Shown: positions 1 through 64,000 of the stretch, piece by piece | How positions within the stretch are numbered: position 1 is the stretch's first letter | Layout: each line of letters opens with the position of its first letter | Assembly (NCBI GenBank): GCA_046563655.1 | Contig: CM102283.1 | Location: 1,550,001 to 1,614,000 of the forward strand | Direction: 5' to 3' | Length of the DNA stretch: 64,000 nt | Source of the DNA: Yuukianura sp. NJ FZ-2021 | Lineage: Eukaryota | Translations under genes and position numbers: made by a program | The notes under the pieces: generated by a model | Database searches by the model: none | What the model was told of the DNA's origin: nothing | What the model saw: the letters and a program-made list of their open reading frames with translations, nothing else

Positions 1-459
1 TTATTAGGCTAAAAAAAATTCCTAAAGTAATAACTTTTTCATTTAGAAGAAACTAAAATTTTCGAAAAGTAAGCTTTCGTTTTTGATACTATAATGTCTT
101 CTTACCATAGGGACTTTCCTAAAAAATATTGAAGATTTTTTTTTGTGCAAACCAAATCAATATGAAAGTGGCAATTCTCTATTGAAAGGACATTGAAGTG
201 AGTGATGCTTTTTGACAGAATTCAAACATTCACTACAATTATTCCTAACGAATTCTTTGAACACTACTTCATTTTCCCGTTTTGAATAAAAATCAATACA
301 CTTGAAGACTTTTTTTAGAGTTGGAATTTTCGGATTTGGAGCATTTCTGCTTCAAAATTTTAACCAAAAAGAATACCGCAGTTAGAATCTGGAGGAAAAC
401 AAATACGGAGGTTCTAAAAACGCGGAGAAAAGTTTAAAGGTTACAAAGGTCACGGGGCA

Positions 460-3068
460 ATGACTTTGTTAGTGGTGCCAAAGTTGTTAGTTTTGTCAAT
501 GGGAGTTGTTCAGCAATTCAATTATTCAAACGATTCTTTCAGCGTTTTGAAAAACGGTGCGGAAATGTCTCTGTACGGAAACGTTGAAATTGGAAAACAA
601 TTATGTATGAAACTATTGTTGAAAAATAGCACTAACTTATGTTATAGATTCAAATTTAAACATTTAGTAATACGTTCAAAGTTTAAAAATTATGTTATAG
701 TAGCTTCAGAGGCTCCGCAACTCACAATTTCTGCCGTTCAAAGTATCAAAGAAAGCAAAACTCAAAAGGAAAATTTTGGAATGAATTTGGTTGAAGTTAT
801 TGTGGAAAACACACTCGATTTGTTGAACCAATCTATTTCGAAGGTAGCGTTAATCAGCAATATTTATAAAAACAGAACAAAATGTCAAAATTTTGGTTTT
901 TGAAACACTTATTTTTACACAGATAATTGACAATGAGAATTCTGGATCTTCGAAATTGTCGTTTTTTCTTTGGCCCGAACCTTGTTCAAACAAAGCAGAA
1001 GTTTCTCAAATATTTTCCAAAATCGCCCAGCAGTATTTCACAAAACTAAATCTTCAAACAAACATCTATGTTATGTTTCGTGTTCAAAACAACTGTTCAG
1101 CGGAACCAAAATTTTCAATATCGGACTCAAATTTTGAAGCAGTAGTTTTCGAAGGATACACAGTTGGCGACAAATTAATTTGCAATCAAGTCGAAATTGA
1201 AGATGGAAACACTCTCAACTGGATGACTTTGAGCAACAAAATTTCTAGAAGAAAAAATACACAAAAGGCAATCCTCCGTGCAATCAGCGTCGTAAGCAAA
1301 AAAAAATCACAATTTTTTAAACTTTTCAAAAAAAGTTTTGAAACCTGTCACTAGAATGATTCTGAGTGGGAAAACGAAACGAAGTATCGCATTCCAAAAT
1401 CTGACGACACTGAAATCGAATTTGAAAGCGGTTATGCAGTCGACATGTTATGGGTCATCCGGGATATGTTCAATTTCAGGTAAATCTTTTTTAAAAAAAG
1501 TTATATTATATTATCATTTTTATATATTTTTGTTATATACATTTAAGTTTCCTTTTTGTTAGAATAAAAGCTATGGTGGGAAACTGGACGAGCATTATGG
1601 AAGACGAAAGCAGGCTATCCGAAAGCAAATTGGTGGGAGCCGGACGCATCGTTAAAGCGGGAGACGCAGACATCAGCATTTCTCAACAATCGCAAAACTT
1701 GGGTTACATGCAACATGGCCTTCATTTACTTCATCCGACGAATGCTGCTGGGTACTCATACCTGAAAAAAGTCTTTAGAAAAATTTTTTAATTCCTTTTT
1801 CAAAATGGTTTTTATGGGTTTTAGTTTGAGACTTTATTTTATCCAACCTGAGATGAGTCAGTACCGCGACATCTTCGTAACTCCGTTTGCAAACGTTTTG
1901 TGGATTACCGTCATCGGGATTTTCGGGGTCATTGTTGTCACGATAAAATTTTTCGGTTGGATTCTTATTCACGCTGCAAAAGACGAAGATGAAAACGACT
2001 CGGAATTTGTACGGAGTGTCATCGTTTGGACTGTGGCGGTCGTTACTCAGCAAGGTTTAAAAAACGAAGTAACTTTCGTCGTTTTTCAACTTTTTGACTT
2101 TTTGCAAATTTGAATTTTACAGGATTCCATGTGGAGCCGTCTTCACTGTCAATTCGAATTGTGTTTCTGTTTGGATATATCACGGGACTTCTGTGCTTCA
2201 TAGCCTACTCTGCCCAAATCGTTTCCACGTTGAGCATCAAATCTGTTCCAATCCATACGGCAGATGATGTGCTAAACGGTCGATTTCATCTATATGCTAA
2301 CCCCCGCAATACACCAAAACCTGTCATCGATCACGTAATTACATTAGAATTACTCTAATTACTTTCAATTGTAAACGAATTTGGCACAATTCCTTGCAAC
2401 ATCAAATGAGTTATCACATCAATTACTTATAGCATTCTGAATTAACAGCAAATTAACAGAAATCTATGTAATATGTTTTGCAATTATAGATTTTGAAAGA
2501 ACAGAAACAAACTTCTGAGTCTGTATTTATGGAACAGCAAGAGGCGGTAAAGCGAATTTTGAAATCAAAGCACGTCATGCAAGCACTTGTCGCAGAGCCA
2601 GATATTTTCTACACAGCAGCTCTTGCTCTCAACTGCACAAACAAAGAAATTTGCGATACTTTTTCATCACTTCGTTTGCACAGAGTTCCAATCAAAGGCG
2701 GAATGTTTGTAGGCAGGAACTCACCTTACAAGGAGTGGTTCAATTATGCGTAAGGTTAAACAAAAAATTTTTTTTTAAATAATTTTGAATTGGAATTCAA
2801 ATTTTGAAATTTGATTTTTAGGATTATTCTGATGTTGGAACGTGGTTTGAACCATCGATTTGTTTCCAGTTACATTCGAAAAAGCTGGGTGGTTTGCTTG
2901 GATGAAAAAAGCGCCTACGTTCGGCCGGTGAAAATCTCCGACATTTTGTCTGCTTTTAAAATTGTTGGAGTCGGTCATGCGTTGAGCCTCGTTCTGCTCG
3001 GAATTGAACTACTTTTGAAATTTCGCGCCAGGAAAAAAATGGCCCAAGCTGGACAATTTATCATGTAG
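460..3068 (+). CDS. Ionotropic receptor (IR, variant iGluR family), multi-exon; 5' start uncertain
   Basis: Spliced ORF pieces give the IR layout: S1 (NWTSIM...ADISISQ), M1 (IFVTPFANVLWITVIG), pore (AVVTQQG), M2 (SLSIRIVFLFGYITGLLCFIAYSAQIVSTLS), S2 (NSPYKEWFNY..ILMLERGL), M3 (DILSAFKIVGVGHALSLVLLGIELL). Stop TAG at 3066-3068. Confidence 0.85.
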
Positions 3069-3381
3069 AGCTTTAAATTAGAACGTTTAAAGGTTAGGTA
3101 TAAGTTAGGCTAATCTAACCCTTAGTTAGGTTAAACAAGTTTAGTAATGCCGGTAATAATTATATTGCGTGTTGCAATTTGTAAAAAAAAAGTTCCGGAC
3201 ATGATACGATTCTGATGGTGTTTTGTTGAAATCTATAGAAATTGAAGTTTTGAAAGAATTCAGTTTGTTCATTTCAATTCAATTCGTTTTCAAATTTGTG
3301 AGGTAGATCAATGTAACCTTCACTTCACTTTTAGCTTGATCGCTTCCGTTTGGCGACAGTTTTTCCTTAAGTTAGAGCGGA

Positions 3382-4764
3382 ATGGAGGTCACTTCGGGGA
3401 CAACGGCCAGAAAAGTGCACCAAGCCTTCAACAAAACGGAGCACAAAAAGTATCGCCTCAGGCCAATAAATTTTAGTAATGAAAACAACATTTACAAAAA
3501 GTACTTCCAGGCCCCTGCGGCTAAGTGGATGTCATGGACTCTCGTCATGCTCGGACTGGCAACTGTAGCCGCAAAGGTTTCAAAATTTGAAACGAAATAT
3601 AAATGTCGACATAAAGATACACGCCAATTGTTCTCCGAATTTGTTAAAATTGATTTCTGTTTTTAAACAGTTTATGCAGTTGCTCCTGACTCAAAATTTG
3701 ACGGCCATGACAGCCTTGAACACAGTGGGAAGTTGGGGATTGGTGACACTGGGTGCTGGAGTGACCTTAGCTGCTGTCTATCGCTCATCTTATTGCAGGT
3801 AGAGTCATCTAAGGTCAAGCTTTTTGCGGGTTAAGGTCAAAGGTCAAGTTACTTCAGGTCAAAGGTCAAGTTGGTTCAGGTCAAAAGCTTCATTAAATTT
3901 TTTGTAGACTCCATTCGGCTATGGCCCTGCATATTCTGAATGTTGTTGTTCAGTACATCACCGTGGAGAAAATTTTTACGATTGAAATTCCGAGAATTCA
4001 ACTCGGGATGGAATCGGACGTTCGGGAAGTTTCGGAAGTGGATTGGCAAAGTGCTGGAATGTTATGTGCAACAATGGGGCGGAACTGCTCTGCCAGCTTG
4101 GAAAAGCGGGAACTCAGCAACATCTATGGATTCTACCGTAAGTTTTTATGTTTATCGCATAAAAAACAGTTTTAACTAATTTAATTAATATTATTAGTAA
4201 TTGTTTTGTAACTTTTTTTTTGAAAACACTGACTATTAAAAGGAGTCGAGCTAATTTTGTCCGGAATGCTTTCGATCTACGGAATTCTGCAACTCCTAAT
4301 CTCTTTTGTCTTGGCTTTGATGACTGGACGGGCAATTTGCTGCGGGCGCATAAGCGTAAGCTTGAAATTTTTTGAGAAAACTCCTCAACGTTTTTATAAA
4401 ATATTAATTTTTCTTCAAAATTTATTCCTATTAATGCACTTTTTGAAAGTTGGAGCGGAAATTTTATGAAATTGAGAGTATGGAGGGGTCACCGGGTCAA
4501 AACACCACAAGAGGTCAAAGTCCCATGAGTCCCACCGTAACGGAGTTTACCGATCCTTCCAAAATGGTTTTCAAGCGCAAGGAATCTGAGCATTCGGACA
4601 CTTCACTCGGCAGTTTGTGTCACAGTCCACTGCCTTATGAGCTTACGAAAACGCCGAGAAGCAGCGAGGACTCCATGGGGGGAGCAGCAACCATTTCTGC
4701 AATCCAGGAAGAACACAAGATTGTGCTTCAAGCGCCACCAGCATACGCTGAGAAAATTGTATGA
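3382..4764 (+). CDS. Four-transmembrane protein, CD20/MS4A-like topology (multi-exon)
   Basis: Exons join in frame across GT-AG introns (about 3577-3670, 3799-3908, 4138-4242, 4356-4449). Product has four hydrophobic segments, a two-Cys loop between TM3 and TM4, AICCG after TM4 and a Ser/Pro-rich tail. Family label is inferred from topology only. Confidence 0.55.
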
Positions 4765-5337
4765 AAAATTTCGACTTGTTTTCAGAATTCGAAAACTTCA
4801 AAAATTGAAATTTCTTAAAATTGAAAAATTTCCTTTCCTTTAATTTTAACAAAATTTAAAAAAAATCTCCTTTCACAGCCTCCCGTCAAGTTCATTCTCG
4901 TTTTTTTTTCTTTTTCGTTTTCTTTTCTAAAATTCGGAGAAATTTTAACCTATGAACTACCAATCTCTGTCTCGAAATAAATCTATCTATAAAATTCGCA
5001 CTTATGTGACACTGAATAACCTTGACACACGTATGACACTATCTAAACGACATTTACTGGCACATTTATGACACTATCTACACCAGGTTGACACTTCTAT
5101 GACACTATCTATACAATTAGCTTTGTCAGTACAAGGATTAGTATTGGTTACCTGATGTTAATTGATTGATTAATGCGTAGTTAATTATTAAACAGCGAAC
5201 GTTGTCCTAAGAGTTGATGGCCAGATACAGATTAAGTCCAGATGCACATAATGCTGGATCACTAGCAAGTGTTTTGCCAGAAGGAAACCACAAATATAGA
5301 CAACTCTGGAAGTTCAGCTTCGTGTTTTGAAAAAAAA

Positions 5338-6669
5338 ATGCAAAAAATTTCGCGACTCGTTCTTGCAATACTATTTTTGCAATCATGCCAAGGTCGGATT
5401 TTGTACACCGATTACTCAAATCCAGGTGAAAATGCAGTGCTGCCCAGAAGCAAAGGTACAGTAATGGAATTGTAGTTATTTTTAAAAATTGTTCGCTTTT
5501 ATAAAAAAAAATGCACTGTTTAACATTTTTTTTTCAAAATGTTAGAACTGATTGAACGTGTAATAGTGATTGGGATTGATGGAGCCGGGAGTTTCCATTC
5601 GCCCGAACTCACTCCAAATATCGTTTCGTTTCTGCAATCCGGAACCTACTCCGACATGGCACTCAATGTATTTCCGACCTCCTCTGGTCAAAACTGGGGT
5701 TCCATTATCACTGGTGTCACGCCAGATAAACATGGCGTAACCAACAGTAACATATGGTTACCATACCCAGAAAATTCAACATTTCCCACCATTTTCAAGC
5801 TGATCAACGCCAAGTTCCCGAGTTCTGAGCAGTACAATGTCGCTTCCGATCAACACAATGTCGCTTCTGATCAAAACAATGTCGCTTCCGATCAAAACAT
5901 TATGGCCTCAGACCAGAACAATTTGGCTTCCAATCAAAACAATGTGGCTTCCGATCAAAACAATGTCGCTTCCGATCAAAACAATGTGGCTTCCGATCAA
6001 AACATTATGGCTTCTGATAAGAACAATTTGGCTTCCGATCAAAACATTGTGGCTTCTGATCAGACCAGACCGCTTTCTGATCAAAATATGGCTTCACATC
6101 AAGTCAATGTAGCAGCTTATCAAAACAGCATGGCTTTTGATAAGAACACTTCGGCTTGCTTCGTTGCCTGGGGGCCGATCGCTATCGGATTAGTTGAACG
6201 GTCGCTTCCGGTTGTCAATGTGCTGAGAAGAGACTCCGCTTTGGTTCAACTGCTAACCGAAAACTTTTTTCCCACAATAGGAGGAAATTTCAAATTCCTG
6301 TTTGTTCAGTTGAACGATGTTGACCATGCTGGACATGAGTATGGCTACGGGTCACCAGAATACAACGCCCAATATACAATTACAGACGGATATGTTCAGG
6401 AAATCCTAAATGCCATTGACATGGCAGGCCTTGCTTCGTCTGCATTGGTCGTCATCACAGCTGATCACGGCGGTCAAGGTCAAGGTCACGGTGGGGCATC
6501 TCCTGCTGAAAGCCACGTTCTGTTGGGCATGCGCGGACCGGGCGTTGTGAAAAGATCTTTTGAGCCAGACATGCTTTCCATCCTTGATATTCCCGCTACG
6601 ATACTTGACACGCTCGGAATAGAAGTTCCGAGCAACTTCGACGGCAAAGTGATTCAGTTATTTGAATAA
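5338..6669 (+). CDS. Secreted alkaline-phosphatase-superfamily (nucleotide pyrophosphatase/phosphodiesterase-like) protein, 2 exons
   Basis: Exon 1 encodes a signal peptide (MQKISRLVLAILFLQSCQG); phase-1 intron about 5455-5546. Exon 2 has RVIVIGIDG, PTSSGQNWGSIITGVTPDKHG, DVDHAGH, VITADHGG, GHGG and DIPATILDTLG...FDGK, the metal-ligand motifs of the AlkP superfamily. Confidence 0.85.
5836..6150 (+). repeat. Coding 21-bp (7-aa) tandem repeat, about 11 good plus about 4 degenerate units
   Basis: Units like AATGTCGCTTCCGATCAAAAC encode NVASDQN/IMASDQN/NLASDQN in frame inside the phosphodiesterase ORF. Confidence 0.95.
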
Positions 6670-7287
6670 ATGTAAAACAAAATAAATAAATTAAGTTAAA
6701 TTGACTAACTGGACTTAAATTTAAATTAGGACGTACAGTAATGCCATGTCAAAGTTAATAATTTTCAGTCAGGTTTTAAAAAAAAAAACTTTATTGGGTA
6801 AAAAATTTTTGCTACTGACATATTTGTTCTAAACAGGGTATTAATTTTTGCGAGAAGTGTTGAAAGTAACAAAAAGTTATATTTTTGATAAAAAAAATTG
6901 AGTAAAAAAGAGCACCGTATAAGTGGAGTTTTTTCTTTTAAACATTGAAAAATTTCTCTACAAGTTAAAGTTATTAAATTTGCCAAGTCACTAATGCCTC
7001 TCTATAGACTCTTGATAGTAACGTTTTTCGTGCTAATTACGAAGTTTATTTTTTTGAAATTATAGACAATTTGGAAATTAGCGGTTTTGTCGGGAGAAGG
7101 AAATTTGAAGCCAGGATTAACAGAGAAGCCTCACAAGCGTTTGTGGTTGTACGGTTTCCTTGTTGCCTAATTGGATTTGGATTTTTTGACCAGTTTCAAA
7201 AAATGTTGCACATTTTTTCTTGTGATGCATTTGACAGGCGTAAAATTTCGGTCACAAATTTCATCTAGCTTCATTTTTCCTTCAGCG

Positions 7288-7872
7288 ATGGAACAAAAAG
7301 AACAGTCCAAGACCAGTCCGCCTCTGCAGAAACAACCAACTCTGGTCGGCGACTTAGCGAATGTTCAACAAGTTCGACTTTTGCGACGAGATGACAACTC
7401 AGACGCCGAATCTCTTGTGACGACCGATAACGAGGAAGAGGCACTTATCAAAGATGGTGACGACAGTGACGATGAGAACAAGAAAAGTTTCTGGAATCAA
7501 GGACTGGGTGACTTGACACAGCAAACGGAGACTTTGAGCACGGGGGTCAAGTGCAAATCGATTATGTACTTTTGCTCATCCGGTGAACCAGCGTCTGATG
7601 TGGATGAAGGTGCAATGACAGACTGCGAGGACATCTATGATGCGTCGTCAAGGTCAAACTCTCCGGTAATTCTGCAAGAAGAACCGGGAATTGAAAACTA
7701 CTTCAAGGGAACGCAGTGGCAGTCAACTGAAGTGACGCGTGCATCGGGCCAGGAGTTGAATTTTGACAATACGCATGTGCAGGAGACGAGTTCTGGATGT
7801 AAAAATGGGCAGAACGAAAAAGCAGAAAAAGAAACCAGCAATTCAGAAAATCAAGCGACAAAAATTCTTTGA
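7288..7872 (+). CDS. Hypothetical acidic, probably disordered protein
   Basis: Open 194-codon frame from ATG 7288, preceded by an acceptor-like ttcag. Higher GC than flanks and D/E/S-rich; aataaa downstream near 8027. No recognisable domain. Confidence 0.5.
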   Translation: MEQKEQSKTSPPLQKQPTLVGDLANVQQVRLLRRDDNSDAESLVTTDNEEEALIKDGDDSDDENKKSFWNQGLGDLTQQTETLSTGVKCKSIMYFCSSGEPASDVDEGAMTDCEDIYDASSRSNSPVILQEEPGIENYFKGTQWQSTEVTRASGQELNFDNTHVQETSSGCKNGQNEKAEKETSNSENQATKIL

Positions 7873-8476
7873 AGTATAGAAACAAAATCGGAATTTTTTG
7901 GGACGCTTCAAATTTTGTCAGGGTAGAAATTTTACAGGAATTTGCCAGAATTTGATTTAAATCGTTGAAAGAAGTTTTTTTTTTTTTTATAGAAATTCAG
8001 TTAATTTTTTGTTAATGTTATAGTGAAATAAAAGACTCTCGGTTTCACTCTTCCTTGAAAATTTTCTTAGCATGTGAAGTTTGAATTACCCTATGTGCAT
8101 GTGAATAAAAACTATAAAACTATAAAAAGTTTCAAGCTTTTTGTTTCTAAAATTTTGGTTTCTATAAAACTCTATCTTCTAAAATTTTGAATGTAGCAAT
8201 TTCCTGAAAACTAAATTCTTAAAAATTATGGAAAGATTTTGGGTTTAAAACGCTAAAACAGTTCATCCTACGCGTTAATGCATAAGATATTATGAGGAGG
8301 AGGGTTTAGAATCACTCATCGCTGCTGCTTGGAATTTCGATTCAAGAAAATTACGTTTCGGTTGACCTTTGACATTGATATGGACCATGGACGGACATGT
8401 TTACATGGACCATGAAAGTGCTAACGGAAGTGGCGACATCAAATTCACAAAATTCGATGTATTGTAGTCCTCCAGG

Positions 8477-14684
<6,208 letters not shown>

Positions 14685-15387
14685 GCCCTACTTTAAGGCA
14701 GCTTCGTAGCTTGATAGTTATGAACTTCTTTTCAAAATTTTGAAAAAAAAAAATTCAAAAGTTTGAACTTTTGTGGAAAGTTAAAGTTCCAGGACACAAG
14801 TATGAGTCAGTTGTGGGAAGCTGGAGAGGAAAAGTGTGAATGATTTGAAGAAAAAGAAAAGAGATATGAATCAATTGACATTTGGATGATGTCCAAGTCA
14901 TGGAAAGACTTAAACGTTAAGTTCATTTGGTTATACACTGACACGAGTTAGAATTCATCAGGAAAAGAAAATAGATAATCTCAACAACCATTTGTGTCTC
15001 GTACAGCACAAGATCAGATGATAAACTTTTTACTTGGAACAAACGATGAGTGAAACAAATTGACTCAGGTCAAGGTCAACACGCTTTCTTCTGTGTTATC
15101 ACAAATGTAGACAGGAAGGCTTGACTCATTTAGTAATTTTTACATTCTACACTGGGAAAAGGAAAAGAGTAAGAAGATTATCTTGCGAACGTGTACGACA
15201 CTACGGGAATCAATAAACCGACTCCAAACAAAACTTCTTTTGCCTCCTTGGCATCATTTCAAATTCTTCGATACGATTATGGTAATTGGATTACAATGGA
15301 TTCGAAAAGACGATTTTTTTTTAAATGGTTGCAAACAACTTTTCTTTTTAGTTAATGTTGCAGTAAAATAAAGTTAGAAGTTTGTTT

Positions 15388-16895
15388 TCACTCTTTCTTG
15401 AAAATGTCCTGCGCATGTGCAGCTTGAATCACCTTATGGGCAAGTGCATATTGCTCTACTCTCTCTACCGCTGAAATGCGTTGATTGCGCATGACCCAAA
15501 GGTGTTTCAGGAAGTCCACTTGACCATGGTCCTGTGCCATGTCAAACATGGTGTCCGCCAGGATAAGCGATCCCGTGCGTCCTACTCCTGCTGCACAGTG
15601 GACGAGAAGTGGCCAAGACCTTGTGTAAGTGTCAGAAGCACGGTAGATTTTGATCAAATCCAGAATCTGAAGTGGGTCATCCGGTACACCGAACTCCGGC
15701 CATCCCAGGAAGTGGTGGTGAACCAGAACTCGGGCCATGCCAAACTGAAAGTAGACAAAAACAGAATTCAAATTTTTTGAATTTTCAGTTTTTTATTTTG
15801 GCGAAATTCACTTACTCTCCTCAGCGCGTAAATTCGAACGAGGACGTCAGGGTAAACAATTTTCCGTTTTAGTTCGATTTCGATTTCCCCAAAAGTTGCA
15901 CTCGTTTCTGGAAAATACACGAAGCATTTTCCCTAAAATTCAGAAATTTCAAAAAAAAAAAAAATCAAAATATTTTTTTGAAAAAAAAAAGTTACAAAGT
16001 AAAAAAAAAAGAATGTCAAAAATTCCTAACTTTTTCAATGTCGTGGTCGTTCACCAGCATGACGATTTGGTGGACGTTGTATTGCCAAATCTGGAAAAAT
16101 TCGAAATTGAGTCAGCAAAAACACAAACTTGGAAATTAAGAACAAAATTGTTGTTGTTTTTCGAGAATTTTTTCAATTTTGAAATATTTCGTTTTAAAAT
16201 TTACCATTTTGAAAAAGTCGTTGACAGTGGAGTCCATTGGTCCTTGTGTGGCTATGTATCGTTTTTTCTCTGCGTAGGAATCGATCCAGTTGGCCATGAT
16301 GAAGTCGGAACAGGGTCTGCCCGGTTCCTTAACCAAAGTTACCCGGGTTTTGTCATAGCAGAGCAAATTATCGTCTTCTGTGTTGTATCGATGTTTGGGA
16401 ATATTTTCTGGAAGACTTGCTATTGTCCATGACTGCAACTGCCTTGTCAGTGGCCCCAAACTTTCAAATTCTGTTTTGAATCCTCCATCTTCATCCATTT
16501 TCTTTATATGTTTATCCAGATCGTTCAATTTTACTGGTCGACTGTACAGAAAATCCTTGGGATCAGTAGTCACTAGGCCATTGATTACTTCGTTGCCAAA
16601 TCTAACAAAATTTTTGACCTTCGATTACCATGTGTTCAGATTTTTTTTATGGAATATATGAAAAATATATGTATTTTTACACGTATTTTATACAATTTCA
16701 AACAAATTGGAAACAGAAATTCAAAAATCTTTTGTATTTACTTTTCAACTTTTCCCAGAACGTTGTTTACTCCGTTAGAATCATGTTCTCGCGATTTTTC
16801 TAAAAAAAAATTCGAATTTCGAATTTGAACATTGAAAAATAACAAGAACGAAAAAAAATACGGAACTATAGGTATATGGACTTACCCGTGATCAT
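15388..16895 (-). CDS. Stand-alone classical protein tyrosine phosphatase domain protein with atypical motifs (multi-exon)
   Basis: KHRY, DFIMANWID, YIATQGP, WPEFGVP, HCAAGVGRTG and QRISAVERVEQY. Putative short first exon MITG at 16886-16895; start less certain. Confidence 0.88.
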
Positions 16896-17550
16896 GTCTA
16901 AGTGTTCTATTTTTTTTTAACTAGAAATTTGGAAATTCTGAAATTGAACGTGAATTTGAAAAACGTGTCAATATCTATCGGCAGGCAGCTCCTTTGAATT
17001 TGTTCTGTTGCGGTAAGCAACCTCTTAGAAATAAACTTCCACCAACTTGATTAACTACATTGTGGTTCAACGAAAAACCGAGAATTTTTGATAGCAAGAA
17101 GCTCCAATTAAGAAATTACAAAACAAGAAAAATTGTGAAGATTATGAAGCACAGTGCGAATTTTAAGCAAAAATGACACAAAACCTGTTTTCACAATGCT
17201 GTGACAATTAAAGCAAAGAGTTAAGGTACACTGTTTAGTTTACTATGAAAGGCGTGGTTATGAAGGCTATGGTATGAGAGTGTGTCCTTCCTCTTAATGT
17301 GTGAGTGACCTTGGCGTGACCTGTCAAGTCTTAGTTTTTGTGAATTAGTCGCAAGTTAGATTCACAAGTTAATCTCATTAGCATACTTATGCTTTATTCA
17401 TTGTATATTTAATCTTTCACCGAAAAATATGAATACGAGTAGCAAAAATTAACGATGATTTGGATTTAATATGACGTCATCAAAAGAAACTTGCTTACTT
17501 TTGGTTTTCTGATTTTTCTTTTAAAAGTTAGCTTTTCTTTATGTGGCACG

Positions 17551-17768
17551 ACGCCATTTGATCGAACGAATTACGTCAAAGTAAATTTCCCCGAATAAAT
17601 GTCCGTGAAACCAATTACAAAAAAGTCGAATTACGACTTTCGTTATTAGTTACATTTCGCTGTAATTCGCTTCGGGGTAATTCAAGTTTCGCGGTAATTG
17701 ATTTTGGAGAAATTCATTCGAAATAATTCGCTTCGTTCTAGTTGTAATTCATTCGATGAAATGGCATA
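17551..17768. mobile_element. Small palindromic MITE-like element (copy 1 of 3; relatives at about 25189-25588 and 26328-26520)
   Basis: Termini GCCATTTGATCGAACGAATT ... AATTCATTCGATGAAATGGC are inverted repeats. The same ends and downstream flank (gaggattatgtcat) recur at the other two sites. Confidence 0.6.
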
Positions 17769-19526
17769 TGAAACCCTATCTTAAATTTTGAGGATTATGT
17801 CATTAAACTTCGTCAGTCATAGATGTATTTTGAATACGAAGCAAAAACTGTAGTTGACCTCTTACAATAAACGTAAAACAGGAATATGTGCTTCTCAGTT
17901 TGATGAACACAGACGTAATAAATTATTGTTTTTATTTCCGTTTTGTTGGAACTCTTTTTAAGACTTTGACGTGCTGATTTTGATTTGCGGATAATCTCTT
18001 TTTCTTTTTTTGTTATGATGATTCACGCTCATAATATCACTCATAAGCAGAGTGGCAAAACATATTTTCTTACATATTACATATTTAAAAAAAATGTTTC
18101 TAAACAAACTGAGTAAGCTACAACACTTAGTTTTTAGTAGTCTCTTTTTAGGTAAAATCAAAAGCGAATTTTTTAACTACTTTCTCAACAAGCAAACCGA
18201 ATTTACAAATGCTCGAAATTGATAGTCCTGAGCCCTAACTTTAATTTATTAATTAACGACAAAAAATTTTACATCCGTGCCTGCCTGCGTCATTCTTAAT
18301 TCTTAATTTTAATAATTTAAACATTTTAAAACTTTCTTAACTTAAGTCGCAAAACAAGTATTATACATAAAAATCTAAGCAGTGCACTGACGTGTAATAA
18401 TAACCTGTAAATACAGGAAACGTTCAGAATAAAAATGAAAAATGAAAACACAAAATAGAAAAAATATTTAGCAAAATTTAAGCACGAACAACTTTTGTAC
18501 ATGGGCCAGACGGGGCATCAAGCGGTTTGACCCCCAGGGGTCACCAAATGTCAAGGGGTGATTCTATGACAACCCCTTCAAGTAAGGGGTAGTTGGAAAG
18601 CTCTTGACCTCTTGATTTAGAAAATGTACGGGTATCCATATCTATTTTAAGGTGTTTAGCCGGAAAAGATTACTGAATTTCAACCATGAAAAATGTTGCA
18701 AAGTACCAAAAAGTTCAAATCGTTTCATGACAAGCGATAAAACGACTGATAGAAAAGATGTTCCACTCAAAAAGATAAACAACTTTTTTCTCTTGCATTT
18801 TTCTGCGGTATAGCTGATAAGATACCGACCAAAGTGGGAAAACCAATAGACAACTTGTTTATTGCACCCAAAGTTATCCAGCATCTCGGGTTTTTCAATT
18901 TTTTGCAAAAAAATTTCCAAAAATGAAATTGGTCCATCTCAACCTCCATTTCTATGGCAATTTTAGTCCCTTTTTTTAACTTTTTTTTTATTCTAGACTT
19001 TTTATGTATTTTTATGACAATCTGGAGCAACACAGCACCATCGTTAATAGAATAATCCCTCAGGTACTCGAATTTTAAATTCAAATCAAGTCGATCAGTT
19101 GAAAAAAAAATGGAGGAAAATACGTAAATTGAATTGGAGGAAAGCCGTAAACAAAATTGTAGGAAAAAATTAGGAAAAAAAAGGAAAAAATTGTTTTCTT
19201 CCAAAAATTTTGAGGTACGGGGCAAGGTAACTAAACAAAATGATACACCGCATTACTAAGGTAGCCTCACGAGCGGTTTTTTCAAGTGTTTTGGTGAAAT
19301 TTTTTAGTGGGGCGGATTGTTTGTTTTTAACATTTCTGACAACGTTTTTCTTCCCAAAATCGTTGGATGGAGTACAATGTAAATCCCTTCATTGTAACCA
19401 GACAATGCTACCAATCATCGGACCGGTGGTTTAGAATGGTTTTAGGATTGGAAATGGAATACTATACAAGCTTGACGCTTATAATTACTAAAAATTCAAT
19501 CCAACTCCAAGGCAAAGTCCAATATA

Positions 19527-21186
19527 CAGTGGCGGCCAAAATTATTGGGACACCCAGTGTAAAAATTTTTAAACAACGATAACTTTTTAACGAAGTGTCA
19601 TAATTAATAACTCGATACGTCATTTTATTCAGAAAATAGTTCTTTCCAATCTCCCAAGTTTTTAGAACTTGAAGTCAAGCGGTTTATTTTATGGAATTTT
19701 TTAAACTCAAAACGTCAAAATTCTCGCGGACAAAATTATTGGGACAGCTGGGGTTTTGGAGCGAAATCAACAGTTATTGGCATTAGTTTTCCATCGGTAA
19801 GTCACCTAACTTAATTTTTAGTACTTACTAACACTTGTAGTTAATTTTTGATTAGTTTTTCAGAGATGGTTGGCAATATCAAGGAAGTTCCAGGACCGAT
19901 ACGCGACTTAATCATTCAAGGTTGGGTTGGTGACGAAAATGGTACAAAATCAGTTCGTCAGCTGTCCGAATTGTACCACGTACCCAAGTCAACAGTACAT
20001 AACATCATACAAAGGTACCTCAAGACCGGCCATGTCGAAAACAAAGTCGGAAGGGGCCGTAAACCAATTCTTACTGAGAGGGAAGTTCGCCTGATCACCA
20101 AGAAAGTGAAGCTGGACAATCGAGTAAGCGCCGTAGAACTGTCCAAAACACTCAAAAGTGACCTTGACACATAAGTCAGCCCCCGTACTGTTCAAAGAGT
20201 ACTTTGCAATCAGAATTTGAGAGCTTTCAAGCCGTTGCGAAAACCGCTTGTGTCAAAGAAGAATGCAGCCAAGAGATTGAAGTTTGCAAAAGAACACGTT
20301 ATGAAGCCGGTATCGTTTTGGGAAAGAATTTTATGGTCGGACGAGTCAAAGTTCAACGTTTTGGGGTCAGATGGACGAAAATATGTGCGAAGAGGTATTG
20401 GTGAAGCCTTAAAACCAAAGAACCTCAATGTGACTGTGAAACACGGAGGAGGCAGTGTCATGGTTTGGGGCTGCATGGCTTCAAACGGGGCTGGAACCTT
20501 GGAATTTATTAACGGAATTATGGATAAATTCGGCTCACTTCGTGTCAAGGTCACTTTTGAGTGTTTTGGACAGTTCTACGGCGCTTACTCGATTGTCCAG
20601 CTTCACTTTCTTGGTGATCAGGCGAACTTCCCTCTCAGTAAGAATTGGTTTACGGCCCCTTCCGACTTTGTTTTCGACATGGCCGGTCTTGAGGTACCTT
20701 TGTATGATGTTATGTACTGTTGACTTGGGTACGTGGTACAATTCGGACAGCTGACGAACTGATTTTGTACCATTTTCGTCACCAACCCAACCTTGAATGA
20801 TTAAGTCGCGTATCGGTCCTGGAACTTCCTTGATATTGCCAACAATCTCTGAAAAACTAATCAACAATTAACTACAAGTGTTAGTAAGTACTAAAAATTA
20901 AGTTAGGTGACTTACCGATGGAAAACTAATGCCAATAACTGTTGATTTCGCTCCAAAACCCCAGCTGTCCCAATAATTTTGTCCGCGAGAATTTTGACGT
21001 TTTGAGTTAAAAAAAATTCCATAAAATAAACCGCTTGACTTCAAGTTCTAAAAACTTGGGAGATTGGAAAGAACTATTTTCTGAATAAAATGACGTATCG
21101 AGTTATTAATTATGACACTTCGTTAAAAAGTTATCGTTGTTTAAAAATTTTTACACTGGGTGTCCCAATAATTTTGGCCGCCACTG
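19527..21186. mobile_element. Tc1-family DNA transposon derivative rearranged into a long hairpin
   Basis: TA|CAGTGGCGGCCAAAATTATTGGGACAC ... GTGTCCCAATAATTTTGGCCGCCACTG|TA. Segment 19527-20170 is inversely repeated at 20542-21186. Confidence 0.95.
19866..20541 (+). pseudogene. Tc1 transposase, truncated, with in-frame stop
   Basis: Paired-like HTH, GRKPILT, RKPLVS, ILWSDESKF (first catalytic D) and KHGGGSVMVWGC are present. In-frame TAA at 20172-20174. Sequence switches to the inverted arm before the second D and the E of the DDE triad. Confidence 0.92.
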
Positions 21187-22913
21187 TATGTGTCAATTAC
21201 CGCACACTGGCTACAAGTAGCGCCTCATTGTTACCTCAACCAACCATTGCACGATTTTTTAAAATTCTTACCGCTTGGTTACTGGGGCGCACCGCCCCAC
21301 TAAAAAGTTTCACAAAAAAACTAAAAAACCGCTCGTGAGACTACCTTATAATGCGATGTGTCTTTTTGTTTAGTTGCCTTGGTAGGGAGCAAGGCAACTA
21401 AACAAAAAGACACAGGAGCTTTCTAAGGTAGTCTCACGAGCGGTTTTTTCAGCTTTTTTTGTGAAATTTTTTGGTGGGGCGGATTGTTTGTTTTAAAGTT
21501 TTCTGTGACAACGTTTTCTTTCGTGCAATCGTTGGGTGAAATACAAAGTCAATTCCTCTTTTGTAACCACCCAGTATAACCAATCATCATTTAGACTTGT
21601 TTTAGGATTAGAAGATGGAATAATATAAGTTTTATGCTTATAATTGCTAATAATTCAATGCAACTCAATTGCAAATTGTCGATTTTATGTTGAATACTGA
21701 ACATTGGTTACAGGTAGCACCTCATTGTTACCTCAACCAACCTTTGCACGATTTGTACAAATTCATATTTCCTTGGAAACCGGGCAAACCGCCCCACCAA
21801 AAAGTTTCACAAAAAAAGCTAAAAAAACCGCTCGTGAGACTACCTTAGTAATGCGGTGTGTGTTTTTGTTTAGTTGCCTTGGTAGGGAGCAAGGCAACTA
21901 AACAAAAAGACACACCGCATTACTAAGGTAGTCTCACGAGCCGTTTTTTAATTGTTTTTTGCGAAAGTATATAGTGGGGCTGATTGTTTGTTTTTTACGT
22001 TTCTGTGAGAACGTTTTCGTTCGGTTGGACTACAAAGTAAATTCATCCATTGTAACCACCCATTGCAGCCGATCATCCGACTTGTACTTTAGATCAGTTT
22101 TAGGATTGGAAAATGGAATTGTACAAGTTATAGTTATTCAAACTTCATTACGACTCAATGGCAAATAGTTAATTTTGTGCCAAATATCGAACACTGGTTA
22201 CAAGGAACACCTCAAGCAACAAAAGTTACCTCAACCAACTTTTGCACAAATTTATCTCCTTGGATACCACCCCACTATACACTTTCGCAAAAAAAATTGA
22301 AAAAACCGCTCGTGAGACTACCTTATAAGGCTGGTGTGTCTTTTTGTTTAGTTGCCTTGGTAGGGAGTTACTGGACAACCTCTTGTAGCAAATACAATCG
22401 GTTGCTATAGCAACCTTGATGCGGACCAATACAAAAACTGATAAAAGTAGATTTCAGGTAGGAAATTCGCGACGGTAAGACGTCGCGAAGACGGTAAATA
22501 ATAGATTTTCTAAATCAGGAGGTCAAGAGCTTTCCCACGACACCTTACGTGAAGGGGGTTGTCATAGAATGACCCCTTGACATTTGGTGACCCCTGGAGG
22601 TCAAACCGCTTGGTGCCCCGTCTGGACCCTGTACAAGGTTCTCCTATATGTGTCGAGAACACTTGTTTAATTTTTCATTCGAATCGTACACGTCTACCCT
22701 GTCCCTTAAGCGAAGTACGGTAGCCCTTGCGTCACCCGATTCTTTCTTCATTTTTTGAAATTTTCCTTTGAAAGTAGCCAATTCGAAAAATTGAAATGAC
22801 GCTAAACTTGAAATATGGACTTTGTTTTTGACGTAGGTGCTGTACTGTTTTGTCCAACAGTAATCGTATGACAATAAACTGAAAAAGATAAAAACAATTA
22901 TCGTGTCAAGTAA

Positions 22914-24082
22914 CACAGTGGGGTCGATTCTAAAATAAAATCGCCACGGTTGTTAGAAGAAACGTTGCGTTAATTTTTGCAATCACATTAAAAATGAATG
23001 CCTAAATTAGGATTCACGACGATGGAAATCTCCAAAATTTTCTGTGACCCAGCGGTAACCTGGATGATGGAATAAAAACTAGACACCACCATTTACCAAG
23101 TCCGACTACTAGTTCTTGCTACTTTCCCAATTTTGTATTTTTAATTGATTTTTGAATTTGAGGTAAAATTGTGTCTATGAGGGGTCATCTATGTCACCAC
23201 ACATAAAAAATGAAAGTACGCAGTGTTTACAGTTGCAATGATAATTTTGCGACTGTTTTGCCTTCACGATTCTGTATTTTTTCAACAATTATTTTTTTTT
23301 TAGAAAAAAGTCATGATTTCTTTTTTTTAAAACAATTGACTACATTTTGATCCCTTTAATTTTTATTTAAACGTAACATGCACCTGCCTCAGGCAGGTTG
23401 AGAAAATTGTAAGGAACGATTGATAATTATAGTACCTATATAAGAATTCATAGAGGTCTTTCCCCGAGATAAGAATCATAAGGAGTGTTTTACTCCGTTT
23501 AGTTTTCAAAAAAAAATTGGAAATGGAAGTTTGTATTCTATGTTTTAAAAGATTATTTTGGAAAAATTAACATTAAATCACAACTTAGACCTGCCAATGG
23601 CAGGTTGATTTGTTTCCCCCCGAAACGCGTGTCGTTGTCAACCCCATTGCACAGTGGGGTCGACTCCTACAAACAAGGAGAATCGTTTCGGAGGAAACAA
23701 ATTAATTGCTGAAAAATAAATAACCATGGAGGCAAAACAGTCGCTAAATTATCGACATAGGAACGGTAAACATTGCGCGCCTTGACATTTTATGTGTGGC
23801 GACCTAGGTGACCCCATATAATAGACCGAATCTTTCAACCAATTCAAAAATCATTTAAAAATACTAAATTAGCAGTGGCAAGAGGTGGCACTCGGATTTG
23901 TTACGTAACGGTGAGTAGTTTTTATTCCAAAATTTAGATTACTGGTGGGTTACAGAAAATTTCGTAGATTTCGATCTTAGCAAATCCGGATTTAGGCATT
24001 CGATTTTAATGTAATTACCAAAATTAAGTTAAGGTTTCCTCTAATAACCGTGGCCAGTTATTTTTGATTCGACCCTACTGTG
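22914..24082. mobile_element. Foldback/long-TIR non-autonomous element
   Basis: Ends CACAGTGGGGTCGA ... TCGACCCTACTGTG. Degenerate inverted arms about 22914-23290 and 23700-24082 (e.g. ggggtcatctatgtcaccacacataaaa vs ttttatgtgtggcgacctaggtgacccc; gactgttttgcct vs aggcaaaacagtc). No clear TSD. Confidence 0.75.
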
Positions 24083-24387
24083 TACTGTGAAGAATTGATA
24101 CACTCCGGACTGGAAAATCCAAAATCTGAATCTCCTAATCTGATTCAACTAAAACCTCGCAAAAAGTGACAAAAAGTTTGCGCAATCCGCAACATTTTTG
24201 TATATGGTTCAAGCAAAACGGATTTCCAGTTACGCCTGCGCGAAACAGAAAAGTGATTTCAATCGTTTTTTTTTTTGTCTGACTTCCGGTAGAAGTCAAA
24301 ACTTGTCTGACGCTAATGTTGACATTGAAGACTTTTTAAAAACTTAAGAATCGAAGTTTTGAGTTTTCAAAAATCAACTAATTAAAA

Positions 24388-25071
24388 ATGAACGATTTGT
24401 CTTGGAAGAAGTCCGTTGACGACAAAGAGTTACTCACAGTAACTCGCGGAACATGCAAGGGCGGAACTACTGAAGGGCGGGACTACGGTGGAGTGTTTTA
24501 CTCCGTTTGGTGAGTTTTCAAAAAAAAATTGGAAAGGGAAGTTTTTATACTATGTTTTAAAAGATTAAGTTCTTGTTTTGTTAAATAGTTTCCGCGTAGA
24601 CACTCCAATATGTCTTCGCGAACTTGGATTTTTCGGTCCGTCTGCAACACAGCAAGCCTCATATTTTGTGTACGTTGACATTTTTAAGCCCAGATCGGCT
24701 GGGATAGTGATGCCCAGTGTTTCCGATTATCCACCAATCGCGAAAAGGAAAGTAGACGTTGTTGCAAAAAAAGATGAACTTTTCTACGTCGATTTGGGAG
24801 ATGGCGTTCCTGTTGAACCGGGAATTTGGCATTTGGTTCAATTCAACCTCGAAGTAACACAAAAAAAACCTAATTGTAGAAATATAACATTTAACATAAC
24901 CTATTTGACGTTGATTTTCAGGGTCCGAAAACACTACGGTGCGAAAGTCCTAACAAAGTTGTAACAGTGGACAGCGAGAAGGGGCCAATTAGGTTCGAAT
25001 TTAACCACGGATCTTGCCAGTTACCTTGCATGAAGTTCGAAGTTTTGTCGGGATCTACAAACCGTCAATAA
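24388..25071 (+). CDS. Stand-alone PHR-domain-like protein, paralog A (3 exons)
   Basis: Exons about 24388-24509, 24589-24853 and 24921-25071 join in frame: DYGGVFYSVCFRVDTPICLRELGFFGP...VPVEPGIWHLVQFNLEGPKTLRC...QLPCMKF. Confidence 0.7.
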
Positions 25072-27747
25072 TCTTCTGTTTTACACAACAAAAGAATGCT
25101 AACCTTAAAAAAACCTGAAAAATTTTAGAACCAAAATACAAATGCAATTAATACTAAAAAATTCGATTTCTTTTCTTTATTTGGGAGGACGCCATTCCAT
25201 CCAACAAATTACGTCGTAACAAATTTCCGAATTAGCCTTGCCATCCAAAGAGGAAATGCCACTTCTATATTGGGAACCTTACCGTCAGGAAAAGAACTCT
25301 ACGAAATCTATATCATTTAAACATTTTTTCAATAACCTCTTTAAATACCTCAACCTGCCTCTGGCATGTGTAAGTTTTCTCAGTTCTGTTGTTAAATAAA
25401 ATAAATAAAGTTTGTTTAAAAAAAAATTCCGAATGATTTTCCCCGAAACAAATTACAACTAAAGCTGAATTGAAACTTTCGTTGTTATTCACATTTATTG
25501 GGCTAATTCAACTGTAGTTCTAATTGGTTTCGGTGAAATTTATTCGGGGAAATTGGCCGTGGTGTAGTTCATTCGATGAAATGGCATATGGAACCTTTTC
25601 TTTGAAAAATTTTGAGGATTATGTCATAAAACTTCATCAGTCGCAGATGTATTTCGAATACGAAGCAAAAAGAAGACGGAGCTCTTGTTCAACTCTGACC
25701 CGAAATGTAGCAAAACCGGATGTGATGTAAATAGATGTAAAACTTGATTTTCAGAATGGCTAACTTCGATGAAATTTTTCCAAAAAGTAAAAATCTAGAA
25801 AGTTAGAAGGTGTGATGGTGTTGAAAAAAAAACACAATATTTTGGAATTTTTGAAATCCGCTACATAAATTATGAAAATAACACTTCTTTCCAAAAAGTA
25901 AAAAGCTAGAAATTTAGAAGCTGTGATGTTGCTGCATCGATGCATCGATGAGCTTTTTCTCAAAATCAACAGAAATAAACCGGTTGTAAACCGCGCATAA
26001 CGAATAGCTCAAGTGATAATGCAGTTTTTTCAAACTCACTGAATGGAAGTTCAACGTCCCGGGACTTGTGTTCAATTCCCCACCCGCCAGGGGGAGTGGG
26101 GGTGGCCCCTCACTTTTCCGCCCTTCCCCCAGGGGGATTGGGGGTGGGTCCCAATGAACTGTAAAGTCTAACAATGTGTGCAAAAATGGATTTTTGCAAG
26201 AGAACAAATAGCCTAATACTTAACATAATCTTGAGGAGTAAGTTGACTTCATAACATCAAAAGAAACTGGCTTATTTTTGGTTCTCTGATTTTTCTTTCA
26301 AAAGTTAGCTTTTCTTTATGTGGGACGACGCCATTTCATCGAACGAATTGTCGAAGTAAATTTCCCCGAATTGTTCGTGAGACCAATTACAAAAAAAAGC
26401 CGAATTACGACTTTCGTAGGTAGTTTCATTTCGATGTAACTCGCTGCGGGGTAATTCAACTTTTGTGGTAATTGACTTCGGTGGAATTCATTCGGGGAAA
26501 TTCGTTAGATGTACTGGCCCATGGAACCCTTTTTTAATTTTTGAGGATTATGTCATAAAATTTCGACCTATGATCCGAAACGTGAGAAAACCGGAATAAG
26601 TGCTTCTCTCAGTTTGACGAGTAACAGACGTAACAAAAATTAATGTTTTTGCTTCCGTCTTGGTTCACCTCTTTTTAGCACTTCGTCTTCGCTGATTTTG
26701 ATGTGTGCATAACTTTTTATGCATTTAGTTCTAAGTTTTGGTGATTCATGCTAATAATTCACTCATACACGCCAATTTTTTTTTCAATTAACTTTAATTT
26801 TAATTCCATTGAAGGCGACAGTAATTTGTGTCACCCGATTCGATTTGTAATTTTCCTTTGAAAGTTGTCAATTGAAAAAATCAACATGACGCTCGACTTC
26901 AATTTTTGGACTTTGTTTTTGACGTAGGTGCTTTCTGCGGTTGGACTGTTTTGCCAGTAAACCGCATGACAAAAAATTGAAAAAAAAAAGTAAAATTAAT
27001 TTGTGAAGGAAGTGAGACATTCCGAACTGGAAAACCCAACTGTTTGTTCTTGTTTTTGCATTTTTTTGCATTTCTTTGTTATTTCTTTGCATTTTTTTTT
27101 TTTGCAAAAAAAAAGTTTCATCAGTTTTCGGAATTCCTATTTTCAAAATTGTGGACGTTTTAAAAGCAGTATTTGCTTACAAGTCGGTTATCTCCGTTAT
27201 TCAGTAAACAAACAATATTTGATCTTCACCGACGTTTTTGTAAAAAAAAAAAAGAGCTTTAACGTCTATATACTTCCATTTTTCCATAATTGACAATTTG
27301 AACTTCCGGAAATACTAAAAAAAAATTAAAAGCTCAGAATTTAATCTGAAACTCACACTCACAGTTATATTCAAGGACTTTCGTTTCCTTTCGTATACTA
27401 AAAATGGACCATATTTGCGTGTCAAAGTGAAGAGTGTGCGTCGTATCTAGCCAAAATCTTGCTTAAATTGACAAAAAGTTTGCAACATCGGCAAAATCTT
27501 TGTAAATGCGACAAACAAAACGGATTTCCAGTTACGCCTGCGCGAAACAGAAAAGTGATTTCAACCGTTTTTTGTCTGACTCCTAATTAAAGACGAAAAC
27601 TATTTAATCTCACTACACTTTCGGTAGAAGTTATTCTGACTGCTCGCGTGACACTAAAGTTGACAGTTTAAAAAAACTTTAAAAAAAAGACTTTTTAAAA
27701 ATTTGAGAATTTGAAGTTGTGAGTTTTCCAAAATGAACGAATTAAAA

Positions 27748-28565
27748 ATGAACGACAACTTTTCCTGGAAGAAGTCCATTGACGACAAAGAGTTACTGAC
27801 AGTAACTCGTGGAACATGTACGTCCGAAGGTGAACGAATTACTAAAGTGTGGAACCAAGTTGTTACTGGAGGGGTCAAGGACACTGAAATTCCAACGCTT
27901 ATAAAGAAAATTAAAGATTGCAAGTGGAACTACGGTGGAGTATTTTACTCCGTTTAGTGAGTTTTAAAAAAGAAAATTAAAAAAAAAGAAGTTTGCATTT
28001 TTTGTTTTAAAAAACTAATTTGTTATTTTTTTTAAACAGTTTCCGCGTAGACACTCCCATACTTCTTCGCGAACTTGGATTTTTCGGTCCATTTGCAGAA
28101 CAGAAAGCCTCATATTTTGTGCACGTTGAAATATTTAAACCCAAATCGGCTGCGGAAGCAATGCCCAGTGCTTGGGATTCGCCACGAATCGCGAAAAGGA
28201 AATTAAACGTTGTGGCCAAAAAAGATGAGCTTTTCTATGTCGATTTGGGAGATGGAGTTCCGATTGAACCGGGGATTTGGCATTTGATTCAATTCAACCT
28301 GGATGTAAAAAACCGAAAAAAAAATTGTTATACTGTATAAATATAGTTTTTAACATAACCTAAATTTACTTTGAATTAATTTCAGGGTCCGAATACACTA
28401 CGGTGCGAAAGTTGCAAGAAAATTGTAACAGTGGAAAGCGAGCAGGGCCCAATTACGTTTGAGTTTAACATTGGATCCTTCCAGTTACCGTGCATGAAGT
28501 TCCAAGTTTTGTCGGGATCACAAACTGTCAGTAATCTTCGGTTTTACACAACAAAAGAGTGCTGA
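27748..28565 (+). CDS. Stand-alone PHR-domain-like protein, paralog B (3 exons)
   Basis: Same exon structure as paralog A: KWNYGGVFYSVYFRVDTPILLRELGFFGP...FYVDLGDGVPIEPGIWHLIQFNLDGPNTLRCESCKKIV...FQLPCMKF. Resembles the PHR domain of BTBD1/2/3/6 and PAM/Highwire. Confidence 0.72.
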
Positions 28566-28837
28566 ACTTAAAAAAAAAATTTCGAAAATTTTTTAAAAGT
28601 TGTTCCAACCAAAATCCAACTGTAATTAGTAAGTCTAAAAAGTTCGATTTTTAGCATTTTAAAATTGTATTTAAGTTTAATTAATGAAGTTATGGTGAAA
28701 TCAATGTTACATTGCATAATAAAGTATGACGTAGAACGCGAGAATAGAATCGCAAGGAATCATTGTGTAATATTATAATAACTGTTATAAAATTATATTA
28801 TAATATTATTGGGTTTATGTGTGTACAGCGTGTTCCA

Positions 28838-29092
28838 TCATTTTCCTTTTCCTGTGCACTCTGTTCCATCTTCGTTGCAAGTGAATGTTGGTGCTGTTGC
28901 ACATATGCAGGTAAGATTTCCTCGTCCTCCCTCTGGACCACACCCAAGCATCTTCGTATGTGGTCCCATTGCTGTGCAACGTGCAGGACACTGCGTACAA
29001 TCCGTCACTACCATACGGAACAACGCAGCATCCATGACGTTGTACGTCAAGGCAAGCAGAAAACAAACAGACAAGCAGAAAAATGGCTTCAT
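28838..29092 (-). CDS. Small secreted cysteine-rich peptide, CS-alpha-beta (defensin/toxin)-like
   Basis: 84 aa with a hydrophobic signal peptide. Mature part C-x2-C-x3-C-x11-C-x10-C-x-C plus 2 extra Cys. TATAAA on the minus strand at 29133-29138. Confidence 0.75.
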   Translation of the reverse strand: MKPFFCLSVCFLLALTYNVMDAALFRMVVTDCTQCPARCTAMGPHTKMLGCGPEGGRGNLTCICATAPTFTCNEDGTECTGKGK

Positions 29093-29524
29093 TTCCAGGT
29101 TTTGGAAGTTAAGTTTCTGAATATTGAATTGATTTATATTAAAATATGGCTAATATAACAAATGTAATACAATAAATTTACAACAGCTAATACCTGCACT
29201 TGGAAGTCTATTCCAACTAAAAATTTGGTCTTCAAAATTTGACAATTTATTCATTTTTTTTCTTGTTTGGTTGCTTCGTTTAGAAGTATAATTGATTAAC
29301 TTTGATTAACCTTAGTTTTTCTTAATTACTGTGGTTTCTGATCGTAAGTGGGAAGTTTTCAATTTAAGTTGGAAAATTTAAGTAAGCTTAAGAAGAAAAG
29401 ACCAAAATTTGGAATGTTATGTATGTAATATTTTACATGTGTGTTTAAGTGTATATACCTTTAACAACATATTATATAATATGCCACAATAATCGATGTA
29501 AAGTAGAATATATGTCATATGTGC

Positions 29525-31231
29525 TTAGTTTTGTAAAGATGGGGGTGCTCGTGCATCATCAATTGTACGCATGTCGGCGTACCCGGAATTTTCGATTATC
29601 CAGTCATGATGGTCCGCAACTCGTGTCTTTTTTTTAGAAAATTAAAAATAGAATGAAAATAGAAAAATTCAGGAACAGGAAATGTAGAATCGTTGACTCT
29701 TACATATAACCCAGGAAAACGTGCCATTCCACATCCAACGCCTACATTTTTTTTTGAAAATGTGAAAATTTGAAAATTTATAAGAAAGTTTATTTTTTGC
29801 TACCTGTTGATACAAGTCCACAGAGAAACCTCCTATTTTTCTTCTCAGGGTTAAAACATGCCAGTGGTCCACCCGAGTCCCCCTTCGAAATTAAAAAAAA
29901 ACGTAAGAATTTGCCCAAAGTTTGCATTTTCTGTACAGTAAAAGTTAGCAGTAAAAAAAAAATTTTTTTTTTATTAACTTGACATGCGTCGGTCTTCCCA
30001 TATTCAAACCCTGCACTGCAATTTACAAAATAAAAGTTAAATTAAGCCAAAAACGCTAAAATATGAAAGACGTTTTAAAAAATTTACCATATAAGCCTAG
30101 ATTCAATAAGTTTTTTTAACTTTGTGTAGTCGTAGTAGTATTCATAGCACTGTTGCCGCGAGAACACTTTAACATTAGCCTGCATCAACACATCAGGGTA
30201 ATAGAAGGGGTTCACTTCCTTGTCTTTATAATGTTTATATTGCGTATACCCCCATCCGCTGATCATTGCAATTCCAACTAAAAAGTTACAAAAAAATACA
30301 AACATGAGTACCAAATTACACTTATACTTAAACAAGTTTTAAATACTTGCAGCGATGCAGGTATCTAGTCACATAAAATTGTGCGTAAGCAGAAAGTAAT
30401 TACCGTCTTCGGGTACAACAGCAGGCCGATCAATTGGGAGTGGTTGGACTAGTTTGTTGTACGTAAATGGCTCGTCTAGTGTTACAATCGCAATGTCAAA
30501 TATATTGTTGTCAGGAGTATATTTGGGATGGATTTTGATATCCACTGCTTTTCTCCGTTGCTCATCTCCATCTACATCACTAATGTCAAATTCACCAGCG
30601 ACATACTCAAATTTATCTGTTCTGTACGCCGGAAGCCGTTCACTGTCAGAGTAGAAGCAGTCTACAAATGTATTCAAAACACCAGATTAAAGGATTCTAA
30701 ATTTTTGCGTTCTTAAAATGTACTCTTACGGGCAGCCGTTAAGACTGTCTTGGAGTTATAGATGGAGCCACCACACATAACGGTGCGCCCCCTTTGGATC
30801 GCAACGATATACGGAACAGCTCCCTTAGCAGACTTAATTCCACCAACCACTTTCTTCTTCGGAATCCTTTGTATTGGTTTCTCATCAGTTACTGTTACAA
30901 TAAATAGATAATTTTTTTTCAGGAAATTTTATTAAATGAAAACATTAAAAAGCCACAGAAGTTATAATAAAATTACTCTTACAGCTGCTACAGGCCGGGT
31001 TAAGATGGAATGGTAACACTTCACCGTTGGAACTAACCCTCACTGAAATAAATAATAAAATAAATTTAAATAATATTATGCTAATTAATCATTTACATTT
31101 AATTTTTTTTCACCAAGCATGTCTTCGAATGGGTCGCCATCAATTCCGTCAATTGATTCGTCTTTGTTCTCATCGTCGTATTGGTCAGCTTGAAGATGGA
31201 GTATAAAAAAAATTAATATATACAAAATCAT
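29525..31231 (-). CDS. Trypsin-like serine protease, copy 1 (multi-exon)
   Basis: Signal peptide, K|VVGG activation site, TAAH|C (His codon split by an intron), DIAIV and DACQ|GDSGGPL. Confidence 0.93.
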
Positions 31232-31680
31232 TTTCAAACTGGAAATTTTTGAAAGTTCAAAAAAGTTGAAAATGGCTTGTAATATGTAGCTTACATTTGC
31301 GCAATTTGTAGATTTTACACACTATGGAAATTAAACAATCGGAAATTAAAACTTGTGCGTACATTTGCCCTTGAGCGTCAAAGTTTTATTATGAATCAAC
31401 CATTTTCAATTGTTTGTTAAGCCAACACCTTTGAAAACCATGACCCTGAATTCAATTGGGGTAATGTGAAAACATAAAACAAAAAATACAACACAGCACA
31501 ACTGTGGGTTTTAATTTTAAGTGGAAAATTTCCAATCTGATTTTGAAAAATTATAAACTTTAATTAAACTTAGGATGAATAGACCAAAACTTAGATTGTT
31601 CATATTTTATGTAAATTGGAAAATTAGTTATATATTTGAAAGAATAATGTTATGGTATTCTATGTTTACTAAAATATTGT

Positions 31681-33552
31681 TTAGTTGTCTAAAGATGGGG
31701 GTGGTCGTGCGTCGTCAATTGTGCGCATGTCGGCGTACCCGGAGTTTTCGATGACCCAGTCATGGAACTCGGCAACTCGTGTCTTTTTTGAAATCAGAAA
31801 AAATTAAAATTGAAAAATTCAGTAACTGGAGCGTAGAATCTTTTACGCTTACATAAAACCCAGGAAAATCTGGCAGCCCACATCCAACACCTATTTTTTT
31901 TTGAAAATGTGAAAATTTGCAAATGAAAATAAGATAGCTTATTTTTTGTTACCTGTTGATACAAGTCCACAGAGATACCTCCTGTTTTTCTTTTCAGGGT
32001 TAAAACATGCCAGTGGTCCACCAGAGTCCCCCTTCGAAAATAAAAAAGAAAAGCAAAAACTAAAATTTGCCCCACCTTTGGCTTCGCTATAACGTTAAAG
32101 TAAAAATTAGCTATTTTTTTTATTAACTTGGCAAGCGTCGATCTTCCCAGATTCAAACCCGGCGCTGCAATTTTACAAAGTAAAACTTAAATATAGCCCA
32201 AAACGTTAAAAAATTAAGGAATTTAAAAAAAAATCACCATATAAGTCCAGCATTAATAAGTGCTTTCAAGTTGTTGTACTTGGCATAAAACTCATAGCAC
32301 TCTTCACGGGAGAATACTTTAACATTGGCCTGTCTCAATACGTCAGGGTAATACAGTGGATCGTCGTTGTCGTTTATTTCCTTCTTTTTCGTATACCCCC
32401 ATCCACTGATCATTGCAATTCCAACTAAAAGGTTACAAAATTGCCAATATGGTTACAAAATTATATGGTTATATGGTATAATTATATGGCCAATATGGTA
32501 AGTGCGCAGAAAGGGCGCAGTAAGTGCGCAGAAAGTGCGCAGAAAGTGCGCAGAAAGTGCGCAGAAAGTGCGCAGATAGTGCGCAGTAAGTTCACAGAAA
32601 GTGCGCAGATAGTGCGCAGTGCAATGTTGTAAAGCTATAGACTATTATAGCAATTCAGGTATTTGCACACATAGTTACGCATGGACTGAAAGTAATTACC
32701 GTCTTCCGGCACAAGAGGAGGCCGATCAATCGGGAGTGGTTGAACGAATTTGTTGTACTTAAACGGCTTGTCTAGCGTTACAATCGCAATGTCAAAGAAA
32801 TTGTACTCAGCTTCATATTTGGGGTGGATTTTGACATCCACTGCTTTCCTCCGTTGCTCATCTCCGTCTACATCACTAACGTCGAAGTCACCAGCGACAT
32901 ACTCATATTTGTCGGTGATCTCCTCCGGAAGCCGTCCACTGATAGAGTGGAAGCAGTCTACAAGAGTATTCCCAAAAGCAGTTTTAAAAAATTCTAAAGT
33001 TTGACATTCCGAAAAAGTGCAGTTACGGGCAGCCGTTAAGACTGTTACGGAGTTGTAGACGGAGCCACCACACATGACGGAGCCCCTGGATTGGATCCCA
33101 ACGATATACGGAATAGCTCCTTTGCTGGACTTACTTCCACCAATCACCTTCTTCTTTGGAATCCTTTGAATTGGTTTCTCATCAGTTGCTGTTAATATAA
33201 ACAAATAAGTGGTAATTAAATTTAGAAAATTAAATTGATTGCAAACATTACAAGGTTAAGAAAATTACTCTCTTACAATTCCGAGACGCCGGGTTAAAAT
33301 GGAATGGTCGCACTTCGCCGTTGGAACTAACTCTAACTGAAATATAAAATAAGATAAAATTAGTTATTTTAATTATATTTTATTATAGTAAATATTATTT
33401 TAATTAATCCTTTACACTATAATTAACTTTTTACCAAACATTTCTTCAAATGGATCTCCGCCACATCCGCCAACTGATTCGTCTTTGTACTCATCATCGT
33501 ACTGGTCAGCCTGAACATGCAGTACACAAAAGATTAAGATATACAAAATCAT
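31681..33552 (-). CDS. Trypsin-like serine protease, copy 2 (multi-exon)
   Basis: K|VIGG, TAAH|C, DIAIV and DACQGDSGGPL; same intron positions as copy 1. Confidence 0.93.
32447..32622. repeat. Intronic minisatellites: ATATGGTTA-like 9-mers, then about 11 copies of the 10-mer AGTGCGCAGA
   Basis: Directly visible tandem arrays inside an intron of protease copy 2; absent from the matching intron of the other copies. Confidence 0.9.
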
Positions 33553-34018
33553 TTTCAAAACTGGAAATGCTTGAAAGTGCAAAAAATTTGAAAATTGACA
33601 AAATTCGAAAATGACTAGTACCTTACATTTGCGCAATTTTGTGGATTTTACACGCTATGGAAATTAAACAATCGGAAATTAAAACTTGTTTGTACATTTG
33701 TCCTCGCACGTCAAAGTTTATTATGAATCAAACCATTTTCAATTGTTTTTTAAGGCAACACTTTTCCAAACCATGACCCTGAATTTAATTGGGCTAATTT
33801 GAAGAAATAAAACGAAAAATACAACACAACACATTTGCGGTTTTATTATAAGTGGAAAATTTTCAATTTGATTTTGAAAAATTATAAACTTTAATTAAAC
33901 CCAAGGTGAATGAATATATCAAAACTTATCGTTAGATCGTTTGTATAGTATGTGAAAATTAGTTATATATTTGAATGTACAATGTGTTATGGTAATTTAT
34001 GTGTAGTAAAATATGTGT

Positions 34019-36000
34019 TTAGTTGTCTAAAGATGGGGGTGGTCGTGCGTCGTCAATTGTGCGCATGTCGGCATACCCAGAATTTTCGATGACCCAGTCA
34101 TGGAACTCGGCAACTCGTGTCTTTTTTGAAATCAGAAAAAATTAAAATTTAAAAATGTAGCATCTGGAAGCGTATATTTCTTTTACGCTTACATAAAACC
34201 CTGGAAAATCTGGCAGTCCACATCCAACTCCTATTTTTTTTTTGAAAATGTGAGAATTTGCAAATGAAAATAAGAGAGTTTATTTTTTGTTACCTGTTGA
34301 TACAAGTCCACAGAGAAACCTCCTGTTTTTCTTCTCAGGGTTAAAACATGCCAGTGGACCGCCTGAATCACCCTTCAAAATTTAAAAAAAAAAACGAAAA
34401 GTCCAAAGATCAGTTAGGTCACCATAATGTTAAAGTAAAAAATTTAGCAATTTTTTTTTGATTAACTTGGCAAGCGTCGATCTTCCCAGATTCAAACCCT
34501 GCGCTGCAATTTACAAAATAAGAGTTAGATTAGAAAAAACCCAAGGCTAAAATATTAAGAACTTTTGAAAAAATTCACCATATAAGTCCAGCATCAATAA
34601 GTGCTTTCAACTGGTCGTACTGTTCATAAAACTCAAAGCACTCTTCAACGGAAAACACTTTAACATTGGCCTGTCTCAATACGTCAGGATAATATATGGG
34701 GTCATCGTTGTCCCTTATTCCCTTCTTTTTCGTATACCCCCAACCGCTGATCATTGCAATTCCAACTAAAAAGTTACAAAGTTGCCAACATGTACAAAAT
34801 TATATTTATACTTAGGCAAGTTTTAAATAAGCTAAAGCTGCACATGTGGTATACATAGCATGACCAAGGAGCTATGTACAACGTTGCACAGTTGCATTCG
34901 TCAATTCAAGTCAAACATAGATTTTCGAATAATTAACAGTCATTAATTAAAATGTTAATTAAGACTTGGGATCACGATTGATAAAACAATCGCAAGATGT
35001 CGGGATCATATGATCTTAACCGACTCAACCTCTGCTGAGTTGGCGCCAACTGTTTCAGTTTTTTGCCGAGAGATTTTAGGTCGTCTCAACTTTCCATAAG
35101 AAGAACTCGGGAACAACTTATGCCCATACGCAGAAATAATAATTACCGTCTTCGGGCACAAGCGGAGGCCGATCAATCGGGAGTGGTTGGACTAATTTGT
35201 TGTACTCAAACGGCTTGTCTACCGTTACAATTGCAATGTCATAGAAATTGTAATCAGCAGTATATTTGGGATGGATTTTGACATCCACTGCTCTCCTCCG
35301 TTGTTCATCTCCGTCTGCGTCACTAGCGTCAAAGTCACCAGCGACATACTCAAATTTATCCGTGACGTACTCTGGAAGTCGCTCACTGTTAGCGTGGAAG
35401 CAGTCTACAAAAGTATTAAAAAACAGATTTAAAAAATTGTAAATTTTTGCATTCTTAACAAGTGCACTCACGGGCGGCCGTTAAGACTGTTACGGAGTTG
35501 TAGATGGAGCCACCACACATGACGGAGCCACTGGATTGGATCCCAACGATATACGGAACAGCTCCTTTGCTGGACTTACTTCCACCAATCACCTTCTTCT
35601 TTGGAATCCTTTGAATTGGTTTCTCAGCAGTTGCTGTTAATATAAACAAATAAGTGGTAATTAAATTAAGAAATTTAAATTAATTGAAAACATTACAAAG
35701 TTATATATAATTTTACTCTCTTACAATTCCGAGACGCCGGGTTAAAATGGAATGGTCGCACCTCGCCGTTGGAACTAACCCTAACTGAAATATAAAATAA
35801 GATAAAATTAGTTATTTTAATTATATTTTATTATAGTAAATATTATTTTAATTAATCCTTTACACTATAATTAACTTTTTACCAAACATTTCTTCAAATG
35901 GGTCTCCGCCACTTCCGCCAATTGATTCGTCTTTGTACTCATCATCGTACTGGTCAGCCTGACCATGGAGTACACAAAAGATTAAAATATACAAAATCAT
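34019..36000 (-). CDS. Trypsin-like serine protease, copy 3 (multi-exon)
   Basis: K|VIGG, TAAH|C, DIAIV and DACQGDSGGPL; very similar to copy 2. Confidence 0.93.
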
Positions 36001-36362
36001 TTTCAAAACTGGAAATGCTTGAAAGTGGAAAAAGTTTGAAAATTGACGAAATTTGAAAATGACTTGTGGTATGTAGCTTACATTTGTGCAATTTTGTCGA
36101 TTTTACACTGTGGAAATTAAACAATCGGAAATTAAAACTTGTTTATACATTTGTCCTCGAACGTTCAAGTTTTATTATGAATCAAGCCGTTTATCAATTG
36201 TTTTTAGGCTAACGCCCTTGAGAACCATGACACTGAATTCAATTGGGGCAATGTGAGAAAAAGAGAAAATAAACGAAAAATACAACACCACTTAATAAAA
36301 ATACACGGTTCTCCGTAAAAATTTAATATAGATATTTGAATTTAATTGTTTTTAGGTTATGC

Positions 36363-38200
36363 CTAGTCGTAGTCGATTTCATCTCGTCTGTCGTCAATTG
36401 TCCTCTGATCGGCGAATCCTGCAAGTCCCCTGATCCAGCCATGATAATCAGCAACTCTTGTCTAAAAAACAAGAATCATACTGGATAACGTGTATGCACA
36501 AATAACATGCTAAAAAAAATTTCAAATATTTTACATAAAGTCCGGGAAAATTTTCCATACCACAGCCAATACCTAAAAAGATTTAAGTGTGATAAATGAA
36601 GTAACTTTTCACAGAATATAGAAAATACCGTGAAATCGCAAATAGTATTCCTGTTATAAATCGGGACGTATGGCAATATCCCATTTCCGAAGGTCGGCAA
36701 AACAATTAGTATACCCAATATAGTACTCGGGTTACTATTTGGAAATCTACGGTATTTGAATTTCAGAGAAAAACAGTCCAACAAAATAACCCAATGCAAC
36801 TATTCCGCAAAGATATCTTCTGTTCAGTTTTAGTGGGTTGTAGCAAGCCAACGGTCCACCAGAGTCACCCTGTAACACATTAGGTTAGCTTTGCTAGTTA
36901 TCAAATGTTAGGCTTGTAAGCTGTAGTTATAGGCTAACAATATATATTGAGTTCCACCTGACATGCATCAATTCGTCCTGATCGAAGTCCAGCACTGAAA
37001 AGTTATTTTGCATTAGGTTTGACGAAAATTAGAACCTCATGAGGTTGGGAGTTAGCATGGGCTAGTTAGGTTAATAACCTAACCAAATGAGGCCAGAGTT
37101 AATAAGGGATTTCATATCTCCGTATCGTCGGTAAAATTGTAAACATTCATCTCGTGAAAAAACGTGGAGATTGGCCTCTCTGAGTTGCGATGGAATGTAG
37201 GCTTTGTCCATCCTGTCTCCTGGTGTACGAGGATAAGTGTACCCCCAACCACTGATTTGCGCGGTTCCAACTACATGAGATGTAAAATTTAAAATTCAAA
37301 TTCTTTTTTTTTAGTTGCAGTTTTAAAGAAACTTATGCATTAAATTTGTCAAGACGAACCCTCCTCAGGTATGACCGGAGGGCGGTCGATTGGCAATGGC
37401 TGTACATATTGGTTATATACAAACGGTTTATCCATCGTTACGACTGCAATATCGTGAAAACTGTATTGAGGATCATATTGGGCGGGAACTTCAAATTTAA
37501 TCATTTTTCGCCGTTGCTCATCTCCATCGTCGTCGTTTACGTCATTTTCTCCTGCAACAAATTCAAAATCGTCCAAAAACGACTGGTCCAGCATGCCTCT
37601 TGAGTTGTGGAAGCAGTCTACATGATATAAAATAATATTTCTGATTACTAACATAACTTAATTAGTAGTATTAAAGTGATTTACTAACGAGCACCGGTGA
37701 GCACCGTAATGGAGTTGTATATTGTGCCACCACAATATACGCCGCCACGTACTTCAATGGCAACAATAAACGGAACTGAGCCTTTGTGCGACGTACGTCC
37801 ACCAATAACTTTCTTGTCCGGAATCCTTACGAGTGGAGGATCATTTACTAATTAAAGATTTGACTAATTAGAGTGCACTTCTTAAGTAATTAATTAATAA
37901 AACTGGAATTTCTAATAGCTTCTTACAATCTCTGAATGTTGGATTCACATAAAATGGTCGCACCTCTCCCTTAGAATTAACTCTCACTAAAAAACAAAAG
38001 CACCAAAGATTCTCACATTGTTTCTTAACACAAATTATTTGAACTTTGTAATTTTTTATAAATATTATAAATATGAAAAATACTTTACCAAAACTATGTT
38101 CAAAATCCTTTGGTGTTGTATCGGATGGGGCATCCACGTACTCGTCACTGTACTGTGCATTGACACACACCAAACAAAAAAGGACTAACCAAAATTCCAT
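36363..38200 (-). CDS. Trypsin-like serine protease, copy 4 (most divergent)
   Basis: MEFWLVLFCLVCVNA signal, K|VIGG, TGAH|C, DIAVV, DACQGDSGGPL, and C-terminal TRVADYHGWI...EIDYD-stop. Confidence 0.92.
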
Positions 38201-38905
38201 TACAATTTATTGGATTTCAATTTGCTTTGAAAGCTAACCTACACGATATGATATTAAAAGTGACACAAACAATGATGACTGAGTGTTATAAACAACAAAA
38301 ATCCTTTTACGCGTTAAGTTCAAGGAGGAATTGACAATGAAAAGCGGTTTTTTGATTATTGTTTGTGAAGACAATCGTTGTTACAAAGGTGTTAATTATG
38401 TGTCAATTATACTACACTTCTAATATTACGAGTATCAATGATGTACAATAATTATACATTTGTTTAAAAGTACCCATCTTCAAATTTATTAGTGGTTAAA
38501 AGTAATGTTGGAGTAGTATATCATTGTTGTATCCAAATTGTATTAATTATTGTAGTAGTTACGATTAAGTTTACATACTACATTGTATTTAAATAATGCA
38601 AGAATTAATAAAGAGCAATTAAGACAACATACTAAATTGTTTGTACAATACGAATGTTTAAACTTATTGTCGCAATCATCAGAATCAAGAATCTTGCTAA
38701 AGTAAGGTATGGTGAGACAGTAAATTTATTTCGCGGGAAGCAAATATTTTCAAGAGTTTTCAATTCGGTTTTTGTGTTTTGTTTTTTGCATTGAAAAATC
38801 ATGGATTGACGGATTGACCGGACCGATAATCACTGAAAAGCCATCGTTTTCAAGGTTTGAAGCATTGAAGTTAGATTTTGAGAAGGTAACAGGTCAATAA
38901 TTATT

Positions 38906-41900
38906 ATGGCTGGTGTTCCTGGAGATGAAAGCAAACAATTTCTGTATACATTCTTGACTAAAACTGGAACCGTACCGGAGTATAACATCCGTCAAACAGG
39001 TAATGCATATGTTAACCCATGAAGTTCTACCATCGGTCAACTTAATTACTTGGTCATAATTAGGATGACTTTCGTTGCGTTTTAGGTCCTAAGAATCGAA
39101 TTAGATTTCTTTGCGAATTGACTGTAAATGGGTATCCGTACCGTGGTGTTGGAAATTCAACTTCAAAGAAGGATGCTCAGACAAATGCTGCGAAAGACTT
39201 CATTCAATACTTGGCCAGGACTGGGGCCATCGATTCCTCTCAAATTCCAGACAATGTAAGTATCTAGTAGTTTTATCCTGAACCATTCCGTTTTACATAA
39301 ATGTTTACCTTAACACGCTTTACATTTTGAAGGTCCTTGCATACACCGCTCCGACTCCGAGTCCACAATATTCAGGTCCTGTTTCCGCAGTGTCACAGAG
39401 CTACTCGCAACAAGTCGTATTCAAAACTGGTTTTGGACCGCAACAGATGGGAGAAGGATACACGTAACTAACTACCAACTGCATACTATACTACCAGCAT
39501 GGCGTTCATGACATTGTTTCATGAGCAATGTATCATAGTTTGATGTTGTTGGTATCGTATCGCTTTATTGACAGTCCATTTGGGGGTCACCGTCCCAACT
39601 TTGATCAAGTAAATGCGAAGAACATGGCGGAGGCCGAAGACGTTGATGTGAATTCCCGTCTTCACGGAAACTGGACAATTGACAGTGCAAAGGGACGTCT
39701 GCATCAGTATATTCAACAAAACCGAATCAGCGCTGACTACTCTTATGTTCCTATTGGACCAGCGCATGCTAGGTATATTCGCCAGTAATATCTTCTTTAA
39801 ATTCAAAAGTGTGGACCTATATCCGGTCCGAGAAACCAGTTCTTTTTATTCCATCAAGAAAATCAACTTACAACTTGACGATTCTCACTGAACGCATGGT
39901 GTAGTTTTTCAAGATTTCCGATTTTTTGGAGAAATCTTGGAAAACTACCAATTTGAAAACACCACGTTGATTTCTGTTTTGGAAGTTTGGAAGTTTCTGT
40001 TATGTCGAAAAAAAAGCAACAAAATTCTTCAATCCAGCTCATATTATAAATGAACTGGTTTGATGTTGTCAATGACGAGGTCGATGACAGCTCCAGCTAA
40101 CAAAATTCTTATACGGAAAAAGATGTGGAATTAAAATTGTCGTTTTACTAGCTGGAGATGTCATCGAATCTCTACCTAAAATCGTCACTCAAAAGGAGTC
40201 GCTAGGTATTATACACGTTTTGGTAAGTTCGCGTTTGGATTGGACGCGGCGAAATGTTTTTTATTCTAACATTCCTACCAAATCATAACCTAACTTTCTT
40301 GCATTTATTTGAACGTAGGAGTTTCCAAGCTGAAATGAGCTTCTTCGTCAAGGAACTCGGAAGACGTAAGATCCCCAAAAAACTTTCATAGTTAGTTTGA
40401 AAACCAAGTTCACCTCGAGGTTGTTGTGATTTGTGTTGTGATTCCAATGTGTTGTGATTTCAGACATTCATGCCCGAGAAACTGGATCGAACCAGAAGAC
40501 AGCTTCGAAAAGTTGTGCATTGTCCATCGTTCGTCAATTATTTCACTTGAACGTTATCGAATCATTTTCTGGAACTCTCAAACGCCCCAAGGAGTCTGAG
40601 TCCATCAAACCGTTCGTAGTTAAAATTGATCCAAAGCTGATGGATTCCGTTCACTCTGTGATCGGCGAACTAAACCTTGAAGTCGCTTCCGTTACAGATC
40701 CAGAGGAAACGAAACATCTTCAGGTAAAACTAAAACAGCTGATTGTTACATGCAAGTTGACTATTTCTAATTCATGTCATTAATTTACTAATGGTTTAGG
40801 ATATTGAAAATCCACAAGAAGCTTCTGACGGACCTCCTGCTATAAACTTGGTTGGAGGACAAAAGAAGGACATTGCACATTTGACCAGAAGCGAAGAAAC
40901 GGCCATTGCTGGAATCGTGTCATGGTCTCCTCCGCTTCCAAATTGGAATCCATGGACATCTTGTAACATTGATGAGGGGCATATGGCTTCGGTAAACCAC
41001 ATGATAATTCTAAGAATCGTTGTTTCAACGATTTTGTGTCGATAACACTTCTACTTCTGCTGTTGTAATCAGGCTTCCCTGGATCAGCTGAGTGAAGAAT
41101 TTTTACAAAGTTTCAAGGAGGTCCAGCAGACGAATCAACAAGTTCAGCAACTGTACGAAGTCAGATCTCAGCTTCCGATTTACTCCGAGAAGGCGAAGAT
41201 CATGGACAGCATTTCCGAGTATTCCGTAATTCTGATCAAAGGAGACACAGGTTTGTGTGTTGTTCATTAAGGTCAAGAATGTCAAAATAAGTATAATTTG
41301 TTTGAAAATATGATATGGTTTCTAGGATCTGGAAAGACAACGCAGGTAAAGCACGGATGATTTGTTAGAAAAATTAGACACTTAGATAGTATTTTTAGTA
41401 TTATGGAGGGCTAATCCGAGCTGATTTTTTTAGATTTGCCAATTTATACTTGACGATTACATTCTGTCTGGGCAAGGAGCTTACTGCAACGTCGTAGTAA
41501 CTCAACCTAGAAGAATATCCGCCATTTCAGTGGCTGAGAGAGTGGCACATGAGCGTGGTGAGGAATTGGGCCAAACTGTTGGTTACAGTGTCAGATTTGA
41601 ATCTTGCTTGCCACGTCCGTACGCCTCCGTTTTGTTTTGTACTGTGGGTAAGGGATCTGATGCACTTTAAAGTTGTATTTGATTTTAAGCTCAATAATTT
41701 GCTTACTTTTATAATTTTTATCTGTTTTCTTTTTTAGGAGTTTTACTCAGGAAGTTGGAAAGCGGTCTACGGGGAGTATCTCACGTGATTGTGGATGAAA
41801 TTCACGAACGTGATGTTAACAGTGACTTTTTGCTGGTTGTTCTCCGAGACATGTTGGCAAACTACCCTGATTTACGGGTCATTCTCATGTCAGCGACAAT

Positions 41901-44900
41901 TGATCACACGCTGTTCACTGAGTACTTCAACGGATGTCCAGTTATTCATGTAGAAGGAAGAAAGTTTAACGTTGAAACTTATTTTCTGGAAGATATAATT
42001 GAAACGTTGCAGTTCACACCTTCTCCTGAATCGATCAGGTTAGACTTCTAGTACGATGAAAATGAATTCGAGGAAGCAGTTTTATCGAGTTTTTTTTTAG
42101 AACGGCAAGGAAGAGGAAGCAAGACGAGAAGGAAGTTAGTGCAGAAGAGCCCGCTGAAGAGAATCTTAACGTTCTTTCGGGAGATGGACAATACTCACCT
42201 GGAACTCAGCATTCGTTGAAACTTTTGAACGAACGAGAAATACACACGGAGTTAATCGAGGCAATCTTTGATCATATCAAGTCTCTGCAGATTCCTGGAG
42301 CAATTCTCGTTTTTCTTCCGGGATGGAACGTCATCTTTGCTATTATGCGCCACTTGCTAAGTCATCCAATTTATGGTTAGTTTGATCTTGTTTTAGGTTC
42401 CAATAGTGTTGAATTTTCCTGCCAAAACATTTGTTTTAATTAGTGAATTTTTGTGTGTTTTAGGATCCCAGTCTTATGTTATCATTCCACTTCACAGCCA
42501 ACTTCCGAGAGAAGATCAGCATCGCGTTTTTGACACAGTTCCGCCAAACGTGACGAAGGTAAGTTCTACATTAATTGACTAATATGTTCTCAGATGTTGT
42601 GATTTATTTGGTTTTCAATTGTTTAGATTATCCTGTCGACGAATATTGCAGAAACTTCGGTGACAATTGACGATGTTGTGTTTGTTGTGGACTCATGCAA
42701 GACCAAAGTGAAGCTGTTTACTTCACATAATAATATGACCACGTTCGTGCAAATGTGGGCGTCCAGAAGTAACTTGGTGCAGAGACGTGGGAGAGCTGGA
42801 CGTGTTCGCCCGGGATACTGCTACCATCTTTGTACAAAAGCGAGATTCAACGCGTTGGAAGAAAATATGACACCGGAAATATTTCGTACTCCGCTGCACG
42901 AAATTGCACTTGCGATCAAACTGCTTCGACTGGGTGGAATATCTCAGTTTCTAAGTAAAGCACCGGAGCCACCTCCACTGGTATGCAAAATCGGCATTGA
43001 GTAATTTGAAAAACTTTTTCAAATGTTTTTGAATTTCAGGATGCCGTAATTGAGGCACAAGCACTGCTATACGGTAAGAAAAACGACATGAATGTCTTTG
43101 GAGTAATTTTAAATTGTTCTTAATTTCATTACTGAACTGTAGAACTCAACTGCTTGAACCAAGAAGGTGACTTGACACACTTAGGAAAAATTTTGGCCAA
43201 GATGCCACTGGATCCTCGACTGGGAAAAATGATTGTCCTTGGAATTATTTTTGGTTGTGGAGATGCCATTGCGACGATTTCTGCCAATGCTTCTAACATG
43301 GGCGAAATATTTAGCTTGGGTATGAATTCAATTTTACTGAAATTGTGTCTTGATGATGAATATTTTTGAAACTTATTAAAAATTTGTCAGGTCCTGAGAA
43401 TCGGAAACTTCTGCCGCAACAACGTGGATTTGCGGCCAACACGAACTCGGACCACTTTGCTCTGCTAAACGCCATGCAGCAGTGGACCACCATTCGAAAC
43501 AGGAGAGGAGAGGATGCTGAGTATGAATTTTGCCAACAACGACAAGTGTCGCTGCCAACGTTGAGAATGACAGCTGATGCTAAAGTAAAAAAAATGAAAC
43601 TATGAAAAAATTTAAGACAAAAATTGATACATTATGTTTTAGAATCAATTGCTGCAAGTGGCAAGCTCTTGTGGATTTCCTGAAGAACAATTGCTTCCAT
43701 TGCATCTCGATTTTCGATCAAGGAATTCCACGCTGGATATTATTGCAGCCCTTCTCTGTTTTGGATTGTATCCAAACATTTTGTATCATATTGACAAACG
43801 AAAAGTAAGTTTATACTATGAAATGGTTATCACAATTCTTAATTAACTAACATAATTAATCAATTTCATGTTTGTTAGGTTCTCACAACAGAAGCAAAGC
43901 TGGCACTTGTTCACAAAGCTTCTGTCAACTGCTCCAGATTTGAAATTTCCTTTGCGTATCCGTTTTTTGCGTATGGAGAAAAGGCAAGTTTTCGAAAACT
44001 TAGCAAAGATAAACATAATTTTAACAACAAATGGAATTTTCTGAAAGTTTGCTCGATTTTTTAGATTCGGACACGAGCTATTGCTTGTAAACAGATGACT
44101 ATGATAACACCACTGCATATGCTGTTGTTTGGAGCCACAAAAGTGGAGTATGTGAATAACACTGTTCGATTGGATAACTGGTAGGTCAAGATTGGGGTTT
44201 CTAACTAATTATAGGTTTCGGACTAGCATGTTAATTGACTTAATCTTTTGCGATGATTGTTGAAGGATAAAGTTAGACATGGATCCAACTGAAGCGGCGG
44301 CGATAGTTGCTTTACGACCGGCCATTGAGAACTTGATTCTGGAAGCAACTGAAAATCCGGAAGCCTTTTTCCCAATGAGACCAGAAAATGAGCGACTTGT
44401 TTCGTTGATTGTCAATTTGAGTAGACTGGAGGCTCCCAAGTTTGGGGAAGATTTTGATTTGAACATGAGGAGAGAAGCTCCTAGAATGGACAATTATTAT
44501 CCTCCAGCACCAGAACCCCCGCGGGAGTTCGGAACTATCATGGAAGAAGACTACTCTGTTTCTTAGTAATTGGGTTTAACAAGTTTTCTCTAAGTTTGAT
44601 TTTGAGGAAGTAACGTTTTGTGTTTTTCCAGCACGGAGGAACAGGAATATGATAATGGCGGAAGTGCTGGGGTAAAACGAGATTTCGATGAAGCGGAGCT
44701 CGAGACTGATACCAGTTTCGTTTCACCCCCACCCAAGCGTGGGAATTTTTACGGAGGAAGAGGAGGTATGCTAGGTTCATTTTGAAGTTAAAGTTATGTA
44801 TATAGTTTTTGTTTGGATTTGACAACTGATCGTGAGTGTGATATTTTAGTCGGAGGCGGAGGAGCGGGTCGAGGATTCTCTCAGGGCTTTACAAACACCC

Positions 44901-45229
44901 GACCTTCTGGATTTGGACAAAACCGTGGATTCAGTTCTCCGCGGCCCTTCGGACAACGAAGTGGACAAGCACGTTTCGGTTCTGGAGGTGGATTCAGAAG
45001 TCCACGACCCCCGCGACCTCAAAATACCTTCGGGAGCAATACGTTTAGCAGAGGGTATCAGGGCGGTGGTGGATTCAATTCTGCTGGGAGAGGAGATCAG
45101 GGTGGACGTCATCGCTTTTTCTCAACGAACCGCGGTGGCTGGAGTGCCAGAGGTGGAGCATCCAGGGGAAGTTTCAGTTCCAGTCCTCGGGGAACTATGC
45201 GACCTCAACGATACAACTATCCATATTGA
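38906..45229 (+). CDS. DHX9: RNA helicase A / maleless (DExH helicase with two dsRBDs and RG-rich tail)
   Basis: dsRBD1 ([19 protein letters not shown]), [15 protein letters not shown], dsRBD2 ([16 protein letters not shown]), [44 protein letters not shown]2/OB region and Gly/Arg-rich C-terminus. Confidence 0.97.
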
Positions 45230-45870
45230 GTATCGTTAGGCAAATTTTAGATTACTTGAACTGTTCAGTTGGAATTTAACATTTCTTGGGAAAAGACGGA
45301 TGACTTTTTATAGTGATTATGGATTTATTTATGATGTATTTAATCAATTATACTTTTAATTAGCAATTAAGCTCTGTTGATTTTATTTTGCTTTATTACA
45401 GCAAATAAATTACCTAAAAACTTTTCCTAAGTTTTTGAATAACTGGAAAAAGTGACTTGATTTCCTCCGTTTCATCTTGGCACTCTTCCTTTAAAGTCCT
45501 AACGTTAGTTAGTTTAGTTAATCAGTCCTTTAGCTCATGTTTATTTATTTATGATTGATTAATTGACTAGGATTAATTGACTAAACTTACAGTACTAGGT
45601 TAGTGTACGAATACTCAAGCAGTGGGAAGGGGAACCGTGAGACTACGGTCGGAATCCGAGAATCCGACCGTCGGATTAGGATTCAGTTTGTTTTTAATGC
45701 TGAGACGAGCTACAGCTGTTCAGCTGGCTTCTGTTTTGGAATTGGAATTTAATTAGTGTTAGATTAGATAGTCCATTCCAACCATTTTGTGATTAATTAT
45801 TACTTACTTTACTTATTAAGAAACACAACTTTATAAAGGTCATAAATGTTAATTGAACAGTAGAAATAGA

Positions 45871-48800
45871 ATGGCCCGGAAGAGTATTCGAAAATCCTAC
45901 CGTTCCAAACCGAGATGTGCCAACTGTAATTCAATTTGTTTCAATGAACGATCGTTCTCAAGCGCTTTACCTCGGCTACCTCAATCGTTTGAACCTCCAG
46001 TGACGAAAGGAAAAGGGGATATCACGGTAAGTTAATCTTTGAAATCCCAAAATTAGCAGGATTTTCAATTTGGATCAAACCTAGCATTGCTTGGCAAGCA
46101 AAAGTAACCCTCATGTCATGTCATGTCCAAGGAACGATTCGAATGGAATGTAGTTCGGTAATTAATTAGACGTTTTATTTATTAGGAAGCTGGAGATGCA
46201 CCACAGTGGAGTAACGGGAACCTGGACATGGAGTTACTGCTGGATAAAAAACCCCAACTTGAAGTCGAGGAGGATGGGACAGTACGTACTAAAATGGATG
46301 AAGACGAATATGACAACAATGAATCAATCAGCATTCTAGATGCCTTACTGAAGATCTTTCGATTCCATTGGAAATGCCAGAAACGTCTGCTCATGTCAAC
46401 CAAGATGGAGCAGGATATGCTGACAATCTGTACCCATTGTGCCTACTCACTTTCCAAAATGTATGATGGCTATACCAGCTTCACCGAATCCACTCTGGAA
46501 GCAGGAGGGAAATCGTATCTGTCCTCGTTGATTTTTCCACGTAACGGTCACAAAAATCGTCCAGAGAAAGAAAAGTTTAGAAAGAAATCAAGGCGGATCG
46601 ATGAGTCGGATGAAGACACCGACATTGCTTTGGGGACAATAAAAACATCATTTACTGGCGATTTGAAGGAACTCGCTGCTTGCAAAGTTGAAGTAACAAA
46701 ATTAACCTTCGAAAGCGCTTCAGCTCTTGCAGAAGCAAATGATTCTACTCTTTGCATTCCAGGTACTACTACTAAACATCATTTACTTACTTAAACAAGG
46801 TAACTTCAAGAAGAATTTACTGAGGTTTCTATTTCTATTCCAGAACACATGACCCTGTTTGGACTTGAAACGACCAAGGAGGAAGTATATCCGTCATGGG
46901 ACGACGTCGAAGATGAAGACAAGTATGTTCTATCAATGGTCAACACTGACACTGATCCTCTCAAAGAGAGTACTACTAGTAAATACTTTACAAGATCGAC
47001 TCTCAGCAGTACCTCTACTTCTTCTCTTCGTCCACAACGAAGACGGCGTCGAACAAGCCCTGCATTATTGCTGGATAAGAAGCCAAGGCGGCCCAGGGGA
47101 GTCCCGTCCAACGTAACCGAGTGTCATCATTGTGGGAAGCAGCTAAGGACAAACGTGCTACTGAGACAACACATGCAGGTTTACCATCAAGAGAATTACA
47201 ACTGCCAGTATTGTTCCGAACGACATAGTGACCGGAAGGAGCTCAAGGAACATTTGAATCTCTGTCACGACGATGAGAAGACGGAACAGTGTAAGATATG
47301 TTCCAGGAAATATTTTACGAGACTTGAGCTCAAGAAACATGGACGTATTCATTTGAATCGCCAGAGTGTCACTTGCAGCATTTGCAACGGAACATTCCCG
47401 TCCGACAGGCACTTGAAGGCTCATCAGCTGACTCACGTAAGTTGACCATTCTTTATAGTATACACTTCAACCATCTAGAAAACTTACGATTAATGATAAC
47501 TTTGATGACTAATTTGCTTACGGTTGACTTTAATTAATCTTACAGACTGAAGGACAACCTGAGTTGCCGATTTTCGTCTGTCCAGTCGAAGACTGTAACA
47601 AGCGCTACACGAGGGCTCAGTTTCTCAACAACCATATCCGGTATTTACATGATCGTCGAGGCTTATTTGCTTGCACGTTTCCTGGATGTGAGAAGTCATT
47701 TGGAACAGAAAGTTATCTCAATGCTCATATCGTTTCACACGAATCCACTGGAACTCATCTCTGTGAACTTTGTGGTAAGAACTACAAGCACAAGAAGGAC
47801 TTACGAATTCATGAACAACGAAATCATTCCCAAGTATCCAACAAAGAGGAGCTAAAGGAGTTCAAGTGTGGAGTTTGTCCCAAACGCTACTTCCGTGCTG
47901 ATCATCTGAGGACTCATCGTGTCAAGGCCAATCACTACGTCGGTGGACAAGAACCTGCCCTACCCGATGTTGATTTATTGTCTGTCAATGTTCCACATGA
48001 ATTCAAATGTTCTACTTGCTACAAACTGTTTGTGAGTGACATGGCACTGAAGACTCACGAACAGACTCATGTTGACAACGAAGATGAAGCTGATGGACGA
48101 AAGTTTTCTTGTTCCGAATGTAACCAAAAGTACACAAGTATGAAAACATTAGAGTATCACAAGAGATACATGCATCAGCTCAAAGGTTAGTTCAACTCAA
48201 ATAATCTAAATTGTAGTTATAACGAATTACTTAAGTTTTTAATCAACTACCGATATGTTTTTGCTTATTTTAGGTTCGTACTCGTGTACAATTTGTCCAA
48301 AGTCGTTTGGGAGAGTAAGCTCACTAAAGAGGCATTTGTCCGTTCATTCCAACACACAGCACATTTGCGGTAAGTGGCATCGGACAAATCGTTGACGTTT
48401 GATTAAAAATTTAACTGCACATAAATCGAATGTAATTTAACTAAAATTGGCTTTGAATTTACAGGAGACTGCAATAAGCGATACAAGAACAAGCACGACC
48501 TAATGCACCACTACCGAAGAGAGCACGTCCTCACAGAGATGAACTACGAACACGAGTGTGGTTGTGGAAAACGATTTTATAGAAGAGACATGCTCAGAGC
48601 ACACGTCGTCAAGACTGGTCACGTCGCTGCAAAAAGACGAATCGAAAAAACTAAGGTAGAAGGCCAGCCTCCAGAAAACGCAGAAGTGTCTGTCTACGTT
48701 ATGGAGTCCAGTGAATTCCTGGAAGAAGAAGTTGAAATGGAGGGTGAAGATGGAAGTCAAGAAACTGAAGTGATCATGGAGGACCAACAGAGTGCTGGAG

Positions 48801-49027
48801 AGATGCTGGAAGAACTGGATCAGGTCCACGAGCACCAGCACATTGTTCATGAGGGTCTACGGTTAGACGATATTGTTGAGATTACTGGGGAGGATGCTGA
48901 AGGAACGATAGCACATATGGTATTGGTCAATGCCGATGGTGGTACGGACGTTATAGCTGTCGTGGCTCAGGAAAACGGTGAAATCGACCCACGGTCTTTG
49001 GCCATGTACAATTTACAACTAATTTAA
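45871..49027 (+). CDS. Multi-C2H2 zinc-finger transcription factor with N-terminal ZAD-like Cys pairs
   Basis: N-terminal CANC...ICTHC and more than 10 C2H2 fingers (e.g. CHHCGKQLRTNVLLRQHMQVYH, CTFPGCEKSFGTESYLNAHIVSH), followed by an acidic tail. Confidence 0.9.
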
Positions 49028-49543
49028 CATGACGTGAATCCTGCTGATATAATGTCAGTCCATTTATTTCCAGCTGACCTCTATGTTGTTGATGTATCAA
49101 GCAGTACTAAAAGACAAAGTATTAAAAATTAAGGTAAACATAAGTATGTAGTAAGTGTAGCAAGTAAATCCAGAAGTTTCTAAAATAGTTAGCAAACTAT
49201 ATGTTTTCTGAATTAAGATTGTAAGAATTTATTAATCATACCTGGATTAATAATAATTAATTGATAATCGTTAGTGACAATACTAAAATTAGTTTCGCCT
49301 CAACATCAGTAACTATTAGTTAACGATCGTCAGCAGCACTCTTAATTACCTTTCGACAGCAGCACTATTAATTAACGATTCCGTACCCGTTCCATTCCAA
49401 AAAAAATGCTGCAAAAGTTATAGTTTCGAGGCGTAAGGAGGTATAAGGCGACTTATTTCTGAATTCAAATACTAGAGAGCATCGGTTTATCTGAAGACTG
49501 TTGGGCAGTATTGGTAGTAAAGCACACTTTGCACAGGACCATT

Positions 49544-52500
49544 TTAAAACGTTTCTGAATCACAAGCTTCAGCTGAGTGTCCAAATACTAAAAAAGAAAA
49601 AAAAGGTTAGTTAACTTGTTAAAATTTTGTTTTTCAACTTTTCAAATTTTTCAAACTGATTTCTTTTTGAAAGTTTTTTACCTTCACATGATGTACAATA
49701 GGGCCGACTTTCGCCACGACGTGCGTGATGACGACTGTTAATTTCTTGAGCATCGTTGGATTGTGTTGGACAATCGCCCGTGTCATGACGATCAAACTCC
49801 TGGCAAATATCGCAGTAGAGACGAGAGTTAGCTATTCCTCCCACGAGCAAGGCACCGCTGGATCCAGACCCTAATCCTATGTCGTCAAGTGCGTTCCTTT
49901 TTTCAAAAAATTTTCAAAAAAATTAAAAATTTCGAATTTTCAAAATTCACCGTCACTAAAACGTCGCTACTTCCTACGCCGCCAGTGCCGGTACAATGCA
50001 TGTTTTTTTGAAATCACAATAATTACCTATATCTAACACGACGCTTAGGATTTCCTCCACCCATCAAAATGTCCAATCGTTCCTTCAGCTCTTCGTTTTC
50101 CCTATTAAGGCTGTTGATAACCGAATTGAGAAAGTTGACTTTTTGGCGCTCCTCGGGCGTACATGGCCCCTCTTGTGCCAGTTTCTTTCCAAAGTCATCA
50201 TCGTATGTGCGAGGAAGTTGGGATGGAGGAACCCCTGCAGCTTCCATGGCTTCGGTCAGTTTTGCTTCCAGTACTGCCCGTTGCTTTACTTCTCCTTCAA
50301 CGTTCCGCTGCAAAAAACTTGCCATATCATAAGAATCGAGCTTCTCGCGTGTTTGAACTGCATCTGCAAGTTGTTTCGTGAGAAAATCTTTTCTTCTTTG
50401 CATTTCAGCAAACTTGAGTTCCAGTTGCGACAATTTTTCATTGGCTGTACATGCTGCTCGCTGCATCTCTCTCTCCCGTTCGGTAGATCGTTCAAACTCA
50501 TCTCTCATTTTGTCTAGCATTTTCTCATAATCACAGTACATTGAATAAGACGATTCGTCACACTTTGTAAGTTCGGCTACATGCTCCTGTTGAATCTTTT
50601 CCATTTGCTGTGTGAACTGAACGATTTGCTCTGCGTTTTTACGAACAAGTTCCTCCTTCTGAGACTCCAATGCTTTAATTTTGGCATCCGCACCGTCAGT
50701 ATTTGATTCCAAACGTTTCAGCGTCGTCTCCAATTCAGCGATTTTCTCTTCCTGTTCTTTCGAAATTCTTAACTTCTCTTCTGCCAGTTGAGAAGCGACA
50801 TCTTTTGATTTGGCAAGATCTGACTGTAGCTCAGGAATCATCGAAGAAGTTTTCTCGAGTGCCGTTGTCTTCTCCGTAAGCTTTTCACCTAACTCTTTAG
50901 CTTCGTTTTCTGCAACAGTCAGCTTTTCTTTCAAAATTTGCACAGTCCGATTTGCATCTTCAAGCAAACAGCTCTTCTCATCCAGGCCGCCTTGCGCTGA
51001 TTCTCGAAACTTCGCTAAAGTGGTCTCCACTTCCAATTTTTCAGCTTGAAGTTTTTCCAATTCTGTTTTCAATTTGGCAGAAGTCGAGTCGTGATCAATC
51101 ACACTTTGGCGTAGTTCAGTCAGTTCGGCGTTCAATCCATCAGTCATTGATTTCGCCTTTTCAAGAGCCGATTTCATCGATTCCATTTCTGCTCGACAGT
51201 CTTCTTGCGATTTCGAGTTTTCGGTGGCAATTGCTTCTTTCTCTGCTAAGGTTTTTGCAATTATGGCTTCAAGTTCCACTTTTTCAGCTTGAAATTTTTG
51301 CATCTGAGACTCCAGTTTAACAGTATTGGCATCATGTTCAATCAAACGTTCGCGCAACTGGACGAGTTCGGCATTCAATCCTGCAGTCATCGATTTTGCA
51401 CCTTCTTCTGCCAATTGCATAGAGTCAATTTCAGCTCGAGATTCTTCTAACTTCTTCTTCAATTCTTCCACTGTAGTCTCGTAATTGGAAATTACGTGAG
51501 AAAGTTCTTCATTTTTGACAAACATTTCCGCCTTTTCCTTTTGAATCTTCTCCATCTCCTTCGCAGACAGAGTGACTTGCTCTGCGTTTTTGCGAAGAAG
51601 CTCCTCTTGCTGAGACTCCAATTCTTTGACTTTGGCATCCGAACGGGCAGCATTTGACTCCAGAAGTTTCAGCGTCGTCTCCAATTCAGCGATTTTCTCT
51701 TCCAGTTCCTTCGAAATTCTTAACTTCTCTTGCACCAGTTGAGCAGCAGCATCTTTTGATTTGGCAAGATCTGACTGTAGCTCAGGAATCATGGAAGAAG
51801 TTTTCTCCAATGCAGTTGTCTTCTCCGTAAGTTTTTCAGCTAAATCCTTCGCCTCGCCTTCTGCAACAGTCAGCCTTTCTTTCAAAATTTGCACAGAGCG
51901 ATTTGCATCTTCAAGCAAACAGCTCTTCTCATCCAGGCCGCCTTGCGCTGATTCTCGAAACTTTGCTAACGTCGTCTCCACTTCCAATTTTTCCGCATTA
52001 AGTTTTTCCATTTTTGATTCCAGTTTAACAGTATTGGCATTATGGTCAATCAAACTTTCGCGCAACTGGACCAGTTCGGCATTCAATCCTGTAGTCATCG
52101 ATTTTAAATCTTCTTCGGCCAATTGCATAGAGTCAATTTCTGCTCGAGATTCTTCTAACTTCTTCTTCATGTCTTCCAATGTAGCTTCGTAATTTGAAAT
52201 GACGCGAGACATTTCTTCATTTTTGGCAAGCAGGTCCGTTTTTTCCTTTTGAATCTTCTCCATCTCCATCGCTGACAGAGCGACTTGCTCTGCGTTTTTA
52301 GAAAGAAGCTCCTCCTGCTTAGACTCAAATTCTTTGATTCTGGCATCCGAACCGGCAGTATTAGATTCCACAAGTTTCAGCGTCATCTCCAATTCAGCGT
52401 TTTTCTCTTCCAGTTCCTTCGAAATTCTTAACTTCTCTTCTGTCAGTTGAGCAGCGACATCTTTTGATTTGGCAAGATCTGACTGTAGCTCGGGAATCAT

Positions 52501-55500
52501 CGAAGACGTTTTCTCTAACGCAGTTTTCTTCTCCGTAAGTTTTTCCCCTAACTCCTTCGCTTCGTTTTCTGCAATTGCCAACTTTTCTTTCAAAATTTGC
52601 ACAGAGCGATTGGCATCTTCAAGTAAGCAGCTCTTTTCATCCAGACCGCCTTGCGCTGATTCTCGAAACGTCGCTAAAGTCGTCTCCGCTTCCAATTTTT
52701 CAGCTTGAAGTTTTTCCATTTCTGTTTTCAATTTGGCAGTAGTCGAGTCATGGTCAATCACTTTTTGGCGTAGTTCAGTCAGTTCGGCGTTCAATTCTTC
52801 AGTCATTGATTTGGCTTTTTCGAAAGCCAATTGCATAGATTCAATTTCCGCTCGACAGACTTCTTGCAGTTTCTCATTTTCGATGACAATTGTCTCCTTT
52901 TCTTCAGTAGTTTTCGTAATTATTGCCTTAAGTTCCAGTATTTCTACTTCTTTTTGGTTAGTTTGCTCGATTATTATAGTTTGACTAGACTTTAGTTGAC
53001 CTTCCAACTCCGCAGTCCTTTCAGCCATCTTCACCAACTCCGATTCTTTCGCCTTCAGCTCAGCTCGAAGCGATTCCTGCACATTGAGCAAGATTAGCTG
53101 AGAGTCTGACGACTCTTTTCGGAGTTGGACTTTTAAATTGTCAATTTGACTTTTGTACTTTTGTTCATACTCACTTAGAGAAGAGTCCTTGAGAGCTGAC
53201 ATGGCAGTGAGCTGCTCTAAGGCCGATTTAAGCTCCTCCTCCAACTCCTCCTTCGAAATCTGCATTTCTTTCATTTCAAATTCAATTTTGCCTCGGTATT
53301 CTGCAAGGTTGGCTTCCTTAGCTGCACTGTCTTCCAGCTTCATCGTCAATTCTTTCAATTCGGTCCGGAGTGTTTGAACTTCTGATTGTGCTGCGGTGAG
53401 CTGCTTGATTTGGTCTGCATTTGCTGAGAGTTCAGCTCGAAGGCGAACAGTCTCAGCCTCTGCTGCTTGTAATTTTTGCGTTGTGTCTTCATGAGCAACG
53501 AGTGCAGCTTGAGCCTTCTCCAGTTCTGCCTTGAGTGAAATCAACTCACGATCAAGTTTCGACTGGGCCACGGTTCTTTCCAACACTTCGGCACTGAGTC
53601 GTGTCACTTCTTCATCTCGACTCTCGTGACCCGTAATCTGTGACTGGAGATCATTGTGATAAATCTTCTCCTCTTCGTAAGAAAACTGAAGGTCATCTAG
53701 CTTCCGTGTGAGATCATCGATTCTAGCAACCAGAGCGTCGTTTGCTGCCTTTTGAACTTTGGCTTCTTCTTTGTACCGCTCAACATCAGCTCGCAGAGCT
53801 TCAGCGGCCTTCACAAAAAATCAAAAAACTTTCGGTTAGGTATTATTTAAAAAATAAAACTTTCGTTTTCCAAATTTGTTCATTTTTGTACCTGATCAAT
53901 CGGAGCCGGTTGTTGACTTTTTTGAGCAAGAAGTTTATTGAGTTGCACCAATTCCTGTCGATCAATTTCCTTTTCCTGCATCAGCTGATCCAAGTGAATC
54001 TCCATCTCTCTCATTGCGGACTTTTAACCAAAACGATTTTCATTTAGCACGGTATGAATACATGAATTTTGTAAAAATCAGTCAACAAATCTAATTCGTC
54101 AAGCTGACGACTGGGTCAAGGTCACCTAATTGCTAATTTCATTCGAAACACTTCCGGTTTCTATTCTATTTTGGTTTATTTATTTGCTTATTATCTTTAA
54201 TTACGGGTATCATTTTGTATTTTATTTTCAAAAGATGAAAATAAAGATTAATAAAAGATTTCCAAGAAAAGCTGCATTCCGGCTCCAACTGCAACTCGAG
54301 CGCTCACTGAATACTGAAAGGTCACTCATCGCTCCACTCACGAGAATCTTTAAAAGTAGTCGCTATCGGTGGATCGTTCCTAAAATTTATCACAATTGAC
54401 CGAATTCTACTTCTTACACAAGCGTTCGGTCTAATGCTTAATACTGGCCACATTTATCATTTGGAGACATGTACTTTGTTAACATTCTACAAATGCGTTT
54501 GTTATTCGTTAGCAATGACGTTTGACCTTGACCCCAGCCGACACTTTGCGTGTTAGACTATGTGACACAGAGTAAGCAATAATTTCAACCTGGAGGCCAC
54601 AAGTAGGTAAGCATTTGCTGTTAGTCTGTCCCAAGGACGGTGGAGGTGGAGGTAGCTTCTACAAGTATCGATCCATCAATTAAAATGCATGTAAACATAC
54701 AAATCTAATTTCAAATCACATTCTGCATGTAGTGCTTACACGAACGCTGCGAACGTTGCGTGACGCTGATGACATGACGCTGGAGAGGTTAGAGGCCAGT
54801 GATTCCTTAGATCCGAATCGTCTGATGGACGAAGGTGGACGTTTATTTGCAGGAGAGCTGCTCACTTTTGATACTGGAGCGAAAAGGCCAAACTTCGGAG
54901 CACATGAGAAGTATCTGCGAATAAAAAAATTTGGAAATTCAAAATAACGAAAAAATTATGAACAACTACCATTCAAAAAGTCTTTTTGCCTTTTTTGTTG
55001 TCTATTACCTTTTGCCTTGTACCGATCCATCGTTTTTTCCTGAAATTTTCAAAAGCAAAAGTCATTCCATAATCATCAAAAGTTTAGAACTAAAAAATTC
55101 AAATGTAAACAATGTCTGACCTTGAGGTTGATCCAACTCGATTCCCGCCCATTCTCCTTCAGCAAATTCCGTCGTACCGAGGTATCGCAGGACTCCTCTC
55201 TTTGTTCCACTCGTAGAACTTTGGACAATAACACGATCTCCTAACTTGAGAGCAGCTCCAGGAGACAGTGTCGGACTTCCAACACGATACTGTGCTGGTG
55301 TCGTCATTCCAGGACTGGTCGGAGTCACGCCAAAGGGAGACGGTGACCGTTGTCTCTCTACGAGACACCGCGGCGGTGTAGCTCCATGTACTTCGCATAG
55401 TTTCGATGGGTCAATTGGAATTAGCGGTTGACGAGACAAACGAGTTAGTTTAGTAAACATTCCATGGAGTTGGTCGCACTGAAAATATCGAACTCCGGAG

Positions 55501-57609
55501 ACCATGCCATCGTTTTTCCCTAAACAAAGGATAACATTTTCAAAAAAATCAAAAACTACAACAAAAGTTGTTCATAATTTTCAAAAAGTTTACCTGAAGG
55601 TTCGTCCAGGACAACTCCAGCCCATTCTCCTTTGGCAAATTGAGTCTCTCCAATAAAAGCGATTCTCCCGCGTTTTGACCCGCCAACCCATACCGTGTCA
55701 CCGATTATAAAACTGTCCGTATCTGAAGTAAGCACGCGGTCTGGATCTGAAAATCAAAAAAAAAGTTAGTTTAATGAATTCAAAAATTTTCATTTCTAAA
55801 AGTCGAAATTTTGAAACATCGCGCTCTAACTACTTTACTTATCACACTGACCATCATCATCATCCAAGAAAGCCACTGGCATTTTAGAAAAATCACTTTT
55901 TTTTACGAAAATACTTCAAAAATAAATAGTAGAAAATACGAGATTCTGAATTTCTAAGAGTTAAGTTTCGTCAGTGTTTCTTAGTCGATGGACTTTGTAG
56001 AAGTGATGACTGGAACAATGGAGCTCTGGAGCATTAAGGTTCCTTTTAAAGCGTCCAACCTCCCCTCCACTCCCATTACTTCCAATTATGTCCAGAACTT
56101 AATTGCTAACTACAAATGAATCATTGCAATTGCGGGAGGTCTCACGACTAGCTCCAGGCTTCTACGGAAAGATACGACACAGCACAATCTGCTTTAACTT
56201 ATTTTCTTGTCAAAAGTTAAACTTAAAACGACAAATCATCCTGGCCCGTCATAGTGGCTATTAAGTTCGCAAAACGTCGACACGACCTTCAGTTGGATGA
56301 AGTTACACTTCTCACACTTATGCGAAGTCGTGACCTTCATTGTAATTTCCACAAGTGGAGAAAACAAGAAACTAAGGCGCGGCAGTTGGACAACAAAGAA
56401 AAACTTAAATTGGAAAAGACGAATCGGGGCAAGAATGCGGAAAAAAAGGTTGCATTTTAAAAATGGGTGCGTTAATAACATTCTTCAGTTCAACCATGTT
56501 AACTTAACATCGCGCTGATTTTAACCTAAATAAAGATAAAACCTTGTTAAAACTATGTTAAACCGCATATTTAGTCACTTCATATTCATTTAGAATATAT
56601 TAGTGATTCATACACGATTCCGCCGCGTGACTGCCTACGTTAAGAAAACGATTAGCAAAAGCAATCTAGAATGTATTATCTGGTTTTTGCTAAGCATTTG
56701 ATGTGAACAAGATGTTCGATGTAAGTTTTTAGGTGTATTCTCAGCAGTGTAGTGTGGTACTAAGGTTTTTAGCTCCAAGTTATGCTCTAACACGTCTCTT
56801 TTAAACTTATGTTCATGTGTTATGTTATTTGTACTTTATACATTATGCATAAAGTTGAGTTAATACTTGCTTTGAGTGTTGTTGTTATTTAAGGATTTGC
56901 TTTAGTCCATTTATGGAAGATGAATTTCGGGTGTGAAAAATGTACTGCGAAATACTAAAGTACGAATCAACACAGAGAATCTGAACATCCTAGTGTGGGC
57001 GGACACACTTGTCTTGCTAAGAAAACGAATAACAATGAAAATGGACTTTTGTAAAACCCCACATGATGTGCGCTGATCCTTCCAAAAGTTATGCCATGTA
57101 GGATTTCATAACTCATGGAAATAGAATATTATAATCATCTTGCATAATTGATGCACACTGAAATCTGCCAGGTTAAGTTCAGGACGAATTAGATATTAGG
57201 TGATCTTCTCAGTGGGGTACCAGTTGAGTTTATAGTACTTATGGTAAGTACTTGTTAGTTGTTAACTTGCTGCAACCTTAAGTTTCCTCCTCCAACACAC
57301 AACTACAAACAATACTTGAATAATCAAACGAGACGACAGCATGACTTTCAAGATTCATTCATGGGTGGGCGGGTGAACGTATTTTTTAAGCTTAAGTTGT
57401 TGCTAACCTTGGCTAATACTTGTAGATAATGATAAGTTGCTCTTTTCCTTGGACATTGGACGTAAATTCTCAATGGAAGACGATGTACTTGTTGTTGCAG
57501 AAGAAGGCTTTCGTAAGGTGGGTAGCCCAGAAGGTCTTGGAATAGCTGGCTTCTTGGTCGCTGCGGCAGAGGTTCCTGCACTATTCGACGATGGAGTCTC
57601 CGACTCCAT
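49544..57609 (-). CDS. CLIP-190: CAP-Gly cytoplasmic linker protein CLIP-190/CLIP-170 (restin) orthologue
   Basis: Two CAP-Gly domains ([47 protein letters not shown]), a long coiled coil, two zinc knuckles ([34 protein letters not shown]) and C-terminal ETF-stop. Confidence 0.93.
50620..52860 (-). repeat. Triplicated long coding segment in the CLIP coiled coil
   Basis: [19 protein letters not shown]...[19 protein letters not shown]...EKLRISKE occurs three times, spaced 951 and 708 bp apart. Confidence 0.92.
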
Positions 57610-58044
57610 TTCAGCCTCTCGAAGTGTGAAGTAGAAGAAGGCACCAAGGAAGCACTCACACACAAAGCAGCAGGTTCAGTTATGTGGATTACAGTCCGGG
57701 TTGAATATAACGACGGAACGGATCCAGTTTATGATTTTCCACTCAGCAAGAAAGAGTTCTACAAGAAAGGTTATTATAAATTACAATGCCACTTAATTAC
57801 TGCATAGCGTGAGCTGTACTGTTGTTAATTGTGAAGTAGTATTCAAAGGAAAGGCAATGACGACTTCACTTACCACGGAAAAGTTGACAACGACAGCAAT
57901 CACCTGAAAATGACAATAATCACAGTTTTAACCTAATTGTTCGAGTTACCGACCAGAGATGAAATTGATGAATGTTGAGCTCAGAACAAGGTGAAGGTAT
58001 ACTTACGTTTACGTTACTTTATCACCGGTTACCGGTGATAAAAC

Positions 58045-58109
58045 CGATACGTTGTAGAATCGATACGTTGTAGAATCGAATCGATAGAACCGATACGTTG
58101 TAGAATCGA
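58045..58109. repeat. Short CGATACGTTGTAGAAT repeat (x3) in the divergent CLIP/TTC37 intergenic region
   Basis: Three visible copies of the 16-mer. Confidence 0.75.
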
Positions 58110-58899
58110 GGAGGCCTCTTTAGTGTTGACTGTTGACTTTAATCCGAGCGACGATAAAAAGAACAAAAGGAGTAGAAAAGTGGGAAACGTCTTTCTTCTT
58201 CTTTTGTTCAAACGGATGATGATGAGCCAGATAAAGACAACGGAAGATGATGATGATGTGATGAAGGATGAAGCAAAGATGTTCAAATCATCAATCAAGT
58301 TTTTGACCTTTGAGCAAAATGAATGAACAACAAAAAGGAAAAAACATCAGGAATTTCACTTTTAAAAGAGGTCCAGTTTCCCGCGCTGCTTCAAATGAGA
58401 CAGTATTTCTAAAAAATGATTTCTATAAAATATGTAATAACTATTTGTAAACAGAATTGCGATGTAATTCATATTCATTTACGAATAGTTACTTAAACTG
58501 ATTGACCTCAAGTTAACCTTTGCCAATTTAAACTGTAATAATTTAAATTAATAAATTACGCATACAAAGTTTCGTGTAACTTCTTCGATATCCGACATTT
58601 CCAGGGATTAGTGTATTAAAAAAAGCGCGCGAAAAAAATTAAAATTAATTTTTGTTTTTGAAGAGAAACATATGATCAAACATCGACAGCATCAAACATC
58701 AAACAAAAGTGGAACCGGAACGGGACGAACAGCTGAGATTTGCAAACCGATTTCTGTACATTAATTTGTATGATTAATTCTAGTATAAAGTTTTGGATTA
58801 ATTTGGGCAAAGTTACGTTTACTTAATAGTTCGTTTGCTTATACAAGCACTCATACAACTATTGTAGTATTTGGGATTAGAAACTGCAGTAAATAGGAA

Positions 58900-61800
58900 A
58901 TGGATTCGTCGGAAATCAAGAGTGCATTGAAACAAGCGAAAGGGATTCTGTCTAAAGGCGACAACGGTCAGGAAGCACTGAACATTCTTCGGGTAAGCAA
59001 CCTCACCCGTTAACTCCAATTGTTGAGTATTATAAACGTTAATGATCGATTGTGCCCTTTTAGCAAGTAATCAAAAACGATGCAAACAACTACCAAGCAC
59101 TGGTTCTTGAGGGAGCTGCATTACAACAGATTGGAAAAGGAACACAAAGTCTCCAGTCGTACAGGAAGGCAATTGCGTTGAATCCAAAACATTTTCTTGC
59201 CTGGCAGGGAATTGTTGCTCATTATGAGAAAAGAGGGGTCAAAGAGCATGAAGATCTGATTGAGGCCTACAAAAATATCAGCAAATACTACGAGAAGTAA
59301 GCGATTCATTTATTCTATTTTATATTTTAATTAATCAATTTTTTCTTGAATCAATAATGCTTTTCGTTCTGTTAGGGATGACGACAAATCGAAGTACGTT
59401 GAAGCTAGGTTGAAGTATGTTGGCCAGTTGCAGTCGCAAAACTTGTTTCCTCAGGCACTCCGAGTGCTTCTTAGCCTCATCAAATCCTACGGAACTAACA
59501 TCCAAATATCCCAGTCAGCTGTTGGTATCTTGAGTCAAATGAGCAATTTGGAAGACGAGGAAGAGGCTTTGGTAATTTATGTCTTCAACACTAAAATACT
59601 TGAAAAATTTCTTATATTTTTATTCCTTAGTACGTGACTTGTCTTCGCAACTTGCATGAAACAGCTTCTGCAACGGACGAGCAATACCGAAAGTACTTTC
59701 AACTTCTTTACAAGCAATCCAAGTTTGCTGAACTGGAAGACGTTTGTCGCGAATTGAATCCTCGATTCAACACATTCTACTACCCCCTGGACTATCTCTG
59801 TCGCTTGTACATTGAGAAGACGTTGAGTGACGAAGGAGTTGAACTCATCCCATCATGGATCCAAAAGCTATTTAAACTATATCCGTCCAGCTCATTCGGC
59901 AGTTTTGCCCAAGGCAAAATCTTTTTCGAAACTGGAATGTATCTGGATGCAATTACATGGCTAAAGCAAGGAACCGAGTCAAAGTTTCATGAAGAAGCTG
60001 TCTACCTGCTCATTCTCTCGTATCAGAAGATTTGGGATTTTGAACAAGCCGAAGACTATGCACTGAGGATGCTCAAGGTTACTAATCTGAGAGATTCTAA
60101 CAGATTCCTCCTTGCACTGGCCAATGCGTACATTCAACAGCAAAAGTTCAAGGAAGCTATAAACACTTTGCAAAATACTGCTCCTAGTGAAGAGATGAAC
60201 GTCCTCCAAGCTTTGATATTTTACGAAGAAGGAAAATTTGAAGACTTCCAGCAGATCTGTGTTCTAACAAATGACTGGAGGCTGGAACTTTGTTCTCTCA
60301 AACTGGACGTTACTAATGGATGCGAAGATGCTGCCGATCGCTTCCTGCAATTATCAGAGAAGTATCCAAACAACCTTGACCTCTTGCTGCTCATCGGAAT
60401 GGCCCTCAGAAAACTCGGATTATTCGATGAAGCCCTACATGCTTTTCAGCAGGTGAGGTCAAAGGTCACCTAAGTTACACTGTTAAACCTAGCAAAACCT
60501 CATCTTAACTTACATTTTTGTGTTTCAGTGCCTCTGCCTTTTCAAATCTCATCCAATACTGCTGATGGAACTAGCAGAGATGTTCAAAGAGGAAGAAGAG
60601 TATACGACGGCCTTGACCTATTTGAAATCTGCTTATAAAGCACTTCCGTCTTCTCAAATTGGCATGCGTCTCTCTGATCTTTATTTTCAACTCGGTGAAG
60701 TCGTAAGGAAACACTCGAAGAGTTATTCATATCTTTGGTTTTAATTAACTTACTAATTAGTTTTCACTTTTCAATATTTGACTTTGAAACTAGGAAGAAA
60801 ACAAAGCTCTGTTGAAGCAAGCTACGAAGACTTTGAAAAAGACAAAGTCCAAGTGGGCGTGGCTTCGCCTCGGAATGTTGTATCTGGAACTGAAAGATCC
60901 AAGCGAAGCTGTTTCAGCTCTGCAATCTGCTATTCGAACTGACATTGGAGATTGGTAAACTAGAAATCTTTGATTAATCAATCATTTTGTATTACTGCAA
61001 CGTTACCTGAACATAACATTATGAATTTGAATTCTAGTCATGTTTGGGAGACACTAGCAGAGGCCTACTATGCTCGAGGTTCTTACGAAGCTTCACTGAA
61101 AGCTTTTGAGCAGTGTTTAAAACTAGGTGCAGATCCGACCTACCCCAACTTCAAAATCGGCGTGATTCAGCGTCAGCTGGGAGAAGAGGAAGATGCTATC
61201 ACGACTCTGTCGAATCTTCCAGACTATACTCCAGCGGTAGTGGAATTGGCAAGAACTTATTTACAAATTGCGAGTAAAAAGTATGATGAAGGACTCAGTA
61301 TGGCTGTCATAACTGCGTTGAATCAAGCTTTCAAAATGTCTGCCAGGTAAACGAAAATTTTTTGGAAATATGTTTTTCTTTATCATTCACCTTAAAGTGG
61401 ATATTCAATTTCGATTTTTTTTTTGCTTTAGAGTGATGAATTCTCCTGAGCAACTTTTGGGTTTGACCTTGATGTCAGATGCAATTCTGCTCGGAGGTCA
61501 ACTTAGCCCAAACTCCGTGTTTTCCATTCCGGCGTCACTTATGCCCCAAAAGAGTGACGATGAAGTACAAGTTTCCGTTGAGGAACTTTTGAGGCTTGGT
61601 CTAAGGTTAGTTTCTACAATTACTTAACTTATATTAACACTAAATTATTGGATTTAGTTTAATTTTGGTATGATTAATTATTGTAATTACTTTAGAATTG
61701 CAGCCATTGTGATCAAGAACTCTGACTCGAAGCACTTGATTGCGTTTCAGCATTTTGTTATGGGAAAAATCTATTTACTACTTTACCAAAAGCTGTCTCT

Positions 61801-63923
61801 TCAAACTGTCCAGAAAGGACTTTATCATGCCAAAAAGGCAGTGTCAATCAACACTTCAAACTACTCCTACTGGAATTCACTTGGAATAGTTGCAGAGGGT
61901 AAGTGCAGCGACAACTCAAAATTTTGAAAACTTTTTCAAAATTTTCAAATTTTACCATTTTGATGTTTGTCAGCTGCTGGGGACAAGTCACTTGCTCTTC
62001 ATGCATATTTGAATTCGATTGAGAAGAATCCTACTGGCAGTGCAGCGACTTGGACAAATCTTGGACTTCTGCTCTACGCTTCCGGAAAATTCTTAGACGC
62101 TCATCTGTGCTTCAAGCAAGCACAACGATTTGAACCTGGATATGGCGCAGCTTGGATTGGACAAGTAATTCAAAAAATACCAATTAGATTTCAATTTATG
62201 AATGAAATTTTACTTCTTTTTTGCAAAACTTTTGATGAAATGTTCCTGAAATGTTTTTTTCGGTTTAGGGACTTGTTGCTGAGAGAATTACGAAAGAAGA
62301 TCACTGGACAGATCTGTACCGTCATGCTGCTGGCCTGGAAGAGACAGAAATCCAAGGAAGTCTGTGCTACGCCTTTCACATTGCCAAAATAATGTTGTCC
62401 GTTGATAGAACCAAGTTTGACCACCACTACAACTATACCATCAATCACTTGGATGCTCTCAACGTCAGTTTAGAACGAATTGGCCTCTTCAATCTTCGAC
62501 GTCCATCGGCAGCCTCTCTCTGTGTTCAGGGAATCCTGGAGAGTCAGCTAGGGCTTTTCGCAACGGCACTGGAAACGTTTGCAAAAGCTGCTCAACTGAC
62601 CAAAGATGCTGAGGAATTGCGGAAACTGGAACGCAACAATGTCGCTGTGCTGAAAGAGCTTGGAAGATTCAAAGAACTGCTAGAGCAGATTGACTCTCAT
62701 CCGAACAAGGCCTGGAATTTCAAAATCCGAGCATTGGAGGCACTCGCTCTGGAAAAAAGTGAGTTGAGTAAACACTGGAAACGAAAACCAATTTGTTTCA
62801 AAATATTTTTACGATGATTTCTGCTTTTTTTTTTCATTGTAGCTGGACAATTTGATCGTGCTTATGCTACTTTTGAAGAACTTCTGCCACGGTGCACCAG
62901 TGACACACAGAAAGCAAACATCCTGTTTTCCATGGCCTTGATTTCCAACCGACTCAACGGACTGGACACTGCAAAGACACTTTTCTTTAAGGCGTACGTC
63001 GGAATTGAAAGAATTCCAACCTAATCTTAATCTTAACCTAATCTTAAACCTAACTTTATGCTTTTGTTTGAATAGTTGCGAGTGCGATCCGACACCTCGA
63101 AGCTATACAGCTCTGTGTTCACTTGCTCTTTTGTCTGGTGACCTCCGTCTGGCTCAAGGTGTCGTTCATAGAATGGAACGCAACTTCCAGAAACAGAAGT
63201 ACATTCACACCATTGCACAGTTCAAGTCATTCTCAAACGTGGCTGCGGTGAGTTGGTCATTTGAAATTTTTCAGCATTTTTTTAGTTTCGACTTTTTGTT
63301 TTTATGTTTGGAAAGTTTTTCTGAAACTGATTATTTTTTTGTCAGGGCGCCGATCCCTTGTCAGCTCTACGCGGCATCCTATCCTTCATCCGGAAGTATC
63401 CAAGAAGTGGAAAGCTATGGACAGTACTTGGCAATCACTTTATAAACTTTCAAAGTGAGGGCAGAATGGGCCGACGGGCGCTGACTGCAGCGTCTGTTCT
63501 TGGAGAACAAGCGACTCAACCAGCCATTGCACTCACTTATCTCCTGGAAGGAGACCTGGAACGAGCATTGAAAGAAGCCCAGAAAGGAATTCTCCAAAAC
63601 CCTAACCAACTGGCGCCAATTGCAATACTAGTCGCTACGCTTGCTGCCAAGTATGTTCCAAATTCAAAATGTTTTCAGTTTCAAAATTTTGAACTTATTA
63701 GTCAGGAAGTTTGACGTTTTATCAGTTTTTGGTGTGCTTTTCATACTTACTCGTTTTTTCGTGTTCCAGAGAAGCGTCCGTTGGTTCTACTTCTGTCTAT
63801 GCTGTAAATTTGGCCCGAAAAGGAGTGGACATGGTGGCCAATGATAAGGTTTCCATAGATGATCGAACCGAATCACTCCACAAATGGCTTCAAGAGTACT
63901 TGGCAATTGCATGCGCTGCGTAA
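58900..63923 (+). CDS. TTC37: Superkiller complex TPR protein SKI3/TTC37 (multi-exon)
   Basis: N-terminus MDSSEIKSALKQAK...NNYQALVLEGAA...YRKAIALNPKHFLAWQGI, plus KWAWLRLG, WETLAEAYYARGSYEASLKAF, YWNSLG, WTNLGLL and AAWIGQ, matching the SKI3 TPR pattern. Confidence 0.88.
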
Positions 63924-64000
63924 CAAGTTTATGGCAACGTGGAACACAAGAGATTTATACAGTCTTCCAGAGATCTCAGAGATTTCTAAAATTCTTTGTT

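Follow-up and report, generated by a model that had tools for sequence, protein, structure and literature searches.

The 64-kb stretch of DNA analysed here (the window) carries at positions 19527–21186 an element of 1660 bp, the ends of which read TA/CAGTGG...CCACTG/TA (Table 1). Both TA-flanked ends are kept, as a preliminary description of this DNA had proposed, and the 3' half of the element is indeed exchanged for an inverted copy of its 5' end; the arms that result contain 316 bp of inverted coding sequence. Motif and blastn searches placed a single copy of the element in the 64-kb window.

The arms had been described as near-identical and as lying at 19527–20170 and 20542–21186. Over these 644/645 nt they differ by three substitutions (19703, 19847 and 19868) and one indel (19697), and a repeat search returned them as two blocks that are 99 and 100% complementary. 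The arms and the loop between them stand as first described, but not their limits. The combination of blastn and global alignment adds about 11 nt to each arm (the alignment has 649 matches in 656 columns) and thereby moves the rearrangement junction from 20541/20542 to 20531/20532 and shortens the loop from 371 to 350 nt. An inverted repeat of 650 bp with 99% identity lies well outside what chance would produce. The differences between the arms are bunched, with about four in the 11 nt at the junction (20171–20181 against 20532–20541) and four in the other 644 nt. On the junction side, two neighbouring substitutions in the left arm make a TAA codon; the right arm has lost 1 nt there and carries one substitution. 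This cluster may be the scar of error-prone synthesis during the rearrangement, or may be due to chance.

Table 1. Features of the element, and public-run contigs that cross its rearrangement junction.
Feature	Positions	Strand	Basis or remark
Left TA, target-site duplication	19525–19526	.	Sequence; single TA-containing site in neighbouring repeat units; empty-site contigs
Left arm, 655 nt: natural left TIR, 5' UTR and transposase codons 1–105	19527–20181	+	
Outer 21-nt direct repeat, left end; presumed transposase-binding site	19532–19552	+	Motif search
Inner 21-nt direct repeat, left end; inner limit of the ~220-bp natural IR/DR-type TIR	19726–19746	+	
Putative 67-nt 5'-UTR intron, GTAAGT...TACTAAC...TTTTCAG	19797–19863	+	Motifs in the sequence only
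N-terminal transposase fragment, 102 codons, paired-like HTH; ends at copy-private TAA	19866–20174	+	
Remaining transposase frame: HTH_Tnp_Tc3_2 and first catalytic D (20340–20342); ends MDKF	20175–20531	+	
Unique fold-back loop, 350 nt	20182–20531	+	blastn, global alignment
Rearrangement junction, where transposase codon 222 meets position 20181 in reverse complement	20531–20532	.	Public-run contigs
Right arm, 655 nt: left arm inverted; ATG to ATT; 1-nt deletion near inner end	20532–21186	-	
Inner direct repeat, right end (mirror)	20966–20986	-	
Outer direct repeat, right end (mirror)	21161–21181	-	
Right TA, target-site duplication	21187–21188	.	Sequence, neighbouring repeat units
Junction contig, X1 record 4	20299–20563		Depth 110.5
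Junction contig, X3 record 19	20141–20571		Depth 130.2
Junction contig, X4 record 29	20451–20571		Depth 155.6

Each end of the element carries an outer and an inner direct repeat, and the 21-nt motif has four matches within the 64-kb window against 0.00 expected. CAGTG-type termini with two direct repeats per end are found in the Tc1-like IR/DR group, and the repeats are presumed to bind transposase. Judged by the layout of the two repeats, the natural TIR here is about 220 bp long; the rest of each arm is 435 bp of 5' UTR and 105 transposase codons. Members of the Sleeping Beauty group are described in PMC5224488 as having two binding direct repeats per end in a TIR of about 220–230 bp, a TA target and a paired-like DNA-binding domain. 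Our element is like them in its paired direct repeats, TIR size, TA target and paired-like HTH; it is unlike them in that the catalytic core is missing and the 'second left end' has 435 extra base pairs of UTR and coding sequence. A search for a related full-length locus that would give the natural TIR length produced 51 pattern matches, of which none was confirmed. The 26-nt terminal pattern of the element had no match in metagenome contigs and none in viral contigs, and Rfam gave no match over the whole window at the gathering threshold.

The transposase frame that begins in the left arm is interrupted by an in-frame TAA at 20172–20174, leaving an open reading frame of 102 amino acids (19866–20171), and the corresponding start in the right arm is isoleucine instead of methionine (SEIVGNIK against SEMVGNIK). 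The translated frames thus confirm both the stop codon and the right-arm ATT for ATG that had been noted earlier, as well as the existence of an open DNA-binding fragment of about 102 amino acids in the left arm. When the TAA is read through (as X), the product has 222 amino acids and matches PF01498 in Pfam with an E value of 7.5e-13; matches to HTH_SB and HTH_32 are weaker and fall below the curated cut-offs. The putative 5'-UTR intron ends 2 nt before the ATG, is mirrored in the right arm and includes the branch-like motif TACTAAC.

A protein search returned 839 homologues at E <= 1e-5, the best of which (346 amino acids) is 55% identical, and the matches with a name are Tc1/Tcb1 transposases of springtail and spider. 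We aligned the fragment with six Tc1-like transposases of 343–347 amino acids, to which it is 50–55% identical. The first catalytic aspartate is kept (D159). The fragment breaks off at MDKF; it lacks about 123 residues and does not reach the FQQDNDPKH and NPIEHLW blocks that hold the second D and the E, whose absence had been reported in the preliminary description. With only the first D left the DD34E core is incomplete, which makes the element a non-autonomous derivative and not an autonomous member of its group; with the second D and the E gone, active transposase cannot be made. No full-length member of the exact family was retrieved by the protein search, with its best protein at 55% identity, and a source of transposase acting in trans is therefore assumed.

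We turn to the insertion site. When the flanks were joined in silico, with no element and one TA, positions 3–600 of the joined sequence aligned contiguously to 21396–21988 of the window (80.6% over 607 columns) and the joined flanks also aligned to 21896–22367 at 74%. In these alignments the intact units carry one TA-containing site at the insertion point. Host repeat units of about 500 bp therefore run unbroken across this point, which indicates a discrete TA insertion.

The surroundings of the element are a tandem array of these units, 74–81% alike (19214–19526 and 21187–22367), and each unit has a palindrome of about 190 bp, for example at 21292–21482. A Pfam search of the window frames recognized no genes within about 10 kb of the element. 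Farther away there are fragments of host genes at 5524–7872 (+), 32635–33255 (-), 47534–48190 (+) and 59631–60473 (+); the families represented are type I phosphodiesterase/nucleotide pyrophosphatase, trypsin, C2H2 zinc-finger and TPR/APC3, and they identify the window as nuclear DNA of an animal. An unbroken frame of 1265 codons on the reverse strand (50023–53820) is rich in E, L, K and A, has the look of a coiled coil and gave no Pfam match at E <= 0.001.

Public sequencing runs provide a further view of the locus. Five DNA runs contain 40–51% of the sampled words, and the contigs of X1–X4 were compared with the window. Four of the runs come from one sample (organism A), and X3 comes from another study, dated 2021, with organism label B. 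Uncovered stretches, such as 20820–21001 in X2–X4, were left out of the comparison. Since the arms share words, run cover within them is not assignable to one arm. There are 32 listed contig pieces and 759 further ones, and our statements on the junction rest on the pieces listed. Among these, the junction at 20531/20532 is crossed in at least three of the four runs and in both studies by contigs that continue for at least 31 letters to either side (Table 1); the boundary from the left arm to the loop is crossed by X3 record 19 too, and by X1 record 3. No crossing of the junction is present among the X2 pieces listed, and none of the pieces listed reaches from one end of the element to the other or covers a joint between flank and arm as it stands in the window.

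Apparently perfect palindromes are a familiar type of artefact, and the window may itself have been assembled from the runs of sample S1. Both points would suit a palindromic chimera produced by fold-back in long reads or in a library, the possibility that the preliminary description had named for checking. The presence of the junction in X3, with its other label, study and year, as well as in X1 and X4 speaks against this, and so do the substitutions and the indel between the arms, the cluster of differences beside the junction and the proper TA duplication at the termini relative to empty paralogues. We conclude that the junction is not a chimera; an assembly artefact is the least probable of the explanations that we considered.

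Element-free contigs that run from flank to flank occur in all four runs (19509 to 21187, 19516 to 21187 and 19529 to 21208). Most of them have many differences from the window and so represent paralogous units, but one flank-to-flank contig of X1 (depth 5.4) could be an empty allele. The words of the array have a summed depth of 46,466 in X2 at 21366–21456, compared with about 11 on unique flank, and the array is likely to be a very abundant satellite-like or MITE-like family.

Depth is informative about the element itself. The flank contigs have depths of 5.6 (X1 record 1), 8.07 (X3 record 17) and 5.82 (X4 record 24), and the junction contigs of the same runs are about 16–27 times as deep, a ratio of mean word depths that is not a copy number. 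From this excess the hairpin form is probably multi-copy. In addition, X3 record 19 differs from the window at seven positions and hence represents copies other than that of the window. Over all, the window copy is about 0.3–1.5% different from the run contigs. The hairpin form is probably present in many copies, of the order of tens, as a mobilized subfamily. We also looked in the X3 contigs for homogenization of the arms (five differences in 350 loop nt against two in 676 arm nt; Fisher p = 0.049) and rejected it, the signal being too weak and confounded by subfamily structure.

A simpler history would be that of a one-off dead copy, rearranged in place and never moved as a hairpin, with local or segmental duplication as the source of the depth. 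This would agree with the single element in the window, with its tandemly repeated surroundings and with the contig pieces listed, none of which shows a second insertion site that belongs specifically to the hairpin form. The array itself argues otherwise, since two neighbouring units of about 500 bp lie in the window without the element; the local repeat thus did not co-amplify it. The excess depth of the junction contigs recurs in three runs that span two organism labels and two studies, and the seven differences of X3 record 19 point to distinct copies. We therefore regard a one-off copy as improbable. The earlier suggestion that the element is mobilizable in trans gains support from these data, indirectly, through the depth of the junction contigs and the intact paralogous empty sites.

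A second form is also present in the runs: record 30 of X4 (566 nt, depth 53.9) matches the window over 20451–20531, diverges at 20531 and rejoins it at 20966, at the inner repeat of the right end. In X2 a joint links 19746 to 20531 on opposite strands and, as 19746 mirrors 20966, it may belong to the same form. About 446 letters would separate the matched parts of X4 record 30, a length that fits the 116 or more missing codons plus a short 3' UTR. We infer that X4 record 30 is the ordinary full-length form, which would measure about 1.67 kb. Within X4, the contig over the junction is deeper than this second form (155.6 against 53.9). The idea that relatives might naturally have TIRs as long as the arms described here is refuted by the natural TIR of about 220 bp and by a contig form that leaves the window at 20531 and returns only at 20966.

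The run contigs bear on the truncated protein as well. At 20171–20172 the contigs of all four runs read C and G (20171 A>C, 20172 T>G), giving GAA where the window copy has TAA. The stop is thus private to the window copy and the 102-residue product is not a family feature. This matters for the proposal that a DNA-binding-only product of KP type, of 102 amino acids or about 286 without the stop, would occupy the repeats and poison transposition. Its basis is the open, ATG-initiated 102-residue frame with HTH_SB/HTH_32 signals, and copies with GAA at codon 103 could continue to a stop at 20721–20723 (frame 20175–20723). Against it, the private stop at codon 103 cuts inside the second HTH, the PF01498 matches start after it and the 102-residue piece has Pfam scores below the curated cut-offs. 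The dominant-negative peptide of the preliminary description is accordingly weakened: the frame is there, its status as a property of the family is not, and we think a protein repressor very unlikely.

Our preferred reading, to which we assign a probability of roughly 0.8, is that the element is a non-autonomous fold-back derivative with two left ends, derived from a Tc1 element of IR/DR type in the genome of an animal, probably an arthropod, and moved in trans. In one rearrangement, an inverted copy of the first 655 bp would have taken the place of everything 3' of transposase codon 222. The likely cause would be a template switch in gap repair, or an aberrant transposition reaction in which two left ends took part. 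The complete pair of outer and inner repeats at both ends should allow the transposase of full-length members to cut and paste the element. Tc1/mariner transposons with two identical preferred ends move at least as well as natural ones according to PMC4505599, where they serve mariner and, by citation, also Sleeping Beauty as substrates that are good or better; the element resembles such laboratory transposons with two identical ends, which are efficient substrates. Mobilization in trans would then have amplified the derivative to roughly tens of copies, as the depth and the empty sites suggest. The window copy landed at a TA within a tandemly repeated host unit of about 500 bp.

Elements of related design have been described in other organisms. 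Within the Tc1/mariner superfamily, Tc4 and Tc7 of C. elegans are non-autonomous elements of the fold-back and 'hitch-hiking' kind. The present element is like them in that it consists mostly of two long inverted arms with a short unique loop, has no working transposase and is inserted at TA; movement in trans by a related transposase, here suggested by contig depth and empty sites, would be a further likeness. Its fold-back character is seen in two 655-nt arms within 1660 nt and a truncated transposase with a stop. Unlike the non-coding arms of Tc4 and Tc7, those described here are a recent and recognizable inverted duplication of the promoter region of the parent and of 105 transposase codons.

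Mu killer, a derivative of maize MuDR, offers a second comparison, since there too the inverted duplication takes in the TIR and extends over the 5' portion of the transposase gene. It belongs to a different superfamily and to a plant, and its hairpin transcript is proposed to start from the promoter of a flanking gene. Mu killer is a single locus, whereas our derivative appears to be multi-copy, keeps both transposable ends and resides in an animal. Silencing by Mu killer was shown by experiment; the present element is described from its structure and from DNA contigs.

Composite insertions of Ac/Ds likewise contain an inverted duplication of transposon sequence and provide a plausible model of origin and effect (10.1101/2020.01.07.897926). 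They are large, confined to one locus and of the hAT superfamily, whereas the element here is compact, of parental length (1660 bp) and has clean ends. Long inverted repeats are also shared with the hpRNA loci of Drosophila, described in PMC10317233 as endogenous Dicer substrates against selfish genes, and with palindromic mariner-derived MITEs that yield small RNAs. The hpRNA loci of that work are defined by small-RNA data and their targets are meiotic drive genes (PMC10317233), in contrast to an element seen here as DNA. Our searches of the open-access literature turned up no Tc1 derivative of an animal that carries its own coding 5' end in inverted duplicate and has been amplified.

For RNA of the whole element the predicted minimum free energy is -1294 kcal/mol, compared with -418 for ten shuffles, and the predicted fold has 649 arm–arm pairs. 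On the forward strand the first AATAAA past the left arm is at 21025, so that a transcript from the left arm would include most of the antisense arm. On the reverse strand there is an AATAAA inside the loop, at 20510, and transcripts from the right arm may end before folding. A transcript from the left arm or from upstream would, by prediction, fold into a hairpin with a stem of about 500–650 bp. The predicted hairpin is homologous to the 5' UTR and DNA-binding-domain mRNA of the family and would be a Dicer substrate. On this model, any silencing of the family would most likely be a by-product of the hairpin structure.

It is plausible, by analogy with other systems, that the element is instead a functional silencer of its family, in which long hairpin RNA would be cut by Dicer to siRNAs and the transposase mRNA destroyed or the chromatin of the family silenced. 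The transposase of the family spreads the element under this proposal, so that a negative feedback loop would form. Precedents exist: inverted duplications of Ac that arise by aberrant or alternative transposition are reported to give dsRNA and siRNAs and to silence Ac (10.1101/2020.01.07.897926), and fold-back RNA from Tc1 read-through is said in a review to feed RNAi in C. elegans (PMC3878927). The extremely stable predicted stem, the forward strand free of AATAAA between the left arm and 21025, and the greater depth of the junction contig relative to the second form in X4 are all in keeping with such a role. Nevertheless, the family looks young from the low divergence of the window copy and is not obviously shut down, the reverse-strand AATAAA could end right-arm transcripts before the hairpin is made, and plain non-autonomous parasitism accounts for the amplification equally well. 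We judge a silencing function unlikely, though less so than a protein repressor or a one-off copy. Slightly more doubtful again is the fuller version, a self-spreading RNAi trigger, in which transposase would copy the element and each copy would make hairpin RNA against the mRNA of the transposase 5' UTR and DNA-binding domain.

Little is understood of how a DNA transposon that has just become active is first recognized by an animal genome, and the best-documented triggers, Mu killer and the composite insertions of Ac, are single plant loci. A compact Tc1 derivative that keeps both ends and has a stem of about 650 bp, drawn from the promoter region and coding 5' end, is a testable candidate for an animal trigger. 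Were the self-spreading trigger real, more transposase activity would bring a larger dose of silencer, a negative feedback built into the family; the element would be a natural, mobile animal counterpart of Mu killer and could explain the first recognition and shutdown of a young Tc1 family. Even without small RNA, the non-autonomous derivative that we favour provides a clean natural example of a fold-back form with two left ends arising from an IR/DR element, and of a palindrome that, with its 350-bp spacer, has lasted in the genome and has apparently spread.
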